Source: a virus (lineage: Duplodnaviria > Caudoviricetes). From it: a stretch of 64,000 nucleotides of DNA. Shown here piece by piece: positions 1-64,000 of this stretch. Made by a program: the position numbers and the translations under genes. The notes under the pieces are model-generated. The model saw nothing but the letters and a program-made list of their open reading frames with translations. It did not search any database and was not told where the DNA came from. Every line of letters starts with the position of its first letter. Positions within the stretch are counted from its first letter, which is position 1. The stretch lies in IMG/VR virus record IMGVR_UViG_3300002900_000020, positions 750 to 64,749 of that record; one strand, given 5' to 3'.

Positions 1-88
1 ATTGATATTCGGTTTGTTGAACCGTATAAAATATGGTTTTTGCCAAACATTATTATAGTATTGATTCAGGATAAAACTACGTTGTGTA

Positions 89-1300
89 CTACGGAACCAA
101 CTCCAATTGAGGAACCGAAACTACGGATTTATTTTCCTCTCTTGGCTGCTCCCTGTGTTTCTTAGGCAGCAGCTTCTTGGCCTGGTCTACCGGCAGGAAC
201 ATGACCTGTACCTCCCTTTCCCGGTCAAATTGGAAGATGCCGCGGCCCTTAATCCTGGGCAGGTGTGCAGCCTTCCCGTTATCCAGGATTATATCGCTAT
301 TGACCGTGTTCTTGACTCTAAAACAGATAGTCGCAGGGATGTTAGCCTTTAGCTGACCGGGTAGAATCTGTGCGTCCGGACGCTGGGTACCCACCACGCA
401 GTGGATCCCAACGCACCTGGCCAGGGTCATCAAGTCTACCATCATGGAATGAAGATAAGTCTTAATTTCCTTCTCTGTCTTCGATTTCGCCAGTACAGGT
501 GACAGCTGGCTAAACTCATCAACTACCAGGACGATATAATCCAGGTCATCGCCCTGATAGTCCTGAATCTTAACCACTCCGGCCCGGTCAAGCATCTCCA
601 ACCTGCGGTGCAGTTCCCCCACCAGGCATTCCAGAATCTGAACAGCCTTCTCAAGAGTGAAAGCATAAGTGGCATGGCGGCTCAAATAAGAGAATTCTAG
701 ACGCTTCATATCGATGATATACAGTTTACATTTCCCCAGGATGGCCGCAATCATCTGATGCAGGAAATTAGACTTACCGCCCATGGTCTCACCGGCCACT
801 ACCATATGAGGAAATTCTGTCAGATCCACGATTTCCAACCCGGCCCGAGAATAGCCGATAGGGATCGGTAAGACCATCTCCCTAGTTAGTTCATCCCAAT
901 TATCCGGAAGAGCGAAAGGAACGGTTCTTGGCAGCTTCCGGTCAAACACTCTAATCAACACCTTTCCATTAACTTCTTCCAGTTCAATCTCAGCGTTCAG
1001 GGCAAAACCTATCTTTCCCCGCTTTCTACGGAAATCACTCAGATCCAACCCGGCTGGAACGTGGAGCAGAATATCTCTGCCATAATGCCGCGGAGTCTCT
1101 TTCATCAGCCAAGGCTTAAGCGGCTTTTCCCCGGTCCGTCTAACAATGAGACCACAGTTCTCCCATATAGGGTCTAACTTCCTGGCCGGCTCTTTGGGAC
1201 GAAACACCCGGTAGGTATCGACTAAAACCTTGGCAAACAGGTCGATTGCGGTGGCCAGCTCCTTGCCTTTTTTGATGCTTATATCCTCCAAAGCGTTCAC
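89..1300 (-). CDS. FtsK/SpoIIIE-family ATPase
   Basis: Walker A GETMGGKS, Walker B VLVVDEF, GTQRPDA motif; AAGGAGG RBS before the GTG start. Confidence 0.9.
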   Translation of the reverse strand: MNALEDISIKKGKELATAIDLFAKVLVDTYRVFRPKEPARKLDPIWENCGLIVRRTGEKPLKPWLMKETPRHYGRDILLHVPAGLDLSDFRRKRGKIGFALNAEIELEEVNGKVLIRVFDRKLPRTVPFALPDNWDELTREMVLPIPIGYSRAGLEIVDLTEFPHMVVAGETMGGKSNFLHQMIAAILGKCKLYIIDMKRLEFSYLSRHATYAFTLEKAVQILECLVGELHRRLEMLDRAGVVKIQDYQGDDLDYIVLVVDEFSQLSPVLAKSKTEKEIKTYLHSMMVDLMTLARCVGIHCVVGTQRPDAQILPGQLKANIPATICFRVKNTVNSDIILDNGKAAHLPRIKGRGIFQFDREREVQVMFLPVDQAKKLLPKKHREQPREENKSVVSVPQLELVP

Positions 1301-1340
1301 CTCCTTTCGTAGTGTTCAACGGGTAATTCGTTGTGTTAAA

Positions 1341-1370
1341 TGATTATGCTACCCAGCAAATATTAATGCC
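1341..1370 (-). promoter_or_regulatory. Possible sporulation-sigma (E/G-like) promoter of the FtsK gene
   Basis: Minus strand reads GCATT-N16-CATAATCA upstream of the RBS. Confidence 0.3.
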
Positions 1371-1400
1371 TGTCCACCATTTCTGTTACTTTTTAGGGCA

Positions 1401-1430
1401 TAAAAAAAGACCCCTCGTTGGGGGTTTTAT
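1401..1430 (-). terminator. Rho-independent terminator
   Basis: Minus strand AAAACCCCC-AACG-AGGGGTC followed by a T run, right after the 1430 stop. Confidence 0.7.
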
Positions 1431-1693
1431 TACTTACTGGCATCGTCTATAACTTCCATCAAATCCTGGAGGTTAATCGCCCGGTCAGGGAACAGCTTTT
1501 TAAGGTTCTCCCAAACCCGGTAATAAGTCTGGATGAGCGGCTCCTTATGATGGTTCTTGTAGTTACTATACAAACCGGCATCCAATCCTAAAAGTGCCGC
1601 CCATTCTTCACGTTCAACTATGCGGCCTGCTTTGGCAGAATACTGGGCTCGCCAGTATTCGAAACGGTTTACAAGTTTTGTTCCAACTTTCAT
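1430..1693 (-). CDS. Putative XRE-like helix-turn-helix protein
   Basis: 87 aa; EEWAALLGLDAGLYSNYKN resembles an HTH; translationally coupled to the upstream ORF. Confidence 0.6.
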   Translation of the reverse strand: MKVGTKLVNRFEYWRAQYSAKAGRIVEREEWAALLGLDAGLYSNYKNHHKEPLIQTYYRVWENLKKLFPDRAINLQDLMEVIDDASK

Positions 1694-1905
1694 TTAACCA
1701 CCTTTAAGTAACTGTATTTCTCCCGGTCACCGGGTCTTAGGTAAATCGTATACTTATCAAACAACCTAATCAACCTCATGATGGGTAAATCAGTGGCCGC
1801 TGCTATATCTGGCAGTTCCATCTCTTTGTCATAGTACATCTTGATGAGCGCCATTCGCTGCAGGTATTCGTCAAGGGTTGGAAGATCCTTCGGGTTGAAA
1901 TACAT
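1690..1905 (-). CDS. Small hypothetical protein, HTH-like (71 aa; start MYFNPK)
   Basis: AGAGGTG RBS before the ATG at 1905; ELPDIAAATDLP segment. Confidence 0.6.
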   Translation of the reverse strand: MYFNPKDLPTLDEYLQRMALIKMYYDKEMELPDIAAATDLPIMRLIRLFDKYTIYLRPGDREKYSYLKVVK

Positions 1906-1981
1906 GGCTATCACCTCTGCCCCTAGTTTATCATACAGGGGTAAAATTAAAAAGCCTGGCTTAGCCAGGCTCCTTCCTTGA

Positions 1982-2116
1982 TCAGATCCGTTTAGCAAGT
2001 AAACTAATACCTAAGCTTGCCCTAATTAAGACCCACAGCCACCAGGGCATACTGCCAAAAACAAGCTTAGCCACCCAACCTGCATAATGAATAATTGCAT
2101 TAAATATCCATATCAA
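1982..2116 (-). CDS. Possible 44-aa membrane peptide
   Basis: TTG-start frame MIWIFNAIIHYAGWVAKLVFGSMPWWLWVLIRASLGISLLAKRI; AGGGGG upstream with long spacing. Confidence 0.3.
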   Translation of the reverse strand: MIWIFNAIIHYAGWVAKLVFGSMPWWLWVLIRASLGISLLAKRI

Positions 2117-2174
2117 AACTCAAGGTAATCCCCCTAAATAGGCTTTTTCCTGAAAACAACCACAAGCTTTCTAT

Positions 2175-2654
2175 TTAATTTTTTATGGCTAAAACAACCA
2201 TTTTTTCCAAAACCCATATACAACGCAGGATTCGAAAAAGAGAAATTAAGGCTCCCCAAAACACAATAAACCCATACCAAAGTTGTGGCGCTTGATCTCT
2301 ATCAATAAGTAAACCCAATAGAGAAACCACAGCCGTAAAGGCCAAATATCGGCTGGCACTTGCAAAAACATCAAAAATTGTTCGGTAATGCTTACTCTGC
2401 TTTAATACAGCAATTGCCGGAGATTCCTTCATAGTAAATAATATCGAAATTCCGGTGATTACAAATCCTAGTAAGGCCCCGGTCGTTCCAGCAATCGTCC
2501 CGTAAAGCTGTAGTCTGATTCCATTTAGTCCTGTTGTAACTTTGCCGTCCAGCGCATAGTTGTAGACGTAGAATAAGGTAAACCCCACGACAAAAAGTGA
2601 GAGAATAAATTCATATCTAAGAAAGTTTCGTTCCCACCATTTCAAGTTAGTCAC
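2175..2654 (-). CDS. Four-transmembrane-helix protein, partner of the DUF6731-like gene
   Basis: Four hydrophobic segments in 159 aa; starts 1 nt after the upstream stop. Confidence 0.8.
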   Translation of the reverse strand: MTNLKWWERNFLRYEFILSLFVVGFTLFYVYNYALDGKVTTGLNGIRLQLYGTIAGTTGALLGFVITGISILFTMKESPAIAVLKQSKHYRTIFDVFASASRYLAFTAVVSLLGLLIDRDQAPQLWYGFIVFWGALISLFRILRCIWVLEKMVVLAIKN

Positions 2655-2655
2655 C

Positions 2656-3591
2656 TCACTTACTAATAGTTATCTGCTCCTCCAGTTCATGGTATGCTTG
2701 CTTTATTGCTTTATACATACTGGTTGTATCTATTGCCCTACTCCGAGGGCCCGTCCGTGCAACTTGCATACTAATTATCATTTTGTCGGCTAATAAATCA
2801 AAGTTTTCCACCTGTTCGGATTGCAGGTTTTCGGCTCGAACTTTTAATTTTTTGAATAGTTCTCGTGTTTCATTTCTCCTTAATACCCCAAGTAATCGGT
2901 CGAAATTTAATGGAAAACTAAAACCTTCTTTGCTATAACGTTTTTTTCTTAAAATTATTTCTATGGTCTCTGCTTCTGATGCCCTACCGGCAGCTTCAAA
3001 AGCAGAACCTAAATTATCGTCTAAATCTTTTATGATGCTAATTGCATTGTTATGAGCTTCGAGTTGGATCAAGGCAACTTCTCCAATTCGCTCTAATTGC
3101 TCTTCAACATCAAGGCGTAAAATTGGTGTTAAGTTTATTAAGTTGGCTAATCCGTTAGACTTCTTTTGTAAATAATCTGCTATACGGGACGGTCTTGGAC
3201 CGAAAAAATTAAATTCTATACCAATAACTTTTTGTTGGGGATAATAGACGAAATGAGTTACTTCAGCGAGTCCGGCTTCAGTAGGAATGGTTAGGGGTGC
3301 TAGAACTCCTTGTTGTTCTACATCCGGAAGAAGCGCCCTACGGACAATAGCCATTCTCCCATCAATCGTCGGACCAATCTCATCAACGAACATGGCTAGG
3401 TCGTTTCCATCATAGGGTAAATATCTTGAATTATAATCACCCAGCGTAAAAGGTAATCCGTTAATACTCGAGAATATTTCTCTAGCAATTCCCTCTTGAA
3501 CTTGGACAGGTCTTAATGTATTCGATTCAACATCAAGTACCTGCATGCCTAATCTAAAAAATTGAACTTTTCGATAAACATTACCAGCCAT
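2656..3591 (-). CDS. DUF6731/DUF4747-like protein
   Basis: EVTHFVYYPQQKVIGIEFNFFGPRPSRI and ENFDLLADKM-type motifs recalled for this family; AT-richer than the flanks. Confidence 0.6.
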   Translation of the reverse strand: MAGNVYRKVQFFRLGMQVLDVESNTLRPVQVQEGIAREIFSSINGLPFTLGDYNSRYLPYDGNDLAMFVDEIGPTIDGRMAIVRRALLPDVEQQGVLAPLTIPTEAGLAEVTHFVYYPQQKVIGIEFNFFGPRPSRIADYLQKKSNGLANLINLTPILRLDVEEQLERIGEVALIQLEAHNNAISIIKDLDDNLGSAFEAAGRASEAETIEIILRKKRYSKEGFSFPLNFDRLLGVLRRNETRELFKKLKVRAENLQSEQVENFDLLADKMIISMQVARTGPRSRAIDTTSMYKAIKQAYHELEEQITISK

Positions 3592-3624
3592 CCCTGCGAC
3601 CCCCTATTTCATTTTATCTCTCCT

Positions 3625-3651
3625 TTTCCATAAAATTCTCTGTATTCCTTC
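3625..3651 (-). promoter_or_regulatory. SigmaH-like promoter of the DUF6731-like operon
   Basis: GAAGGA-N14-ATGGAAA upstream of the RBS. Confidence 0.45.
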
Positions 3652-3720
3652 TTTTCGGCATAACGTTACACAATTTGTCATAAAGCGACACTGACCAACC
3701 TCCTCAACCATGGCTGGTCA

Positions 3721-3954
3721 GTGTACTTCTTATGTTTATCTTCTTTCTTAAATTTTCACCTTAAACCCGGGAATCTGATTCTGCAGCAAACCCTGGGCCC
3801 CTTAAACGGGGCTCTATACACTCCGATACGAGGGGATACTCTATTTTCTATTGCGCGACGCCATGGCACTACGGTAAATAAAATTTTGGAGTTAAATCCG
3901 CAAATTCGTAATCCAAATCTAATTTTCCCTGGTCAGGTTATAAGACTTCCGTAA
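3721..3954 (+). pseudogene. Isolated LysM domain, probably a gene fragment
   Basis: GDTLFSIARRHGTTVNKILELNPQIRNPNLIFPGQVIRLP is a LysM; no RBS or signal peptide at the GTG start. Confidence 0.55.
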
Positions 3955-3963
3955 AGATCTCAA

Positions 3964-3992
3964 AAAGGCCTACTATCGAATAGTAGGCCTTT
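3964..3992. terminator. Bidirectional terminator between the LysM ORF and the holin
   Basis: 13-bp arms AAAGGCCTACTAT / ATAGTAGGCCTTT. Confidence 0.75.
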
Positions 3993-4001
3993 CCCCCTTT
4001 C

Positions 4002-4313
4002 TTACACTGTGCCCCTGGTCTTAAAGCTCTCAGTGTCTCCCCCCAGTTCCCGCTTCCTATTAACAGCAAAAATCACATTGGGGCCGAAAGCCACCAGCAC
4101 ACCAGTGAGCGCAAAATCTACATACTCACCATAGCTGAAAGCCGGAACCATCCCAAAAGCCGTTAACAGGCCTTGCTTATATACAACCGCCAAGACCATG
4201 CCTATGATAATGCTTGCAATTCGGGTCCTTTTGTCGGTCACTGCAGTTTTGAACTGCTGAGTCAGAACCGCTATCACGGTGGCCAAGATCAGAATTTGGT
4301 CAAACTTTTCCAT
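4002..4313 (-). CDS. Putative holin
   Basis: 103 aa with 2-3 hydrophobic helices, directly downstream of the endolysin. Confidence 0.65.
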   Translation of the reverse strand: MEKFDQILILATVIAVLTQQFKTAVTDKRTRIASIIIGMVLAVVYKQGLLTAFGMVPAFSYGEYVDFALTGVLVAFGPNVIFAVNRKRELGGDTESFKTRGTV

Positions 4314-4350
4314 GGGTTAATCCACTCTCCTTTGATTAAAAATAATTCTG

Positions 4351-4427
4351 GGCCCAGGTAACGAGATTCAAACCTCAAATTCCCAAGCGCTTGGGAATTT
4401 ATCCTTGGTTGATGACCTGCCTGGGCC
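4351..4427 (-). other. Structured intergenic element between endolysin and holin
   Basis: Closing stem GGCCCAGG/CCTGGGCC and a perfect 24-bp palindrome AAATTCCCAAGCGCTTGGGAATTT at 4377-4400. Confidence 0.5.
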
Positions 4428-4431
4428 ACGG

Positions 4432-5223
4432 TTAAATTGACTCACCTTTCTTATAACGCACAACGGCTTTAACAATAGCGTCAGCTATTAACTCTTGGTA
4501 CCCCGGGTTATTCAGCTTTGCCTCTTCACTCGGATTGCTTATAAAGCCCAGTTCCGATAAAACGGCAGGCATATCCGTACCATTCAAGACCGCCAAATCG
4601 GTCCTAGGTTTAACCCCCCGGTTCGGTGCTCCCGTGGCTTTAACCAGTTCCTGTTGCACCAGCTGGGCCAGGCGCAACCCGTTTTTACTGGCAGGGTTGT
4701 AGAGAGTTTCAGATCCTTTCGCTACGGCCGGACCAAAATTACAATGAAGGCTAATAAACACATCAGCCCCGAAGTTATTAGCAATATTACACCGTTGCCC
4801 CAAGGAAGGATACCAGTCCCTTGACCGGGTTAGGGTAATCCTGGCCCCCTTAGCGGCCAGTTTCTTCTCAAGTAATAACCCTACCGACAGATTGATATCC
4901 TCTTCCTCGGTATAGATGGGGTCGTCATTCTTCCCGTCCACTGCCCCAGGATCCTTTCCTCCATGGCCAGGGTCAATGCAGACACTAAACCCTTGCAACT
5001 CTTTGGAAGCGGCCAATAGCTCCCGTATTTTCACCTGAGTCCTTGGCCCAACCACCCCATCCACGGCCAGGCCATACTTCTGCTGGAACTTAAAAACGGC
5101 CTCCTCGGTTCTCATCCCGAAAATGCCGTCTACACCTCCTGGGTCAAAGCCCAGGACCTTCAGGTTCTGCTGGAGTTCTTTCACGTCAACTCCCCGAGAC
5201 CCTCGTGCTAACATATATATCAC
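4432..5223 (-). CDS. Endolysin: peptidoglycan-binding domain plus N-acetylmuramoyl-L-alanine amidase (Amidase_3)
   Basis: GVDGIFG...FQQKYGLAVDGVVG binding motif; IDPGHGG, FISLH, VLSELGFISN amidase motifs. Confidence 0.95.
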   Translation of the reverse strand: MIYMLARGSRGVDVKELQQNLKVLGFDPGGVDGIFGMRTEEAVFKFQQKYGLAVDGVVGPRTQVKIRELLAASKELQGFSVCIDPGHGGKDPGAVDGKNDDPIYTEEEDINLSVGLLLEKKLAAKGARITLTRSRDWYPSLGQRCNIANNFGADVFISLHCNFGPAVAKGSETLYNPASKNGLRLAQLVQQELVKATGAPNRGVKPRTDLAVLNGTDMPAVLSELGFISNPSEEAKLNNPGYQELIADAIVKAVVRYKKGESI

Positions 5224-5230
5224 ACCTCTC

Positions 5231-5482
5231 TTAAGTAGTCCACAGTTTAATTCCTACGAGGCCAGCTACAATGGTCATTAGAGCAAAGATTAGTTTCCAA
5301 GTATTACTCAGAAACCCGGTCATACTGACCATCATCATGTTGATCTGAGTCTTAACCTCAACAATGTCCTTGTGAATTTGCTTGAAGTCATCACTCCCCT
5401 CTTCTAGCCGCTTTTCTATTTCTCCAATCTTTACCCATAAAGATTTGATTTGTTCCACTATCTTATCGTTTGACCATACCAT
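5231..5482 (-). CDS. XhlA-like lysis protein (coiled coil plus C-terminal TM)
   Basis: Coiled coil then WKLIFALMTIVAGLVGIKLW; position in the lysis cassette. Confidence 0.65.
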   Translation of the reverse strand: MVWSNDKIVEQIKSLWVKIGEIEKRLEEGSDDFKQIHKDIVEVKTQINMMMVSMTGFLSNTWKLIFALMTIVAGLVGIKLWTT

Positions 5483-5508
5483 CCTCTGGCCCCCTTTCAT
5501 ATTAAAAA

Positions 5509-5535
5509 GCAGGAATATCTTGCCAAGTGTAGAAT
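5509..5535 (+). promoter_or_regulatory. SigmaH-type promoter of the secreted moron gene
   Basis: GCAGGA-N14-GTAGAAT, near-perfect match to the B. subtilis sigmaH consensus (spoVG type). Confidence 0.65.
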
Positions 5536-5584
5536 AAAACTCTTAACAACCGTAAATTATATTGGTTGAAAGGAGTCGATACTG

Positions 5585-6145
5585 ATGAAAAAATATCTTG
5601 CTGGTCTAATTACCGGCCTAATCCTGGCCACCACCTCCTTTGCCTTTGCCGCCAACCCCATAAAGCTAATTGTAGGAGGCAAAGAAATTCAATCTGATGT
5701 ACCGCCCCAGGTAATCAACGGCCGCACCATGGTCCCGGCCCGGTTCCTGGCGGAGTCGCTGGGGGCTAAGGTAGAATGGGATGCGGCGAATAATGCTGTG
5801 GTTGTGACACCTGGGGGGTTGATTAATGATGCCCCGACAGTTCCCACGGATTTGCCGCCGGTCGGAAGCGGTGGAACATCAAGTTCAAGTACAAATGACG
5901 CTCAAGGTGATTGGATTAGCCTTCGAGAATTAACTGATAAATATGGTGTTGATGTTAGGATGGGAGATAAATTCACTCTCAAAAAGGCAGATAAAACGAT
6001 CGAATTTTCCGCACCTAAAGCATCATCTAATGGTGGGGTTCAAATAATTCAGGTTACACCCGAATTGAAGGCTAAGATAGACAAAGGCAGGTTTTACCTT
6101 TCGCTGCAGGAATTGAAGAATATAGGATTTTTACCAAACCAGTAA
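5585..6145 (+). CDS. Secreted protein with copper-amine-oxidase N-terminal (stalk) domain; moron
   Basis: Signal peptide ending AFA; INGRTMVPARFLAESLGAKVEWD; GAAAGGAG RBS. Confidence 0.9.
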   Translation: MKKYLAGLITGLILATTSFAFAANPIKLIVGGKEIQSDVPPQVINGRTMVPARFLAESLGAKVEWDAANNAVVVTPGGLINDAPTVPTDLPPVGSGGTSSSSTNDAQGDWISLRELTDKYGVDVRMGDKFTLKKADKTIEFSAPKASSNGGVQIIQVTPELKAKIDKGRFYLSLQELKNIGFLPNQ

Positions 6146-6173
6146 CAGGGACTTTTAAAGTCCCTGTTTTTTT
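6144..6173. terminator. Bidirectional terminator
   Basis: AACAGGGACTT / AAGTCCCTGTT followed by a T run. Confidence 0.8.
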
Positions 6174-6174
6174 G

Positions 6175-6420
6175 TTAAGGGTTAGCAGGCGGTGGTGCCA
6201 AAGTAGCTATGAATTTTTCCAGTTCCGTTTTTTCAGCTTGCAAATTAGTCAATACTTCTTGGGCTGCAGTAATTTGACTTTGTGCCCGTTGAATCTCTCT
6301 ATTAATTCGTTCAAGAACCAGGGTTGCTTCATCATAATTTGAAATTAAAAATTCTTGTACCCTTGTTAAAACGAGATTGCCATTCCGCTTTAAAGCTTTA
6401 CTAATAATGTTTGGCCTCAA
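6175..6420 (-). CDS. Small coiled-coil protein at the end of the tail module
   Basis: 81 aa with heptad pattern; AGGAGG RBS. Confidence 0.65.
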   Translation of the reverse strand: MRPNIISKALKRNGNLVLTRVQEFLISNYDEATLVLERINREIQRAQSQITAAQEVLTNLQAEKTELEKFIATLAPPPANP

Positions 6421-6436
6421 CTTTTGCCCTCCTTTC

Positions 6437-8683
6437 CTAAACTCCCATTAATGCTTGAACAAATACAGCAGCATCAACGCGGCCTAAACCGTCTGTGTTG
6501 CTGGTATCCGTTCCAGGCGTTATCTCTATTATATTCCATTGTCCGACATTCATTTTGGAAGCTATATCAATGGCACTTTGATCAGTTGCATAAGTTCCAC
6601 CTACCTGGACACCATTGACCTTCACTGTCACATTGGGTGGAGTTTGACCAGTATAAATGCCAAAGCCAATCACATGGGTATGTCCAGGAACAGTCACTGT
6701 AACGGTATGACTATGAGAAGGGATTGTTATATCGTGTCGATGATGAGCATCTATCGTATGTGAATGACCGCCGGCTGCCCCCATGTTCCTGTAATCATGG
6801 TAATGGTCGCTCCCGGCAATAGTAGGAATAGTCCAAGAAGTGCTTCCACTATGGGCGTGGTCGCCCTCCCAGGACATAGCATCAGGCACAAACGCTGAAT
6901 ATAAATTATAGACATCATCGGAACTAGTCTGCGTCGTCCCCCCGCCACTACTGGAAGTCTGCGTGCTAGTCGTATCGCTCGCACTTGAAATCGCCTTTTC
7001 ATATGCCCGAAATGCCAGCAGCCTAAACCTCATTAATGCCTTTTTAATACTCTTGGTTTCTGCCGGCAAATAAACATAAAGCCGTAAAGGATTATCCTTA
7101 TCCACATTATCGGCCCGACCATCCTGCCAGGTTTGGAGAATTCCATCCTCATCCAGAACCACAGTCTGGCCATCCTTGGCAATTACCTGCAGCCCAAACT
7201 TCCCAGTCGCATACTGCCCGGCATGGAGCCTCTTCTTAGGGTTTGGAGTGCTATTGTCATAGACATGCAGCCCGTCTGCCATTAGCTTGGTATAACCATC
7301 CTCGGTGGCCAGGGCATAGAGTGCATTGACAATGATCTTGCTGGCCATGATACCCCGGGCGCTCACCGCAGTATCATATTCGTTTCCGTTGGGATCCTTC
7401 AACAACATTCCCTGGGGAGTCAACACAATCTCACCGCCGGTGGGGTTACCGGCCTGATCGGTCTCAATAATCTTAAACCCGTTATCTGTCCACTGAATCT
7501 TCCCGTTGCTCCCCAGAATCTGAGTGGCTTCTCCCACCAGCAGCCCCTTCAGCAGATTCTTTAACCCCGGGTTAGGCGCCACCTGCTCATTAACAATTCG
7601 CTGGGCCACATCCATAGATGCCAACTTCTCGGCCCAATTCTCCAGGGGGTCTCCTATCTCCAGTTCAGCCTGCTCCCGCTCAAAGAAGTTGTACCGGTTC
7701 TTAATCACCATCTGCTTAACATCGATGGCCAGGAACTCCTCATCATAAATGGTAACTACATCCCCAACCCCGAAAACCTCTCCTTCGTAGCCGGTCACAT
7801 ACCGGAGGTCCACCATTTTCACCTGGTAGTTGACCTTCGGCCGGGAGGTTTTAGCCACTTCTTTCAGGGCCGCATCCTTCAGTTCCTGCGGATCCTCGAT
7901 ATCCTGCCTGTCGTAGTTGCCCTCCTTTATGGCCCAAGACGGGACAGGGTCGGTAGGAAGTAGTTTTAGCTTTTCCCGGATATAGGTGAAATCCTCAACA
8001 TAAATCACGTTGTTATTGACGCTGCGGATATCCAGATGGTCTTTGCCGTAGGGGATAAGGCGGTTCACTATATTCGTATCAGTTTCCCGCTTGATGCTTT
8101 TCAAGTTCTTACCGTACCTGATATGAACCGGCCTCTCAATACCTGGGTTGACCACCAGGAAGACGGTTTTCTGGAGGCTGTTAAATTTCAGGTATCCGCC
8201 CCATATTTTTTGGACCTCCCAAAGGTTAGCCAGGCAGGAGAGTTTTTCTGTTTCTAAGTCGTGGGTACCCAGAACATCTACAGTACCGACTGTCCACCCG
8301 GTTGGAGCCAGCAATTGAGTCAGGACGGTAAAAGCATCGGCCCTTAGAATTTCTACGGTAATATACGGGGTATAGATGCCGCCTAACTCAATATAACTCT
8401 CCTCAAATTGAACGTTAGACAGCAGCTTACCACTATCATCCCGCTCCTCTTCCTTGCCGACTAGAACAAACTCATGGCCATCAGCAATTATGCTGTACTT
8501 ATCATCAATAAATTCCCACTTGGACGAATTCATGGGCAGAATAAATTTCAAAGTCACCTGCCCATTAAGGTTTTCCTCTATCCAGCAATTCTTTATCCCG
8601 TCCGGGTCGGGAGAGATGAAGGCCACCGTACGACTGGTGGCCCTTTCTTTTACTTCTAATGCCTTTTTGCCTACATCGACCAA
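6437..8683 (-). CDS. Tail tip (Tal-like, Prophage_tail family) protein with C-terminal spike/fibre region
   Basis: IRYGKNLKSIKRE, NRLIPYGKD, KVNYQVKMVDL, GDVVTIYDEE motifs; His-rich HSH/HTH repeats near the C-terminus. Confidence 0.85.
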   Translation of the reverse strand: MVDVGKKALEVKERATSRTVAFISPDPDGIKNCWIEENLNGQVTLKFILPMNSSKWEFIDDKYSIIADGHEFVLVGKEEERDDSGKLLSNVQFEESYIELGGIYTPYITVEILRADAFTVLTQLLAPTGWTVGTVDVLGTHDLETEKLSCLANLWEVQKIWGGYLKFNSLQKTVFLVVNPGIERPVHIRYGKNLKSIKRETDTNIVNRLIPYGKDHLDIRSVNNNVIYVEDFTYIREKLKLLPTDPVPSWAIKEGNYDRQDIEDPQELKDAALKEVAKTSRPKVNYQVKMVDLRYVTGYEGEVFGVGDVVTIYDEEFLAIDVKQMVIKNRYNFFEREQAELEIGDPLENWAEKLASMDVAQRIVNEQVAPNPGLKNLLKGLLVGEATQILGSNGKIQWTDNGFKIIETDQAGNPTGGEIVLTPQGMLLKDPNGNEYDTAVSARGIMASKIIVNALYALATEDGYTKLMADGLHVYDNSTPNPKKRLHAGQYATGKFGLQVIAKDGQTVVLDEDGILQTWQDGRADNVDKDNPLRLYVYLPAETKSIKKALMRFRLLAFRAYEKAISSASDTTSTQTSSSGGGTTQTSSDDVYNLYSAFVPDAMSWEGDHAHSGSTSWTIPTIAGSDHYHDYRNMGAAGGHSHTIDAHHRHDITIPSHSHTVTVTVPGHTHVIGFGIYTGQTPPNVTVKVNGVQVGGTYATDQSAIDIASKMNVGQWNIIEITPGTDTSNTDGLGRVDAAVFVQALMGV

Positions 8684-8697
8684 ACCATCACCCCTCC

Positions 8698-11574
8698 TTA
8701 CAGGTACTTAGTCCTTTTCTGTACTTCAATGGTTATAGTCCTGGCAGTTTCGCCATCCTGATACTTAATTGTATTAGCCCCCGGCAGGAGCGCAAAAAAA
8801 GCACCGTTTATGAGGTGCAACACATTGGTTCCATTAAGTTTGGCAGTCATGGCCTTCATATCAATGACCAACTCATCCCCTGGGGCCAGAGTACCGGTGA
8901 AGGTTATAGCCTTGGAGTCCGGGGCGACTGAGGTGGTACCCAGGATATCGTAGGTGGTGTTGATAGGGATTTTGATGGAGTGCTCGTTAATAACTTCATA
9001 GGTGGTATTGATGGGTACCTTGACAGAGTATTCGTTAACTACCGTGTATTCGGTGTTAATCTGTTCTTTGATGGAATAGAGGTGAATTATTTCATACTGG
9101 GTTTCGATTACTTCCCTGATTCGGTCGGAGCCGGTGAGGGGCCGGGAAGTATATGGGGTAGAGCCGCAAGCGAAGCCGCCCATGACTACGTGATTGCCCA
9201 CGACTTGAGGAGATACTATACTGAGGTTTGCCGTACCGGTTATCCCACCATAGGATGCTGTTACAGTAACTGCTCCATCAAATAAGCCTGTGACAGTAGC
9301 GGTGCCATCCAGATTATCGTTGATGCTGGCAATGCTAGGGTTAGAAACAGTCCAAGCAAATGGTACCGTGACATGGTTACCGTTGATATCCTTTGCGATT
9401 GCGGTAAATGTTTGGGTTCTATCAGGCGATATATTGGCCGTTGAAGGGATTAAAGTTATAGTGAAAATCGCCACAGTAGAAGATTGGTTACCCAGGCTGT
9501 CACTAACCGTTAGTATGGTACTATATGTACCGCTTGAAACAACTGCTCCAGCGTCATTCCTTCCATCCCATGTCATTGAAGATGCTCCGACAGGCTGCTG
9601 GGAAGTTATGGTTCTTACCAAAACTTTATTGTTATCGTATATTCTCAGGGTTGACTCTAAAGCTACCTCGAAAGAATCCTGGGTAGTATAGTTAATTGTT
9701 ACTGGTGTTCCAGAATATTGAATCGTTGCCGGAAAGCCAGATATAGTCGGAGCTGCTTTGGGAAGGTTTGTGGTTTTTGTAGTAGCCGGACTAGGATGGT
9801 TGTGCGTTACAGATAAATTAGATACAGTAGCGTGGACATTCTCGAAGGTAATTTTATAATGCGTAGGGGTAAAGGTATACTTAATCGTCATCAGCCTGGT
9901 TGTATCTGTGCTGTCGTATACGTCCCAGGCCATCACCAGGGTTTCGCCAGCAACTTGTTTGGTCGGTTCGTGAATATTAAGCTGACCCTGGCCAGTTTGT
10001 GCTCCTGCCAGTCTATAGGTTGTTCCACCAGCAGTAAAGGTAATATCTTTGACTGGATTAGTATTAGTTCTACGGTACATGCCAGGAATTGACCAATCAT
10101 TAGATAATCCAGCAGGTTCGTCTATTATCACGTCGTACCCTGCATATTGAATAAGCTTGATATAACCATCTAACCCCGTTTTATGCCGTAAGATAGAATG
10201 ATAATATTGGGATTCATAGCGTAGCCCTTTTTGGTCTGACTGCCCTTCCTGATCATTGTAATCGAAGTGAGCATATACCGGCATGGGGTTGGAGTTAGTT
10301 ACCACCGTTTCTAAGTAAGTGCCCAATTCAGAAACGGAATAAAAATCAAGTAAATAACCGTAGCGATCTTTCATCCATAGCATTAGCTGTTTGTCCAAAT
10401 GCCACATTTCAGTATCGCCATTCGGAAGTATTATCCCTGACCTAGCATTAACTTCTTTGAACATCCAGTAGGGGTCGATATAGCACGGAAGGAAATAATA
10501 GTCATTAAAAGTGATTGACTGAGAATCCTCCATCAGCATACGGATAGTATTCTGCTGTGCAAAATAGTTATTTGTGCTGTCTACTATCCCCAACCCTGTA
10601 ACATCGCTCTTTCCTACTATGTCCGGTTCTGGATTCATTCGATACGGCCCCCACTGCAAAGGGGTTAATCCTGCTATGATGTTTTGAGTATTTGCGGGAT
10701 TGCCGTTACCTGGGACATTAGAATGTCGCTTGGAAGGCTTGTAAAACTGAAAAGGGATACCTAAAGAGCCATTATTATCCACAGAGTTCCCTTGCTCCCT
10801 GGTTCCGCCCGGAGCTAATTTATAACCTAAAGACACCGCTTTTTCTATTAAATCATTATTATATTGCCATGCTACACTGGCAACAGGGTATTTCCCAAAA
10901 ACTTCAAAACATTTATCGTGGCACTCTTGTATCCGTTGTATCTCTGAGGTTATACCTTCGCTCCATGAAGGATTAACAGGAAACCACGCATAGTGAGGTA
11001 GGGTTACTATGTCATAACCATAACTGGTAACTAAGGTCTTTAAATAATTTAAAATATTCAATGGTTCGCCACTTGTGGCAAAAAGAATTTGTCTACTTAC
11101 ATAAAGGGTGATTTTGGTTGTAAAATTAGCCCTAATCCAATCATGTAGCGTCTGAATTTGCGCTTGCGTAGGATTAGAGGCGGTCATGTGGTCAGTGCTA
11201 GTACAAATAAGATTAACAATTACCTTACCTCTTATAGTTCCACCTGTATAGGGTGTATCTATTAATGTTGTGGTGTTTGTAACAGACCCGCTGGATTCTC
11301 CTTCTGCGTTATATGCAGTTACCTTATACCAATACTGTTTGTTTCGTTCCAAGCCAATAAAACCGGGGTAAGAACGATAACTGTCTAATTGGGTACTAGC
11401 CGGTCTTCTATCCTCATAACTGGTCGTGGTAATCGTTGCTATTTGAGTGTAGTTAGAGCCATCTTCTGACCTGTAAATCTTGTATCCAAGGGAGCCGCTT
11501 ATAGCTCCCCATGATAGGCTTACTTTATTCACGCCAGGAGTGATGTTTACTATTGGGTTACCAGGTATTGCCAT
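8698..11574 (-). CDS. Multidomain virion protein: FN3, polysaccharide-deacetylase/NodB-like barrel, FlgD-Ig, Big_2, and C-terminal Dit half-domain
   Basis: VSLSWGAISGSLGYKIYRS (FN3); MTWDGRNDAGAVVSSGTY (FlgD); end TFTGTLAPGDELVIDM...LLPGANTIKY...RTKYL matches Dit C-termini. Confidence 0.7.
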   Translation of the reverse strand: MAIPGNPIVNITPGVNKVSLSWGAISGSLGYKIYRSEDGSNYTQIATITTTSYEDRRPASTQLDSYRSYPGFIGLERNKQYWYKVTAYNAEGESSGSVTNTTTLIDTPYTGGTIRGKVIVNLICTSTDHMTASNPTQAQIQTLHDWIRANFTTKITLYVSRQILFATSGEPLNILNYLKTLVTSYGYDIVTLPHYAWFPVNPSWSEGITSEIQRIQECHDKCFEVFGKYPVASVAWQYNNDLIEKAVSLGYKLAPGGTREQGNSVDNNGSLGIPFQFYKPSKRHSNVPGNGNPANTQNIIAGLTPLQWGPYRMNPEPDIVGKSDVTGLGIVDSTNNYFAQQNTIRMLMEDSQSITFNDYYFLPCYIDPYWMFKEVNARSGIILPNGDTEMWHLDKQLMLWMKDRYGYLLDFYSVSELGTYLETVVTNSNPMPVYAHFDYNDQEGQSDQKGLRYESQYYHSILRHKTGLDGYIKLIQYAGYDVIIDEPAGLSNDWSIPGMYRRTNTNPVKDITFTAGGTTYRLAGAQTGQGQLNIHEPTKQVAGETLVMAWDVYDSTDTTRLMTIKYTFTPTHYKITFENVHATVSNLSVTHNHPSPATTKTTNLPKAAPTISGFPATIQYSGTPVTINYTTQDSFEVALESTLRIYDNNKVLVRTITSQQPVGASSMTWDGRNDAGAVVSSGTYSTILTVSDSLGNQSSTVAIFTITLIPSTANISPDRTQTFTAIAKDINGNHVTVPFAWTVSNPSIASINDNLDGTATVTGLFDGAVTVTASYGGITGTANLSIVSPQVVGNHVVMGGFACGSTPYTSRPLTGSDRIREVIETQYEIIHLYSIKEQINTEYTVVNEYSVKVPINTTYEVINEHSIKIPINTTYDILGTTSVAPDSKAITFTGTLAPGDELVIDMKAMTAKLNGTNVLHLINGAFFALLPGANTIKYQDGETARTITIEVQKRTKYL
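8939..9108 (-). repeat. About 3.5 tandem 48-nt (16-aa) repeats, INTxYxVINExSIKxP
   Basis: IETQYEIIHLYSIKEQ / INTEYTVVNEYSVKVP / INTTYEVINEHSIKIP / INTTYDILG. Confidence 0.85.
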
Positions 11575-11586
11575 AATATCACTCCT

Positions 11587-14409
11587 TTACGCTACAGTGA
11601 TGGTATCAAAAGAGTTGGTTTGCTGTGTAGTGGTGGCTACGTTGAAGTTCACGCCCAAATAGAAGCCCGAACTTATATCTAGCCCATGTGCCTGTGTTGT
11701 TACAGTAGTTACGCCGTCTTTAACCACAAAATTAGTTGCCGTCACTTCTATCGTAAATGTCTTAGTTCCCGTCTTATAGGCGGCTGTTGTGGTATCCTGG
11801 AAGAGTACTGTTCTTGTTCCAGCATTTTTCTTAATTACAAACAACCCATTGTTTAAAGTGAGTTTTACAAAATTAGTCATATCCTCTGCGTTCCCTGTCC
11901 AAGTTGTTGGAGCAATACAGATTTCCATACCACATTGGTTTATGCCCGGAAGCCCTTCCAACGTAGCGTTAATAGTTCTGCCAGCTCCTAAAGATATAGC
12001 TGTTTTAGTGACTATTCCCTTGCCGTTCCAGCTATTATTGGCCGTAGAAGCCATAACAGCCGTTAATTTATTGTTCTGTATATCAAAAGTTGAACCTGCG
12101 GTCAATGTGGTTCCGTAGGAAGTGTTATTCCACTTGGTTGCATCAGGAGCCGAACCGTTGGCCGCTGTGAAGTATTCTTCAAACACATAACTGGTAACTG
12201 TAAATGCTTGCGCAACACTCCATCCACCCCAGCCTCCTTGTGGATCATAAGCCCTAATCCAATATTTATAATCGCCAGCCCCCAAGGTTGCAGTAATGGC
12301 TTCTGTAATTGCGCCGCCATCGGCAATGTTTTTGCCCGTTCTCAACACTTTGGTGGCGCTGGCATCGTCCGGATTTGATACTGCGCTGGCCGCATAGCTG
12401 ATTTCTACCTGGGTAACGTTTGGGCCGTCCGCGTTGCTCACGGTACCGTTGGCCGTAAAACCAGAGGTGCTTATATTAGTGGCTGCTGCAACGGTTACGG
12501 TTGGGGCGTTATTGGTAGGCACAGTCACCAACTTAGCCGCACCCCAGGAACCGGCCCCGCTCGTGCTGGAAACAGCCCGTACATAAACATTGAAACTTGT
12601 CCCTATGGCATGATTGGCCGTTACTGCATACCCGGCATTCATCTGAGCAGAGGTTACCCCCGTGGCCACAATATTACCGGTGGTCCCATCAGCTATATCA
12701 AAGGTGATAGTGGCAGCAGGGTTGTCAGGGTCAGTGGGCTGGTTGGCGGTGGCCAGCTGAACAGTATAGCCGGTGGTGGAAATGCCGGTTATATTAATAA
12801 GAGCAGCATCAGGAGCCGACGGAATAGCGTCAATTACGCCGGAAGTTTGGAATGCCACAATATTGGAATCCACAGTCTGTCCGGCGGTGTCTCGTGTTCT
12901 AACAGTTATCTCATAATTGGTACTGGTATTCAGCCCTGTTACAGTCCTCGGGAACGCCGTCAGGCCACTCTGGCCGGTCACCAGGGTAAAAGCCCCTCCC
13001 TGAGTAACATTCCTGATATAGATGTCATAGACAACCGCACCCTCAAAGTCAGAACCGGGGGTAACCATATTGACATCGCATCTGTCCCCACCGACATTGG
13101 TCACGCTAATAGTTGCCGCCGTCGGCAGCATATCAGAAGCACAGCTAAAGGCGCTGGTGAAGGTGGCAGCCATCACGGTACCCACAATGTTTTCGCTGGG
13201 CAGTAACTCTACATAGAAGGGGCTGGTGGCAATGGCCAGGGCCGTGGTGTTTTCAGTTGGCAAGGCCGCTCCCGCCGCTAAGGCAACAGATTGGCTGTAA
13301 GTCCCGCCAGTTGTGTTAATTGTACCTTGCTTGGTTTCTGAACCAGAAACTGTGCCAATGTAAACGTCCGCAGCCGTTACATTCGTCGGGAAAGCCGGAA
13401 CCTGTACAGTCAACCTCTGACCGGCAGCAATTGTCACCGAAGCCCTGGTAGCGCAGGGAAGAGTCTGCCCGGCGGCAGTTACCCAAACATAGGTCACAAA
13501 ATATGTTCCGGCCGGCAGAGTAGAATAAGGGGTTGCGTCTGTTACAGCGGCAGCGGTAGCCGCAGTTGATGGGTCAGCTATTGCAGTCGGGGTGAATAGC
13601 ACCTCCCGGATCTTCGTGCTGGAGGAAGCCACCGCCTGGCCGTTCTTGTCCCTAAATTCAAAAGTCCCCAATAGGGCCGCCCCGTTTTTGTTCTTGACTG
13701 TCAGCCGGGTTAACAAATCGTCACCGTTCATATTCTGATTAAACTTAATCGACACCACCGAAGCCTTATTGACATTAACCGCATTGGCCGCAGGGGTTAT
13801 CTGGGTCACCACCGGCACTGTCCCTGATGTAACAATATCCTCGAACTTAATCCAGTTAGTCCCGTTGGAATAATAGCGTACCCCGGCCACGTAAGCATCC
13901 GCTCCGGCATACTGGGCCGGTGGATATGTCGAGTTCAACAAATCCAGGGTAGTTGCTGTCAACTTAATCTGCAGCTTAGAATTCGCTTCCAGGGCATCAA
14001 AAAACGCCTTAGCTACCGTACGAATTGCCTTCACGGCCTCATATGCGTCAATAACATGTTTGGCCCTGTTTTGGGTACCCCAGTTCTGATATTCTAACTT
14101 AGTGACCTGTTTCCCGGCCTCTGTGGTAGCGAATCTCACCCGACTAGCGGCATAGTTGACAAAAAAGGTATTGCCAACCAGGTTGGCCATGTCGGTAACT
14201 TCGCTGTACTGAATACCATTCACGAAAACCGTTACCGTAGTCGGAACGGTGCTGGAAGGTTCCCGGGCCGCCATACTTAGGTCGATTACCCCATTGGCCG
14301 GTATGGTTATTGCCCCGCCTCTTAAGGCCACTTCATCGCTGGTCTGGGGAGCATCCAGCATGTCGGTGAATGCCGTCGGTAACGCTACAATCTTATCATC
14401 CCATGGCAT
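11587..14409 (-). CDS. Large Thr/Ala-rich Ig-like/FN3 virion protein, possibly ending in a lectin-like domain
   Basis: VTQITPAANAVNVNKASVVSIKFNQNM (SbsA Ig-like); TVTGLNTSTNYEITVRTRD (FN3). Confidence 0.7.
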   Translation of the reverse strand: MPWDDKIVALPTAFTDMLDAPQTSDEVALRGGAITIPANGVIDLSMAAREPSSTVPTTVTVFVNGIQYSEVTDMANLVGNTFFVNYAASRVRFATTEAGKQVTKLEYQNWGTQNRAKHVIDAYEAVKAIRTVAKAFFDALEANSKLQIKLTATTLDLLNSTYPPAQYAGADAYVAGVRYYSNGTNWIKFEDIVTSGTVPVVTQITPAANAVNVNKASVVSIKFNQNMNGDDLLTRLTVKNKNGAALLGTFEFRDKNGQAVASSSTKIREVLFTPTAIADPSTAATAAAVTDATPYSTLPAGTYFVTYVWVTAAGQTLPCATRASVTIAAGQRLTVQVPAFPTNVTAADVYIGTVSGSETKQGTINTTGGTYSQSVALAAGAALPTENTTALAIATSPFYVELLPSENIVGTVMAATFTSAFSCASDMLPTAATISVTNVGGDRCDVNMVTPGSDFEGAVVYDIYIRNVTQGGAFTLVTGQSGLTAFPRTVTGLNTSTNYEITVRTRDTAGQTVDSNIVAFQTSGVIDAIPSAPDAALINITGISTTGYTVQLATANQPTDPDNPAATITFDIADGTTGNIVATGVTSAQMNAGYAVTANHAIGTSFNVYVRAVSSTSGAGSWGAAKLVTVPTNNAPTVTVAAATNISTSGFTANGTVSNADGPNVTQVEISYAASAVSNPDDASATKVLRTGKNIADGGAITEAITATLGAGDYKYWIRAYDPQGGWGGWSVAQAFTVTSYVFEEYFTAANGSAPDATKWNNTSYGTTLTAGSTFDIQNNKLTAVMASTANNSWNGKGIVTKTAISLGAGRTINATLEGLPGINQCGMEICIAPTTWTGNAEDMTNFVKLTLNNGLFVIKKNAGTRTVLFQDTTTAAYKTGTKTFTIEVTATNFVVKDGVTTVTTQAHGLDISSGFYLGVNFNVATTTQQTNSFDTITVA

Positions 14410-14424
14410 TTATAACCCCTCCTT

Positions 14425-14793
14425 TTAGTAGTTATAAACTTCGAAATTGAAAGCCAGTCCCGCTGCCACCAAGGCTCCTAATGGAATGTCCAACTTTACA
14501 AACCAAGATGCCGCTTGTGTTGGTTCAACATTCCCCAGGGTTAATGGTGTTCCGTCCGTCACCCATGAAGTCCCGTTCAAAGATAGGCTGCCATAACCCC
14601 TTCCATCTGAGGTTTCTCGAACCATAAGACTTTTTGCCGTCTTATCTCCCGTGTTCCTGACCCGAAATTGTAACTGGTGAACTTCTTCAGATAACTGGCC
14701 CCAGTTATAAGTCCAAGCATTACCTACTTTAGTGACCGGGTTCCATGTCGTAGTTGTAGGATTATAAACCTCTACAGTTATTGCCGCTGCCAA
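14425..14793 (-). CDS. Small beta-rich tail-module protein
   Basis: 122 aa; AAGGAGG RBS with TTG start; Ig-like composition. Confidence 0.65.
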   Translation of the reverse strand: MAAAITVEVYNPTTTTWNPVTKVGNAWTYNWGQLSEEVHQLQFRVRNTGDKTAKSLMVRETSDGRGYGSLSLNGTSWVTDGTPLTLGNVEPTQAASWFVKLDIPLGALVAAGLAFNFEVYNY

Positions 14794-14807
14794 TCAAATC
14801 CACCTCC

Positions 14808-15356
14808 TTAAGGCGTATTAACCCTTGTGATAGTGATATTGCTTACCGGCGTTGTACCGGAATTAACGATACGAATAACCGGATACTCCTCCGGGTTCCG
14901 GGCCTCCATCTGAATGTTCTGGGTCTGTTCGTTTGCCGTAACCGACCACGATACCGCTTCAGCCAGGTTGGAATAAAAGTACGGATCTGAGCATACAAAC
15001 GGCAGAGTAAATTTCCCTGCCGTAACTAATTGTTCTAATGGGATACTGCCGGAATACCGTGCCATGCAGTATTTGTCCGGGTCCTCATCCAGGATTAACT
15101 TGCGTTCACCTTTCTTGGGATTCAACCAGGCCGCTATCTGGGTTTTCTTGAGCAGAAAATCTGCACGGCTGTTACCCTTGACTATGCACTCGATTTCAAT
15201 GGTACGCTTATCGAACTCACTGCCAAAGTACCAGACCCCGTCCCGGCCAGGGACACTCTCCTCCCGGTCTCTGGTGGAGGGTGCCAGGCTTGGCATAGCC
15301 CGGGCCTTAATTCCATAGGTTGAACTATGCACCCCATCAAAAGTAAACCCGCCCAT
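14808..15356 (-). CDS. Distal tail protein (Dit), N-terminal part only
   Basis: FTFDGVHS...VPGRDG...LILDEDPDKY...FVCSDPYFY; directly after the TMP; stops before the usual C-terminal ~70 aa. Confidence 0.85.
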   Translation of the reverse strand: MGGFTFDGVHSSTYGIKARAMPSLAPSTRDREESVPGRDGVWYFGSEFDKRTIEIECIVKGNSRADFLLKKTQIAAWLNPKKGERKLILDEDPDKYCMARYSGSIPLEQLVTAGKFTLPFVCSDPYFYSNLAEAVSWSVTANEQTQNIQMEARNPEEYPVIRIVNSGTTPVSNITITRVNTP

Positions 15357-15357
15357 A

Positions 15358-18300
15358 TCACCGCCCCCTCACTCTACCGATTGATCTAGCGGACTTCCAC
15401 AACTGGCGGCCGGTTGTATCTACATCCAAGTCGCCTTCCAGTACCGTTTTTTCGGAATTAAAAAGAGGCCCATTCAGTTGTACTGTGGTGCCTCCTAATC
15501 CTTTTAAGGATGGAATTTTAGCAAGCATCGAAGTTAACTCATCAAATTTAGTGGTCATTATCGGAGAGAGGACCCGTTCATCCTTTCGCAACAGGGCTAT
15601 CCCTTCGCTAGTAGCTAATGCGCCGGTATGAGCCTTGGGCAGTATGTCAAAAGACCAAGTATCAGCATACCATTTAAGCCCGTAGCCAAGGGCTTCCACC
15701 ACGTCCCTGACGTACACCCAACTGGTCCCTTTAATTTCCTTGGCTGGCTTAAATCTACGGCCACCAATAATGACCTCCTGGGTCTTATTATCCCAATCCA
15801 CGGATTCACCTAGAATACTGGCCAGTTCCCGTGATTTCATGATAGCTCGGTCATTCATCATTTCATACTGGCCCTGGTAGATGGTGGTAATAGGGGTCTG
15901 GGTTACAGCATCTATTTCATCCTCGATGGTGTTTTGGCTTGGCGCTGCTTGGTTTTGGTTCTCCTGCTTGGCAGAGTCAATAATTTCCTGTACCTTGGTG
16001 AAATCGCCGGACTCTAAGCCCCTAATTAGTTCGTCAATCAGGGATTTACCGGTCTCGAACCATTCCGGTTTAGTGGCAGAAATTGCTGCAATGGTATCAA
16101 GGATTCCAGTTTCGGCAACCTCTTTAACTTTTTCATAATGCTCTTCAAGTTTCCGCCTTTCCTCTTCGGCGGCTTCCTTGACATCATCAATCTGCTTTTC
16201 AAGGTTTTCCTTTTTATCTTCCCTGGCCCAGTCCTCCTGCTGTTCCTGCCACCGGCGCTTTTCTTCAGCTATCTTTTTATCAATTTCCTTTATGGCATCT
16301 TGGTGCTCTTTACCGGTCCGAAGCTCGTGGTAACGCCTTTCCTCTTGAAGTTCAGCTAACCTCTTATTGTACTCTTCTTCGGCATCGGCTCGCTCGTCAA
16401 ACTTCTCCTCTTCGTCCAGTTTGGCAATTTCATCTTCCAGGCCTTTAATCTTGTCCTTAGCCTCCTGGTCGATTTTATCCATCATGTCTTTGTATTTCTT
16501 CTCGACCTCTTTAAAAGACTGATCTAGGAGTTTGCCCCTCAGTTTGACGATATCCTGGTCGATTTCCAATATTTCATCAGTTGTCAGCTGATAGACCTTT
16601 TTTAATCTGGAAAGGTATTCGATCTGCTGCTCCAGAGAGATCCTGCCCAGTTCGCCTTCCTTGCGGATCAACTCCCTAAGCTTAGCCACTCTCTCCTGGG
16701 TAACCTTTGCATAGGCCCGACCGGCGTCAACTATGGCCGACTGATTTTCCCACCAGGCCGCGGAGTTCCGCTGAATATCAACAGTGAGTTTATTCTTTAC
16801 CTCAGTCAGTTCCTGGAGTGATTGATTATAGGTATCTGTGTTGATATAGCCGGCCTTGTACAACCGGTTTAATTCACTGATTTCCCAGTTAACCTTCCCT
16901 AAAACTTCCCTGTTTTTGTTATTCAGGGCGTGCAGTTCATTCTGCTGCCGGGTATAGACAGCTACCTGCTGGGCCAAATTCTTTTGGAGCAGGTCATACT
17001 GCTGAGTTTTTTCGTATAGCTGTTCCCTGACCTTAAGCTGTTCCAACTCGGCCTGGGTAGCTTTAACAGTTGCCTGGTAGGATTCAAGGGAACTTTCATA
17101 GCCCTTGGCCTTTGTTTTGTACCGGTCGATGAAGGCTTTGGCCCGCTTGTCGTAATCATCCTCATTTTCATAGCCGGTGTGGTCAAAGATGCTGCCTTTG
17201 GGCTTTTCTCCTTTTAGACCAGCCAACCACTTCTCCGGATCTACGTACTTGCCGTTAATCTTTACCCGGAAATCCAAATGTTCGCCCTTACTGTTACCGG
17301 CCCCCCAGGTGCCGGGCTTACCCCCTGACAGGCCGATGATGTCACCGGCCTTAACTGCAGTGCCTACCTTGGCATCAGGCAGTTTGGAAAGATGAACATA
17401 GGTAACTTCTTCTCCGGAGGTAAGCTTTATAGTTACAAAGGCGTTACCCTTTGAATCTTTGCCCTTGGCGGTGATGACACCGTCTCCTACCGCCTCCAGT
17501 TCAGTTCCTTGCTTCATGGCAATATCCAGGCCCTTATGGGTATAGGAGCCTCTGTTTTCGCCGAATCTGGAGGTTATTCTGGCATCTTCCCAGGGGTTAT
17601 AGGCATTGGATGAACGGGGTGAAGCTTTGGCGCCAGTACCCTTGGTGCCGCCGGTATTAATGCCTGCTTGCTTTTTAACGTTTTCCTCAATCCGCTTTAT
17701 ATCTTCTTCCGTGTACCCTTTAAAAGCAAACCATTGCTCCCGGAGGCGTTTTAACTCCTGGTCGATTTCCATCAACCGGCGTTGGGCTTGTACGCTCCGA
17801 TCATTTTTTAACCTTTCTCTTTCTTGTAAAAGAGCGGATTCCTTGGCACTAAACTCCAGGGACTTCGATATGTTCTGGGCCTCCACGGATTTCTTATAGG
17901 CATCTGCGGTCTTGTAAAGCTGATCCTCAAGTATCTTAGCCTTCTTGGTTTCAGAATCGTAGGAGGCAAGCAGTTCTGGCTTAATCTTAAGTATCTGCTC
18001 AATGATTGACTTCATTTCCGCTTCTGCCTGGGCGCTCTTCTCAACCTGGGGCTTCAGCGCTTTGTATCTTTCAGCAAGTTCAGCAAGGTTCTTTTGCTGT
18101 TCTCGTTGTTGCTTTACTTCTCTTTCTTGAGCTTCTTCCAACTGGTCAATCGCTACTACAACGCCCAGAACTCCAGCCGCTACTCCGGCAAAAACACCAA
18201 CAGAACTGGTCGCCAAAACCCTAATTGCACCAGTGAGACCGATAGTAGCCTTTTCAACTTTTCCTACATTGGCCGCCAGGCTAATCATGCCGCTGGCTAT

Positions 18301-19917
18301 CTGTCCTGCACCCAACACCCTCATGGCGAAGTTTACGGAAGCTACCACGGCGGCCAGTTCAACCATTACAATAATTATGTCTTTAATCGGGTCGGGCATC
18401 TTTTGGAAGGTATCAATTGCCCACTTGGCCCCATCTACCAACCCTTTGAGGACATCTAACAGACCAGCTTCTCCAGCTACTACATAAAGCTCCTGAACGG
18501 CAGTTTTAAGCGCTTGCCACTTTTTCTCCAAGGTGGCCATGGTCCGCTCGTTCTCTTTCATTGAATAGCCCAAAGCCGTCTCCTGAGTGGCCACGGCTTT
18601 GGCTACGACATTCCACCGCTCTAACAGGGCGATGAAGTAGTTCCTGCGGTACAAGTTACCGCCGGCGGCTGCCAGTTCATTCTTTTCGGCATCAGTAAGG
18701 ATACTCAGTTCATCCGCAAAAAGACCGGCTGCCTCAGCAGATTCAACAAAACTGGACTGAACATCCTCCCCAATGGCGTTCCACTTAGCTGCCAGGTCTG
18801 CAAAGATCTCAGTGGCGTTCCGATAAGTTGTCTTGGCAGCATCAGCGAATACATTAATCCCGGCCTTTTCGAAGGCCTCAATGGATTTAGGCCGCTGCAT
18901 AAAGGACAAGATAGAGTTAAGGGCGTTACCTACCTCTTTCCCTGTACGGCCGGAGGCCTCCCGCATTGCAGTAAGAATCCCTATGGTTTCCTCCAGGGTC
19001 AAGTTCATTACCTTGGCTGCTCCGGAGGAACGAACCAAACCGTCGATAATCTCCTGGGAAGAGATAGCGTAATCATCGGCTACCTTGTTGATTTTATCCA
19101 GTGTGGGAAGGAGGTCCTTAGCTGTCATGTTCCACTGGGACATTATAGCTACCATTCCTTGGGTGGCCTGCTCAGAATTCAGTTCGGCGGTATTTAGGGC
19201 CAGTAAGGCGGTACGAGTAAGCTCAATGGTATCAGCCATGTTGTAACCGGCCTGGGCCCAGCGAAGGGCAATATCCTGGACTACTTCCCAGGGCTGACCG
19301 AAGTCCTTGCCAAGGGCAAATAATTCCGTCCGCATGGTCGCCATGTCAGCGGTGGCATCTTCCATCACCCGCATGATACTAACCATGCCCATTTCAACAT
19401 CACTTATAGTAGCAGTCATGTCATAGCCTATAAAGCCAGCACCAGCGAAGCCAGCTCCAATACCCATCATTTCGCCCTTGTCGGTCATCCTGTCAAGGAA
19501 GGTTTTGCGGTGGTGGGCCATCCGGGCGCTCATGCGCCTATCTTCGGCTTCCATCTTGCGGTTATGGATTTCCTGTGCTCTTTCTTCTTCACGGAAAAAC
19601 TTGTAGAGAAGGGCAGTCTGAGCAACATTAAAGGTCTGCTCCATCTGTAACCGCTTGGCATGGGATTCCTTCTCAGCCAGTTCCATTTTCTGCAGATGAG
19701 CTTGAAACGACCGGGTCTGCCTGTTGCTCATGGCGTTGACCTGGTTAAACATGCGGTTGATACGGTCGCCGACTGTCTCTACGGTCGGAAGGAACCCCTT
19801 TAGGGATTTGTCCATTTTGTCAATTGCTTCACCAAAGGTAATGGCTTTTTTCTCTATCTTGTCAATTTTTATATCTAAATCCGCAGCGATTTTATTGACG
19901 GTATCTTTCTTGGCCAT
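15358..19917 (-). CDS. Tape measure protein with M23 peptidase domain and stalk-like C-terminal domain
   Basis: TP901-type core (AQAGY...LALNTAEL); M23 motif HKGLD...EHLDF; long coiled coils. Confidence 0.93.
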   Translation of the reverse strand: MAKKDTVNKIAADLDIKIDKIEKKAITFGEAIDKMDKSLKGFLPTVETVGDRINRMFNQVNAMSNRQTRSFQAHLQKMELAEKESHAKRLQMEQTFNVAQTALLYKFFREEERAQEIHNRKMEAEDRRMSARMAHHRKTFLDRMTDKGEMMGIGAGFAGAGFIGYDMTATISDVEMGMVSIMRVMEDATADMATMRTELFALGKDFGQPWEVVQDIALRWAQAGYNMADTIELTRTALLALNTAELNSEQATQGMVAIMSQWNMTAKDLLPTLDKINKVADDYAISSQEIIDGLVRSSGAAKVMNLTLEETIGILTAMREASGRTGKEVGNALNSILSFMQRPKSIEAFEKAGINVFADAAKTTYRNATEIFADLAAKWNAIGEDVQSSFVESAEAAGLFADELSILTDAEKNELAAAGGNLYRRNYFIALLERWNVVAKAVATQETALGYSMKENERTMATLEKKWQALKTAVQELYVVAGEAGLLDVLKGLVDGAKWAIDTFQKMPDPIKDIIIVMVELAAVVASVNFAMRVLGAGQIASGMISLAANVGKVEKATIGLTGAIRVLATSSVGVFAGVAAGVLGVVVAIDQLEEAQEREVKQQREQQKNLAELAERYKALKPQVEKSAQAEAEMKSIIEQILKIKPELLASYDSETKKAKILEDQLYKTADAYKKSVEAQNISKSLEFSAKESALLQERERLKNDRSVQAQRRLMEIDQELKRLREQWFAFKGYTEEDIKRIEENVKKQAGINTGGTKGTGAKASPRSSNAYNPWEDARITSRFGENRGSYTHKGLDIAMKQGTELEAVGDGVITAKGKDSKGNAFVTIKLTSGEEVTYVHLSKLPDAKVGTAVKAGDIIGLSGGKPGTWGAGNSKGEHLDFRVKINGKYVDPEKWLAGLKGEKPKGSIFDHTGYENEDDYDKRAKAFIDRYKTKAKGYESSLESYQATVKATQAELEQLKVREQLYEKTQQYDLLQKNLAQQVAVYTRQQNELHALNNKNREVLGKVNWEISELNRLYKAGYINTDTYNQSLQELTEVKNKLTVDIQRNSAAWWENQSAIVDAGRAYAKVTQERVAKLRELIRKEGELGRISLEQQIEYLSRLKKVYQLTTDEILEIDQDIVKLRGKLLDQSFKEVEKKYKDMMDKIDQEAKDKIKGLEDEIAKLDEEEKFDERADAEEEYNKRLAELQEERRYHELRTGKEHQDAIKEIDKKIAEEKRRWQEQQEDWAREDKKENLEKQIDDVKEAAEEERRKLEEHYEKVKEVAETGILDTIAAISATKPEWFETGKSLIDELIRGLESGDFTKVQEIIDSAKQENQNQAAPSQNTIEDEIDAVTQTPITTIYQGQYEMMNDRAIMKSRELASILGESVDWDNKTQEVIIGGRRFKPAKEIKGTSWVYVRDVVEALGYGLKWYADTWSFDILPKAHTGALATSEGIALLRKDERVLSPIMTTKFDELTSMLAKIPSLKGLGGTTVQLNGPLFNSEKTVLEGDLDVDTTGRQLWKSARSIGRVRGR

Positions 19918-19941
19918 GGGGTTCCCTCCTTCGAAGGCAAT

Positions 19942-19973
19942 AAAAAAGGAACCTGCCTAATTTAGCAAGCTCC
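19942..19973 (-). terminator. Rho-independent terminator upstream of the TMP
   Basis: Minus strand GGAGCTTGCT-loop-AGGCAGGTTCC then TTTTTT. Confidence 0.6.
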
Positions 19974-19996
19974 TATGTTTCTATGTGATATATCCT

Positions 19997-20281
19997 TTAA
20001 GCCGGGTTTTGAACTAACCTGTAAAACCTTTGCCATAACTTTTCTGCCTTCTTTGCCCAGTTCTTTTTGTGTTTCAGAAAAGGCGGTACACTGGTTCTGC
20101 TTTGCAACCCGGGGCAGCACAGAGCTGCGGTCGCCAGTGCTTTTAGTTCTTCCTCTTTGGCATTGCTCTTTTTCATTATATCTGCTGCGGATTGCTTAAT
20201 TAACGGTGATTCTATAATCCTATCAGGCAATACGGTTTCATCCGCCTGAAGCAGTTTACGCACTTGGTCACAAAAAGTCAT
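19997..20281 (-). CDS. Short paralogue of the head-tail adaptor at 26081-26548
   Basis: Shares D(Q/A)VR(K/E)LL, VLP, CCPGL and WxKK with the adaptor; AAGGAGG RBS. Confidence 0.7.
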   Translation of the reverse strand: MTFCDQVRKLLQADETVLPDRIIESPLIKQSAADIMKKSNAKEEELKALATAALCCPGLQSRTSVPPFLKHKKNWAKKAEKLWQRFYRLVQNPA

Positions 20282-20298
20282 TAATCAAACCTCCTTAC

Positions 20299-20952
20299 TT
20301 ACGCAGACCTATGTAATGTCTGAATCAGCGTAGACCCGCTAACCAAAACCACATCATCACAGAGAGCGGCAAACTCCCGGGCCTGCCTTGTGAAATCGCT
20401 TGAAGTAATCAATATCGCCCGGTCTGCCTTATGGGCCATCATGGTTCCGTATAAATCCCGCACTTCTCTGGCCCCTACCGGGTTAGACCAGTTCTTGCAC
20501 TGAACTATGGCGTATTCTGAACCATCAGCCTTCCAAGCATGGAAGTCAATACCTCTGTCACCTGTCCGGGGCGTCGGCTCGATGGCATAGCCGAGGTGCA
20601 TTAGGTACTTACCGATGAACTCCTCAAATTCTTCACCGGTTAAAGCCCGTATCTTGGCCAGTTTTGAATAAACCTTGTGAGGTGGATCTTTAGGAATGAA
20701 CTTATATTTCCGAAGTGAACGGACAAATAGAATGCAAATAATTAACATCACGACGGCTTCAATGTATTGTTTGCGAACCAAAAAGTTTAAAAAAGCAAAC
20801 CATGTCCCCAGGGAGAACAAGACCCTTGTTAACATAAGCACCATCCTTAAGCGGGGTGTTACTATCATAAGTATACCCCAAAGAGGAAGTATATGCCAGT
20901 CCACCACAAATAAATTCGCACATAGGTTCGTCTCATCCCATTGCCTACTCAC
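20299..20952 (-). CDS. Membrane-anchored Mrr-family (PD-(D/E)xK) restriction endonuclease; real start may be 20835
   Basis: Two N-terminal TM helices; LTGEEFEEF, TGDRGID, VQCK, VGAREVRDL, ILITSSDFT motifs. Confidence 0.85.
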   Translation of the reverse strand: MSRQWDETNLCANLFVVDWHILPLWGILMIVTPRLRMVLMLTRVLFSLGTWFAFLNFLVRKQYIEAVVMLIICILFVRSLRKYKFIPKDPPHKVYSKLAKIRALTGEEFEEFIGKYLMHLGYAIEPTPRTGDRGIDFHAWKADGSEYAIVQCKNWSNPVGAREVRDLYGTMMAHKADRAILITSSDFTRQAREFAALCDDVVLVSGSTLIQTLHRSA

Positions 20953-21316
20953 CTAAAAGTTTTTCCAAAGCCTCCATCTGCTCCCATGAAAGAATACCTG
21001 CTTCTTCATCTTCCGGGCTTGCGTATTCGCCTAAATCTTCCTCCTGATCCTCCTTGAGGGCCCCGTGGATGGCGGCAAGGAACTTCCGGTTGTCAGCTAT
21101 ATCTGTAGCAATTTCCTCTATCAGGCCCTGGATCTGTGGCAAAGTGGAGTTGGCAATCTGCTCCGTTGACATGTTGCAGTAGCGTTTAAGAAGATAAACG
21201 GTTTTTCGCCAGGAGAGGGGTTCGCCTTTGTTGTTTTCGGTTCGAACATCTTTCTTTCGCTTAATCCCGCTTGAATCTAAGAAAGTAGTCGAGAGCGTCC
21301 TCGACCTCCTGGACAT
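20945..21316 (-). CDS. Tail assembly chaperone C-terminal extension (gpGT-like), probably made by frameshift
   Basis: Overlaps the chaperone 3' end in the +1 frame; no RBS at its ATG; TLPQIQGLI motif. Confidence 0.65.
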   Translation of the reverse strand: MSRRSRTLSTTFLDSSGIKRKKDVRTENNKGEPLSWRKTVYLLKRYCNMSTEQIANSTLPQIQGLIEEIATDIADNRKFLAAIHGALKEDQEEDLGEYASPEDEEAGILSWEQMEALEKLLGE

Positions 21317-21560
21317 CTGAATTTACTATATCTTCATCGGTTATCTGGTTACCAAAAGCCTTTTTGACTAGGTTAAACAGTTTTTCCCGGGTTTCTTTCT
21401 TCATCAGGGCCACGCCGGTTGCATAGGGGATTTGTACATATTCCTGGATGCACTCCTCCAGTTCCCCTATTTTGCAAAGTTTCACCGGCAGGAGCTTTCC
21501 GTTTATGTTAAACTTTTTGCCCTTTCCCAGGGCCGCATTGAGTTCGTTGAAGTCGGTCAT
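21261..21560 (-). CDS. Tail assembly chaperone (gpG-like)
   Basis: 99 aa between the major tail protein and the TMP; AGGAGG RBS. Confidence 0.75.
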   Translation of the reverse strand: MTDFNELNAALGKGKKFNINGKLLPVKLCKIGELEECIQEYVQIPYATGVALMKKETREKLFNLVKKAFGNQITDEDIVNSDVQEVEDALDYFLRFKRD

Positions 21561-21763
21561 AATATGATACCTCCTATAAAGATAACTGGCAAGGGCAGGC
21601 TAGTAAGACTTCCCATCGCAAGGTAATTTAAGATAACTCTTTATTAAATCACCCGTTACACCCATTGCTACTTGCACCACTTCTGCCATTTTTCATTTCC
21701 CCTTTCCTTAACCTTTGCCCTTGCCAAAACCTTATCCATTTACCTCCCAATCCCCCGAAGGGG

Positions 21764-21798
21764 TAAGCCCCTGGTTAGGAGGTGTCACCAGGGGCTTA
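21764..21798 (-). terminator. Hairpin after the major tail protein gene
   Basis: 12-bp arms TAAGCCCCTGGT / ACCAGGGGCTTA; weak U-tract. Confidence 0.5.
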
Positions 21799-21840
21799 AG
21801 TTGTAACGGCAGCGAAATGCCGGAAATAGTATCAGTAAAC

Positions 21841-22629
21841 TTAAGCAACAGTATACCGTCTCAAAGTACCCAACTTCTTGTCAGGCCGCTCAGGGTCAAG
21901 AACCCGGAGACTTACAGTCTGGGAGCCGGCCCCACGCTTGGCATCATAGGTAATGTCACCATTGGACAAGCAGGAGAACAGCTCGATCTGGAAGCCGGCC
22001 AGTTCACCGGACCTCTGCCTCCATTGGCCATCATGCACTACGGCAATGGGGAAGGGTTGATCATCACGCAGAATGTCGTAAACTTCCACCTGGGCTTGGG
22101 TGTATTTATAGCTGACCACCAAGTCCTTGCCGATATCGCCGACATGGAAGTCAATCTGGCCGTTGGCGTTAACCTTGTACTCTCCAGCTTGAGCCGGAGT
22201 GCCGGAAACCTTGGTCAACTTAAACCCTGTGTCAGCATACTTGACATGGGCCACGGTAGTGACCTTGTTTGTCTTGCTAAGGGTAGCGGTACCGGCAGTA
22301 GGCGTTGCGCCAACCCCTTCCACTTTGATGAACTCACCCAGTTTCCACAGTTCCACCTCGTTGGTGTCGGCCTGGGTTACAGAACCACCCAACATTACCC
22401 GGTATGCATCCAGGTTGTACTTCACATCTTCCGCAGTAACGGTAATCTCTTTGTTCTTTACAAGGGAGTCGATGGCGTAGTAGGAATTACCGTCCAGAAT
22501 GTCTTCGATGTCAACCTTGGCAGACATTTTGAAGGTGGACAGGTTGGCAAGCTCCAGAACTTCGGAAGTGTCTGCGGGGTTGTAGGCCCAGAAGGTCCCT
22601 GCGCCTTTGGAAATAAGCTTCTTGGTCAC
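21841..22629 (-). CDS. Major tail tube protein with inserted Ig-like segment
   Basis: 262 aa, beta-rich; position after the neck genes and before the chaperones. Confidence 0.75.
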   Translation of the reverse strand: MTKKLISKGAGTFWAYNPADTSEVLELANLSTFKMSAKVDIEDILDGNSYYAIDSLVKNKEITVTAEDVKYNLDAYRVMLGGSVTQADTNEVELWKLGEFIKVEGVGATPTAGTATLSKTNKVTTVAHVKYADTGFKLTKVSGTPAQAGEYKVNANGQIDFHVGDIGKDLVVSYKYTQAQVEVYDILRDDQPFPIAVVHDGQWRQRSGELAGFQIELFSCLSNGDITYDAKRGAGSQTVSLRVLDPERPDKKLGTLRRYTVA

Positions 22630-22635
22630 TTTAAA

Positions 22636-23370
22636 TCAGTCTCCTTTCTGTTTAAATTCTTTTAGTTGGTCCCGGGTCATGATGTGCTGACAGAAAATAG
22701 AGCTATCGCACCAAAGGCTAAAACCCCTTTCTTTGGCTTCCTGGCAGAAGTAGATGTCTTCACCTTGGGGATGATAGCCATACCGCACCTTTCTAATGAC
22801 TTTCCGGGACAATAAATAAACCGCCCCAGTCACATCTACTTCGAATAGACTGTTAAGCGGATAGTCACGGTAGCTTTGCAGGCCTTCCCGACGAATCATA
22901 ATATTGGGGAACCGGTTGGGATAGTTTTCGTGGGCGTTGAAGTGGTAGTCATTGTAGATCAGGGCCGCTACTATGTCTTTCCGATGTGCCAGGAGCCGAG
23001 TTAGAATGTCGGGCGGCACGATGATATCGGAGTCTACAGAGAAGAGATAGTCAATTTCAAGGTTTGCTGCTATGGAAAGGAGGAGGTTCCTGACTTCCGC
23101 CAGGGGGCCGTAGATTCTGTCCCTTTCCTGACGGTCTTCCCTATCCTCCGGGGCACATTGATTACGCTCAATAATTGTGGTTGAGTGATTCTTGGCAAAT
23201 TCAAATAGCAGTTCCCGGCTGTTATCAGTGGAATCGTTTAGGATGAAGCAGAAGGTTAGTAGTTCCTTAGGGTAGTCCAACCTTTCCAGAGCCGCCAGGT
23301 AATACGGCAGCACCCAAGCCCGGTTGCGGACCGGCGCACCGATGAGGATCCGTGGCAATGAGTTAGGCAT
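22636..23370 (-). CDS. GT-A fold (GT2-like) glycosyltransferase
   Basis: ILIGAPVRN, LNDSTDNS, DxD motif FSVDSD, GEDIYFC; ATG overlaps the upstream TAA (TAATG). Confidence 0.9.
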   Translation of the reverse strand: MPNSLPRILIGAPVRNRAWVLPYYLAALERLDYPKELLTFCFILNDSTDNSRELLFEFAKNHSTTIIERNQCAPEDREDRQERDRIYGPLAEVRNLLLSIAANLEIDYLFSVDSDIIVPPDILTRLLAHRKDIVAALIYNDYHFNAHENYPNRFPNIMIRREGLQSYRDYPLNSLFEVDVTGAVYLLSRKVIRKVRYGYHPQGEDIYFCQEAKERGFSLWCDSSIFCQHIMTRDQLKEFKQKGD

Positions 23371-24377
23371 TATAGCCCCTTCCTCTCTAACGCTTCCTCT
23401 ATGGCCGCCATAGCCACCTTGGCCCTTGCATCCCAGGAGTTTTGCCTGGCCAGTTCGATTCGCCTTGCGACTACTTCCGCTGAATTGTTCCATGGTTGGA
23501 TTTGCACAGCAACATTAGCCAAAAACTCATCGTAGTGGCGAGAAACATAAACTTCTTTAAGTTGCTGGGCCTCTGGCAAAGCAGTAGTCACTACCGGCTT
23601 ACCTGCCGCCAGATATTCCCACATTTTAATAGGGTTACAGGATTCAATCATGGATGTCACCTTGAAGGGGATAATCGCCACATCGAAATGCTGTAGATAC
23701 CTCGGCAACTCTTCGTAATCCTTGTACCCCAGGTAATGGACACCTGACGGAATCTGCTCCTTTCCAATCCCATATAAGCACCCAATCATCACCACTGACC
23801 AACCAACACGCTCAGCTAACCTAGTCAGTCTCTCCACCATTTCCCAATCCACCCATGTAGCCAAGGCCCCGTAAAAACCAACTATCGGCCCTGGAGGCAA
23901 GTCGGCTGGTCTGGGTAGTTGCTCCGTCCGGTGAAAATGGTCGAAATCCACCCCGTTCGGCACTAGGTGAACATTATTATTCAACCGCTTCGCCATGTCA
24001 TAAAGCTTCTGCGAACTGGCCAACACCACATCAGCTCTTCGTACCGCCTCTTCATACCTCGGTGCCCAATGGGCAAACTCTTCGGTTGGCTCATCAATGC
24101 TATCAAACACTACCAGTTGCTCATCGAACCGGCCCAGGCAGCTTACATGTTCCGGGTAGGAGTAATAGAAAATCGGCTTATTCGCCACAGGCCCGGCCCG
24201 GTTATACAGGAATAGGTTCGGCTCTATTTCCTGGATGCCAGTCGGCTGCGCAACATAATGGTCATGGTTCATAAAATGAGCTTTCCACCCTGCCCGGGCG
24301 AAGACTTTCATCATCTGCTGGGGCCGCTGGTGCATATAGTAATAGTCCACTGTAGGAGGATAGATTATTTCTCTCAT
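23370..24377 (-). CDS. GT-B fold (GT4/TuaH-like) glycosyltransferase
   Basis: QRPQQM, VPNGVDFDHF, VGFYGAL, NPIKMWEYLAAGKPVV motifs. Confidence 0.92.
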   Translation of the reverse strand: MREIIYPPTVDYYYMHQRPQQMMKVFARAGWKAHFMNHDHYVAQPTGIQEIEPNLFLYNRAGPVANKPIFYYSYPEHVSCLGRFDEQLVVFDSIDEPTEEFAHWAPRYEEAVRRADVVLASSQKLYDMAKRLNNNVHLVPNGVDFDHFHRTEQLPRPADLPPGPIVGFYGALATWVDWEMVERLTRLAERVGWSVVMIGCLYGIGKEQIPSGVHYLGYKDYEELPRYLQHFDVAIIPFKVTSMIESCNPIKMWEYLAAGKPVVTTALPEAQQLKEVYVSRHYDEFLANVAVQIQPWNNSAEVVARRIELARQNSWDARAKVAMAAIEEALERKGL

Positions 24378-24835
24378 AGAATCGCCTCACTCATCTGATA
24401 CCGCTGGCTGAACAGCTTTATATTCGCCACCCCTGACCGCCCCCCGAATTCACCCAGCCACTGAATCTCAAAGGCAGCGGTATCGGCTACATTTAGGATC
24501 TTGCCATTAAATAACTTAAACACCTGCTTCCCTATGGTCATAGCCTCAAAAAGGGAACCGGCGTAGATATCTACCTGATAAGTAGCGTCATAAACCGCAT
24601 AATTATCTTTGTTCGGCAGCCCTGGTGTTGGGTAGATACAAACTAAGGGGATTGAGGTAGTAACCAGGCCATTAGGTTCCTGCTCTTTCTGCACCTTCTG
24701 ACTCTTAGTCTGCGGAGGCACTGCGGCAGGATCCGGCGGAGTTGACTGTCGTAATACCAACCTCAGAAACTCTGCATCATCCGTCAGCACCTTCCCCAAG
24801 GCGTTGCAGGCATCCACAGCCGACATAAACCTCAC
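24374..24835 (-). CDS. Putative tail terminator/completion protein
   Basis: Position; YQVDIY strand pattern typical of gp17-like proteins. Confidence 0.6.
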   Translation of the reverse strand: MRFMSAVDACNALGKVLTDDAEFLRLVLRQSTPPDPAAVPPQTKSQKVQKEQEPNGLVTTSIPLVCIYPTPGLPNKDNYAVYDATYQVDIYAGSLFEAMTIGKQVFKLFNGKILNVADTAAFEIQWLGEFGGRSGVANIKLFSQRYQMSEAIL

Positions 24836-25407
24836 CTCCCATCGTCAATGCGCCGGTGATACGGGAACCTTTCGATTACCCCCGTCAACCGGTCAATTAC
24901 CCGCTTCCGGTTCAGTTCAACCAATTTCTCTAACCAGTGCAGGGGTTCATGGGGTTCAATGGTAACCTTCTCCTTGGTCTTACGGTCAATGAAGGTCATG
25001 CCCTCGATGTCCACCCCGGCTAATCCGCCGCCAGAGCGATGAGTTTTGCCATCCAGATCCTTGTATGTACCATAAGGTCGGCCCATGATGGGAGCACCGG
25101 GAACTTTCGGCCTGGCCGGGTTATAGTACTCGCTGTCGAAGTAGTCATCCCAGGCGGGGTTATCAGGGTCGGCCTTGCTACCGGAACCGTGTTCAGTGAT
25201 CAGAGCACCCATCCCCCCGGCTTCCACTCGGCCAATGATGCGGTTGGCCTCTTCGGTGACCCAGGCAGTTATCTGGGATTGGTCTACTTCTTCCGGAGCA
25301 AACTGTTTTGCCTCGGTTTCCAGAAGGATGGTTAGTTCCAGGATTTCCTCGGCTATGGCGTTTTTTAGGTCACGGGTGAAGCCATGGGTGTCGAAGGAGA
25401 GAGACAT
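24832..25407 (-). CDS. Putative tail completion / neck protein (HK97 gp10-like)
   Basis: ITEHGSG motif and position. Confidence 0.55.
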   Translation of the reverse strand: MSLSFDTHGFTRDLKNAIAEEILELTILLETEAKQFAPEEVDQSQITAWVTEEANRIIGRVEAGGMGALITEHGSGSKADPDNPAWDDYFDSEYYNPARPKVPGAPIMGRPYGTYKDLDGKTHRSGGGLAGVDIEGMTFIDRKTKEKVTIEPHEPLHWLEKLVELNRKRVIDRLTGVIERFPYHRRIDDGR

Positions 25408-25486
25408 AGTCTTACCCCCTTTGCTTGACAGAAACCTGTTGAAAGTGAATTGCCCTAAACAGGCTAATTTGTCAAGTAATGAAAAT

Positions 25487-26068
25487 CTACTGCCTGCTAT
25501 CCAGACTCAACTGGGCCACATGCAGTCCCGGGCTCTGGAACGAATCAATGGCATCGACCTGGTAGTTCTTACCGAACACCACCCTATCCAATACCGCTAA
25601 GGGATTACTGCTCTGGATATATAACCGTGCCACGGTCGTAGGCAACAAGCCGGGATCTGCCTGCCTCATGGCCTGGGTAATTACCTCGATGAAGGCCTTA
25701 ACATTAGTTGCCTGATCTGGCCAGGTTGAACCGGTGACGTTATTGAATTCATCGTAGGTCAACGTTTCTCTTTGGATGGTGATAGTGGCGTTACATTTAA
25801 GCATCTGGGCCACTTTGGCCACAACTTCACCACCGACCACTTCCGGATAGATGGAACGAACCAAACAGGTTTCGCTGGTAACCTGATTCTCAACCAAGGC
25901 CCCACCTGGCAGAGTAACTTCTGGTAGAAAGGTCCCCTGCCGCTCATTCTCCCAGGAGAAGGAACTGGTCTTACGGTTGCCCTTGCCGATGATGGCCGTT
26001 GCGGCAACGCCATTAACTAAACAGCTAACCCCATATTCCAGGATAAAATCCCTGCGTTCGTCTTTCAT
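25487..26068 (-). CDS. Putative head closure (stopper) protein
   Basis: Position after the adaptor; DRVVFGKNYQVDAID C-terminal pattern. Confidence 0.6.
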   Translation of the reverse strand: MKDERRDFILEYGVSCLVNGVAATAIIGKGNRKTSSFSWENERQGTFLPEVTLPGGALVENQVTSETCLVRSIYPEVVGGEVVAKVAQMLKCNATITIQRETLTYDEFNNVTGSTWPDQATNVKAFIEVITQAMRQADPGLLPTTVARLYIQSSNPLAVLDRVVFGKNYQVDAIDSFQSPGLHVAQLSLDSRQ

Positions 26069-26080
26069 GCCCCCACCGCC

Positions 26081-26548
26081 TTACTGGGCTGAATTAGCCG
26101 CCGACCTGGTTGGCCCGGTTAATCCGGCCAGGGTAGGTGACTGGCTAACCGGGCCAACCGCTTCGACCGTGCTGATCATGCCGATGTATTCCTGGGCCAT
26201 GGCTTCCATGACAACCTTCTTCTTATCCCAGTCCACAGCTTCCTTCGTGTACTTGAAACCGGTTTCGGATTGCTCTGAGGTTTTGAACTTGGCCTTCAAT
26301 CCGGGGCAGCAGTTAGCCGCTATCTGGGCTAAAGTCGCTGACCGAAGATAGGTGGCATCGTCCCCGGCAGCATCAAGAATGGCCTGGTAGTTGGGTACCT
26401 GGCGGATTATCATTAGTTCGGCTAAGGTGATGACATTCTCCCGGTCAATGGCAGTGTTAGGCAGGACTTGGGCAGATACCCCCAGGAGTTCCCGAACGGC
26501 ATCCTGGTAACCGGTCGCCGCTGCGCCTATAAGGATGCGGTTAGCCAT
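26081..26548 (-). CDS. Putative head-tail adaptor protein
   Basis: Helical 155-aa protein shortly downstream of the capsid gene. Confidence 0.6.
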   Translation of the reverse strand: MANRILIGAAATGYQDAVRELLGVSAQVLPNTAIDRENVITLAELMIIRQVPNYQAILDAAGDDATYLRSATLAQIAANCCPGLKAKFKTSEQSETGFKYTKEAVDWDKKKVVMEAMAQEYIGMISTVEAVGPVSQSPTLAGLTGPTRSAANSAQ

Positions 26549-26558
26549 GGCTATTCAC

Positions 26559-26783
26559 CTACTTCTTTTTATTGGTGGCAGGAGTTTCTGCAGGTGGTTC
26601 TACAGGTGGTTCCTCCAATTTTATTTCAGGCTGTACCTCGACCAAGATACCTTCATTGATTTTTGCTCTGATAAAATGCGTTTCCTCAACCACAACCGGG
26701 TCGGGGCCGGTAATTACTAAACCGGTTTCCTGGTCCCAGGCGATTCTGGTCGGATCTTTCAGTTTTACAGTAATTTCACTCAT
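26559..26783 (-). CDS. Small head-module protein
   Basis: 74 aa, Pro/Glu-rich tail; AAGGGTG RBS. Confidence 0.65.
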   Translation of the reverse strand: MSEITVKLKDPTRIAWDQETGLVITGPDPVVVEETHFIRAKINEGILVEVQPEIKLEEPPVEPPAETPATNKKK

Positions 26784-26823
26784 ATTGATTCACCCTTTCT
26801 TCACCCTTTCGTTAATCAAAGGT

Positions 26824-26852
26824 AAGCCGCATAGTTCGCAGCTATACGGCTT
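26824..26852 (-). terminator. Hairpin after the major capsid gene
   Basis: AAGCCG...TAG / CTA...CGGCTT stem. Confidence 0.5.
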
Positions 26853-26876
26853 TATTATTGGTTCATTATTGGTTCA

Positions 26877-27977
26877 TTACTGGTTCAAGGTGAGGACTTT
26901 AGTAGCCTCGTTAAACAGCTTGGAAAAACCATTGTTCTCGGAGACAGTCAGAACCGAAGTCTGATTCAGAATGAACTTCTCGGACTCCATGATATCGGAA
27001 CCGATTTCAGTTACCTGCTCAATACCGTACCGGCGGTCAAGGCCAATCAACTGGTTAGCCGGAGCAGACTTCAGGTATACCAACCGATAGTTAACAAATA
27101 GATCTTGAGTCAACTGCATCTTGGCTTGCACCGGACCTTGCTGAATCATGCTCAGAAGCACCAAGGGGTCGACGTTGGGGAACTGCATAGTCAGCACCTG
27201 CAACAGTTCAGCCTCCCCGCCAATTACAGTAGTACACTGATACGGATAAAACTTCAGCAAAAACTTCAGCCAGGACTTGTAATCCAGCCCATCAAGCACC
27301 ACACCGCCCAGGTCGGCATTAAGCCGGTAAACGGTTGCAGCATTGTTGTTGCCGTCACCGTTAATGATGACCCCTAAGGCATCGTCAGCCTTGTCCATGG
27401 ATGTCTGCTCTGCAATCCGACGAACATGCAGGGCCAGCATATCAATCCGCATCCGGCGAATAGCTTCGTAGCTTGCTTTGATGGCCCGACCATACTTATA
27501 GATCTTAATGCTTTGGTCTTTGCCTTTTAGTTCGGCCAAAGGCAGCTCACCGGCCTCAGTTACACGCTTTTTGGTCTGTTCTTCCGGCTGGTCAGCAACA
27601 TAGTAGGAACTGTACACATTAGTGTCGATGGGAGTGTTAATGGCTACCAGCTCAGGGAGAATACTGTCGGCTATTAATACCTCCCTGGCAGTACGGGAAA
27701 TGAATTCCGGGAACAGGACTTTGGACTCTTCAGTCTGGTAGAATGCTTCCACGGTGCTGGCGTAAATACCCTTTTCCTCCTTGGATGCAACCCTTATCCC
27801 GAACCGCTTCAACTGGCGTTCATAAGCGTCCAGTTTTTCGTTAGGCCCATAGGCTTCTGAAGGGTCAATTTTCTCCAGGTATTGAGAGAAGGTCAGTTTT
27901 TCAGCCTGGGCCTTCTTAAACATATCAACAGAAAGCTTAATATCGTTTGCTTTAGGGGTTACAGTGATTCCACTCAT
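26877..27977 (-). CDS. Major capsid protein (HK97 fold)
   Basis: 366 aa; KKRVTEAGELP, IYKYGRAIKASYEAIRR, VIINGDGN; position. Confidence 0.88.
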   Translation of the reverse strand: MSGITVTPKANDIKLSVDMFKKAQAEKLTFSQYLEKIDPSEAYGPNEKLDAYERQLKRFGIRVASKEEKGIYASTVEAFYQTEESKVLFPEFISRTAREVLIADSILPELVAINTPIDTNVYSSYYVADQPEEQTKKRVTEAGELPLAELKGKDQSIKIYKYGRAIKASYEAIRRMRIDMLALHVRRIAEQTSMDKADDALGVIINGDGNNNAATVYRLNADLGGVVLDGLDYKSWLKFLLKFYPYQCTTVIGGEAELLQVLTMQFPNVDPLVLLSMIQQGPVQAKMQLTQDLFVNYRLVYLKSAPANQLIGLDRRYGIEQVTEIGSDIMESEKFILNQTSVLTVSENNGFSKLFNEATKVLTLNQ

Positions 27978-28007
27978 CTTATTAATCGCTCCTTTCTTTT
28001 TTAGGGA

Positions 28008-28421
28008 TTAAACCAAAACTGTAGCAATGTTATTGACGGTATCGAGGCTAACAACCAAGCCGCGGCCCTTCTCAACGATACTGTAGGTGGCAGCTCCGCC
28101 TTCATTAACAGCCTGCTCAGGGGCGTTTTTGACACCACCAGCACCGTCGACAACCACGAACTTGCCCACAGTGGGAGGAACGGGGGTTGCTGCAGGGTTA
28201 TAGGGTACTTGCAAGAACCCACTATATTCCACTGTACCGTAACCGTCACCTTCAACCTTGACCAACTTGCCAAGGAATACATCATTGGCTGCACCCAAAC
28301 CGGCAGTATCGGCAGCAGCAAGGGTCACTGCCTTGCCTTCATCAGCTGCGGTGATGCCGACAGCCAACTTAAAAGTTGCGGTTTTAACACCGACACCTTT
28401 AAAACTTAATCCTCCGCGCAT
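28008..28421 (-). CDS. Capsid decoration/cement protein
   Basis: 137 aa Gly/Val-rich protein between protease and capsid; DEGKAVTL, FLGKLVKVEGDG. Confidence 0.7.
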   Translation of the reverse strand: MRGGLSFKGVGVKTATFKLAVGITAADEGKAVTLAAADTAGLGAANDVFLGKLVKVEGDGYGTVEYSGFLQVPYNPAATPVPPTVGKFVVVDGAGGVKNAPEQAVNEGGAATYSIVEKGRGLVVSLDTVNNIATVLV

Positions 28422-28458
28422 TTATATCGCTCCTTTCATATGCCAAACCATTTTTAAA

Positions 28459-30036
28459 CTACTTTTTCATAGAAAAAACATCATCATCCAGGGTGACGCT
28501 GGCCACTTGACTATTACCATCAAAGACGGGCAATTCTAATCTGCCGGCATCAGTATGCCGCTGGAACCCAAGCTTAGCGGCAGCGGACTGCTCCCACTTT
28601 TCGCCCATGGACTTGATTTCATCCACAGACAGGGCTTCGAACATCTTGCGATAGGTTTCAGCCGGGAAGTCATTCCCTTGGTCACGGACACCGCTGGCCA
28701 GTGCAGCTTCAATTACATCCTGGCGGTACTTACGGCCCTGTTCAGCTTCCTTGGCCACTAATTCCAGGCCTTCCCTGAACCCAATCTCAGGCGCAATGCC
28801 CAGGGCTTCCATGACCACAGCTTCGACGCTTTCTTTGGCGGCATCCAATGCCTGCAGGATATTTTCCCTGGCGATTTCGGCATCCTCGGAGAAGCCCAGG
28901 CTCTCCCTGACCAGTTTGACCAGTCCGTCATACTTCTGCTGCAGTGCTTGCAGTTTTTGCTCCAACATAGGATCCTCACTTCCTTTCGAGAGTTTCTTTA
29001 GTGCGGCCGGCAATGTCCCGTCAAGTGCATCTTTGATTTCGTGGGCGCCATGCTGCTGATCCAGAATGTGTTTGGCGCAACTGCGGTGGGCTTCTACGAC
29101 TTCGGCCATGCTCATGCCTATATCCTCGCCGGCAGAGAGTGCGATGTATTTTTTGTGCAGCTCATCGTGCTGGCGGTGATAATCTGTTTGTACTGCGGTG
29201 CGGGGAATAAATAAATCTACACTGTGCCGTGAGTAGGTAGCATAGACTTGAACACCAAGGGGTATTTCTTTGATATTTTCAGCTACCACATACTTGCTCG
29301 GGACGCTGTATTTATCATGCGCCCGTGCCTCGCCGGTCGCCATGCATATTCCTGCTCCCGGGTAGGCGCCGTCGAAAACGAAACTGTTTTCCATCAGGCC
29401 GCCCGGGGGTTTGGCCCATACGAAGCATAAACCGCCTTCTTCTGGATATTCCCGTCCCGGCCAGTGCGGGCAGTTCTGTCCATCCCGAATGTCATTGCCG
29501 CAGATGGAGCACTCCATCCGGTCAGCATACCAGCCAATGGAGGTATCGAATATGACTCCGGTTTCAATTCCCTTGGCCAGGTCATCAGTCTTAACCCCAT
29601 CTATTTCCAGCCCCATCGGCATGTAGAAGTCAGCATAAAGGTTATAGGCTTTGGTCATCATTTCCGGATTCATTGTATCTGGGCATTCTTCCCGGCGGAT
29701 AATGCCATCGAAGCTACGGCCGTAGGGAATTACCCTATTGGCCGAACCCCAGCCGGAGGCCCAAAGGTGAGAGTCAATCTGAGCTATGCCCTGCTTTGTG
29801 TGCTGCAGCATCACATCCAGCATGGACTTGTGGATCCGGATATAGCGGCGGGGAACCATCTGGTCACCAACAAGCATATTGCGGTAGACGAACACATCAT
29901 CGGCGGAAAGTTCCTTCTTTGCCAGGGCGTTTATCTTAGCCAGTTGTCCCGCTGTTGGTCGGCCAAAGGCGATAAGACCGGGGGCTGAATTAATTTGTTC
30001 TTGGCCTTCTTGAACTTGTTCATGCAAGTCTTTCAC
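28459..30036 (-). CDS. Prohead protease/scaffold fusion
   Basis: TSIGW...CSICG...CPHWPG motif, LMENSFVFDGAYPGA; helical acidic C-terminus; AAGGAGG RBS before the GTG at 30036. Confidence 0.8.
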   Translation of the reverse strand: MKDLHEQVQEGQEQINSAPGLIAFGRPTAGQLAKINALAKKELSADDVFVYRNMLVGDQMVPRRYIRIHKSMLDVMLQHTKQGIAQIDSHLWASGWGSANRVIPYGRSFDGIIRREECPDTMNPEMMTKAYNLYADFYMPMGLEIDGVKTDDLAKGIETGVIFDTSIGWYADRMECSICGNDIRDGQNCPHWPGREYPEEGGLCFVWAKPPGGLMENSFVFDGAYPGAGICMATGEARAHDKYSVPSKYVVAENIKEIPLGVQVYATYSRHSVDLFIPRTAVQTDYHRQHDELHKKYIALSAGEDIGMSMAEVVEAHRSCAKHILDQQHGAHEIKDALDGTLPAALKKLSKGSEDPMLEQKLQALQQKYDGLVKLVRESLGFSEDAEIARENILQALDAAKESVEAVVMEALGIAPEIGFREGLELVAKEAEQGRKYRQDVIEAALASGVRDQGNDFPAETYRKMFEALSVDEIKSMGEKWEQSAAAKLGFQRHTDAGRLELPVFDGNSQVASVTLDDDVFSMKK

Positions 30037-30037
30037 A

Positions 30038-30241
30038 TCAACCACCTCCTTGTAAAGTCTGAATCGGGCTATAAAACTGGGCCAGCTTCTGCTTGTCCCC
30101 GGTAGCTTGCAGCTCTCTTTTTTGGCGGGCAATATCTGCCATGGAAGGGCGGCTATCCGTCGCTGTTATCATCGCTTCCACCATCGCCATCATTGTCGTC
30201 ACCTTCATCGCCGTCCCTATCGTCTTCCTTGTTTCTTCCAT
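30038..30241 (-). CDS. Possible 67-aa ORF overlapping the portal 3' end
   Basis: AGGGGG RBS then ATG; stop abuts the protease start. Confidence 0.3.
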   Translation of the reverse strand: MEETRKTIGTAMKVTTMMAMVEAMITATDSRPSMADIARQKRELQATGDKQKLAQFYSPIQTLQGGG

Positions 30242-31772
30242 CGCCACCACCCCCTATACTAACTTTCCCAAAGGCAAGATTAAGCAGATCCACATCCATT
30301 TCTCCAACCGGCTGACGACCAACCAACTCCATGGCAGCTCCTTTCTGATCTTGCAGACCCAGGGCAATTAATTTAAGTTGGTTCAGAATAGATTCCCCAA
30401 AATCTTTCTGCCGCTGCTCTTCACTCCTGAAGTCGATAGGCTCAAACTCAAAGTCAACCGTACCCTGGAAGCCTTTCAGGTTCAAGGCAAAAGTAAAAGC
30501 CCTTTCCAATAGGGCTTCACTTACTTTTTGGACATCCTCTACACCTTTGGCGTAGAGCATCATATCCGTGCTGACATAAGTCTCCGTACTGCCTTCCTTC
30601 CGGCCCAGAATGGTCATTAGGGTTTTTAGTGCCGCTGCCATCTGATGGTCAAGAACATCAATCAGGCCCCGGATATCGAAAGAGGCTTTGGCAGCCTGGC
30701 CAACCATGCCCAGTTCAACGCTGTCATAATGGACCATGACATCATCCGGGTTAAGCTGACTGTATAGATTAATCAGTTCTGTAAGCCTGGCATTAAGCCA
30801 TTCGGCATATTTATCAGGGTTATTTTTTATGGCCGCCGGGCAGTTCTTGGACACGACCTCTTCCAGAATCTTAGCCTCTATCCTGGGATACCCGACTATA
30901 TGGACTGCAGCCTTCAGGTCTATTAGAACCTGCATATAGAAGAACACTACCTGCAGTACCGGTAGAATAGGACTCCGGCCGTAAGGGTCTCCTATTTTCG
31001 GGTCCAGGGCCTCATAGAAGAAGTTTGGATAATCAAGCCGTTTATAGCCATTCTCCCAGACTTCTTCCTGGTCAGAGCGGTTGCCCCGATCACTGTTACC
31101 CTGCTGCCTTCGCCTGCCGCTCATCCCCTGATACTGCCAGGGCACGTTCCGGCCGTCCTCACCCCTGCGGAAATAGATGCTATTCACATCCACCGGGGCT
31201 ATCTCTGCTACATCCCAAAGGTTATCAAACAGAACGGCTTCACCTGCACAGGCGCCATCTTTGATAATAGACAGGTGCAGTTGGTTAAGCAGGTTATCCA
31301 GAGACTTGGATTCTTCAAATCGGCCACTGTTCGGCGTAGCTCCCATCCTGATGATCAGCTCATCAACTAATTTCTGCCCCCGGGCATCAGGTTCACCTGC
31401 TAGGTTCTTAGCCGTGACCGTCCATCCGCTATTGGCCACCCGGAGAAACTGCCAGACTGCGTAACTGATATCTGGGTGGGTATCGGCTAGGATATCCAGT
31501 AGCTCCGGGGCCGATAGCTGCGACTGTTTGGATAAGTCAATCCGGTGGATGTCGCCGTACCGGCGTGGGAGGAAGGTTGAGCCAATGCCCCACCAGTTAA
31601 AGCCGCTGGTATCTGTGGTCTGCCTGGCCGTAGCCGCCTGGCGTGGGGCATTGTTTGATGAGGCAGGGGTGCGGGGTTGGGAGGCGTAGGTGGAAGTTGA
31701 TGTTTTTGCCCCCTGGTTCTTGTTTGCCCTGAATCTCCCTATGAAGTTGCGGATTATGGTAAATACATTCAA
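30153..31772 (-). CDS. Portal protein
   Basis: Follows TerL; DPYGRSPI, HIVGYPRI, VDFEFEPID motifs. Confidence 0.85.
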   Translation of the reverse strand: MNVFTIIRNFIGRFRANKNQGAKTSTSTYASQPRTPASSNNAPRQAATARQTTDTSGFNWWGIGSTFLPRRYGDIHRIDLSKQSQLSAPELLDILADTHPDISYAVWQFLRVANSGWTVTAKNLAGEPDARGQKLVDELIIRMGATPNSGRFEESKSLDNLLNQLHLSIIKDGACAGEAVLFDNLWDVAEIAPVDVNSIYFRRGEDGRNVPWQYQGMSGRRRQQGNSDRGNRSDQEEVWENGYKRLDYPNFFYEALDPKIGDPYGRSPILPVLQVVFFYMQVLIDLKAAVHIVGYPRIEAKILEEVVSKNCPAAIKNNPDKYAEWLNARLTELINLYSQLNPDDVMVHYDSVELGMVGQAAKASFDIRGLIDVLDHQMAAALKTLMTILGRKEGSTETYVSTDMMLYAKGVEDVQKVSEALLERAFTFALNLKGFQGTVDFEFEPIDFRSEEQRQKDFGESILNQLKLIALGLQDQKGAAMELVGRQPVGEMDVDLLNLAFGKVSIGGGGDGRNKEDDRDGDEGDDNDGDGGSDDNSDG

Positions 31773-31809
31773 GGCGGCTTACACCTGCCTTTCTGTTTAT
31801 TTGTGGCCG

Positions 31810-33390
31810 CTATTTCCTTGGCATAGTCACTATCATCGGTGCAGCAGTGTGCTGGAATTCTTTATCTTCATTAATCATTTCCGCCAAGCCAGTCAGCGCA
31901 TCAGCCGCGTCATCATCCTTGTTTTTGCCTTCTTTTTGGAAAGTGGTAATGGCTAGATAAAACTCCGGATACTTATAATTCCACCTCGGAGGAAAGAATA
32001 CATGATTAGTTATAAAACTACTATTCGTCAATATCCTTGCGATTTTATTCGCCGACTGATGGAACCATTCGACGCTTACACTTTTTGTTTGGTGGCGTTC
32101 CCATATCAACCGTTCGACATTCCGCGCAAAACCCCGGCCGCCGTTGTTAGATTCAATTTTAGCAAGGTTTACATCGTTCCTGGCCAGAAAATCCGCTGTG
32201 GCTGGTTCAGTGATTTCCATGGCTTCCTGCGTATAATAAACATCAAGTATCCACGCTTCGCCCTGATATACCCCGGCCACGATTGAACAAAGCCAGTTGT
32301 TTCCCTCATCAGCCGTATCGGTGTAACTGATAATCTGTTCAAAGAGTGGATAGCCGTTATCATCCCTGGGGATATCGGTCCATTCTTTCAGATCCTTGTA
32401 CAACCGCCCCTGGATGTCAACCGGTTCCTGGTGGTAGTTGGCTCGGAATATGGCCGGGTCCATGGTATTGCGCAGACTATTGTACCGTTTTTTTGACAAC
32501 AAGTCCGGGCAAAGCATTGTATCTGTGGCTTCGTTGTAAACTTCCATTTTCAAGACATACCACTCATCCGCTTCGGGGCCGTCAAGTATTCTGCCACATA
32601 TATCCTTTTTAGCCCAGCGGGTCATGTTGACTATTTCAAGCGGTTCACCGCCTTTGGCAGATACCCGGGACATGAATGTGCCGGTATACCATCGCCATAT
32701 TTTATCAAGATGGTTCTCGTTAAACGCTTCCTCTGCGCCTTTAACGGGGTCATCAACAATGAGTATGGTACCGCCTTTTGATGTAATAGACCCACCGACA
32801 CCTGCGCCAAGGTATGAAAAATGCTGGCCTTCAAGAGCCCATTTCTCAAAGCCGGCATTACTTCTTTTAATTCTGGTCTTGGGGAATATGTCAGAGTAAA
32901 CAATGTCGGCGGCGTCAATCTTTTGGACTGTAATGCCGTCCCTGGTATAGCGCGAAAAATCACTTGCCGTGCTGTCGTTATACGAGCAAGTAATTATTTT
33001 TTCTTTGGGATTTTTCCCGAACACCCAGCCAGCGAAATTAATTAGCGTCCTTGATTTGCCGTGCTGGGGAGGGAGGTTGAGCATCAGTTTTTTGCAAGTC
33101 TGGTAACCGGTCGGCAGTCCCTCTGTGCTATCAACGATAGTCCATTCTTTCACTGGCGGGAACCGGACGATTCGGCCCTCATATAACGCCTGCAAGATGT
33201 TGCATATAATCTTAAGGTGTTCCCGGTCGTCTAAATAAAAGTCAGGCGCTACAGTTTTACAGAAATGCCAAAAGCTTTGCTGAGCTTGCTCTATCTCAGT
33301 TTGTCTCTGCCCCTGGTCTATGTAGTTTTCTACGTTTGCCTGGGAGCAAATATAATCATGGATTTGGTTAAGCACATCATTTGCCACCAC
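31810..33390 (-). CDS. terL: Terminase large subunit
   Basis: PPQHGKS Walker A, LIVDDPVK Walker B, YTDTAD and DDDAADAL nuclease motifs. Confidence 0.95.
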   Translation of the reverse strand: MVANDVLNQIHDYICSQANVENYIDQGQRQTEIEQAQQSFWHFCKTVAPDFYLDDREHLKIICNILQALYEGRIVRFPPVKEWTIVDSTEGLPTGYQTCKKLMLNLPPQHGKSRTLINFAGWVFGKNPKEKIITCSYNDSTASDFSRYTRDGITVQKIDAADIVYSDIFPKTRIKRSNAGFEKWALEGQHFSYLGAGVGGSITSKGGTILIVDDPVKGAEEAFNENHLDKIWRWYTGTFMSRVSAKGGEPLEIVNMTRWAKKDICGRILDGPEADEWYVLKMEVYNEATDTMLCPDLLSKKRYNSLRNTMDPAIFRANYHQEPVDIQGRLYKDLKEWTDIPRDDNGYPLFEQIISYTDTADEGNNWLCSIVAGVYQGEAWILDVYYTQEAMEITEPATADFLARNDVNLAKIESNNGGRGFARNVERLIWERHQTKSVSVEWFHQSANKIARILTNSSFITNHVFFPPRWNYKYPEFYLAITTFQKEGKNKDDDAADALTGLAEMINEDKEFQHTAAPMIVTMPRK

Positions 33391-34066
33391 CTGTCATGGC
33401 CTGGTGCTCCAGGGCCAACTGTCTTAGCCTTGGATTGCCTGCCAGTTTGGCCAGTACGTTATTACAGGCATCCGGATTTTCTTTTCTGAATTCCTCGATG
33501 AAGATCCTGATATATTCCTGGACCAGGTTATATTCATGGACCTTGGCTGTAAGATCCACCATAAACTTGTTATTCTCCCGGATCTCCTTGCTGACTGCCG
33601 CCAGTTCATAGATGTAATTCTGGAAGTCCTTTTTGTGGCGCTCCAGATAGACCTTGACTCGATCAATTACCCAAAGTGGATTCCCTAACCGTTCAAGGTC
33701 ATCCAACAGTTGTTTATAATGCCTGTCAACACGGTCCGGGAATTGCTCTATTTCATCCAATTGAAGAAACATCTTATTGCAGAGCGATATTTGGGACTGG
33801 ATTATATCGAACTCCTGGTTGACAGCCTTTTGAATCCGACGCCGGTCGGCCTTGATAACCTCGACCTTCTTCTCTGTCTCTCGGTTTCTGAATCTCTTGA
33901 CAGCCATATTGGTGATGGTATCTTTGATGCCCTGGCGGGTGAGCTCCTCGTTACATAGTTTGGCCAAGGTTACATCGGCAATGTCCCTGTTTCGATTGAT
34001 GTGGTCTGTCACGAATTCTTCTAAGCCGTATTTTTCAATTTTTCCTGGTTTGGCCATGGGCATCAT
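33377..34066 (-). CDS. terS: Terminase small subunit (DUF3486/Mu gp27-like)
   Basis: N-terminal HTH (TITNMAVKRFR), helical body, overlaps the TerL start. Confidence 0.7.
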   Translation of the reverse strand: MMPMAKPGKIEKYGLEEFVTDHINRNRDIADVTLAKLCNEELTRQGIKDTITNMAVKRFRNRETEKKVEVIKADRRRIQKAVNQEFDIIQSQISLCNKMFLQLDEIEQFPDRVDRHYKQLLDDLERLGNPLWVIDRVKVYLERHKKDFQNYIYELAAVSKEIRENNKFMVDLTAKVHEYNLVQEYIRIFIEEFRKENPDACNNVLAKLAGNPRLRQLALEHQAMTGGGK

Positions 34067-34074
34067 CCTTTATA

Positions 34075-34199
34075 TTAACGTTAACGGAATTAACGTTAAT
34101 CGATAACGTTAATGTTATAAATTAACGTTAATCAGGGTTAACGTTATGAGTTACTTCGATTTATTGCTCATTAGGAGGGGTTTTGGGAGTTAACGTTTA
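34075..34199. repeat. Six copies of palindromic (T)TAACGTT(AA)
   Basis: Copies start at 34075, 34090, 34103, 34122, 34138 and 34190. Confidence 0.9.
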
Positions 34200-34709
34200 C
34201 TGAAACTCCCATTCATACTCTTCAGCATTCTCGGTAAGTCTCTTTCGTTTCAGGTGTTTAGTAATATCATCCTGGTCCTTGACGAACATTATCTTCTGGC
34301 TCCGGGCAATGGCGGCGTACTGGATGACTATTTGGTCCCAGAGGATGTCCAGGGGACTTTTAACCTGGATGGATTCGATGATTTCAAGAGTCTCTGAATC
34401 CTCCGGAAAGATTTTTCGGAAGAAACCATGGGTTACGGCATTAGAGTTTTTCACAGGGGCACCATGACCGACTGCATTTTTATTGCCTTTAGGGGCTCCC
34501 TATTTTCCTTTCTTCTTCGGAGTACTCCACTTGCTGGTTTGGAGTACTCCGTTTAGTTTCTGTTCCCATTTATCTTTGCACTTCCACCCGCCGATAGTCC
34601 GTTCGGGGAGTTGAAGGATTTCGGCGATTTTCCGGTTAGTAATTTTTCCGCCATGTTCCTTGTAAATTTCGAATGCTTTATCACGTTCCGGACTTCGTTC
34701 GCGTCCCAT
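34197..34709 (-). pseudogene. Relic YjcR-type terminase small subunit with in-frame TAG and 3' truncation
   Basis: MGRERSPERDKAFEIY...KCKDKW...[30 protein letters not shown]...EYEWEFQ*; both ORF-track fragments are in one frame. Confidence 0.85.
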
Positions 34710-34753
34710 CTACATCATCACCCACCTCCGGCAGGCTTTTGTTTGTTTTGCCC

Positions 34754-34783
34754 AAAAGAAAAGGCCCAGCGTTACGCTGAACC
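34754..34783 (-). terminator. Terminator of the HTH gene
   Basis: Minus strand GGTTCAGCG-TAA-CGCTGGGCC-TTTTCTTTT. Confidence 0.7.
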
Positions 34784-34791
34784 ATTATTGC

Positions 34792-34995
34792 CTAGCTTTC
34801 TTTGATATGCTGAATCACATCTTCTATTTCACAGCCCAGATAAGTACAAATCTTATCCAGGACCTCCATGGAGACATATTCGTCTTTGCTAATTTTGGCC
34901 AGGGTCACCGGACTAAATCCTAAGTCTTCCCTGAGGTTCTGCTTTTTCAAATCCTTGTCAATCAGCGTCTTTAGTAACGGCTTATAGGTAAACAT
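34792..34995 (-). CDS. Cro/C1-type (HTH_26) regulator
   Basis: YKPLLKTLIDKDLKK...TLAKISKDEYVSMEVLDKICTYLGCEIEDVI. Confidence 0.9.
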   Translation of the reverse strand: MFTYKPLLKTLIDKDLKKQNLREDLGFSPVTLAKISKDEYVSMEVLDKICTYLGCEIEDVIQHIKES

Positions 34996-35006
34996 CTTAA
35001 CAACCC

Positions 35007-35052
35007 CTTTCTGTACTTATTTAACATTATTATATAATAAAAGTACAGAAAG
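35007..35052. promoter_or_regulatory. Operator-like inverted repeat
   Basis: CTTTCTGTACTT-N22-AAGTACAGAAAG; variant half-site AAGTACATAAA at 35106. Confidence 0.65.
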
Positions 35053-35076
35053 ATAAACCTTTTGTCCATATATCTA

Positions 35077-35105
35077 TTGACTATAGATGCAGATTAATAT
35101 ATAAT
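35077..35105 (+). promoter_or_regulatory. SigmaA promoter of the two-gene moron
   Basis: TTGACT-N17-TATAAT. Confidence 0.85.
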
Positions 35106-35146
35106 AAGTACATAAACATAAACTAAATATACAGGAGGTTGTTTAT

Positions 35147-35335
35147 ATGATTAAAAACACCAAGCAAAACTGGACCGTTGGTTCCACCGTAAAAGTCGGT
35201 TTTCTTAGCCTAAAAGTAATTGAAATTATCCCCACCCCGGGAGATGGTCTCCCTGATCAGTACCTTTTGGAAAACTCCAAAGGCAAGCAATATATATTCA
35301 CACCACATTACGGCCTGGAAGCCGTGGTGGCTTAG
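35147..35335 (+). CDS. Small hypothetical phage protein (62 aa)
   Basis: AGGAGG RBS downstream of a consensus promoter. Confidence 0.8.
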   Translation: MIKNTKQNWTVGSTVKVGFLSLKVIEIIPTPGDGLPDQYLLENSKGKQYIFTPHYGLEAVVA

Positions 35336-35353
35336 AGCTGGAGGCGATTACTT

Positions 35354-35530
35354 ATGTTTAAACCCTACTTTGACCCTCAATTCTTAGGCGGTGCCTGGGT
35401 TTGTGGCATCTGCTCTAAATGCGGTAAAAAGATAGACGGTTACCATATCTGGCACTGGAGAGGATACAAGGATAACAAAGATTATTGCGGTTATTGTTAC
35501 CCGGCTGATTCATATAGAGTAATTTACTAA
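35354..35530 (+). CDS. 58-aa Cys-rich protein with two CxxC motifs (not in the ORF track)
   Basis: GGAGG RBS; MFKPYFDPQFLGGAWVCGICSKCGKK...DYCGYCYPADSYRVIY. Confidence 0.75.
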   Translation: MFKPYFDPQFLGGAWVCGICSKCGKKIDGYHIWHWRGYKDNKDYCGYCYPADSYRVIY

Positions 35531-35556
35531 GGTCGCTTCGGCGGCTTTTTATTTTT
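35531..35556 (+). terminator. Terminator of the moron operon
   Basis: GGTCGC-TTCG-GCGGC-TTTTTATTTTT. Confidence 0.8.
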
Positions 35557-35683
35557 ATACTTCCTCTACCACTGCCTTACCACCATACTTTTCCGCCCTC
35601 AAACTAGCCTCCACCTCAGTATAACAAATATCCACCGGCTCTAAGCAAACACCGTTGTAAAGAAGTACCACAAACATTTTCAT
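35555..35683 (-). CDS. 42-aa hypothetical protein
   Basis: MKMFVVLLYNGVCLEPVDIC...; ATGA overlap with the upstream ORF. Confidence 0.5.
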   Translation of the reverse strand: MKMFVVLLYNGVCLEPVDICYTEVEASLRAEKYGGKAVVEEV

Positions 35684-35841
35684 AACTTCTCATCCCGGTA
35701 GAATCCCGGCTTCTCCTTCATCAACTGCTCCACTTCCCTGGTGCTCGCCTTCACCGACCGCAGGAACTGGCCACCCATCATTTCGACCAACCTCCGCCAG
35801 ATATTAGGTTGCCGCAGATATATAAACTCCCCTATGGTCAT
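35680..35841 (-). CDS. 53-aa hypothetical protein
   Basis: MTIGEFIYLRQPNIWRRLVEMM...; GAGG RBS. Confidence 0.55.
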   Translation of the reverse strand: MTIGEFIYLRQPNIWRRLVEMMGGQFLRSVKASTREVEQLMKEKPGFYRDEKL

Positions 35842-35936
35842 GGGCCTCATCTCCCAAAAGAAAAGAACAGCCGGTTATCGACTGTTCTTTATCATCTGTT
35901 ATTAGAGGGACTCCCTGCCCCTGGGCGCAAACCGCC

Positions 35937-36021
35937 CTTATACCATATTTATATCAAATGTGACCCTGGGTTGTCCAGTATATTGTCTGGATTTTGTCCC
36001 TCGTTTTGTCTGGATTTTGTC
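35937..36021 (-). promoter_or_regulatory. Candidate activator-dependent late promoter
   Basis: Two 16-bp direct repeats GACAAAATCCAGACAA (23-bp period) upstream of extended -10 TGATATAAA / TGGTATAAG; no -35. Confidence 0.55.
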
Positions 36022-36056
36022 AGTTTTTTTAAAATTCCTTTGCTCCGATGTTTTTA

Positions 36057-37055
36057 TCACAGTCGCTCTGACATTTTTCCGATTAGCCCGGACACAGCAC
36101 CTTTGTACTTCGCCTGGGTATTCGGGTCACTTATTTCGCCCAAGGCTCCAAGCAAGTCATTAAATCCCTTTACTAAAGCCTCAAAACACAAAGAAAATTT
36201 AATAACCGCTTTGTCTCCAGCCTGGCTCACTTTTTGTCTCAGCTCGGCAAGCTCCTTTTCCACATCTTCCGGAATCTTTTCAACAACAGCCGCCTCAACG
36301 GTAACCGGCTGTTTCATTTTTTCCGTCAGTTCCTCGACCTTACGCTGCGCCTCTTTCAGTTGCTTCTCAAGCTGTTTGACCATTTCATCTGAGGACCCAT
36401 CGGAGCGGGCTTCTTTTAACAGACCGGATAACCGCTCAACTTCCGATTTGGTCCGCTGCCGTTCTTTTTCAAGTTCTTCCTGAAGCATTTTAATGGTGTC
36501 GTTTTTATCCTTAAGAAGTTGATTTGCAGTAGCCACATTAGACTGGAGGCTCGAAGTTTCACTGCGTAGCTTATCCCGTTCTTCGACCAGTTCATTAACC
36601 AGTTTTTTAGCGTTGTCCCGCTCCTTGATGAGCTTCTGAAGCTCACGGGAGGACATGTTTTCAACATCATGCTCTTTAATGAATTGCTCCCGCTCATCCG
36701 CCGGGATTCCTAGCAGTGCAACGGCTTGGGTATAACTTAAATTCCCAAGCGCTTGGTATTTTGCGTTGTCGCCAAAAATAGCAATTTGATTGGCGCCATA
36801 TTCTTCGAATATCCTCATGAGGTTATTTGCCGTACTCTGAGAATAATCAACTGATTTCTTTAGCCAGTTGCCCCATTCGCCATGCGGAATCATAGCCTTG
36901 GCCTCTACCAAGCGCCGACCTATCTCAATGCTGTTATAGAGGACCAATTTCCGGGTTTGGTCTTTAATGCTGTTAATCTCTACAGCTATAAGCAACGGTG
37001 TTCTCTCTACAGGTAGGCTGCTGTTCATAACTGTAATTTCACTCATGGTTTTCAC
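36057..37055 (-). CDS. DUF3102 domain protein with coiled coil
   Basis: IEIGRRLVEAKAMIPHGEWGNWL...YSQSTANNLMRIF. Confidence 0.88.
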   Translation of the reverse strand: MKTMSEITVMNSSLPVERTPLLIAVEINSIKDQTRKLVLYNSIEIGRRLVEAKAMIPHGEWGNWLKKSVDYSQSTANNLMRIFEEYGANQIAIFGDNAKYQALGNLSYTQAVALLGIPADEREQFIKEHDVENMSSRELQKLIKERDNAKKLVNELVEERDKLRSETSSLQSNVATANQLLKDKNDTIKMLQEELEKERQRTKSEVERLSGLLKEARSDGSSDEMVKQLEKQLKEAQRKVEELTEKMKQPVTVEAAVVEKIPEDVEKELAELRQKVSQAGDKAVIKFSLCFEALVKGFNDLLGALGEISDPNTQAKYKGAVSGLIGKMSERL

Positions 37056-37064
37056 TCCTTCCGG

Positions 37065-38678
37065 TTATGCCGGCACTCTTATCCTGGTTTTCTTTTTGTC
37101 TGGCACTTTAATATCTAATGTATTAATCTTGATATTAGCTTCTTTGGCCCAGGCCACAATTTCACTATTCAGCTCAGCGTTATTTGAAACCGGTTTGTTT
37201 CTGTCCAGCTTCGCCTGAACCAGTTCTTTTTCCTTAATCTCCAGGCAGGCGACCAGTTTCCCTTTATCCTCGGCCACTAAGACAATCCATTTCTGATTTT
37301 CTTTCATAGCGGCTCCATATGATGCTACACAATTATGCAGTATATGACCGGCTTCAAGTAACTGCATGGACTCTTCCGGTAGGAAGAATCTAAGCCGGTC
37401 CTTCTGCATCGACAGCCTTTTTACTATGTGCTCCGGAACATTGAATTTTACGTTTACATGATTTTGTTTTTTGTGCATAATTGACATCCAATCATGGAGA
37501 TCTCTGAGTTTAACCGACTCTGTTTTCAGTGCCTTCCGATTCTCTTTGTTAAGCTGTTGAAATAAGGTAACGCAATCCCATAACTGCATTTCCTTGTATT
37601 CTTCTACCAAACGGACAATGCCGGCCTCTCCGTAAAATACCTTCATCCGACGCAAGAACTTCATTAAGTCTTTGTTTTGGGAAGCTGATATGCCCTTGCT
37701 TAGTTCTCTTAAACCTTCAAACAAGCGAACAGCGTAATCGTAATTTGAACACAGTCTAAAGGTATTGGACAACAAACATACATCAAACGGGTTTTCACTT
37801 AACACCCTCCGTATGTAAGGTCTGTCGGGTAACGATTTGGCAGCAACCATGGCATTAACAAAACTTGTTTTACGTCTCTTCGCAATAACTTCATTCATAT
37901 AATCATCATCGCTAATCATTTTCGTTTCCCAAAAATCCATGATACTACTTTCTTTTTCCCGGTAAACAGTCGGTAAATTTGGTGCATCCGGGCACAGCAC
38001 ACGGTAAGCGATATTCAATATGGGTAGCAGAAATGTACCGTGGACTTGGCCGGGTGAGACATGCATCGAAGCTATTTTATGGCCAAGACGTTTTTCCAGT
38101 TTTCGGCGTACAGTCTCACGCAAAACCTTCAATATTTTGTTAAGCTCTCTTTTTTGATTTAAATTTGCCAGGCTGAAGGGAAGGAAAAAACGAAGTATAC
38201 TTTTCTCCAGAAATTCCAGCTGGAATGGGTGGCCTATTTCAAAAGCCTCATCCTCGAATCCGTTAACAACGCTGGAAAATAAAACAGTTCGTTTGGCGAT
38301 ATCAAACCGGATAGTTTCTTTATAAGTCCCGGCAAAAACGCGCATTGCATCCCTAAATCCTATAGTTTTGCCAGTGACCCCAAAGATGACTACGTTTTCA
38401 TAAACTTTGACAGTCAGACGGATTTTGTTCGGGACATCTTCCCCTCGCTTTATATAGACCACATTGGCACTATGCTGCTTCCCACAATGAGGGCAGTAAA
38501 AATACTTTCCCCGCTCAACATACCAATAAGCTCCTAGTTGCCGGCCCCAGGCAGCTATAAAAGCCTGATCACATTCCTCGCAAAAATATTGATATTCATG
38601 TAATCCGTTATCCATATAATCCAGATCTTCAGCATAGGCCGAAAACATCTGCGGCACAATTACTTCAGCAATTAGCAC
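37065..38678 (-). CDS. PcfJ-like domain protein
   Basis: C-terminal LRDLHD...LLEAGHILHNCVASY...CLEI...VQAK; N-terminal CxxC pairs. Confidence 0.85.
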   Translation of the reverse strand: MLIAEVIVPQMFSAYAEDLDYMDNGLHEYQYFCEECDQAFIAAWGRQLGAYWYVERGKYFYCPHCGKQHSANVVYIKRGEDVPNKIRLTVKVYENVVIFGVTGKTIGFRDAMRVFAGTYKETIRFDIAKRTVLFSSVVNGFEDEAFEIGHPFQLEFLEKSILRFFLPFSLANLNQKRELNKILKVLRETVRRKLEKRLGHKIASMHVSPGQVHGTFLLPILNIAYRVLCPDAPNLPTVYREKESSIMDFWETKMISDDDYMNEVIAKRRKTSFVNAMVAAKSLPDRPYIRRVLSENPFDVCLLSNTFRLCSNYDYAVRLFEGLRELSKGISASQNKDLMKFLRRMKVFYGEAGIVRLVEEYKEMQLWDCVTLFQQLNKENRKALKTESVKLRDLHDWMSIMHKKQNHVNVKFNVPEHIVKRLSMQKDRLRFFLPEESMQLLEAGHILHNCVASYGAAMKENQKWIVLVAEDKGKLVACLEIKEKELVQAKLDRNKPVSNNAELNSEIVAWAKEANIKINTLDIKVPDKKKTRIRVPA

Positions 38679-38691
38679 CCGACATCACCCC

Positions 38692-39060
38692 CTACAGCAA
38701 ATCATCAAGCTTAACATCAAAGACCGACTCGGCCACAGGAGGCGTGGGTGCCGGGGTGGCCGTGGCAGCTACCTGGGCAGGAGTTGTGACTATCCCTTCA
38801 ATCCCAAAATATTTCAGTACAACCGCAAAGCCTTCCTGATCTGTGAGCACAGCGCAATTCCCAACCTTCTTTTTCTCGGCTTCCTTCCGCATCTCATCGA
38901 GGCTCTTACCGATGGTCTTACCTTCGGTCAGGATCTTCTCAGCGTCCTGAGGATTCTTATCCAGGTGTTGGAGTAAAAACCCTCCGACCACCTGAATATA
39001 TGAGTTATTCTTACCTTTTTCTATTTCAGCTTTTATTTTTGCAATAGCATTTTCAAGCAT
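38692..39060 (-). CDS. PcfK-like protein
   Basis: AIAKIKAE...GKTIGKSLDEMRKEAEKK...CAVLTDQEGFAVVLKYF; adjacent to PcfJ. Confidence 0.75.
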   Translation of the reverse strand: MLENAIAKIKAEIEKGKNNSYIQVVGGFLLQHLDKNPQDAEKILTEGKTIGKSLDEMRKEAEKKKVGNCAVLTDQEGFAVVLKYFGIEGIVTTPAQVAATATPAPTPPVAESVFDVKLDDLL

Positions 39061-39200
39061 AAAAATACCCCCTTTTAAACACACATAATTAAAAGCATTT
39101 TAAGCAACAATATCACCGAGGTGATTAGAATGTATTATGCATTCTTGCTCACCGTAATCCTTTTGACGATAATAATCTTAAAACTTAGCAATTAGGATTA

Positions 39201-39244
39201 CGGCTGGGGATTTCTTAGGGATGCCCTAAGAAAATCCCTAGCCG
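39201..39244. other. Long near-perfect hairpin after the ArpU-like gene
   Basis: CGGCTGGGGATTTCTTAGGG-ATG-CCCTAAGAAAATCCCTAGCCG. Confidence 0.7.
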
Positions 39245-39287
39245 AACAATATAAAAAAATAAAGTTGAAACAAAATTTTTATCAAAT

Positions 39288-39761
39288 CTACTCAAACCAC
39301 CATCTAAAACTAATCGCAAACTTCTTTAGCACCTCGGACCGGATTATATAAAATCGGTCCTTATTTATTTTCAGCTCCCTAATTACCGCCCTCCTGGAGA
39401 ACTCCCTGAAGTACCGATAGAACACAAAGTCTCTCTGCTCCTGGTTAAGGCACTCCATGACCTTGTCCACCCGTTCCTTCTTGGCGGTTATATTGGCCAG
39501 TTTGATAGCCTCATCATCACAACCGCCGTCGCCATCACCGCCGCCACCCAGCCCAGGGCCGTATGATGTTGCTGAGATTCCCGGATCCTCGCTGCAGGCA
39601 ATCTCCCAAAAAGGATACTTCCGGAGTTCCTTCTCAACCTGCCACTCTACCTTGGCATATTCGCAGGATATGGTTGACCGGTGGTTCCGGTTGCACTTGT
39701 CGCAGTAATACTTGCTTTTTCTTGCCTGGTTATTGGTTTCCTGGTTCTTATTTTGGGACAC
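39288..39761 (-). CDS. ArpU/RinA-like late transcriptional activator
   Basis: C-terminal sigma-region-4-like HTH (CLNQEQRDFVFYRYF...INKDRFYIIRSEVLKKFA); GGAGG RBS before the GTG at 39761. Confidence 0.75.
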   Translation of the reverse strand: MSQNKNQETNNQARKSKYYCDKCNRNHRSTISCEYAKVEWQVEKELRKYPFWEIACSEDPGISATSYGPGLGGGGDGDGGCDDEAIKLANITAKKERVDKVMECLNQEQRDFVFYRYFREFSRRAVIRELKINKDRFYIIRSEVLKKFAISFRWWFE

Positions 39762-39963
39762 TAGGAAGCCTCCTTCTTTTCTTGGGTTTAATTTCCCAGG
39801 GGTCGTACTTATAAACCTGAGCATCCTTGTTAAGTTTGACAGCCAAAAACTGGCCGGCATCATCAATCCCTGTATCAACCACCGTTCCCGTAAGCCCGTT
39901 ATATGTAACGATTTCTTCTCCCAACCGGGGAAGGGATAAATCTTTCTTCATGGTAATCATCAC
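39748..39963 (-). CDS. Hypothetical protein (SH3-like)
   Basis: 71 aa with RBS; GLTGTVVD motif. Confidence 0.6.
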   Translation of the reverse strand: MMITMKKDLSLPRLGEEIVTYNGLTGTVVDTGIDDAGQFLAVKLNKDAQVYKYDPWEIKPKKRRRLPSVPK

Positions 39964-39988
39964 CTACCATCACCTACCCTTTCCCCTT

Positions 39989-40246
39989 TTAACCGTTCAT
40001 GGCACTGGGACCAGGCCTTCGGTATTCCGCAACCGGCCTCCCTGGACGGAAGTCACCAGGCACCCTATTGCGAAGCTCCCGTTCAAAAGTCCTTTGAAAT
40101 ATTGAATCCTCCGGGACCCTAAACTTAGGTATCCTGGTACCGTTTAGGCTGCCTAACTTGCACCTTTTGCATCCCATATCATACTTGGTGACACAGAACC
40201 GCCGTTCAGGACAATACGGTGCGGTAATACACTTCATGTGTTTCAT
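39989..40246 (-). CDS. Hypothetical Cys-containing protein
   Basis: 85 aa; GGGAG RBS. Confidence 0.5.
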   Translation of the reverse strand: MKHMKCITAPYCPERRFCVTKYDMGCKRCKLGSLNGTRIPKFRVPEDSIFQRTFERELRNRVPGDFRPGRPVAEYRRPGPSAMNG

Positions 40247-40263
40247 AATGCTCCCGCTCCTTC

Positions 40264-40289
40264 CTTTGGTACACCTCTTTGGTACACCT
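40264..40289. repeat. 13-nt tandem duplication CTTTGGTACACCT x2
   Basis: Read directly; intergenic. Confidence 0.85.
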
Positions 40290-40304
40290 CTCTCCTTTTG
40301 GCGT

Positions 40305-40472
40305 TTATTCGTATCCTAAACACTCTTTAAGTTCGTTGATAAGGTCCGATAGTTCACCTTTTGTCCAATTAGTTACCAACCACACATAGCGGTTTTCTAT
40401 ACCCAATTCTTCCGCCAAGGATTTTGCATAGTTTAATTGTTTTACTGATGGCTGTTCTTCCCTCCACCCCAT
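40305..40472 (-). CDS. 55-aa hypothetical protein (not in the ORF track)
   Basis: MGWREEQPSVKQLNYAKSL...TKGELSDLINELK; TAAATG junction with the resolvase gene. Confidence 0.7.
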   Translation of the reverse strand: MGWREEQPSVKQLNYAKSLAEELGIENRYVWLVTNWTKGELSDLINELKECLGYE

Positions 40473-41069
40473 TTACACCGCCTCCTTCGCCTTACCTTTC
40501 CCCTTCATGGTGCCCTTGCCCTTCCCTTTGCCCTTCTTAGTTGGCACAATACCCAGTATCTTCAACACCACTTCCTGCTGTATCTGGGTAAGCTTGTCCA
40601 AACTAGCAGGATCCTTCCGGTATTCGTCTACCGCCTCCACAATCCTAGCCACAGTATAGGCGTCGGCTTCGTCGTGGGTCTTAAATTCAACTCCCCAGCG
40701 TTTGTAGACTTCTAAGACCATGAATTCCTTCTTGGTGTTGCCCTTCCCGGACGCAAACTGCTTTACCTGACCGGTGGAAGGCTCGATATAATCAAAATAT
40801 CCTGCTTTGAAAATTTCCTCCCTAATGGCACCACCGACCCACCCCAGTTGATGAGCCTGGTTGGCCTGGGAATAGGCAAACCCTTCAACTCCAACTTCAT
40901 CAGGCTTATAGACCTCAAGCAATCCCCTGACCTTTTCCCTAATGAATAAGTACCTGGGAATCCCCTTTAAATCCGTCTTGATAGCCTCACTGAAAACCAC
41001 TTCCCCGTCACAGATAACCACCACAGCGGGGCTGGCGAGGCCGCCGTCAATCCCCATGTATTTGCCCAT
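40473..41069 (-). CDS. RuvC-like Holliday junction resolvase
   Basis: MGIDGG, VGVEG, VKQFASGKGNTKKE, DEADA motifs. Confidence 0.92.
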   Translation of the reverse strand: MGKYMGIDGGLASPAVVVICDGEVVFSEAIKTDLKGIPRYLFIREKVRGLLEVYKPDEVGVEGFAYSQANQAHQLGWVGGAIREEIFKAGYFDYIEPSTGQVKQFASGKGNTKKEFMVLEVYKRWGVEFKTHDEADAYTVARIVEAVDEYRKDPASLDKLTQIQQEVVLKILGIVPTKKGKGKGKGTMKGKGKAKEAV

Positions 41070-41368
41070 TAGCGGCCACCTGCCAATCTGCGCTGGCTTA
41101 ACCTCCTGGATTCGCCGGCCGCATGTTTCTGATATGTACTCTCCAGGCAATCACCGCACACGAGTTTATCACTCAAGGAGATCATACCCTCCTTGGTACA
41201 GCCGCAAACCATACAGCCCGGGTTATATTTTTGCAGAACAATTCTCTCACCATCGGTGAAGATTTCCAGTGGATCCTTTTCGCCAAGCCCCATGGTTTTT
41301 CTCAACTCCATAGGGATAACTACCCTGCCTAAATCATCCAACTTCCGTACAATACCGGTACTTTTCAT
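41069..41368 (-). CDS. abrB: AbrB-family transition-state regulator
   Basis: MKSTGIVRKLDDLGRVVIPMELRKT...DPLEIFTDGERIVLQKY...C-terminal Cys cluster. Confidence 0.93.
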   Translation of the reverse strand: MKSTGIVRKLDDLGRVVIPMELRKTMGLGEKDPLEIFTDGERIVLQKYNPGCMVCGCTKEGMISLSDKLVCGDCLESTYQKHAAGESRRLSQRRLAGGR

Positions 41369-41613
41369 AATCGGAATACCTCCCTAATGATTTATTTGGC
41401 CAGATCAGGGCCACAGAAAATTAATTCACATAACCAACTGGGGTCAAATTCAGCGGTACCGCATTAACAACCGCCTTCCCAATGTTTCCGGCAATCCTCG
41501 CATAACAACCAACATTACTCCTTCGTATTATCCACTGCTAGGTTCAGGTGCCGATCCTGCCTCGACCGTCTTTGCTTACCCTGCTTCATCCGCCCTGCTG
41601 TCCCTGCGGCGGA

Positions 41614-41841
41614 TTATTTTTTCAATGCCTCCCGCACAAGAAACTCTATTTCCTGTCGGGGATGGGAGTACAAATTGTAATACACACTCACCAGTATCTC
41701 AGTGGCTACTGCAAAGATTTCTATTTCATCATCTGTAAACCCAGGCTTGAACCCTTGCTTTACGTCCTCCGGCAGATCCTGAAGCCATTCAATGAAATCC
41801 TGGCCATTAATAATCATAATCAGCAGCACCTCCCTGACCAA
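41614..41841 (-). CDS. Hypothetical protein
   Basis: Acidic 75-aa ORF within the early operon. Confidence 0.55.
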   Translation of the reverse strand: MVREVLLIMIINGQDFIEWLQDLPEDVKQGFKPGFTDDEIEIFAVATEILVSVYYNLYSHPRQEIEFLVREALKK

Positions 41842-42079
41842 GCCGCAGCTGCTCTAACCTAAACTGGACCAGGAGACTGTAATCCATCTCTACCAATGCT
41901 TCACTTCTGCCCGGGTTAGCACGGTCCCAGATTATCTCCCGGAGGATGCCCGGGCCGACCGGGGTCTTAACCCACTGGCCCTTAATTACCCGGTTGCAGA
42001 CACACCGCTTCCATCTGGCGCCACGGCTCCTTTCAACCCAGCCGCAACCTTTACAGATAGGGCAACCTGCCAAACTCAT
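41807..42079 (-). CDS. Hypothetical protein with Cys cluster
   Basis: CPICKGCG...CVC; packed in the operon. Confidence 0.6.
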   Translation of the reverse strand: MSLAGCPICKGCGWVERSRGARWKRCVCNRVIKGQWVKTPVGPGILREIIWDRANPGRSEALVEMDYSLLVQFRLEQLRLGQGGAADYDY

Positions 42080-42091
42080 CTGCAGGCCCCC

Positions 42092-42964
42092 TTAAATAGC
42101 CAAGGTGATTTCATCAAAATAGCGTTCAATCTTGGCCTGCTTGTCCTTGCCCTGGGCAACGTAATCTTCCAAGACTTCTCTAACCCCAGGGGTAAGGTGA
42201 CTGACCGGACTATTCAAAATCCGGACGGCGCAATTCAAATCTTTATCCAGTTCCTCTTTCAGCTTCAAAGCATCCCGCAGAGTAATTTTGCTAAGTCCTT
42301 TATCAAGATGCTCCTGTGCATGTGGCTCAGAATGTTCAGTTTCAATGGACTTTATCATCATGACGTTTTCAGTTTCAACATTCCAATCATCTTTGGTAAT
42401 ACCGTATATTTCGCAAAGTTTATATACATAGCTATGATGGTATCCAATTTCTTTAGCAAGCTTATTCGGGGTCTTGCCTTTCAACGACTCCAGCATCCTA
42501 TCCCGGGAAGGGATTAAGGCTTTCAATTCATCCATAATTTTGGCCACTGATTTTTCCTCCTTTACCTCTTTCTTGGTGGCGGCAGCTGCCACCTTAACCA
42601 GGTGCTTGCCCTGGAATTCATACATTTGGAGCTTTGCATTATACCAAATCTGGCACCGGGGGCACTTCATAATCGGGATGTTTTGATATTCACCCAAGGT
42701 TCCGCATTTCGGGCATGGTCGGCCCATCCTGTAATTGCCATGGTGGTCCAGGGTCCAGACTTTCCGATGTTGGTCAAATATCAAAAAGCATTCTGGATTG
42801 GAACACATTAATAGGGTTGTCCCCACGGGTGGGCTTTTCATGTTGCCGACCCTGTTCCCGTAATTTTCATTGAGGTAATTACCTGGACTCCCGCAATCAG
42901 GGCAGCGTATTACCTCACCATCCTTTCCCCATTTCCTATGTTTTCTACCTTCAGCAACGGTCAT
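42092..42964 (-). CDS. Zinc-ribbon repeats plus HTH protein
   Basis: Several CxxC pairs; KLAKEIGYHHSYVYKLCEIYG HTH. Confidence 0.7.
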   Translation of the reverse strand: MTVAEGRKHRKWGKDGEVIRCPDCGSPGNYLNENYGNRVGNMKSPPVGTTLLMCSNPECFLIFDQHRKVWTLDHHGNYRMGRPCPKCGTLGEYQNIPIMKCPRCQIWYNAKLQMYEFQGKHLVKVAAAATKKEVKEEKSVAKIMDELKALIPSRDRMLESLKGKTPNKLAKEIGYHHSYVYKLCEIYGITKDDWNVETENVMMIKSIETEHSEPHAQEHLDKGLSKITLRDALKLKEELDKDLNCAVRILNSPVSHLTPGVREVLEDYVAQGKDKQAKIERYFDEITLAI

Positions 42965-43187
42965 CCCATTTGGCCCTCACCTTCCTTTCAACACGACCGG
43001 CTTTCTTGGCCGCTTTAGCCAACTTGAGCACTAAATCTGCACAACCCATATTGATATCCCCCTGGGCCAAATTTAACAGTAAAACTCTGCCTAACTGCCT
43101 GCTGGCTTTGCTCATCAGGGCTTCACGCTCCCTCCTTTTTTCACGCAGGCCGGGCCTAACCTTTTCTCACATATCCGTATCATTCAT
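42951..43187 (-). pseudogene. 78-codon ORF with in-frame TGA at codon 7
   Basis: GGAGG RBS; MNDTDM*EKVRPGLREKRRER...DDRC*. Confidence 0.5.
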
Positions 43188-43650
43188 AGGATTTACCTCC
43201 CCCTGTTGGCAGTAAAGCAATTCCTGGATCTGCCCTGTCAGGATACCGCACTTATATTGAGTACCCAGGGCTTCGAAAACCGTAGCGCTGCCCCCTCCCG
43301 GGGTGGGCATTACAAGGTCAGAGAAAAACTCCTTGGTAAACTCCACAAATCCAAACTGTAGAGCTTCAAACTTGCTTCAAACTTGCTCTTCAAGTAGTAA
43401 TACAGGGTCCGGTAAATCTGGTTACGGTTATCCTCGGTAACATTGGGAATGACCAACCTTACCGGCACGTTGGCGGTCTGCTTGTCCATGAGTTCTTCCT
43501 GTTTAGAGAACTCAAACTGCCAAGGTAAGTGAATCGGCTGTCTGGGATACCGTGTTTTTCCAACAGGATCTGAATTTCAGCCTGGGACTTCATCCAATGA
43601 ACCGCCGTGGAAGCATACGGCCCCTTAGGTTTTTGACTCTTTCTGGCCAT
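43180..43650 (-). pseudogene. Frameshifted phage hypothetical gene
   Basis: Coding-like text continues across frames (FEFSKQE...YYYLKSKFE-ALQFGFVEFTKEFF); 11-nt duplication TTCAAACTTGC x2 at 43365-43386. Confidence 0.7.
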
Positions 43651-43737
43651 GGGTTACCCCCTTTCCGTATTCGCACTTTACTTTACTGCAGCCCGGTCGG
43701 CGTCTGCACACTTTGCAAAATGCAGTCACTTTTCGCA

Positions 43738-44247
43738 TCACCCCAATTCCAATGTAGTCTGCACCTTATCCCAGGGAAGGTTGTCAAAGTATTCATCCTT
43801 TGCTATGAAATCCTTGGAAGATAATACATTTACCAAATCCTGATGCACGGTCTTAAGATGCTGTACTTTGAATTTCTGATACTCTTCCTGGGGTATATCA
43901 CCAGGGAGAAGTTTATAACCGGTTGCTGTTTCCTCCAGCCTTGCGCCCAAACACCGCAGGAAGTGCAGCATACCCCAAAGTTTGCCTCCATCGAGGGAAT
44001 GGAAGGCATTCTGCAGTACTACAATCCACCGTTCATGATCTTCCGTTAAATCCGGACGTGGATCCCGCTGATAATTAAACATATTTTTAAGGTTTTTGAA
44101 GTTAGTTCTTTGGAATAACCAGTCATCAGAGGATAGAATTGGAGGGTTAGTATTTGCTACAGGGGGGCTGTTATCACTTTTTGCCGGGGGGTATTGTCTT
44201 TCTTCCTTGCCTAAAAGCAGCTTTTGATAACGGCTCACGGCCACCAC
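43738..44247 (-). CDS. Hypothetical protein downstream of the origin
   Basis: 169 aa; GAAGG RBS. Confidence 0.7.
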   Translation of the reverse strand: MVAVSRYQKLLLGKEERQYPPAKSDNSPPVANTNPPILSSDDWLFQRTNFKNLKNMFNYQRDPRPDLTEDHERWIVVLQNAFHSLDGGKLWGMLHFLRCLGARLEETATGYKLLPGDIPQEEYQKFKVQHLKTVHQDLVNVLSSKDFIAKDEYFDNLPWDKVQTTLELG

Positions 44248-44296
44248 CTTCCCATATACCCTATACGGGGTATCAAATTGAAATCAAAAACCCTGT

Positions 44297-44611
44297 TGTA
44301 ACAAGGGTGTTACGCTTCTGTTACGCCTCCTGTTACACCCGATTGAGGCCTTGCGGCTCTATCGTTTCTTATACCCCCCCACCCTATCGGTGTAACACTG
44401 TAACAGTAATTTTGGCATGTTACATTTTCAGAAAATCAGTTTGATTTAACTTGAAGACTAAAAACTGAAATTGATTTTATTTCTGAAAAGTTTTTGACCC
44501 CACTTTGGTGTTACACTGTTACACCCTTTCAAAAAATCCTTGTGGCTGTAGGGCTGAGGTGCGTAACAGGGGGTGTAACATTTGCGTAACAGTAAAATTT
44601 TAGGTGTTACG
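44297..44611. repeat. Iteron-like cluster, candidate replication origin
   Basis: 13 copies of YGTAACA/TGTTACR in both orientations around an AT-rich core, right after the primase stop. Confidence 0.8.
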
Positions 44612-44614
44612 CCA

Positions 44615-47545
44615 CTAATTTTCCAGTACACCACTTTCACCAACCGTCAAAGCCAACTCCCGTATGGTTTCCGTGGCATTTTCGATGTCCACCATTAAGA
44701 CCCTCCTGGGGCCTCCGCCCATCCTCTTAAGTTCACGACCAAGATAGTACTTTTCATCTTCCAAGTATTTTTGGATTGACTGTTTATCGAAGGGCTCCCG
44801 CCCGGTTTTTTTGCGGAAATGGATGCACCAGGAATCATAGCACCCATTGAACCAGACGTAGAGGACATCCCCTTCAACCCTAAAGTGCTGACTGTTAAGT
44901 TCTCGCCTGGAGTATAAGTAATTGAGGTCTTCCCAAAACTGGTTGAGCATATGCTCTTCTTCCCCGGTCCGCTTGATTTCCTGACAGGCTTTCTCTACCC
45001 AGGCAATAAAGCCATCATCTTCGAACACCGTAGCTTCAAAAGCACCGGCGCAGATAGCCCAGTTCTCGGCCGTTCTGTCGGAGACATCCAACTGCACCAG
45101 CGCATCTTTAAGCGCTGCGATATTCTCAAGGATCTTGTCCCGGTACCGGTCGTAATTAAGCAGCAAATGGTAAGTGAATCCAGAGAACTTAGAGGTCAAC
45201 CTGTTCACCGTCTCATATACCGTCCGGTCCCGCCGGTTGGATGATATCTGCAGCGGAATACACCGGGTAAACAAACCGTTATCCCTTGGCAGTTCCTCAC
45301 CGCTGATCACGAGAGTAGCATTAACCACAAACCCCTTAGCTTGGAAAGCCGTGGCCGTACCCTTTCCGGACAGCTGCCGGTTATAAGCACTTCGGAAGAA
45401 TCCATCTCTGTTGGTCACCTCGGCCTCATTTCGGTACTCATCAAACCATACCCCAAGACTGCTCCGATAACTTAGTATCCGGGCGATAAAGTTCTGAGTA
45501 GTGGTCTTATTAAGTCCTATCCCCTCGGTCTCAACACCGAAGAAGTTCATCAGCCATCTGGCAAATGTACTCTTTCCAGATTCACGCTTACCATGGGGCC
45601 ATAGAATGGGCAGACACTTATATTTAGCGAAGATGTCCTCACTAAAGATGGTCGCCACTACCCAGCCGATACCCATATAGGCAGTATAGCCACCTACAGA
45701 TTGGAATAAGGTTCGGGCTATCAGGTCAATATCAACATCCTTGTCATATAGACCGGGAATGGCATCCTCCATGGCTTCGCCCCTAGGCCCAATCTGCAAG
45801 CTCTGGGGCTTGTACCCCTTGCCGTCAATCCAAACTATCCCGTCGTTGTCGGGTCGATAAACAGTCCCATCCTTAATAGCCAAGTTGCCGAACAGCCAAA
45901 GTCCTTTCTCTACCTTGCCGATACGGTCCGGCATGTAAATCAACTCGCCACTATCCCTGGAGAATTCAAGCTTCCAGATATGGAGCAAATCCTTGGTGTC
46001 TCCTTCAAAGACATAGTTTCCTTTGGAAAAGCAGAACTTCTTGAACTCATTAAGTCCAGCCATCTCTCCCGGATCAAGCGGAAACGTTCCAGATTTTTCC
46101 CCGTGCTCGTTAACAAACTCAACATTCCGGACAACACCTTCGGGTGTGAAGAAGCTGGATTTAATGTCAATTACAAAATTAGATATAGTCTCGTCCCAAG
46201 TCTCGCCACCAGTCTTGGTCCGCTTGATTACATACTTGTTAAATTCCCGACTAACCGGACTCTTAAAGAAATGCTTATTAACGTTCCGACGGACTATTTT
46301 CTTAGCTTCTTCCGCCAAAGAATCCAAATACTCTTTAGGAAGCAGTGCCCTGCGGATAACTATTTCAATTTCCTTCTTCGACCTACCCTGAGCAAGAGCC
46401 ATATCGAAATCGACTTTACCCTGCTCTCTCCATTCATCCGGCAGATTTCCGATATTTGTTTCAATACCGTTTTGATTGAGTTTATACGCAAGGATATAGG
46501 CCCTGGATTGAGTATCGTAACGTTTCTCAATGCGCTCCTTAAAGTTGGGGAAAGAGGGATTATCCTTTATTTCATTGTCAAAGATCACTGTGACTCTTTT
46601 AACCCCAAACCGGGTTAGTAGGGTCACAAGCCGTTCAAAATTCTTACCGATGAAATTTGCCGTACCCGGCACGGCCACCGCCGGTATCCCCCATTGGTAG
46701 AGGGCGGCTGCCTTAAATTCCCCTTCGGTAATGACGATGTGCTGCGGTCTTAATTTAAGCAAATAACTGCAATAAACTTGTGAATCTAGTCCCTTAAATC
46801 CCAACTTATGCGGTTTTAAATGGTACGGGTTCCCGTCCGGGTCAATATAAGGAATTATCACCCGGTCCTCCAGCAGTTGCTGGTTGATAACCAGGTTATT
46901 ATTCACCCGTACAAAGATTCCGCTGGCCACCAGGTCCTCTTCCGAAAATTCAGTCCGTAGTACTTCTAAACTATGTTTGCAATCTGGCCCTGCTGATACG
47001 AATCGTAGCTCATCTATAATGCTGTCAGTGAAGCCGCGCTTCTTCTTAAGCTCGGCTCGGTGTTCATCTCGCAGACTGACTAACTGCAGAAATCGCTGGT
47101 AGATGAAATGGGTTACTGGCTGGCTGATAGCCGGCTGGCTATTATTTGGGGGATTAGGCGACTGGTCAGGTTCCTTAGTCCGTTTCGTAGTTGAATCCGT
47201 AGTCTTTTCCGTAGTTTTTTTAGGGGATTTGGCCTTTTTACTGGCCGCTGGTGGGTCATCTTCAATTCCGGCAAACTTCTTTATAGCTGCCACGGCCACT
47301 CCATTAGTGCAGCCGTGTATTTTTGCATAGAGAGTGATGATATTTCCTGTCTCCTTGCAACCGTTGCAGATCCAGGCGCCGCCTTTGGCAAGGTTAATAG
47401 CGAACCGTTTCTTATCACCGCATAAAGGGCAAGTGCAGTTCCACTTATCACCCTTTTTCTTGTTCACCTGGAGGCCCTGGGCAAGGAGGAAATCTTCCAT
47501 GTTCAAGCGTTTTAATATGTCGTCAAGGTCAAGGTTTTTGCCCAA
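44615..47545 (-). CDS. Primase-helicase (CHC2 zinc finger, TOPRIM, P-loop domain)
   Basis: CPLCGD...WICNGC; IVITEGEFKA, VIFDNE; GKRESGKST Walker A, VWFDEY Walker B. Confidence 0.9.
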   Translation of the reverse strand: MGKNLDLDDILKRLNMEDFLLAQGLQVNKKKGDKWNCTCPLCGDKKRFAINLAKGGAWICNGCKETGNIITLYAKIHGCTNGVAVAAIKKFAGIEDDPPAASKKAKSPKKTTEKTTDSTTKRTKEPDQSPNPPNNSQPAISQPVTHFIYQRFLQLVSLRDEHRAELKKKRGFTDSIIDELRFVSAGPDCKHSLEVLRTEFSEEDLVASGIFVRVNNNLVINQQLLEDRVIIPYIDPDGNPYHLKPHKLGFKGLDSQVYCSYLLKLRPQHIVITEGEFKAAALYQWGIPAVAVPGTANFIGKNFERLVTLLTRFGVKRVTVIFDNEIKDNPSFPNFKERIEKRYDTQSRAYILAYKLNQNGIETNIGNLPDEWREQGKVDFDMALAQGRSKKEIEIVIRRALLPKEYLDSLAEEAKKIVRRNVNKHFFKSPVSREFNKYVIKRTKTGGETWDETISNFVIDIKSSFFTPEGVVRNVEFVNEHGEKSGTFPLDPGEMAGLNEFKKFCFSKGNYVFEGDTKDLLHIWKLEFSRDSGELIYMPDRIGKVEKGLWLFGNLAIKDGTVYRPDNDGIVWIDGKGYKPQSLQIGPRGEAMEDAIPGLYDKDVDIDLIARTLFQSVGGYTAYMGIGWVVATIFSEDIFAKYKCLPILWPHGKRESGKSTFARWLMNFFGVETEGIGLNKTTTQNFIARILSYRSSLGVWFDEYRNEAEVTNRDGFFRSAYNRQLSGKGTATAFQAKGFVVNATLVISGEELPRDNGLFTRCIPLQISSNRRDRTVYETVNRLTSKFSGFTYHLLLNYDRYRDKILENIAALKDALVQLDVSDRTAENWAICAGAFEATVFEDDGFIAWVEKACQEIKRTGEEEHMLNQFWEDLNYLYSRRELNSQHFRVEGDVLYVWFNGCYDSWCIHFRKKTGREPFDKQSIQKYLEDEKYYLGRELKRMGGGPRRVLMVDIENATETIRELALTVGESGVLEN

Positions 47546-47609
47546 GCTCTCACCACCCTGTTGAAAGAGCGGAGGTATCGGCTGACACCCCCGCCAAGAA
47601 TCTCATTAC

Positions 47610-48332
47610 TTAACTGGGTGAACCGTTTAAGATAAGATAACCGGGAAGCTTTTCCTTGAGCTTGGCAACTTCGTAGGCAGTAGCTTCTCTGAGGAATTGC
47701 TTGATCTTGCTGCATTCCAGGGTGAAAGTAGGTTTCTGATCTTCGCTTTTTGGTTTGTTTAGTTCAAGCTCGATAGGGATGTTGAAAGTTTTATCGCTTT
47801 CATTCAGGAGGGGGAGAGTAACCTCGATAATAGACGGCAGCTTGGCCGAATCCTCACCATCAGAAGTCTTAAACATGACAGTATAGTTGTTATTATCGTC
47901 ATATTGGTAGTCTCCGACGATGGAAGTAACCAGCTTCAACTTTTGGACTGCTGCCAGGAGCCGTTCAACATCGGCAACTTCCCCATGGGGCCGCCTTTTT
48001 AAGAAATCAGTAAATTCTTTTTGGCTTAATGGATGGCCTATAAAACTTTCCCACTCATCAAACTGGTCAGAACTAGTGAATGGGTATTTACCGGTATCCT
48101 TGGGCCTGTCAATGACAGAATCGTCAATTATTATCCGGATGGCGTGATCATCATAGAAGATTACAGTATTATTCACAGACCCCTTGGTCTTAACTAAATT
48201 AACGACACTCTCCACAGAATCTAACTTGTAATTGAATCCCTGGGGGTGGAACGGGGTGAAGTTCCCCTTAAGGATGGTCAACTTCTTGTCCTGCGTGCAA
48301 GCGGCACAAATCTGGCAATCTTGGTTAGCCAT
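47610..48332 (-). CDS. DUF2303 (YfdQ-like) protein
   Basis: LSQKEFTDFL, LPSIIEVTLPL motifs; paired with a YfdP-like gene. Confidence 0.7.
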   Translation of the reverse strand: MANQDCQICAACTQDKKLTILKGNFTPFHPQGFNYKLDSVESVVNLVKTKGSVNNTVIFYDDHAIRIIIDDSVIDRPKDTGKYPFTSSDQFDEWESFIGHPLSQKEFTDFLKRRPHGEVADVERLLAAVQKLKLVTSIVGDYQYDDNNNYTVMFKTSDGEDSAKLPSIIEVTLPLLNESDKTFNIPIELELNKPKSEDQKPTFTLECSKIKQFLREATAYEVAKLKEKLPGYLILNGSPS

Positions 48333-48645
48333 TAATAGTACCTCCTTGGGCAATTGATAACTGTTTTACTTTCTCCGGCACCTTCTCGGTCTTAACCTTG
48401 AAATCATCGGTAATCTGGCCGATAGAAGACTTCTTCCTGGCCGGGAAGGTAGGTTTGACCGAGTATTCCATCTTAATCATGGTTTCGGTATCAGCTACCC
48501 GGCTGAAATCAAGCTTAATTGCTAACGATGCCTTATCCCCGTGTTTCAACTGAGATAACAGTGCCGGATAAACTTTCTGGAACTCTTCCTCCAACTTGCC
48601 TTCACAAATATTGGTTAGGCTTAACGGTTCATTCATATCGTTCAT
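48325..48645 (-). CDS. YfdP-like small protein
   Basis: LSLTNICEGKLEEEF...LAIKLDF...VKPTFP; adjacent to DUF2303. Confidence 0.6.
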   Translation of the reverse strand: MNDMNEPLSLTNICEGKLEEEFQKVYPALLSQLKHGDKASLAIKLDFSRVADTETMIKMEYSVKPTFPARKKSSIGQITDDFKVKTEKVPEKVKQLSIAQGGTING

Positions 48646-48685
48646 TTTGGTAGCTCCTTTCGCTTATACGTTAGGGGGGTAGTAT

Positions 48686-48709
48686 CTAAGGTGGAGGTCT
48701 TGGTGGCAT
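48686..48709 (-). other. Proline-rich minigene MPPRPPP
   Basis: AAGGAGG 9 nt upstream of ATG CCA CCA AGA CCT CCA CCT TAG. Confidence 0.35.
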
Positions 48710-48823
48710 AATTCTGAACCTCCTTGCATAGGAATAAGATGGGGAAGTTTATTTCCCCAAGGAAAAAGGTTTTTTTAAAAAGAGCTAAACCCTCATCTCA
48801 TGACTTCCTCAGGCTGACCTCCC

Positions 48824-48997
48824 TTACTCGCTGTTCTCTTCTTCCAACTTTCTTTTACAACTTGAACAAATCCATTTCTTGCATTTTGTAACAGCAGCCG
48901 ACCTAACTCTATTGTTGCACTCATAGCATATAGGTCATTTGTTTGGATCATTTGATGTAGCTACGTCCCTGCCTGGAATAAAATCATATTTAGCCAC
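48824..48997 (-). pseudogene. 57-codon zinc-finger ORF with in-frame TGA at codon 21
   Basis: MAKYDFIPGRDVATSNDPNK*PICYECNN...WICSSCKRKLEEENSE*; AGGTG RBS. Confidence 0.55.
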
Positions 48998-49045
48998 CTT
49001 ATCACCTACTTTTACTTAATCATTTCTTCTGCTAAAATCTTAGCC

Positions 49046-49468
49046 TCAACGCCGCCTCCCCCACTCCCAGGCCTTATCCCCCGGCAGCCAAACATCCAAT
49101 TTGCGCCCCTTAATTACTCTCCCGGTGTCCTCTGCCACCGCCGGGCCGTAGCCTTCGACATACACCCTGGTTCCCAAGGGTATTACCTCCGGATCCACGG
49201 CCACGACACCCACTCGGGGCCTTTTGCCGGTGGCCGTTCGGTTCGTAGTTAGGTTGTAGGCCGTAGCTTCAAAGGTTCCTATGTACCGGCCTGGGGATTG
49301 GTCAGGCAACTGTCCACCCCGGGAGACGGGTTTTGCTGCCGACTTCACCGGGGACTCGTCTGCCTGCTTGAGTTTGAATTGGTAACCAGGGGTTTCGGCT
49401 ATATTAGGGGAGAAAACGAGAAGGACTAGGGTTAAGGTAATTATGAGGGTTCGCATCTTTTGTTCCAT
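49046..49468 (-). CDS. 3D-domain protein with signal peptide; last strand probably frameshifted
   Basis: FEATAY...VAVDPEVIPLGT...AEDTG...KLDVW; VEAKIL continues in another frame after GRRR*. Confidence 0.85.
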   Translation of the reverse strand: MEQKMRTLIITLTLVLLVFSPNIAETPGYQFKLKQADESPVKSAAKPVSRGGQLPDQSPGRYIGTFEATAYNLTTNRTATGKRPRVGVVAVDPEVIPLGTRVYVEGYGPAVAEDTGRVIKGRKLDVWLPGDKAWEWGRRR

Positions 49469-49611
49469 GCTTCTATTGCCTCTTGTTTTAATTCAAAAAA
49501 ACCACTTCTGCCATAACAGTTAATACAGCGAACACATACATATAAAAATGCAGTTGGGGAAAGTATCTCCATATCATTTCCCCCGCAAAACGGACAAGGT
49601 TTCAGTTCCAT
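49441..49611 (-). CDS. Lar-family restriction-alleviation protein (not in the ORF track)
   Basis: MELKPCPFCGG...VRCINC...EAIEAWNKR. Confidence 0.85.
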   Translation of the reverse strand: MELKPCPFCGGNDMEILSPTAFLYVCVRCINCYGRSGFFELKQEAIEAWNKRCEPS

Positions 49612-49637
49612 CTCTCATATCATCCTTTCATCTAGGG

Positions 49638-49829
49638 TTAACTATATCCGCAACAGAAACACTTCCGACTATCCTCATTCACCCGGCCATCCTTCCTCCC
49701 AGGGCAGATATCGAAGGCTTTACACTCCCCGCACCGGACGCAGTAACCGAAGACCTTGAGGTTCCTTTCTTCTCTACCGCAATCATGCAGTTGGTTACAG
49801 CCGTTTGGCTTTTGGGTGTCCAAACTCAT
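49638..49829 (-). CDS. Cys-rich hypothetical protein
   Basis: 63 aa with multiple Cys; RBS present. Confidence 0.55.
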   Translation of the reverse strand: MSLDTQKPNGCNQLHDCGREERNLKVFGYCVRCGECKAFDICPGRKDGRVNEDSRKCFCCGYS

Positions 49830-49840
49830 ATCGTTACCCC

Positions 49841-50350
49841 CTATCCAGCCTTCTGCATGACCAATTTCTCTACCAACGTAGCCAGAAACTCGCTATTGGT
49901 CGGACACTTCTGGTGCCAGGGATAAATCTTTCCCAGCTTCCCGGTTTCCCAGGCGGTTTTTATCGCATTGCGGATGGCTCGTTCTACCCTGCTTGCGGTA
50001 GTTTTATGAATTTCAGGTACAGCAGGGTATAATTTTGCAGTTATTGAGTACACCATGGAGATATCTTTTTGAATCAACTCAACTGCTGTTTTGGTATGAT
50101 TAAAACCTAAAAATTTAGGAGTGAAGCCTATACTCATAAGCACTTGTGATAAGTTATCACCGGTAACCGTTTTAACAGGCTCAACAGTCTCAAAAATTAC
50201 GCCAAGAGCAATCCTTTCACCAACAACAAGTTTGAGATTTTTAGGTCTCAGACTAGGATTATTGCTCTGCCAAAGTTCAAGTTGATTGTTCACTTCTTCA
50301 GCGGTAGCACCTTCAAAAATATGTACTGGGGACATATTAGTCACCTCCAA
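49841..50350 (-). CDS. Spo0A C-terminal DNA-binding domain protein lacking a receiver domain
   Basis: SITAKLYPAV...TTASRVERAIRNAI...PTNSEFLA matches the Spo0A_C signature. Confidence 0.92.
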   Translation of the reverse strand: MEVTNMSPVHIFEGATAEEVNNQLELWQSNNPSLRPKNLKLVVGERIALGVIFETVEPVKTVTGDNLSQVLMSIGFTPKFLGFNHTKTAVELIQKDISMVYSITAKLYPAVPEIHKTTASRVERAIRNAIKTAWETGKLGKIYPWHQKCPTNSEFLATLVEKLVMQKAG

Positions 50351-50354
50351 TAAA

Positions 50355-51143
50355 TTAAAGATTTAAGGCTATGATAAGCCGCATTTTACAGATGGCCTCC
50401 GGGGCCGTGTCACAGATAACCACCTTGGGATCCTTGTAGTGATCGTCGCGAATAGAGATGTTATAAATATAGCTTGCCGGGCCGCACATCCACTGGCCAT
50501 TGCCTAATGGGGCCAAGAAGAGGCCTATATCGAAATTGTTATGGTTACCTTTCTCAACCATCAGGGGGAAGGCTTTTGTTATATCGGTTGAGTAGTTATC
50601 TATAAAAAAGGTTAAGGAAATTCTTCCTTTAGGTGGATAGTTGAAAGTTTCATCAATATAAGGCGGGAGTAAAATATCTTCTCCACCATATTTCCCATCA
50701 CAATCAGGAGGTGTTTTACCTCGCCGAAAACCTTTAACATATTCGGCCACCAGGGCGTCCATTTCGCGCCCTGGCTTCATGTCCATAATCTTTTCCCTGG
50801 TCAGTTCTTCCCTGGTTAATTTAGAATCACCCTGCTTGCTCAACTGTTCACTCATGGTGGACACCACTTCTTCCCATTCGAATTCCTGCCCGCAAAATGC
50901 ACAAGCCGCCAAGCTGTAAGTTGGTTCGGAACACCTTGGGCACATTGGCATTTTATACACATTATCAACAGAATTGTAAAAAGTTTCCATGACGGGTTTT
51001 GCCTTTGTCCTCACTTCAATATAGCCTTGCTCCTTGCAAGCGTTAGCATATTTATCCATATCATCAATATCACTACACTCAATGGATATGTTGTTGGACG
51101 AATCCTCATCTATCGCATAAACCATAAACCTCTTATCACTCAC
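50355..51143 (-). CDS. Zinc ribbon plus ABA-sandwich-like phage protein
   Basis: CPRC...CAFCGQ; PGREMDALVAE...YSTDI...TAPEAIC. Confidence 0.65.
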   Translation of the reverse strand: MSDKRFMVYAIDEDSSNNISIECSDIDDMDKYANACKEQGYIEVRTKAKPVMETFYNSVDNVYKMPMCPRCSEPTYSLAACAFCGQEFEWEEVVSTMSEQLSKQGDSKLTREELTREKIMDMKPGREMDALVAEYVKGFRRGKTPPDCDGKYGGEDILLPPYIDETFNYPPKGRISLTFFIDNYSTDITKAFPLMVEKGNHNNFDIGLFLAPLGNGQWMCGPASYIYNISIRDDHYKDPKVVICDTAPEAICKMRLIIALNL

Positions 51144-53382
51144 CGGCCTCCACCCCTTCCCTCAGTCTTTCCTTCAACAAACTGAACCGGTCGGCAATCT
51201 TATCATTCTTTACTGCAATCTCCACGGCATCGGGCTGGCAAACCAGGATCAGCTTCTTCTTGGCCCGGGTAATGGCTGTATAAAGCAAGTTTCTCTGCAA
51301 CATGATGTAATGAGACTTAACACAGGGAACAATCGCAATCGGGAACTCACTCCCCTGAGCCTTATGAACCGTACTCGCATAAGCCAGGGTGATTATCCCT
51401 ATATCCTCGTATCCGAAGAATACCGGCTCCCCGCCCTCAATGCTCACATACAACCCGGCCCCTTTGCCTCCACCGGAACTAATTTCCACCACCTGGCCAA
51501 TGTCCCCATTGAAGACCATCAACTTATAATTATTCTTGGTCACCATCACCTTATCGCCGACACGGAATACCTGGTTACCGTATTTCAACTCCGGCTTACC
51601 TGGTGCCGATGGATTAACAACCTCCCTGACGATATCATTCAGATTATTCACTCCCGTAGCACCCTTACGCATGGGAGGCAGAATCTGAAAATCCATGATG
51701 CCGTAACCTTCGTCAACGATATTCCGTACCAGGTTCTTAATCAGGCCGGCAGCCTGATCAGCATCATCTACATAGTAAGTAATGAAGTCTGGATGTTGGG
51801 CGTGAAGGTCTGGAACAATGCCCTTGCAGATTTGGTTAGCGTAGTGAGCTATCATGGATCCCGAAGCTTGCCGATAATTGTATTCCAGTCTCACTGTTGG
51901 GATTACCCCGGATTCTATGGCATCCCTCAGCACGCTTCCCGGTCCAACGGATGGTAGCTGGTCTACGTCACCGACAATTACAACGGTCATTTCATTGGGG
52001 ATAGCATCAAACAAATCTGCTCCTAACAGAGTATCCGTCATGGAGAATTCATCTACAATCAATAACCCTGGTTCCAATTCATTACCTTCGTGATATTCAA
52101 AACCACCAAGCATGGGGTTATATCTTAGTAACCGATGAATTGTAAGGCCTTCCTTACCAGTGGTTTCGGTAATCCTTTTAGCCGCCCGGCCGGTAGGAGC
52201 TGCCAGATAAATCTTGGGCTCCGGGTCATCACAAATAAACTCATAAGCAGCCACAATCCCGTTAATAACCGTACTCTTCCCTGTCCCTGGGCCGCCTGTC
52301 ACAATGCTCAACCGGTTAGTCAGCGCCGTCCTTACCGCATCCCTCTGTTGTGCCGCATAGATGATACCGTTATCTTCCTCAATTCGGTCAATCAACTGCT
52401 CTAAACTGGGAAGATCCTGCTTAGGCTGGCTGGCCAGAACCCTCATCCTGGTGGCCAGTCTTTTCTCCGCCTCGTACAACCCGACATGATAAACCGCATT
52501 ACCCTCCCGGATGCACTTACCTTCTTTTATCAAAGTCTCATTGGCCCTTGCCACATCATCCTTCACAACCCCGCTGCCCTTACCCAGCAGCTTATTAATC
52601 TTGGCTATTATATCCCTAGGCCGAAGGTAGCAGTGCCCCTCACTGCCAGCCTCCTTCAATATGTAGTCAATAGCGGCCTTCACCCTAAACTGAGAGTCAG
52701 AAGCTATTCCTACTGCCTGAGCCACTGCATCAGCCTTCTTAAACCCGACACCCCACAAGTCATCCGCTAGGACATAGGGATTCTCCTTAACCGTCTTTAC
52801 TGCATCCTGGCCATATTGGTTATATATCCTGGTGGCTAAACTCGTGGTAATACCCTCCCGGCAAATCAACGCCGTCAACTCGGCCAGAACCTGATTAGAA
52901 GTAAGGTTAGAATATATCTCCTGGGCCTGCTCTGAAGTAATGCCATCAATTCCGGCCAGGGCCGCTGGCCCCTTCTCCGGGATAATCTCCAGGCAGTTAC
53001 TCCCCAGGGCTTCGTAGATCTTCTTAGCCCTCACTCGGCCAATCCCAAAGGCGGCAGTAGTTAGATAGGAGATAATGCCCTTTTCAGTGGTGGGTAGAAG
53101 TAGCTCGTGGTCGGTGAATGCAAACTGCTGGCCGAACTTAGGATGACTCTTCCAGATACCGGTGATGGTGTATTCGTCACCCTCCCGAATCTTGGGCATA
53201 TAGCCTACCGCTACAAAAGCATCATCTATTAGATCTCCGGGGTCAAATAAATCCCCGTTAGGGTCAGAGGCTTTGGCGGGGGCTACCCGGATAACCGAAT
53301 AGCCGTCCTCCGCCTTATGCCAGATTACACGCTCGATAATCACTCTTAAGGTTTCCATTTGTGGTTGGGCTAAGGCTATCAT
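51136..53382 (-). CDS. recD2: RecD2-family SF1B helicase
   Basis: TGGPGTGKS, IVDEFSM, VGDVDQLPSVGPG, LAYASTVHKAQGSE, LLYTAITRA. Confidence 0.95.
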   Translation of the reverse strand: MIALAQPQMETLRVIIERVIWHKAEDGYSVIRVAPAKASDPNGDLFDPGDLIDDAFVAVGYMPKIREGDEYTITGIWKSHPKFGQQFAFTDHELLLPTTEKGIISYLTTAAFGIGRVRAKKIYEALGSNCLEIIPEKGPAALAGIDGITSEQAQEIYSNLTSNQVLAELTALICREGITTSLATRIYNQYGQDAVKTVKENPYVLADDLWGVGFKKADAVAQAVGIASDSQFRVKAAIDYILKEAGSEGHCYLRPRDIIAKINKLLGKGSGVVKDDVARANETLIKEGKCIREGNAVYHVGLYEAEKRLATRMRVLASQPKQDLPSLEQLIDRIEEDNGIIYAAQQRDAVRTALTNRLSIVTGGPGTGKSTVINGIVAAYEFICDDPEPKIYLAAPTGRAAKRITETTGKEGLTIHRLLRYNPMLGGFEYHEGNELEPGLLIVDEFSMTDTLLGADLFDAIPNEMTVVIVGDVDQLPSVGPGSVLRDAIESGVIPTVRLEYNYRQASGSMIAHYANQICKGIVPDLHAQHPDFITYYVDDADQAAGLIKNLVRNIVDEGYGIMDFQILPPMRKGATGVNNLNDIVREVVNPSAPGKPELKYGNQVFRVGDKVMVTKNNYKLMVFNGDIGQVVEISSGGGKGAGLYVSIEGGEPVFFGYEDIGIITLAYASTVHKAQGSEFPIAIVPCVKSHYIMLQRNLLYTAITRAKKKLILVCQPDAVEIAVKNDKIADRFSLLKERLREGVEAGE

Positions 53383-54407
53383 GCACTTCTCACCCCCAGT
53401 GCCTCCCTGGCCTTCGCAATCCTATCCAGGGCTTCATTTACAACCGCCTTAGGCAGCTTCTCCTTCTTGGCGATACCGTCTACTATCTCCCGAACCTCCA
53501 GGAACTTAGATTCCCCTTCCTGGGCCAACAGGTTTAAGAACCGGTTCATCCTCTCTTCACTCTCAGCCGCCTCAACCAGGTGATCCCTTGAGAGGACCTC
53601 AGCACCTGGGGCAGCGCACATCAGCGGCACCAACTCAGCCCCAATGCCATCCCCGGAGAAAGTGAACACTGCCACCTGCACTGTCCGGTGCATTTCTTCC
53701 ACCTTGGCTGACATCCTGGCCAGGGCGCCGGGATTGCAGAACCAGGTATCTCCCCGCTTCTTAAGGCCGTAACCAAGGTGTTCATGTCCGGAGAGAATAA
53801 CATCCGCCGTAGTCACCACATCATCCACCAAGGTATGGGCCACTTCATAAGGCAGTGGCTTATCAACCAGCATCCCATGGACCACGTGCACTTGGTAGGA
53901 CTCGGCATAGGTTCTTTCTGGAGGTTGGTAATCCAAAGGGTTTCGGTCGATATCGTTATAGAACCCTTGGCCGGTTAGTTCTACTGTCACTGAATGTACC
54001 CCATCCGACTGAACCCATTCTGCTTGGAGTATTTCAGGTTCCCGAGTTAAAATCTTAACCAAACCAATTTGACTCAAAACCCCCAATGCAGTACGAGGCA
54101 GTGTCTCTAAGTTGTAACCATATATCTCATGATTACCCGGTACGACATAGATGGGCACAGGACTTTCAGCCAGGACTGAAGCAAACTCTCCAAAGACTGC
54201 ATACATAGGATCCGGTCGGTCAAATAGGTCGCCGCCGCAGATAATTGCTACATCGTCGGCAGGATATTTTTCTCCAGCTAACGTAGTAGCCAGCTTAAAT
54301 ATCTCCCGAAATTTGGACTTTAGAGCATCCGGAAAATGGTCCGTTCTGGCCCTGGGATTATTCCCCCTGATATGAGCATCCGTAAAATAGATCAGTTTCA
54401 GTTTCAC
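53379..54407 (-). CDS. SbcD/Mre11-like metallophosphoesterase nuclease
   Basis: TDAH, GGDLFD, PGNHE, SGHEH motifs. Confidence 0.92.
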   Translation of the reverse strand: MKLKLIYFTDAHIRGNNPRARTDHFPDALKSKFREIFKLATTLAGEKYPADDVAIICGGDLFDRPDPMYAVFGEFASVLAESPVPIYVVPGNHEIYGYNLETLPRTALGVLSQIGLVKILTREPEILQAEWVQSDGVHSVTVELTGQGFYNDIDRNPLDYQPPERTYAESYQVHVVHGMLVDKPLPYEVAHTLVDDVVTTADVILSGHEHLGYGLKKRGDTWFCNPGALARMSAKVEEMHRTVQVAVFTFSGDGIGAELVPLMCAAPGAEVLSRDHLVEAAESEERMNRFLNLLAQEGESKFLEVREIVDGIAKKEKLPKAVVNEALDRIAKAREALGVRSA

Positions 54408-55045
54408 TGCTGGACCACCTCACTTTCCCCGGTCCTCTTATTCACCCAATAGGTCATATCAGCAGCATCGGCCAGAGCGGGATTATGGGTCACTAGAAAG
54501 ATTTGCCGTCCGGTCTTTTGTGCATAGGTCTTAACAAACTGGGCCATTGCCTGAGCGTATTCAGCCGAAACCATCTTTCCTGGTTCATCCCAAACCACAG
54601 GTCCTTCCACCCGGGGCCTGGTCAGTTCCATCATGGCCACCCTCAGGGCCAGGGAAACCACATCGGTGATTCCCCCACCCCTGGCGTCCTCCGGATCAGC
54701 CTCAACCGTCATATCACCATACCGGCTAATAACCCGCCATTCGGCGGTAGGTTGCCCCTTGTACTCGCCCATGAATATCTGGAATTCCAAATCATCATTC
54801 GGGATAACCGCCTGGAGGGCAGCTGTTACTGTCTCTTCAATCCTCAGCTTCAACTGCTCCCTGGCATACTCACTGGTCTTTCTGAATAGGGCCTGCACCA
54901 TTTCCCATGTATCAATATCATCCTTGGCCTGGTCTAAAGCCGTTTCGGTCTCGGCCAGCCTTTTTTTCAATAGGTCCCTGGCCCCCACCCCCTCAGAGTA
55001 CGCCGCTTTCATCCTGCCCAAGGACTGTTCAATGGCCGCAACCAT
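54404..55045 (-). CDS. SbcC/Rad50-like ATPase, C-terminal half
   Basis: Signature-like RGGG, Walker B VVWDE, H-loop LVTH; no Walker A. Confidence 0.85.
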   Translation of the reverse strand: MVAAIEQSLGRMKAAYSEGVGARDLLKKRLAETETALDQAKDDIDTWEMVQALFRKTSEYAREQLKLRIEETVTAALQAVIPNDDLEFQIFMGEYKGQPTAEWRVISRYGDMTVEADPEDARGGGITDVVSLALRVAMMELTRPRVEGPVVWDEPGKMVSAEYAQAMAQFVKTYAQKTGRQIFLVTHNPALADAADMTYWVNKRTGESEVVQQ

Positions 55046-55048
55046 GGT

Positions 55049-55297
55049 TTACACCACCCTGTATTGGGCCGGGATAAGCTCCTCCGCCTTGGCTAAATTA
55101 GCTTGGATATTAGTTTCCAACTCAGCTATTGCCTCGGCCAACTTATCAGGCTCCACACCCAGGGACCGGATTTCCTCATCAATTTCAGCCAGCCGCTTTT
55201 CAAGGTTTTCCTTGTCCCGTTCGGCCCCGATTCTCTCGGTATTGGCCTTATCCAAAGCATCCTTAAGGATGTTAATTCTTCCAGTATAATCAGACAT
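55049..55297 (-). CDS. Coiled-coil protein between the SbcC halves
   Basis: 82-aa heptad pattern. Confidence 0.75.
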   Translation of the reverse strand: MSDYTGRINILKDALDKANTERIGAERDKENLEKRLAEIDEEIRSLGVEPDKLAEAIAELETNIQANLAKAEELIPAQYRVV

Positions 55298-56742
55298 CAG
55301 ATTACCTCCTTCAAATTATCCTCACTTACCTGGCTGCCACAGAACCGGCACCGACCAGACTCTGAGAGGGTTTTCATGTATTCCGCACGGAGATTATTCG
55401 CATCATTACTCAATGTCCAGATGCGTTTCTCCGTCTTAGCGATTGATTCCAGTAACTTACCCCGACCAACCGCCAAGGCTGATAGTTTAAGCAGTTTATT
55501 AGCTTCCGGTTCTGCCTCACGGATTATGTCATAGCCTTCCTGGATGGAATAAGTGACTTCCAAAATCTCCACAGTCTTTTGCTGCCGGGCCTGTATTTCA
55601 GCCCTGCTGACGGACAATGCTTGCAGTCGGGTTAACATCAAATCCGCCTCAGCGACTTGCCCGATTATTGTTGCTGCTTCCGGAACTCCCTCGCTCAGCC
55701 TCAGTTTAGCAGTAACACTGTTCAAGCCAATAACCACCCGATTACGTTGATCATGCAGTTGCTCTGCAACTGCCAATGTTTCGTTATCAGCCTCCGCTGC
55801 TCCGATTGCCTTGGCAGCCTCATCTATGTTTTTAGTACTTTCCAAGATACTATTGGCCCTATCAAGCCGCTTGGCGATATCGTCTCGAAGTTCACTCCGA
55901 CGAATCAACTGACCCAGGTTATAATCAGCTTTTTCCAGTACAGCCACCATTGATTTAACCTGTTCGATAAAGCCTAACAGATTTAATTTGGTAACGGTTT
56001 GCCCAAGAGCGAAAATAACCTCGTTCCGTTTCACAATGAGACTGGCAAGAACCTTTCTCCTAGCCTCAGCCTCCCTGATCTCAGTCAGCAACCCTTCAAC
56101 CTGAGTAACTGCTTCGCCCAACTCTTCCAAATAGGCATAATCCTCGGAAATCTTAGTCTCCAGGTTCTCAATCTCATCACTTAGGCGGTTCACATCCTGG
56201 CGCCGGTGGTAAATATCAGCAGCCAATCCCTTGGCTGCATAATCCACCTCTTCGGTACCGGCCAGCTTACCAAGTACCTTGGCCCTGGCCGGGGCTGAGA
56301 TATGCTTACTCCCCAGAAACGGCCCATCCAACTGTTCAGCCAGATTAAGGTTCAGGGAAATATCCCCTATTGCTACCGGTCTAACCCCTGTGGCCTCCTG
56401 TACTTCGAAGGGGACAGTGGTTCCAAACCCTTCGTAATCCTGGGGTTCTTTGCCTGGCAGAGTTACTGTGTAACGGTTAATACCGCCAATACTCCGGAGC
56501 CTTGTCACTTCAGTACCATCGTCATACTTGATGGATACCTTGGCGAATTTGGCCCCTATGCGGATAAAGTCAATACCCCATGGGATGTTGTAGAACACCC
56601 ACCGCAAGGCCCGGATGATGGCCGTTTTCCCGGAGTCGGTCGGCCCTACGATTACGGTCATTTGGCCGTTGGGGGCCGGTTCCAGGACTGTTTTAACATG
56701 GGACTGGAAGTTCTCCAGTATAATGCTTTTTATTGCTTTCAT
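55297..56742 (-). CDS. SbcC/Rad50-like ATPase, N-terminal half
   Basis: LENFQSH, GPTDSGKT, AEQLD, long coiled coil, terminal zinc-hook CRFCG. Confidence 0.9.
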   Translation of the reverse strand: MKAIKSIILENFQSHVKTVLEPAPNGQMTVIVGPTDSGKTAIIRALRWVFYNIPWGIDFIRIGAKFAKVSIKYDDGTEVTRLRSIGGINRYTVTLPGKEPQDYEGFGTTVPFEVQEATGVRPVAIGDISLNLNLAEQLDGPFLGSKHISAPARAKVLGKLAGTEEVDYAAKGLAADIYHRRQDVNRLSDEIENLETKISEDYAYLEELGEAVTQVEGLLTEIREAEARRKVLASLIVKRNEVIFALGQTVTKLNLLGFIEQVKSMVAVLEKADYNLGQLIRRSELRDDIAKRLDRANSILESTKNIDEAAKAIGAAEADNETLAVAEQLHDQRNRVVIGLNSVTAKLRLSEGVPEAATIIGQVAEADLMLTRLQALSVSRAEIQARQQKTVEILEVTYSIQEGYDIIREAEPEANKLLKLSALAVGRGKLLESIAKTEKRIWTLSNDANNLRAEYMKTLSESGRCRFCGSQVSEDNLKEVI

Positions 56743-56770
56743 GTGTACCTCCCTAAACCGCCGAAAGATA

Positions 56771-56989
56771 TTAACTAGCGTACCGTTCTAACACCCGCTT
56801 AACGGCCTCTTGCTCCGTCAAATCTCTTCTGTGCATCTCCCTTTTAACGAAACCGCACATAGTGCAGAAATTGCTAATGGTCTTTTCGCTGGGTTCAGAT
56901 AAAGTTCTCTTTTTATACCAGTCGATGTAAGCTGAAACTATGTTGCAATTCGGTCGGTCACTGCAGGTCCTTGGTGTCTTTTCGTCCAT
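56771..56989 (-). CDS. Hypothetical protein
   Basis: 72 aa; GAGAGG RBS. Confidence 0.6.
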   Translation of the reverse strand: MDEKTPRTCSDRPNCNIVSAYIDWYKKRTLSEPSEKTISNFCTMCGFVKREMHRRDLTEQEAVKRVLERYAS

Positions 56990-57004
56990 GGCATTAACCT
57001 CTCT

Positions 57005-57043
57005 TATGGAATTGATTTATGGAATTGATTTATGGAATTGATT
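57005..57043. repeat. 13-nt tandem repeat TATGGAATTGATT x3
   Basis: Three exact copies with no spacers. Confidence 0.95.
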
Positions 57044-57149
57044 GGCGGGGCAAGTTTGACGGAAGGCTTCATATATCTTTTCCCGACTGCCGTCATCACG
57101 GGTACTCAACACGGTTATCGCCTGTCTTGCCCCGCCCAAAATTTACTTC

Positions 57150-58013
57150 TTAATAAGGCTCTTCCTCGGTCTCAGCACCCGCAGCGGCTTCCCTGGCCCC
57201 AGGGCTCTCGGGAGCAACCTCATACTCGCTGCTCTCGATGGCCACGGCCCTCATTACCGGCTTCATGGTTTGAATATAACTTTTCAGCACCAAGGCTTCT
57301 TCCTTGCTCAAATCCCCATCCTTAGCGAACACTGCCTCACTGTATATAATTCCGTCAGTATTGTTGGCTTTTTCCAACTTAATCTTGGTAGTCACCGCAT
57401 AAAATGGTTTCATCCTGGCTGTCAACCGCTTCAAGTAATCCTTGAGGTTTCCGATACTGGTCGGAGGCAGCGGAATCAGGCTGGGTAAAATCTGCCCTTC
57501 CTGGAGCAGGTACACTCGGTATATATTCTTGCAGGCCTTTCCTTTCGTGGGCACCTTCTCATTTGTCTTAGGGTCAATCTTCCACCCGGAACCGAACTGG
57601 TTTTTGGGGCAGGTGAGACAACTACCGGCAGGGGTGATTGCCCCAGTTTCAGGATCTCGTTTCTGACCGTTCACCGCATCCAGAGAGTAGCAATCCGGAG
57701 GATTGTTCTCCCCGTCAAAGGGCTTCTCCCAAAAAGCGTTGACCAGATAATGATCCATGATCACGCCTTTTAATTCCTGGGCGATTTGGGGCTTCCCGTC
57801 CTCAGTGGGAATCTCCCAGGCAATACCTCCGCCGGAAGGCATCTTAATTTTTTCGAACTCGAAGGTGGTGCCGGTCTCGCCTAAGTTGGCATCAAAGACC
57901 TCCTTCATTTCCACCAGGTCGACCTCGCCGGCCAGTACCGGCAGGTTGATGGTGGGGGTAGCAACCGCAATAGCAGTTTGTTGGTTGGCAGTTTTAGCAA
58001 TTTCAGTCGACAT
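57150..58013 (-). CDS. Putative ssDNA-binding/annealing protein
   Basis: KIKMPSGGG, GKACKN, LPPTS motifs; acidic C-terminus; next to SbcCD genes. Confidence 0.6.
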   Translation of the reverse strand: MSTEIAKTANQQTAIAVATPTINLPVLAGEVDLVEMKEVFDANLGETGTTFEFEKIKMPSGGGIAWEIPTEDGKPQIAQELKGVIMDHYLVNAFWEKPFDGENNPPDCYSLDAVNGQKRDPETGAITPAGSCLTCPKNQFGSGWKIDPKTNEKVPTKGKACKNIYRVYLLQEGQILPSLIPLPPTSIGNLKDYLKRLTARMKPFYAVTTKIKLEKANNTDGIIYSEAVFAKDGDLSKEEALVLKSYIQTMKPVMRAVAIESSEYEVAPESPGAREAAAGAETEEEPY

Positions 58014-58058
58014 GAATTATCATCCTCCTAAGTTTTTGTTTATGTTCAGTTACCCCGC

Positions 58059-58550
58059 TTACCGGGTCAAGGCAGTCAATTCAGCAACAACAAGATCAGC
58101 GGTTTTCAGGTGGGCAGTATATTCATCCTGCAGCCTCTCAACGTCTACCTGGGCCTTGTCAATTTCAAATTGAATATCATCGTATTGCTTTTGGGCCTGC
58201 TTCAAGGCTTCATGGGCTTGCAGACAATCAGGGTCAGATTTGCACCTTCTTGCCAATTCGGCGTTCCGCTTAGCGTCATTGGAGAATTTAGCCTTTCCCG
58301 ACTCATCTTTTTCCTCGGCTATCTCCATCATCAGCATGGCCTCTGCACTTTTCAGATTATCCTTTGCCGAATCCAGCAGATCCTTGGCGTTTTTAAGGCT
58401 CTGTTTCAAATTAACGACTTTCAGCTTGGCATCATTGATTTGTGCCGGCAGAATCAGGATATTGGTCTTAATAGGCTGGATACCGTACTGGGCCTTAAGC
58501 TGCTTAACAGCCTCCCCAATCACAGACTCAATCAAATCCTTGATATTCAT
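58059..58550 (-). CDS. Coiled-coil hypothetical protein
   Basis: GKAKFSNDAKRNAEL motif; GAAAGGAG RBS. Confidence 0.7.
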   Translation of the reverse strand: MNIKDLIESVIGEAVKQLKAQYGIQPIKTNILILPAQINDAKLKVVNLKQSLKNAKDLLDSAKDNLKSAEAMLMMEIAEEKDESGKAKFSNDAKRNAELARRCKSDPDCLQAHEALKQAQKQYDDIQFEIDKAQVDVERLQDEYTAHLKTADLVVAELTALTR

Positions 58551-58592
58551 TGTCAAATCGCTCCTTTCGTGGTACACTTTAAGTAAATTAAA

Positions 58593-58886
58593 TCAATTTT
58601 TTCTCCGAACCGGTGGCTCCCTTAAGCTGCCGGTTCTTTTTGCCTCGCCTTGCTCCACAGTCACCTCCTTAATCAGAATCCGATGGGCTTCATCTACACA
58701 CCGTTCAGAACAGAACCCCTCTCCGGGAAAGTAGTCTGAGACGATTATTCCGCTATCCAGAGCGCCGCACCGGCAGCGAAGTTTCTGACTGTTCGGTACC
58801 TCGCTGCAGTACATCTCCCTTAAGAAGTCCAGGGCCGCATCAGCCTCCGGGAACTGCCGACCGGCAGCCTCACAGATCTTTGACAA
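58593..58886 (-). CDS. Cys-containing hypothetical protein
   Basis: CRCG...FCSERC; GGGGGAGG RBS. Confidence 0.6.
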   Translation of the reverse strand: MSKICEAAGRQFPEADAALDFLREMYCSEVPNSQKLRCRCGALDSGIIVSDYFPGEGFCSERCVDEAHRILIKEVTVEQGEAKRTGSLREPPVRRKN

Positions 58887-58906
58887 GGAACCCTCCCCCC
58901 TTCTTC

Positions 58907-59257
58907 TTAATTAGCATCTGCAGGTGATGGAGCAGGTGAAACGGTTTGCCCTGGAAGTGGATTTTGATGATCAGTTTGGGTTTCGTCATTTGGCACCTCC
59001 TCGGGTAAGTCGTAGAACAGGTCCATAGAGAATTTGTCTTTTTCGACTATTGACCAACCAAATGGTTTCCCGTCGCTATACTTGCTGGTATGTTCTCGAG
59101 GTTCTTCGCTGAACTCTTGGGTCAGAATTTTGTTTGCTTTTTTCTGGTCAATTATGTTGTAACTGCTATGGGCACTAACTTTAACGCTGCAATCAAGACC
59201 GTATTTCTCTTTAATCAGGGCTTGGATTTCCCGGGCTTTCTTAAGTATCTCTGACAC
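58907..59257 (-). CDS. Hypothetical protein
   Basis: 116 aa; GGAGG RBS. Confidence 0.65.
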   Translation of the reverse strand: MSEILKKAREIQALIKEKYGLDCSVKVSAHSSYNIIDQKKANKILTQEFSEEPREHTSKYSDGKPFGWSIVEKDKFSMDLFYDLPEEVPNDETQTDHQNPLPGQTVSPAPSPADAN

Positions 59258-59272
59258 TTGGTTACCTCCCTC

Positions 59273-59594
59273 CTAACTGACTTTAGACAAGAGTTGGGTC
59301 TGCTTTCTTAACTCATCCTTTATCTCCTGGAGCAGCTTAACTGCCTGATCTTGTGAACTGTTATGCTTATTTACTGCCAGACTTATCTCCCCGGCCACCG
59401 CCGCCAAAACTTCTGCCGGGATATCAAGGTTTTGGCTTACCTTTTCAAGCACCGACTGGGTGACTTTCTTGGTCTTGCCGGTTTCAAGTCTCCAGACGCT
59501 CATATGGCTTAAGCCTATTTTCTTAGCCATTACACGGAGAGAGGCTCCACTTAGGTTTCCTTTGGGTCTGTAGAAACTGTCCGAACTGAGACAT
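59273..59594 (-). pseudogene. XRE-family HTH gene broken by a 4-nt expansion in a CT tract
   Basis: Strong RBS then MSQFGQFLQTQRKPKWSL; removing TCTC at ~59537-59543 joins it to RVMAKKIGLSHMSVWRLETG. Confidence 0.75.
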
Positions 59595-59612
59595 TTCTTG
59601 TTTCCCCCCCTC

Positions 59613-60170
59613 CTACCCGGCCCTGGCAGCTGCTACCTCGGCCAACTGAGCCGCTAATTCCTGGCCTGCTGTATTCATGGCCACAACCTCCGCAATAAAG
59701 TCCTCCGGTATCAGCTGGGGCCGTAATTTCAATTGATGATGATACTTACTATGTAGACTTCCGCAGGGGAACACGAACAGGTTCTCCCGGCGGTTGTCTT
59801 TTTTGTTACCGTTTCTGTGATGGACCTCCTCTTCCGGGGTCAGGTATCGTCCAAGCAGCTCCTCAGCCACCAGGATATGCTCCATGATGTAACCTGACTT
59901 AGTAGCCCTTGGGTGACCCGGTGGAGCTTTCACCATCACATAACCCTTGGTGCAGACCGTTCGCCCCCCTTTCCAGTTGTGGTTATTGGCCCCGGACTGT
60001 GGGGGCGGCTTACCGGGAACTAATTTGCCGGTGTTAATTCTGTGTTGGCAGCTGCAGGATCTGCTGCAGTATTTCCTGCCCCGGTTGACCTCTTTTTGGA
60101 GTGCCTGGTATTGTCGTTTTGGCCGGGGGCATTTGGGGTTGGTACATTGAGCTGTTACTGTTTTAGGCAA
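59613..60170 (-). CDS. HNH (HNH_3-type) endonuclease
   Basis: EHILVAE...VHHRNGNKKDNRRENL; N-terminal YCSRSC. Confidence 0.92.
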   Translation of the reverse strand: MPKTVTAQCTNPKCPRPKRQYQALQKEVNRGRKYCSRSCSCQHRINTGKLVPGKPPPQSGANNHNWKGGRTVCTKGYVMVKAPPGHPRATKSGYIMEHILVAEELLGRYLTPEEEVHHRNGNKKDNRRENLFVFPCGSLHSKYHHQLKLRPQLIPEDFIAEVVAMNTAGQELAAQLAEVAAARAG

Positions 60171-60193
60171 TGGTTATCGCTCCCACTAGAAAC

Positions 60194-60412
60194 TTAACTA
60201 AACTTTCTGCCTTCAAAGAACTCATCAGTCGTGAACCCTAATACATCGGCCAGCTTTTTTAAAACATTTATGGATGGGTTTTTTTGACCTCTTTCAATTT
60301 CTGATAAATGACTCTGGCCGATACCAACAAGTTTGGCAAGATCCATTTGGCTAATATCTTTTTTTTCTCGAAGGTGTTTAACTAGATAACCTCCTTTATG
60401 AATAACCATCAA
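60194..60412 (-). CDS. Cro-like XRE regulator
   Basis: LREKKDISQMDLAKLVGIGQSHLSEIERG; divergent from the repressor. Confidence 0.9.
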   Translation of the reverse strand: MMVIHKGGYLVKHLREKKDISQMDLAKLVGIGQSHLSEIERGQKNPSINVLKKLADVLGFTTDEFFEGRKFS

Positions 60413-60432
60413 TTTGACTTCACCTCCTTTTA

Positions 60433-60598
60433 CACTTTTAGCGTTAGTTCAGAACAAAAATAAACTCAACTATGGTTCTAATTCACTTTTAGCGTTAGTT
60501 GAGCTTAAAAAAAATTCTCCCAGCACCCTTGATTTGATTATAACACTTTTGGCGTTAAAGTCAAGCGCATTTTTAATTTATTTTCACTTTTTGCGTGA
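60433..60598. promoter_or_regulatory. Four operator-like repeats in the lysis-lysogeny switch
   Basis: CACTTTT(A/G/T)GCGT at 60433, 60484, 60544 and 60585. Confidence 0.75.
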
Positions 60599-60700
60599 AG
60601 GTAAAATTTACATATACGTAGTATTTGTTAACTCTGATACAATTGTATTAATAATAGTAATAATATGAAAAGAAACCTAAGTTTCTTACGGGGGGAAAAC

Positions 60701-61084
60701 ATGGATTTTGGGGATAAATTACGTTCCATTAGAGAACTGAGAGGTCTATCAACAACTGAATTAGCAAAGATGTCTGGTCTCTCTCAATCGTTTATTAGTG
60801 ATATTGAAAACAAGCGGCGAACTTCTCCGACAAGTAAAACCATTACTAAGTTATCAAAAGCCCTCAGAGTCCCCTCTGCATATTTTCTCGAGGAAGATAT
60901 AATAACCCCGTTTGATGTGTTATCGGAAATCCCTGACGATGTCAAAGATTTTATGCTAAAGGAAGAGAATATGCCATACCTAAAACTAAGCAAAAAGGCT
61001 AAAGAACAAGGTATCACCCCTGAAATGCTGGACGGATTACTAAACACGCTTATTCAGGCTATGGATAGTCGAAAGAAGTCATAA
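60701..61084 (+). CDS. CI-like XRE repressor
   Basis: FGDKLRSIRELRGLSTTELAKMSGLSQSFISDIEN; GGGGGA RBS before the ATG at 60701. Confidence 0.9.
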   Translation: MDFGDKLRSIRELRGLSTTELAKMSGLSQSFISDIENKRRTSPTSKTITKLSKALRVPSAYFLEEDIITPFDVLSEIPDDVKDFMLKEENMPYLKLSKKAKEQGITPEMLDGLLNTLIQAMDSRKKS

Positions 61085-61101
61085 TTTGTCGGTAAATTGT
61101 G

Positions 61102-61128
61102 GAAGGTAAACCCTTTCTTATCTCGAAG
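61102..61128 (+). promoter_or_regulatory. SigmaH-like promoter
   Basis: GAAGGT-N14-CTCGAAG. Confidence 0.35.
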
Positions 61129-61188
61129 TAATTATGTTACAATAATTTTTAAGAACATCTGTTCGGGATAAGCAAAGGGAGGGGTTTT

Positions 61189-61302
61189 ATGGTAATTAGT
61201 ACAAATGAGGAACTTTTTGATTATCTTGTTATCGGAGAAGATGTTTATTTGGGCGCACAAGTTGAACAGGAAATAATCAAGCCAAAAGCTTCCTCGGAGT
61301 AG
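61189..61302 (+). CDS. 37-aa acidic peptide
   Basis: GGGAGGGG RBS; MVISTNEELFDYLVIGEDVYLGAQVEQEIIKPKASSE; followed by a terminator. Confidence 0.55.
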   Translation: MVISTNEELFDYLVIGEDVYLGAQVEQEIIKPKASSE

Positions 61303-61312
61303 GGAAGCTTTT
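61284..61312 (+). terminator. Terminator
   Basis: AAAAGCTTCC / GGAAGCTTTT stem. Confidence 0.7.
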
Positions 61313-61325
61313 ATTATTTTCATGA

Positions 61326-61784
61326 GGGGTTGCCGAACGAAAGGCTAAACTTGCGGAAATTGAAGCCGGGAAACAGGCCGAGGAACGGGCTGCCGCAGCC
61401 AGGCAAGCTATAGAAGATAAGATGAATATATACGAAGGTAATGGGAGTATCGTAATAGCAGTCAGCGGTTTAGAGGGAATTGACGACTCGTATCCAGACT
61501 CATATAAGGGTGATGCTTTTGTTCGTATTTATGTAAGCGCAAAAAACGTGGGCAATGATATAGCTCATGTTAATCCTAACGATTTTACCTTGTCGACTCC
61601 TGATGGGGATACCGTAAGTCATGATGTAGATACATATGGTTTGAACAATTATTTTGACGCAGTTGACCTTCGCCCAGGGAATCATACTAGCGGTTGGTTG
61701 TCTTTTCGTCTCCACTATTCTAAACAATATACTCTTAATTACCAAGGTTTTTCCGGAACAGCAACCAAAGATATAGCTTTCTAA
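61326..61784 (+). pseudogene. 5'-truncated DUF4352-like (Ig-fold surface) protein
   Basis: VSAKNVG...VNPNDFTL...VDLRPG...GWLSF; the frame opens at 61326 with a coiled-coil stalk but no RBS, start or signal peptide. Confidence 0.6.
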
Positions 61785-61837
61785 ACCCGTTTCAGATGAA
61801 ATTTCATTAAAAGAAAGTAATAGGAGGGTTAAAAACT

Positions 61838-62074
61838 ATGAAGAAAAAAATCATCTCTCTACTCTTGTCCCTGTTCATGTTCCTTGGCACCACATCTGCT
61901 TTCGCCCACTCTGGCCGGACTGACAGTTATGGAGGACATTATGTGCGAACAGCTGGCAAGGGCTACAAAGTTGGGACCTACCACTATCATAGCGGCCCAT
62001 ACAAGGGGTATACCGTGAACCAAAAAGGCCAGGTGCCTGATGCTTTCAAGAAAAAGTATAAGAAAGCAAGCTAA
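61838..62074 (+). CDS. Secreted YHYH-domain protein
   Basis: Signal peptide, AFAHSGRTDSYGGH...YHYH; AGGAGG RBS. Confidence 0.88.
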   Translation: MKKKIISLLLSLFMFLGTTSAFAHSGRTDSYGGHYVRTAGKGYKVGTYHYHSGPYKGYTVNQKGQVPDAFKKKYKKAS

Positions 62075-62080
62075 ATTACA

Positions 62081-62120
62081 AAAAGAGGCCGCGTCATCAG
62101 AATAAACGCAGCCTCTTTTT
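62081..62120 (+). terminator. Terminator of the YHYH gene
   Basis: AAAAAGAGGC...GCCTCTTTTT arms. Confidence 0.65.
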
Positions 62121-62127
62121 AAATAAA

Positions 62128-62256
62128 ATAAAAAGCCCTCAGATGAGGGCATATTTTTTCGTGGAGCCTCTGTGCCGGCTACCAAATCAGGCAGCTTATG
62201 CGTTTAAGGTGGAATCGCACGGTTGACAGAGGACTTACCCACAGCGATAACTTTGT
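62128..62256 (-). ncRNA. Candidate ~130-nt structured small RNA downstream of DUF3800
   Basis: Own TTGACA-N17-TATACT promoter; multistem fold (CCUCUGU/ACAGAGG, GUGCG/CGCAU, GCUGCC/GGUAGC); terminator GCCCUCA-hairpin-UUUUU; no ORF with RBS. Confidence 0.7.
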
Positions 62257-62262
62257 AAATTA

Positions 62263-62291
62263 AGTATATTCTACCCAGTGCGCATTGTCAA
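62263..62291 (-). promoter_or_regulatory. SigmaA promoter of the small RNA, framed by a 13-bp inverted repeat
   Basis: TTGACA-N17-TATACT; arms AATTAAGTATATT (62258-62270) / AATATACTTAATT (62290-62302). Confidence 0.8.
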
Positions 62292-62308
62292 TATACTTAA
62301 TTCGACAA

Positions 62309-62956
62309 TTATTTCCCAAACATACTTTTTGGAAACGTCAGCCTGCATGAAACCTTGCTCCAGATTGAAGTTGAAAAACAATCAGTCTGCGGATAGTTTT
62401 CCCTCCCCCATAAAGCATTGCAGATAAAATCCGCTGCTTGCAATTCAGGGTAGTTATGAGAAAGTCGATAATCAACGGAAACATCTGTAGGCAGACATTC
62501 CTCATAGTTTAATTTAATAGATAAATAATCTTCGAAAGAATTTAGAGATCCGACCTTGATACTTCTTTGATCTAGAATGAAATTCATAACTGGCATGTTA
62601 ATGCCGTTACGGAGGTAGGTTGCAAGAATACCAAGTTGATAGTTATAAAATCTATTCTGGCCAATCCCAGACCGATTTCCCCGAGGGATGTGGTTCTTAT
62701 CGGCAACAATATAAACTATTTTAATATTTTCTTTGGCTAGCCTCCTCAAAACATAATCTTTAGCAACCGGAGGCATATCACTCGCTTTAAGTTCTTTGCA
62801 CTTTCTTAACCGTGGAAATTGTTTGCATACTGCTGAAATTGTTTTTTTCATAACAGCTCTTACTCTCAAATAATTAGGAGTAATTAAACCACCTATAACA
62901 AAGAACCTATCGGTAGTATCTCCCCAATCTCCCGACTCATCAAAGATTAAGTACAT
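62309..62956 (-). CDS. DUF3800 domain protein (predicted RNase H-like fold)
   Basis: YLIFDESGD, ELKAS, ELQAADFI motifs; AAGGGG RBS before the ATG at 62956. Confidence 0.9.
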   Translation of the reverse strand: MYLIFDESGDWGDTTDRFFVIGGLITPNYLRVRAVMKKTISAVCKQFPRLRKCKELKASDMPPVAKDYVLRRLAKENIKIVYIVADKNHIPRGNRSGIGQNRFYNYQLGILATYLRNGINMPVMNFILDQRSIKVGSLNSFEDYLSIKLNYEECLPTDVSVDYRLSHNYPELQAADFICNALWGRENYPQTDCFSTSIWSKVSCRLTFPKSMFGK

Positions 62957-62989
62957 ATTAAGTCCCCTTTTTTTCAGTTGGAGACTTAT

Positions 62990-64000: not shown

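What the first reader, a model, noticed from the sequence alone, without database searches (positions are those of the whole stretch)
8698..15356. Distal tail protein split in two with ~6 kb of Ig/enzyme genes between the halves
Seen: the Dit at 14808-15356 stops at ...VSNITITRVNTP. The missing C-terminal part (TFTGTLAPGDELVIDM...LNGTNVL...LLPGANTIKY...RTKYL) appears as the last ~70 aa of the 958-aa protein three genes downstream. Established: evolved Dits carry carbohydrate-binding insertions in this domain, but within one polypeptide. Inference: the halves complement in trans, docking a large enzyme/Ig arm on the tail tip, so the insertion grew into separate genes.
Basis: partly seen in the sequence, partly recalled or inferred. 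Interest (0 to 1): 0.7.

Follow-up and report, generated by a model that had tools for sequence, protein, structure and literature searches.

The report
Phage distal tail protein split in two
In this 65-kb phage the tail-tip hub protein (Dit) is encoded in two pieces 5.9 kb apart, and the second piece sits at the end of a 958-residue Ig/enzyme-like protein. The same break occurs in many uncultured phages and prophages of Firmicutes, so the last ~70 residues probably act as a plug that docks variable arms onto the tail tip.

Summary
The 182-aa protein after the tape measure (14808-15356, minus strand) is a Dit that stops about 55 residues into its outer galectin-like domain. The remaining ~70 residues are the C-terminus of the 958-aa protein (8698-11574), directly upstream of Tal. 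The two pieces tile classical Dits, including SPP1 gp19.1 (residues ~10-182 and 185-235).

- **Separate genes:** every junction is TAA followed by a strong Shine-Dalgarno site.
- **No spare copy:** the window holds no other Dit-N or Dit-C.
- **Selection:** against a relative with saturated synonymous sites, both pieces show dN/dS of 0.02-0.05.
- **Fold:** alone, the 182-aa protein models as a confident ring domain plus a tail with no paired strands.
- **Spread:** about 32 of the 150 nearest 50%-identity clusters are ~180-aa Dits ending at this position. All 12 other loci that I could read far enough carry a Dit-C gene downstream, and in the 11 where Tal could be located it lies directly before Tal.
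- **Break site:** it falls in the same interval where single-chain "evolved Dits" carry their insertions.

In most relatives the second piece is a free ~170-200-aa "repeat + Dit-C" protein; here it is fused to an exchangeable Ig/enzyme-like arm.

Trans-complementation is inferred, not shown, because the complex predictor was closed. This scan has noted split Dits on other DNA before. I found no paper describing one.

The parts
15358..19917 (-). Tape measure protein (1519 aa), directly upstream of Dit-N
   Evidence: ORF list. It is 78% identical to the L016 TMP, which carries PF10145 PhageMin_Tail.
14976..15356 (-). Dit-N, residues 1-127: the ring (belt) domain
   Evidence: PF05709 E 7e-26. The AF2 model has pLDDT 91-97 here with regular strands. 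VIA Z is 14.7 to SPP1 Dit 2x8k and 16.3 to the monocin tip chain 9j1k_K.
14808..14975 (-). Dit-N, residues 128-182 plus the TAA stop: the first ~55 residues of the galectin-like outer domain, ending ...ITITRVNTP
   Evidence: This stretch aligns to classical Dits up to about residue 177-188. pLDDT is 72-89 but DSSP assigns no strands. dN/dS is 0.018 against L016. About 32 other ~180-aa Dit clusters end at the same position.
14425..14793 (-). 122-aa Ig-like beta-sandwich protein (P0002), conserved partner gene right after Dit-N
   Evidence: It is 82% identical in L016 with dN/dS 0.044, and 31% identical to the 117-aa protein at the same position in L031. The Atlas structure is like DUF11/CARDB-type Ig domains. 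No Pfam family.
11587..14409 (-). 940-aa fibre-like protein (P0003): conserved N-terminal part, Big_5 and fn3 domains, exchanged C-terminal ~190 residues
   Evidence: Pfam Big_5 and fn3. Residues 1-751 are 74% identical to L016 and the C-terminus is unrelated. Residues 1-187 are 35% identical to the L031 874-aa protein.
9775..11232 (-). P0004 residues 115-600: enzyme-like domain of no named family (DUF3863/NodB-homology-like by predicted structure), the variable part of the arm
   Evidence: Atlas TM 0.67-0.78. No Pfam or PDB sequence match. Low GC of 0.39-0.43. Not homologous to the L016 counterpart, which carries PF12979 DUF3863.
8932..9123 (-). P0004 residues 818-881: four 16-residue repeats (motif about [IV]K.[PQ]INT.Y.[VI][VI]NE[HY]S), part of the conserved adaptor
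   Evidence: Read from the translation. This stretch is 70-80% identical to L016 while the residues before it are 20-45% identical. Analogous repeats occur in L017, L019, L028, L029, L031 and L033.
8698..8922 (-). P0004 residues 885-958 plus stop: the Dit-C element, i.e. the remaining strands of the galectin-like domain, directly upstream of Tal
   Evidence: PF22768 E 1e-10 and phrog_33 positions 181-279. Matches 2x8k residues 185-235. 92% identical to L016 with dN/dS 0.051. It is the only Dit-C in the window.
6437..8683 (-). Tal (748 aa, Prophage_tail domain)
   Evidence: PF06605 E 1e-35.
9480..12156 (-). Low-GC exchanged cassette spanning the P0003 C-terminus and P0004 N-terminus, across the gene boundary
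   Evidence: GC is 0.39-0.43 here against 0.47-0.54 in the flanks. The limits coincide with the loss of homology to L016.

Best explanation
This is a two-gene distal tail protein. The 182-aa product forms the hexameric Dit ring below the tape measure and carries only the first ~4 predicted strands of its peripheral galectin-like domain. The last ~74 residues of the 958-aa protein supply the missing ~7 predicted strands and complete that domain in trans. This fixes up to six copies of an arm to the tail tip next to Tal; the arm reads, N- to C-terminus, fn3, an enzyme-like domain, FlgD-Ig, Big_2 and a 16-residue repeat region. The 'repeat + Dit-C' unit (residues ~787-958) is a portable adaptor: in most relatives it is a free ~170-200-aa protein, while here and in L016 it is fused to an exchangeable arm. 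Shown: the tiling onto classical Dits, the gene boundaries, the conservation, the spread and the break position. Inferred: the physical complementation, the stoichiometry, and that the arm binds or degrades host cell-wall polysaccharide.
For: (1) The pieces tile classical Dits and SPP1 gp19.1 with no overlap or gap larger than about 10 residues. (2) They are separate genes. The stops are TAA and overlap or are followed within 2 nt by GGAGG-type Shine-Dalgarno sites, Dit-N is in a different frame from the next gene, and promoter- and terminator-like matches are no more frequent than in shuffled sequence. (3) An HMM scan of all six frames found exactly one Dit-N and one Dit-C in the window, so no intact Dit exists. 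(4) Against L016, dS is about 2 (saturated) for most segments (0.84 for the Dit-C element itself) and dN/dS is 0.018 for the Dit-N tail and 0.051 for Dit-C. Dit-C is a 85-100% identical island at the end of a protein that is otherwise 20-45% identical or unrelated. (5) AF2 with a 121-sequence alignment gives pLDDT 91 overall. Residues 1-127 fold, while 130-182 have pLDDT 72-89 and no H-bonded strands, yet the whole chain superposes on residues 10-182 of SPP1 Dit (Z 14.7, 169 residues, rmsd 3.4 A). That leaves the last ~60-70 residues of the classical protein unfilled. (6) Generality: about 32 of the 150 nearest 50%-identity clusters are 170-195-aa Dits ending at P0001-equivalent positions 172-182 (plus up to 8 residues). 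All 12 other loci whose contig reaches far enough (L016, L017, L019, L027, L028, L029, L031-L036) carry at least one Dit-C-bearing gene downstream. It lies directly before Tal in the 11 where Tal was located; L033 gave no Tal match. (7) Single-chain evolved Dits in the same hit list carry their 190-910-residue insertions in the interval where this Dit is broken, after the Dit-N part (HMM matches end at positions ~130-170) and before the Dit-C core. (8) The polarity fits an anchor. P0003 keeps its N-terminus and swaps its C-terminus, whereas P0004 keeps its C-terminus and swaps its N-terminus.
Against: There are also no proteomic or expression data. The AF2 tail without strands could partly reflect a loose model rather than a true need for a partner. 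The Dit-C element might fold or dock elsewhere. Several relatives encode two Dit-C proteins (L017, L019, L029), and L032 also has a complete 237-aa Dit, so a one-to-one pairing is not the only possibility. The enzyme assignment of the arm rests on a language-model/structure atlas lead only.
Confidence: 0.7

Rival explanations
1. Minimal Dit plus an independent module. The 182-aa protein is a self-sufficient short Dit whose tail binds Tal, the tail tube or a neighbouring subunit. The Dit-C-like element of the 958-aa protein is a separate small domain that attaches elsewhere, for example to Tal or to the 940-aa fibre, or that merely descends from a Dit.
For: Dits without a galectin domain exist; phage lambda has only a 'minimal Dit' (PMC12474359, read). 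Some relatives encode two Dit-C proteins, and L032 also carries a whole Dit, so Dit-C copies are not strictly matched to Dit-N.
Against: The 182-aa protein does not stop at the domain border (~127). It keeps ~55 conserved residues of the outer domain (dN/dS 0.018), and these have no paired strands alone. The C-piece starts where it ends. Co-occurrence held in every locus that could be tested.
Confidence: 0.17
2. Decay: a Dit gene disrupted by inserted DNA in a defective element, leaving non-functional halves.
For: A 5.9-kb interruption of a normally contiguous gene. A low-GC cassette lies inside it.
Against: Both halves are under strong purifying selection across saturated synonymous divergence. 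Each has precise starts and SD sites. The same break recurs in at least six tree positions and in 13 loci, counting the window. The contig looks like a whole 64.7-kb phage genome.
Confidence: 0.03
3. One polypeptide after all: recoding (readthrough or frameshift) or protein splicing joins the pieces.
For: The 122-, 940- and 958-aa genes happen to share one reading frame, separated by single TAA stops and 4-5 codons.
Against: Dit-N is in another frame. Every stop is TAA followed by an SD site and a start codon. The number of intervening genes varies from 1 to 11 among relatives. No slippery site or intein motif was noticed on reading the junctions and translations; neither was searched for. Three genes sharing one frame is expected by chance in 1 of 9 cases.
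Confidence: 0.02

Closest known systems
Classical Dit of Gram-positive siphophages (SPP1 gp19.1, PDB 2x8k; TP901-1 ORF46, 4v96; Pfam PF05709 + PF22768)
   Same: It has the same place between TMP and Tal and the same ring domain (VIA Z 14.7 and 14.6). It has the same outer-domain sequence signature, split over two chains.
   Different: The classical protein is one 240-280-aa chain. Here the chain ends ~55 residues into the outer domain, and the rest is encoded 5.9 kb downstream on another protein.
Evolved Dits (Lactobacillus phage J-1, lactococcal 936 and streptococcal phages; review PMC7291167)
   Same: Extra binding modules are placed in loops of the galectin-like domain. In the evolved Dits of my hit list the insertion lies in the interval where this Dit is broken, between the Dit-N part and the Dit-C core.
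   Different: Evolved Dits are single polypeptides with one or two CBMs. Here the 'insertion' is three genes (2,020 aa) and the domain must be completed between chains. The inserted parts are Ig-like domains and an enzyme-like domain, not shown to be BppA-type CBMs.
Tuc2009 BppA-BppU attachment (PMC7291167)
   Same: It is a precedent for an accessory binding protein fixed to a siphophage baseplate by forming one beta-sandwich (titin-like) together with a strand extension of another chain.
   Different: The proteins and the domain are different. The hub protein Dit itself is intact there.
phrog_31951 (PHROGs family of ~173-aa proteins, 'unknown function')
   Same: P0004 residues 889-958 match its profile positions 103-172 (E 7e-15). 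The free 172-203-aa 'repeat + Dit-C' proteins of L027-L029, L031 and L033-L036 have this size and layout; their membership in phrog_31951 was not tested.
   Different: In the window the unit is fused to a ~786-residue arm. PHROGs gives the family no function.
Split Dits noted earlier in this scan on other DNA (e1-4041339, e1-4043126, e1-3459916, e1-5610595, e1-5860236)
   Same: Dit is encoded in two genes. Note e1-3459916 describes the same break type, with the C-part at the end of a small ORF before Tal.
   Different: In e1-4041339 and e1-4043126 the break is at the domain border: the ring half heads a giant protein and a whole 115-117-aa C-domain is separate. Here the break is inside the outer domain and the C-piece ends a large protein.

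Membership tests
Dit (distal tail protein) of siphophages | Gene lies between the tape measure and Tal | tested here: met
   Dit-N starts 2 nt after the TMP stop, and Dit-C ends 14 nt before the Tal start.
Dit (distal tail protein) of siphophages | N-terminal ring/belt domain (PF05709 fold) | tested here: met
   PF05709 E 7e-26. AF2 pLDDT 91-97. VIA Z 14.7 to 2x8k and 16.3 to 9j1k_K.
Dit (distal tail protein) of siphophages | C-terminal galectin-like domain on the same polypeptide (classical Gram-positive type) | tested here: not met
   The chain ends ~55 residues into that domain. The PF22768 core is on the 958-aa protein.
Dit (distal tail protein) of siphophages | Hexameric ring in the virion | not testable with these tools
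   No multimer prediction was possible.
Evolved Dit | Extra module(s) inserted in loops of the galectin-like domain | tested here: met
   The break falls in the interval where 25 single-chain long Dits in the hit list carry insertions of mostly 190-910 residues (three of ~40 or placed after Dit-C), between the Dit-N part and the Dit-C core.
Evolved Dit | A single polypeptide carrying the insertion | tested here: not met
   There are four separate genes with TAA stops and SD sites.
Evolved Dit | The inserted modules are carbohydrate-binding modules (BppA-like) | tested here: inconclusive
   Pfam finds Big_5, fn3, FlgD_ig and Big_2 only. The enzyme-like part is known only from an Atlas lead.
phrog_31951-type 'repeat + Dit-C' adaptor | About 100 residues with short repeats followed by the ~70-residue Dit-C core, encoded directly before Tal | tested here: met
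   phrog_31951 E 7e-15. P0004 787-958 equals the L031 183-aa protein (34% identity, E 2e-29). Repeats seen.

The most novel reading that the evidence does not exclude
The ~70-residue Dit-C element may be a general, portable docking tag. Any protein that ends in it can plug into the open half-domain of a short Dit. A phage could then load its six Dit positions with different cargos: a bare 69-aa cap, a ~180-aa repeat adaptor, or 350-1,050-aa enzyme/Ig arms. Two kinds are encoded side by side in L017, L019 and L029. Host range could then change by swapping the cargo while the tag stays fixed.
Probability: 0.35. Interest if true: 0.75.

Novelty: new variant of a known kind. Interest (0 to 1): 0.6.

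Why it matters
Dit is the hub on which siphophage adhesion devices are built. If its outer domain can be completed by a strand set carried on other proteins, four things follow.
- The Dit-C signature becomes a sequence rule for recognising which unannotated proteins sit on the tail tip; phrog_31951 and similar families are currently labelled 'unknown function'.
- It explains how long arms of several genes can be attached without a giant Dit.
- It gives a natural, modular handle for studying or exchanging receptor-binding and depolymerase modules in phages of Paenibacillus and Clostridia-type hosts.
- Annotation pipelines that call the ~180-aa protein 'Dit' are missing half of it.

Tried and rejected
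- **First AF2 run:** a 6-sequence alignment gave pLDDT 43 and was discarded.
- **Phage collection searches:** megablast of the region found nothing. tblastn of a free 172-aa adaptor (L028) found only C-termini of classical Dits in 4 records.
- **The search for related loci:** P0001 in viral contigs gave no relatives. Alignment A1 in genome contigs gave none. Alignment A7 was too diverse to make search patterns.
- **The search for homologous proteins:** the Dit-C region with lengths 'shorter' gave no hit at E <= 0.001.
- **The look-up of encoding contigs:** no gene with exactly the P0004 product is on record.
- **The look-up of sequencing runs:** no run was listed and no RNA holder was listed.
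- **hhalign of the 122-aa protein:** no relation to Gp80-like (PF23140) proteins or to the 206-210-aa proteins that hold the same position in other loci.
- **Tandem Repeats Finder:** found no DNA-level repeat under the 16-residue protein repeats.
- **Enzyme-like region:** Pfam and PDB sequence searches gave nothing significant.
- **Promoter/terminator scan:** no more matches than in shuffled sequence.
- **Literature:** six searches and four papers read gave no description of a Dit encoded in two genes. This is absence in the library searched, not proof of absence.
Full report
**What is there.** The window is almost all of a single 64,749-bp virus record. Its tail-tip module runs on the minus strand:
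- TMP, 15358-19917, 1519 aa.
- A 182-aa protein (P0001), 14808-15356.
- A 122-aa protein (P0002), 14425-14793.
- A 940-aa protein (P0003), 11587-14409, with Big_5 and fn3 domains.
- A 958-aa protein (P0004), 8698-11574, with FlgD_ig at residues 622-687 and Big_2 at 706-773.
- Tal (P0005), 6437-8683, with a Prophage_tail domain.

All four junctions read TAA followed by, or overlapping, a GGAGG-type Shine-Dalgarno site and a start codon 10-15 nt later. P0001 is in a different frame from P0002. P0002, P0003 and P0004 share a frame, which I take as chance (1 in 9). Promoter- and terminator-like matches are no more frequent than in shuffled sequence. These are therefore separate, translationally coupled genes of one operon.

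P0001 carries PF05709 at residues 12-122 and matches the PHROGs Dit profile phrog_33 at positions 38-211. P0004 residues 887-950 match Pfam PF22768, the SPP1-type Dit C-terminal domain, at positions 29-92 of 97, and residues 859-957 match phrog_33 at positions 181-279.

BLASTP against contiguous Dits from isolated phages tiles them:
- P0001 3-177 match residues 2-177 of a 258-aa Dit.
- P0004 894-924 match its residues 188-218.
- P0004 887-938 match residues 178-229 of the TP-84 Dit.

Against solved structures, both pieces find the same chain, SPP1 gp19.1 (2x8k), at residues 39-162 and 185-235. A six-frame HMM scan finds exactly one Dit-N and one Dit-C in the window, so the phage has no intact Dit.

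**Is the first piece complete on its own?** A 6-sequence alignment gave an unusable model. With a 121-sequence alignment, AlphaFold2 gave mean pLDDT 91:
- Residues 1-127 form the ring domain with regular strands.
- Residues 130-182 have pLDDT 72-89, but DSSP assigns them no strands at all.

The whole chain nevertheless superposes on residues 10-182 of SPP1 Dit (Z 14.7, 169 residues, rmsd 3.4 A). It also superposes on 1-206 of the 272-residue monocin tip chain 9j1k_K and on 20-188 of TP901-1 Dit. So P0001 follows the path of a classical Dit for ~55 residues into the outer domain and then stops, and its last strands have no partners. By sequence pattern I count about four strands in that tail and about seven in the P0004 element; this count is my inference. 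[quoted passage not shown] The simplest completion is therefore one Dit-C chain per Dit-N subunit.

**Both pieces are kept by selection.** A metagenomic relative, L016, has the same five-gene layout. Synonymous sites between the two phages are saturated (dS about 2) for most segments, though dS is 0.84 for the Dit-C element itself:

| Segment | dN/dS |
|---|---|
| Dit-N, whole | 0.032 |
| Dit-N, residues 123-182 | 0.018 |
| P0002 | 0.044 |
| Dit-C element | 0.051 |

Along the last 260 residues of P0004, identity to L016 rises in steps: 20-45% for residues 699-798, 70-80% for 799-858, and 85-100% for 859-958. Upstream of residue ~699 the two proteins are unrelated, and the L016 protein carries DUF3863.

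P0003 shows the opposite polarity. Its first 751 residues are 74% identical to L016 and its C-terminus is replaced. The non-homologous stretch, about 9480-12156, is a low-GC block (0.39-0.43 against 0.47-0.54) that straddles the P0003/P0004 boundary. So a cassette made of the distal end of one protein and the distal part of the next was exchanged between conserved ends. That is what one expects if the N-terminus of P0003 and the C-terminus of P0004 are the virion-proximal anchors.

**The arrangement is widespread.** An exhaustive HMMER search with P0001 gave 1,877 hits. Among the best 150 cluster representatives (50% identity), 38 are at most 195 aa, 85 are 196-300 aa (78 of them carry Dit-C), and 32 are longer (25 carry Dit-C). 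About 32 of the short ones (170-195 aa) end within a few residues of the P0001 end, right after a conserved N.G...I.G.T. strand.

On a tree of the ring domain the short forms are scattered. Well-supported branches force at least six changes, and the window's own clade of six is uniformly short. The tree has few columns and midpoint rooting, so I claim only 'more than one origin or reversal'.

I read the gene context of 12 further loci whose contigs reach far enough:
- L016, L017/L018, L019, L027, L028, L029, L031 and L032.
- A Paenibacillus sp. ACRRX prophage (L033).
- Two Eubacteriales MAG contigs (L034, L035).
- A Defluviitaleaceae MAG contig (L036).

Every one has the short Dit-N after the TMP and at least one Dit-C-bearing gene further on. 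In the 11 where Tal could be located, that gene lies directly before Tal. L033 gave no Tal match. Between the two pieces lie 1 to 11 genes: often a Gp80-like protein (PF23140), large Ig-repeat proteins, a GDSL lipase, and in L032 even LysM/NAGPA and amidase genes.

**What the second piece really is.** In most loci Dit-C ends a free 172-203-aa protein. Its first ~100 residues hold short repeats. P0004's own C-terminal element matches phrog_31951 ('unknown function'), a ~173-position profile of the same size and layout. P0004 residues 787-958 align to the 183-aa protein of L031 (34% identity, E 2e-29). P0002 and the first 187 residues of P0003 also have counterparts in L031, at 31% and 35% identity. 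The window's 958-aa gene is therefore an arm fused to this 'repeat + Dit-C' adaptor. In L017 and L019, a 350- or 573-aa Dit-C protein is followed by a stand-alone 69-aa ORF that is nothing but the Dit-C element. L029 has a 760-aa and a 172-aa Dit-C protein. Several alternative 'plugs' per phage suggest mixed loading of the six Dit positions.

**Relation to evolved Dits.** In the long single-chain Dits of the same hit list, the Dit-N part is at the extreme N-terminus and, in nearly all, the Dit-C core is at the extreme C-terminus. An insertion, mostly of 190-910 residues, lies between them. Where the Dit-N match runs furthest (HMM positions 164-170, for example P0088, P0135 and P0159) the insertion starts close to the point where P0001 stops. 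Evolved Dits with CBMs inserted in galectin-domain loops are well described (PMC7291167). The split form is thus the multi-chain counterpart of an evolved Dit. Which came first is not settled by my data.

**Mechanism proposed.** Dit-N hexamerises on the TMP/Tal initiation complex, and each subunit presents an open half-sandwich. The Dit-C strands of P0004 add to it, fixing the arm beside Tal. The arm reads, N- to C-terminus: fn3, an enzyme-like domain of ~490 residues, FlgD-Ig, Big_2, and four 16-residue repeats. The repeats, P0002 and the conserved N-terminus of P0003 may form further contacts; that is speculation. A precedent for a baseplate accessory protein sharing one beta-sandwich with another chain is BppA-BppU in Tuc2009 (PMC7291167). 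The enzyme-like domain resembles DUF3863/NodB-homology models only in the Atlas (TM 0.67-0.78), so its role in binding or degrading cell-wall polysaccharide is inferred.

**Limits.** The complex predictor was closed and there are no reads or expression data. The host of this phage is not identified. The relatives point to Bacillota such as Paenibacillus and Clostridia, and the nearest classical Dits are from Bacillus, Geobacillus, Paenibacillus and Oscillospiraceae phages.

**Novelty.** I found no description of a two-gene Dit in six literature searches. The scan itself has met split Dits on other DNA. Two followed-up cases break at the domain border, and several first-reader notes describe the break type seen here. 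I rate this a new variant of a known kind, with interest 0.6.

Noticed in passing
window 9480-12156: A low-GC block (0.39-0.43) covers the C-terminal ~190 residues of the 940-aa protein and the N-terminal ~700 residues of the 958-aa protein. It coincides exactly with the stretch that is not homologous in the relative L016. A host-specificity cassette seems to be exchanged across a gene boundary.
   Followed up: partly
window 8932-9123 (P0004 residues 818-881): Four 16-residue repeats lie just before the Dit-C element. Comparable short repeats precede Dit-C in L017 (DTLREV-type), L019, L028, L029, L031 and L033. Their function is unknown; they may be docking sites for the other inserted proteins.
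   Followed up: partly
L017 15499-15708; L019 10544-10753: Stand-alone 69-aa ORFs consist only of the Dit-C element. They are encoded between a larger Dit-C-bearing protein and Tal, and may act as a 'bare cap' competing with the arm for Dit positions.
   Followed up: partly
L032 6176-12692: This locus has a short Dit-N, then 11 genes including LysM/NAGPA and Amidase_3, then a 203-aa Dit-C protein, and also a complete 237-aa Dit before Tal. It may be two tail-tip modules joined, or a Dit duplication.
   Followed up: no
L016 340-873; L017 4169-4738 (window counterpart 20299-20952): An Mrr_cat nuclease gene sits just upstream of the tape measure gene in the relatives too, so this odd placement is conserved in the clade.
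   Followed up: no
L027 3941-4345; L028 5134-5529; L029 630-1052: In other split-Dit loci the gene right after Dit-N encodes a PF23140 'podophage GP4 fibre I protein gp80' domain. The window's 122-aa protein at that position is an unrelated Ig-like sandwich (hhalign finds no relation).
   Followed up: yes
L016 1255-5889; L023 6-4160: The tape measure proteins of the relatives carry a Peptidase_M23 domain and a faint Cu_amine_oxidN1 hit. The window's TMP is 78% identical but was not scanned.
   Followed up: no

Follow-up and report, generated by a model that had tools for sequence, protein, structure and literature searches.

What do two glycosyltransferases do in the tail operon of a phage? 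The question is raised by a 64,000-nucleotide stretch of a virus of the Caudoviricetes (IMG/VR record IMGVR_UViG_3300002900_000020, positions 750 to 64,749), here called the window, in which a GT-B gene and a GT-A gene stand between the tail terminator gene and the gene of the major tail protein. A preliminary description had proposed that these enzymes are expressed with the virion proteins and glycosylate capsid, tail tube or Ig-like proteins. After the analysis reported here, glycosylation of a virion protein is still the best reading, held at about even chances.

Arrangement of the cassette in the tail operon

The GT-B gene (23370..24377, 335 aa) and the GT-A gene (22636..23370, 244 aa) are both encoded on the minus strand. 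Their overlapping junctions, already noted in the preliminary description, were read directly from the sequence. At 24374..24377 (minus strand) the TGA of the tail terminator gene shares bases with the ATG of GT-B in the motif ATGA, and at 23368..23372 (minus strand) the ATG of GT-A shares bases with the TAA of GT-B in the motif TAATG. This GT-A start is preceded by a good Shine-Dalgarno sequence. A longer GT-A reading frame reaching 23493 was considered and rejected as an over-extension. By direct reading, the tail-tube gene starts with a GTG at 22629, 6 nt past the TGA of GT-A, and its Shine-Dalgarno sequence sits within the 3' end of GT-A. No intergenic gap of more than 12 nt was found from 25407 to 21841. 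Neither promoter-like nor terminator-like sites between 15000 and 34500 were in excess over shuffled sequences (26 versus 22.2 and 23 versus 22.8, respectively) and none lay at the glycosyltransferase junctions, which agrees with the earlier statement that the two genes have no separate promoter or terminator. Since no transcription signals belong to the cassette itself and both starts overlap the preceding stops, the enzymes would be expressed only when the late virion proteins are, in the cytoplasm, which is also the site of head and tail assembly.

The position between terminator and tube was confirmed, since both neighbours could be verified by fold. The tail terminator gene (24374..24835, minus strand) is a 153-aa reading frame, called as 150 aa in public protein sets from an ATG three codons in. 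Its AlphaFold model (pLDDT 88) matched the T5 terminator p142 in Foldseek at a TM score of 0.68 and a gene-transfer-agent particle at 0.65-0.72; lambda gpU and T4 gp15 were also matched. The major tail protein gene (21841..22629, minus strand) encodes 262 aa. The model of this protein (pLDDT 94) has the fold of a siphovirus tail-tube protein, with 8xkn_B as best structure match (E 2.6e-14, TM 0.71-0.76), and the sequence matches phrog_2729 at 1.2e-13.

Position in a tail module is by itself no proof of virion function, because the same operon holds a defence-type moron, an Mrr-like nuclease gene (20299-20952). Unlike the glycosyltransferase cassette, the nuclease gene is set apart by intergenic spacing and by a strong terminator (19947-19974). 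GC and GC3 of the cassette equal those of its flanks, so it is not newly arrived. The integrase gene (63053-64000) lies 39 kb away. We take the phage to be a temperate siphovirus of spore-forming Bacillota, with a host possibly of Syntrophomonadaceae type. The earlier label of a Clostridia phage is only loosely supported.

Properties of the two enzymes

GT-B is a soluble, GT4-like protein of GT-B fold. It scores above the curated cut-offs of Pfam Glyco_trans_1_4 (PF13692; 37.2 bits, cut-off 27) and Glycos_transf_1 (PF00534; 27.0 bits, cut-off 26.4), and it matches phrog_7162, a glycosyltransferase family. In the alignment all 25 family-invariant columns are kept, K251, E254, G259 and P261 among them, and the C-terminal nucleotide-sugar site typical of GT4 enzymes is conserved. 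The best curated family was NCBIfam TuaH (NF047676), matched with 89 bits over residues 110-317 only, against an equivalog cut-off of 550. By its sequence, GT-B is thus classed as a distant relative of TuaH and not as TuaH itself. TuaH is a wall-polymer enzyme of teichuronic acid biosynthesis.

GT-A is a soluble, Anp1/GT25-like protein of GT-A fold. It exceeded the cut-offs of Pfam Anp1 (PF03452; 58.7 bits, cut-off 28.8) and GT21 (25.8 bits, cut-off 21.7). Its DxD motif (D113-x-D115), E204-D205 and H229 are conserved in at least 90% of 77 homologues. The nearest solved relative in the PDB is a protein-glycosylating enzyme, matched in the N-terminal glycosyltransferase domain of procollagen galactosyltransferase 1 (COLGALT1; E 2.5e-11).

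The highest Kyte-Doolittle 19-mer in GT-B is 1.2, so this enzyme has no transmembrane helix, and no such helix was found in GT-A. Both enzymes are therefore expected to be cytoplasmic. Since the catalytic residues are conserved, both are likely active. GT-A and GT-B relatives are fused into one protein in P0096 and L010/L011. Together with the conserved catalytic residues, these fusions lend partial support to the view that the two enzymes work together. Neither enzyme was matched by PADLOC, which gives no support to a known defence system.

Relatives of the cassette in phages and in host genomes

In about 30 related phages, the terminator gene adjoins the tube gene directly, with no cassette between them. 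The closest relative is a 23.8-kb contig with both flanking proteins (83% and 87% identical); judged by identities in protein databases, it appears to lack the cassette. The comparison shows the cassette to be an accessory insertion, dispensable for assembly, and it offers a natural experiment, in which one phage carries the cassette and a relative with such similar flanks apparently does not. No GT-B more than 51% identical to that of the window was present in 5.8 billion protein clusters. The GT-B family itself is common in soils and sediments, according to a metagenome scan.

The preliminary description had called for the position of the genes in related phages to be checked. Single-protein scans of viral contigs with GT-B or the tube protein gave no match; the relatives in viral contigs were found by searches with small alignments as query, and GT-B in L020-L025 and GT-A in L019 were located by tblastn and direct translation. 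In these contigs, GT-B and GT-A relatives recur in other lineages within one to four genes of a tube gene that belongs to the tube family of the window (phrog_2729 or A2 profile), in three further arrangements. In L019 the glycosyltransferases are followed by the tube gene. Nine group-A contigs (L009/L020-L027/L030/L044) have the order tube, GT-A, GT-B and a further glycosyltransferase, then chaperones and tape measure. The three group-B contigs (L022/L026/L028) have a nine-gene island after the tube gene, with five glycosyltransferases (one each GT-B, CgeB-like, GT-D-like, GT2 and Anp1-like), a DegT aminotransferase, an acetyltransferase, an FkbM methyltransferase and one gene without assignment. 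Further relatives, likewise placed in the late module, stand after the major head protein gene (L004, L031), in the interval from TerL to portal (L032-L040) or ahead of TerS (L015). These tube-linked cassettes of uncultured phages and prophages resemble the window in placing GT-B and GT-A relatives next to the same tube family. They differ in lying downstream of the tube or in having GT-A before GT-B, in often adding further glycosyltransferases and genes for a sugar aminotransferase, acetyltransferase and methyltransferase, and in GT-B proteins of other tree clades that are 29-39% identical to that of the window.

The nearest homologues (40-47% identity) are chromosomal. They form a GT-B-then-GT-A pair in Syntrophomonadaceae, found at 53 of 80 genome loci, with the same two families and the same gene order as the window. 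In contrast to the window pair, the host pair is not within a prophage. Its GT-B is longer (430-460 aa versus 335 aa), being extended at the C-terminus by about 100 residues. The locus is conserved and non-phage, beside a CgeB-like glycosyltransferase, YhcN and SpoIIR, and the pair stands between veg and spoIIR/ispE. A flagellar glycosylation locus had been considered and was discarded when Pfam revealed a metG-tatD-ksgA-veg...spoIIR-ispE-glmU-prs region instead. Judged solely by its neighbour genes, the host pair may be sporulation-related. This conserved pair is uncharacterised, and its link to the phage provides a handle on a sporulation-type host system.

The kinship with the host pair speaks for a different target. 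The cassette could copy the job of the host pair and modify a glycopolymer of the host surface or a component of the spore surface, such as wall polysaccharide, a teichuronic-type polymer or a coat or crust glycan, with receptor masking, superinfection exclusion or altered spores of lysogens as the outcome. In the tree, GT-B of the window is sister to the Syntrophomonadaceae host clade. The window shares the order GT-B then GT-A with the host; in 17 viral contigs it is GT-A that comes first. The sporulation-flavoured locus of the homologues, the TuaH-like best family, the accessory nature of the cassette and the integrase of a temperate phage all fit as well. Prophage glycosyltransferases of Gtr or TarP type, which convert serotype or modify wall teichoic acid, are like the window pair phage-borne enzymes of temperate phages. 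Their expression in the lysogen is driven by separate signals, and their targets are polymers of the envelope. The Gtr proteins, however, are membrane proteins, whereas the window pair has no transmembrane segment, no promoter of its own and a place inside the late operon. The usual marks of a lysogenic-conversion moron (own promoter and terminator, location in an accessory zone, membrane-associated components) are absent from the cassette. There is no promoter for lysogenic expression, translational coupling ties both junctions to late genes, and the distance to the integrase puts the cassette outside the moron zone after lysis. Remodelling a few minutes before lysis would hardly affect a Gram-positive wall, and such a target leaves unexplained why relatives of the pair keep turning up beside tail-tube and capsid genes. 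We therefore regard a host-surface target as possible, on the unlikely side.

Candidate acceptors and remaining targets

The preferred reading, glycosylation of a virion protein, has a precedent. To our knowledge, mycobacteriophages are so far the only phages with demonstrated virion glycosylation, which protects their particles from antibodies. Three papers (PMC12363180, PMC13313380 and PMC12582341, citing Freeman 2023) describe O-glycosylation of the virion by phage-encoded glycosyltransferases in the mycobacteriophages Che8, Corndog and Myrna. The enzymes there are soluble and encoded in or beside the structural genes, with capsid and tail tube as the proposed targets. The window is alike in placement, with phage-encoded glycosyltransferases whose catalytic residues appear intact located between terminator and tube. 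A distant GT-A relative is gp12 of the cluster J phage Optimus, 27% identical over the C-terminal half of GT-A; its gene is flanked by those of the major head protein and the head-tail connector. Partial matches of this kind, to cluster J phages, are the only ones seen; the tested enzymes (Che8 gp108-110, Corndog gp35-38) are likened to the window pair by description. The systems differ in several respects. The mycobacteriophages infect Actinomycetota, whereas the host of the window phage belongs to Bacillota; the two-gene cassette of the window pairs a TuaH-like GT4 with an Anp1/GT25-like GT-A; and capsid and tube of the window lack the Ser/Thr-rich acceptor extension of the mycobacteriophage type. 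Glycosylation is demonstrated in the mycobacteriophages and predicted from the genes in the window. A survey in which ten other phages were glycostained, among them phages of C. perfringens and B. cereus, revealed no glycoproteins (PMC12894461), which counts against the reading. The literature searched contained no report of virion glycosylation for a Clostridia phage, as had been stated.

An acceptor was searched for among the structural proteins. No Ser/Thr tags beyond those of homologues without glycosyltransferases were found on capsid, tube, adaptor or other structural proteins, and C-terminal tags on neck proteins gave no signal. No Ser/Thr-rich segment of capsid or tube co-occurred with the enzymes. 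The Ser/Thr content of the tube is 14.5% in the window and 15.0% in its closest relative without glycosyltransferases. Across tube proteins it was 17.8% when linked to glycosyltransferases versus 14.5% when unlinked, a difference confounded by lineage, and the window does not stand apart from its relative without the enzymes.

The missing acceptor and the polymorphic insertion among close relatives also suit a late target outside the virion, be it a protein of the host, a factor in phage assembly or a small molecule, or a passenger insertion without a role in the phage. Recombination is known to occur at gene boundaries in phages, which fits as well. Against this, all family-invariant residues are kept in both enzymes, the base composition matches that of the flanks and is not that of a fresh arrival, and such cassettes have settled in late modules many times. 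We consider this explanation improbable. Glycosylation of phage DNA (hypermodified bases) against restriction is hardly credible: a distant L035-type group does have a GT-B fusion between DNA methyltransferases and the phage itself encodes a nuclease of Mrr type, which cleaves modified DNA, but a phage with modified DNA would endanger itself by encoding such a nuclease, Pfam matched only GT1/GT4 and Anp1/GT2-type families and no DNA glucosyltransferase family, ten replication-region proteins scanned included no base-hydroxymethylation or hypermodification gene, and the cassette is in the late structural operon and not in the replication module.

For glycosylation of a virion protein speak the anatomy of the locus, the recurrent linkage to tube genes, the fusions and the conserved catalytic residues; against it stands the lack of a Ser/Thr acceptor tag on capsid and tube. 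Because of this missing tag, the accessory insertion, the host-like homologues, the TuaH-like GT-B and the Mrr moron in the operon, the proposal has to be worded conditionally. A two-enzyme glycosylation cassette would have been inserted as a unit at the boundary of the terminator and tube genes. From nucleotide sugars, one enzyme would start a short O-linked glycan on a virion protein and the other would extend it. Should phages of anaerobic spore-formers also glycosylate their virions, with unrelated enzyme families, sugar coats would be a general phage strategy, with a bearing on adsorption, particle stability and immune recognition.

We infer that the acceptor would be a protein. The adjoining tail-tube gene encodes the obvious candidate substrate, and its repeated association with the enzyme genes in several lineages makes the tail tube, as judged by linkage, the likeliest acceptor. 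A weak alternative candidate is a Ser/Thr/Gly-rich linker (6911..6988, minus strand; about residues 566-591) in a tail-tip protein of 748 aa with a Prophage_tail domain (Pfam PF06605). With 16 of 30 residues being Ser or Thr, it is the sole mucin-like tract found among the virion proteins. It is quite improbable that the pair was captured from the sporulation-locus glycosyltransferases of the host and decorates the exposed Ig-like domain of the tube or the tail-tip linker with a glycan of the kind that the host carries on its spores or cells. If true, such a particle would wear a host-type sugar coat, a form of surface mimicry, and no virion glycosylation in a Bacillota phage would have preceded it. 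The Ig-like domain is inserted in the tail-tube protein at about residues 98-182, and it recurs as repeats in large proteins.

Late-gene order and anatomy of the cassette

The source record, an IMG/VR provirus, has 64,749 bases and is 88% complete according to CheckV; the window spans nearly all of it. An integrase is encoded at 63053-64000, and the phage is therefore temperate. Every late gene of the window lies on the minus strand. The order starts with TerS (33377-34066 (-)), TerL and portal, followed by a 557-aa head protein, a scaffold-like gene and the major capsid protein (26877-27977 (-), PF25209). A 74-aa gene and three neck genes (155, 193 and 191 aa) lead to the 153-aa gene of the tail terminator (24374-24835 (-)). 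Directly thereafter come two glycosyltransferase genes, GT-B (23370-24377 (-)) and GT-A (22636-23370 (-)), and then the tail-tube gene (21841-22629 (-)). Two chaperone-like genes, a 1519-aa tape measure, Dit, Ig-domain proteins, a Prophage_tail protein and an amidase endolysin follow. The Sipho_tail (Dit N-terminal) domain was found in a 182-aa protein (14808-15356 (-)) and an SPP1_Dit C-terminal domain at the end of a 958-aa Ig-domain protein (8698-11574 (-)).

Both neighbours of the cassette were folded using alignments of homologues. The 262-aa downstream protein gave a fold with a pLDDT of 94. Its best structural match was 8xkn_B (E 2.6e-14, TM 0.71-0.76), with the tubes of JBD30, YSD1, Chi and Mystique among the other matches, and this fold identifies it as a siphovirus tail-tube protein. 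The 150-aa upstream protein (pLDDT 88) matched T5 p142, a gene-transfer-agent particle, lambda gpU, T4 gp15 and pyocin collars; its modelled fold identifies it as a tail terminator. Residues of about 98-182 of the tube protein form an inserted domain, which also occurs 9-10 times in tandem within very large proteins, P0161 (777 aa) and P0185 (3116 aa). Tube homologues of ~360 aa align to the window tube in two stretches.

GT-B (335 aa) scored above the Pfam cut-offs for Glyco_trans_1_4 and Glycos_transf_1, and GT-A (244 aa, counted from the coupled ATG) above those for Anp1 and GT21. PHROGs assigns both as glycosyltransferases. Comparison with homologues revealed that the catalytic residues are retained in both enzymes, and neither contains a transmembrane helix. 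An ATGA overlap at 24374-24377 joins the terminator gene to GT-B, a TAATG overlap at 23368-23372 joins GT-B to GT-A, and the GT-A stop is separated from the GTG start of the tube gene (22629) by 6 nt. Each of these starts is preceded by a Shine-Dalgarno sequence. Across the 19.5-kb late region, promoter-like and terminator-like sites showed no excess over shuffled sequence, and none was located at the cassette borders. The preliminary description, which had placed the pair between tail terminator and major tail protein with overlapping stop/start junctions and no separate promoter or terminator, is hereby confirmed in every detail.

The cassette in related phages

When viral contigs were searched with a profile built from tube homologues, 36 were retrieved. 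The portal-to-tube gene order of the window is shared by about 30 of these, with proteins 25-43% identical, and here the terminator gene is directly followed by the tube gene. Within this set, glycosyltransferases at the terminator/tube junction were found only in the window and L019/L134. Among 5.8 billion protein clusters, the closest relative encodes its terminator (83% identity) and its tube (87% identity) on a single 23,788-bp contig. The best GT-B homologue in these clusters was 49-51% identical and was not on that contig; thus, the cassette is very probably missing from the nearest relative, and is dispensable for assembly. Since its GC and GC3 equal those of the flanking genes, the cassette is no fresh foreign arrival. 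Judged by gene order, it is an insertion at the terminator/tube boundary.

The position of the enzymes in related phages, a check proposed at the outset, recurs beside tube genes of the same family. In contig L019, GT-A, GT-B and a third glycosyltransferase lie directly upstream of the tube gene. In nine contigs (group A) the tube gene (phrog_2729, 1.1e-50) is followed by GT-A, GT-B, a further glycosyltransferase, chaperones and tape measure. In three others (group B; L028:9075-17781, L022 and L026) it is followed by a nine-gene island, comprising five glycosyltransferases (one each GT-B, CgeB-like, GT-D-like, GT2 and Anp1-like), a DegT sugar aminotransferase, a hexapeptide acetyltransferase, an FkbM methyltransferase and one gene that has no assignment. 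The reverse-order adjacent pair, GT-A then GT-B, was present in 17 of 44 viral contigs. Other contigs carry the cassette directly after the major head protein (L004, L005, L031), before TerS (L015) or, with two methyltransferases, after the distal tail genes (L006). Contigs L032-L040 encode a GT-B fusion protein of ~550-1000 aa between TerL and portal (in L035, 4645-13560), with genes for two DNA methyltransferases and two other methyltransferases on the flanks. The capsid protein of this phage type is 41-51% identical to that of the window. ORF15 of the archaeal Methanobacterium virus PhiF1 (L001:11950-12657), just upstream of the capsid and tail-sheath genes, is a GT-A 36% identical to that of the window, and cluster J mycobacteriophages have a partial GT-A relative between head protein and connector. 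Because GT-A and GT-B are fused in protein P0096 and contigs L010/L011, the two enzymes work together. Two genes flank the pair within the tail module of L027 (7977-8954 and 11993-12994); one encodes an HNH/homing endonuclease, the other is integrase-like (phrog_1, 3.2e-26). The integrase-like gene is also present in L020 and L023-L025. These genes may be a trace of cassette mobility.

Host homologues of the enzymes

The GT-B family is large, with more than 596 confirmed matches in a genome scan, the best ones in Syntrophomonadaceae. Of 80 genome loci, 53 have a GT-A relative directly behind GT-B, which is also the window's order. These loci are not prophages, and a tube homologue was absent from all of them. 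Their backbone reads metG, tatD, yabE-like, YhcN/YlaJ, ksgA, veg, a coiled-coil protein, a CgeB-like glycosyltransferase, a zinc-ribbon protein, GT-B, GT-A, a 188-aa Cys-rich protein of no family, patatin, spoIIR, ispE, glmU and prs. The chromosomal block between veg and spoIIR/ispE is conserved in L076:7373-14455 and about 50 other Syntrophomonadaceae loci; it is a candidate for an uncharacterised locus of spore-surface glycosylation. Compared with the window GT-B, the host enzyme is ~100 residues longer at the C terminus. In a midpoint-rooted FastTree of 122 GT-B domains, the window GT-B groups with viral contig L006 and one other protein. This group is sister to a Syntrophomonadaceae clade, away from most viral copies, and P0093 of Paenibacillus donghaensis adjoins L027. 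The tree suggests exchange between phage and host-type locus, in either direction.

Possible targets of the cassette

Late structural modules have repeatedly acquired glycosyltransferase cassettes, most often next to one tail-tube family, and the simplest explanation is an enzyme-substrate linkage. The nearest solved relative of GT-A is the protein-modifying procollagen galactosyltransferase 1, a match confined to the N-terminal domain, which may hint at a protein acceptor. The same operon contains an Mrr-like type IV restriction nuclease (20299-20952 (-); PADLOC mREase_IV 1.3e-13, PDC-S02 1e-16) with a hydrophobic N-terminal part, located between tail chaperones and tape measure. With a spacer upstream and a 94-aa ORF and a strong terminator (19947-19974) downstream, it has the layout of a classical moron. 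Unlike this nuclease, the glycosyltransferase genes have neither spacer nor following terminator, which favours a virion role. However, the nuclease shows that the tail operon tolerates non-structural cargo, and this counts against such a role. Compared with homologues from phages lacking the enzymes, no Ser/Thr acceptor enrichment was detected in capsid, tube, adaptor, terminator or other neck proteins; the S/T content of the tube equals that of a close relative without glycosyltransferases. The sole mucin-like tract found was a ~26-residue linker in the tail-tip protein. The virion glycosylation proposed in the preliminary description is therefore upheld in part: retained catalytic residues and recurrent tube-gene linkage speak for it, whereas the missing acceptor signature, the host-type origin and the distantly TuaH-like GT-B speak against it. 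We consider late-expressed virion glycosylation, with the tube as most likely acceptor, the leading explanation, at evenly balanced odds.

A role on a surface polymer or the spore surface would agree just as well with the host-type origin and order of the pair. Among curated families GT-B comes closest to TuaH, a wall-polymer enzyme, albeit at 89 bits, where the cut-off is 550. Nevertheless, action on the host envelope or spore surface is rather unlikely, given the linkage to tube genes. Another target, or none, is improbable, and action on DNA is scarcely credible.

In the literature searched, phage enzymes are reported to glycosylate virions in mycobacteriophages only, and such activity is inferred for other actinobacteriophages (PMC12363180, PMC13313380, PMC12582341). 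Glycostaining of ten phages, with C. perfringens and B. cereus phages among them, gave negative results (PMC12894461). For Clostridia-like hosts, the same search yielded no report on their phages, in agreement with the preliminary description, which was not aware of such a case in a Clostridia phage.
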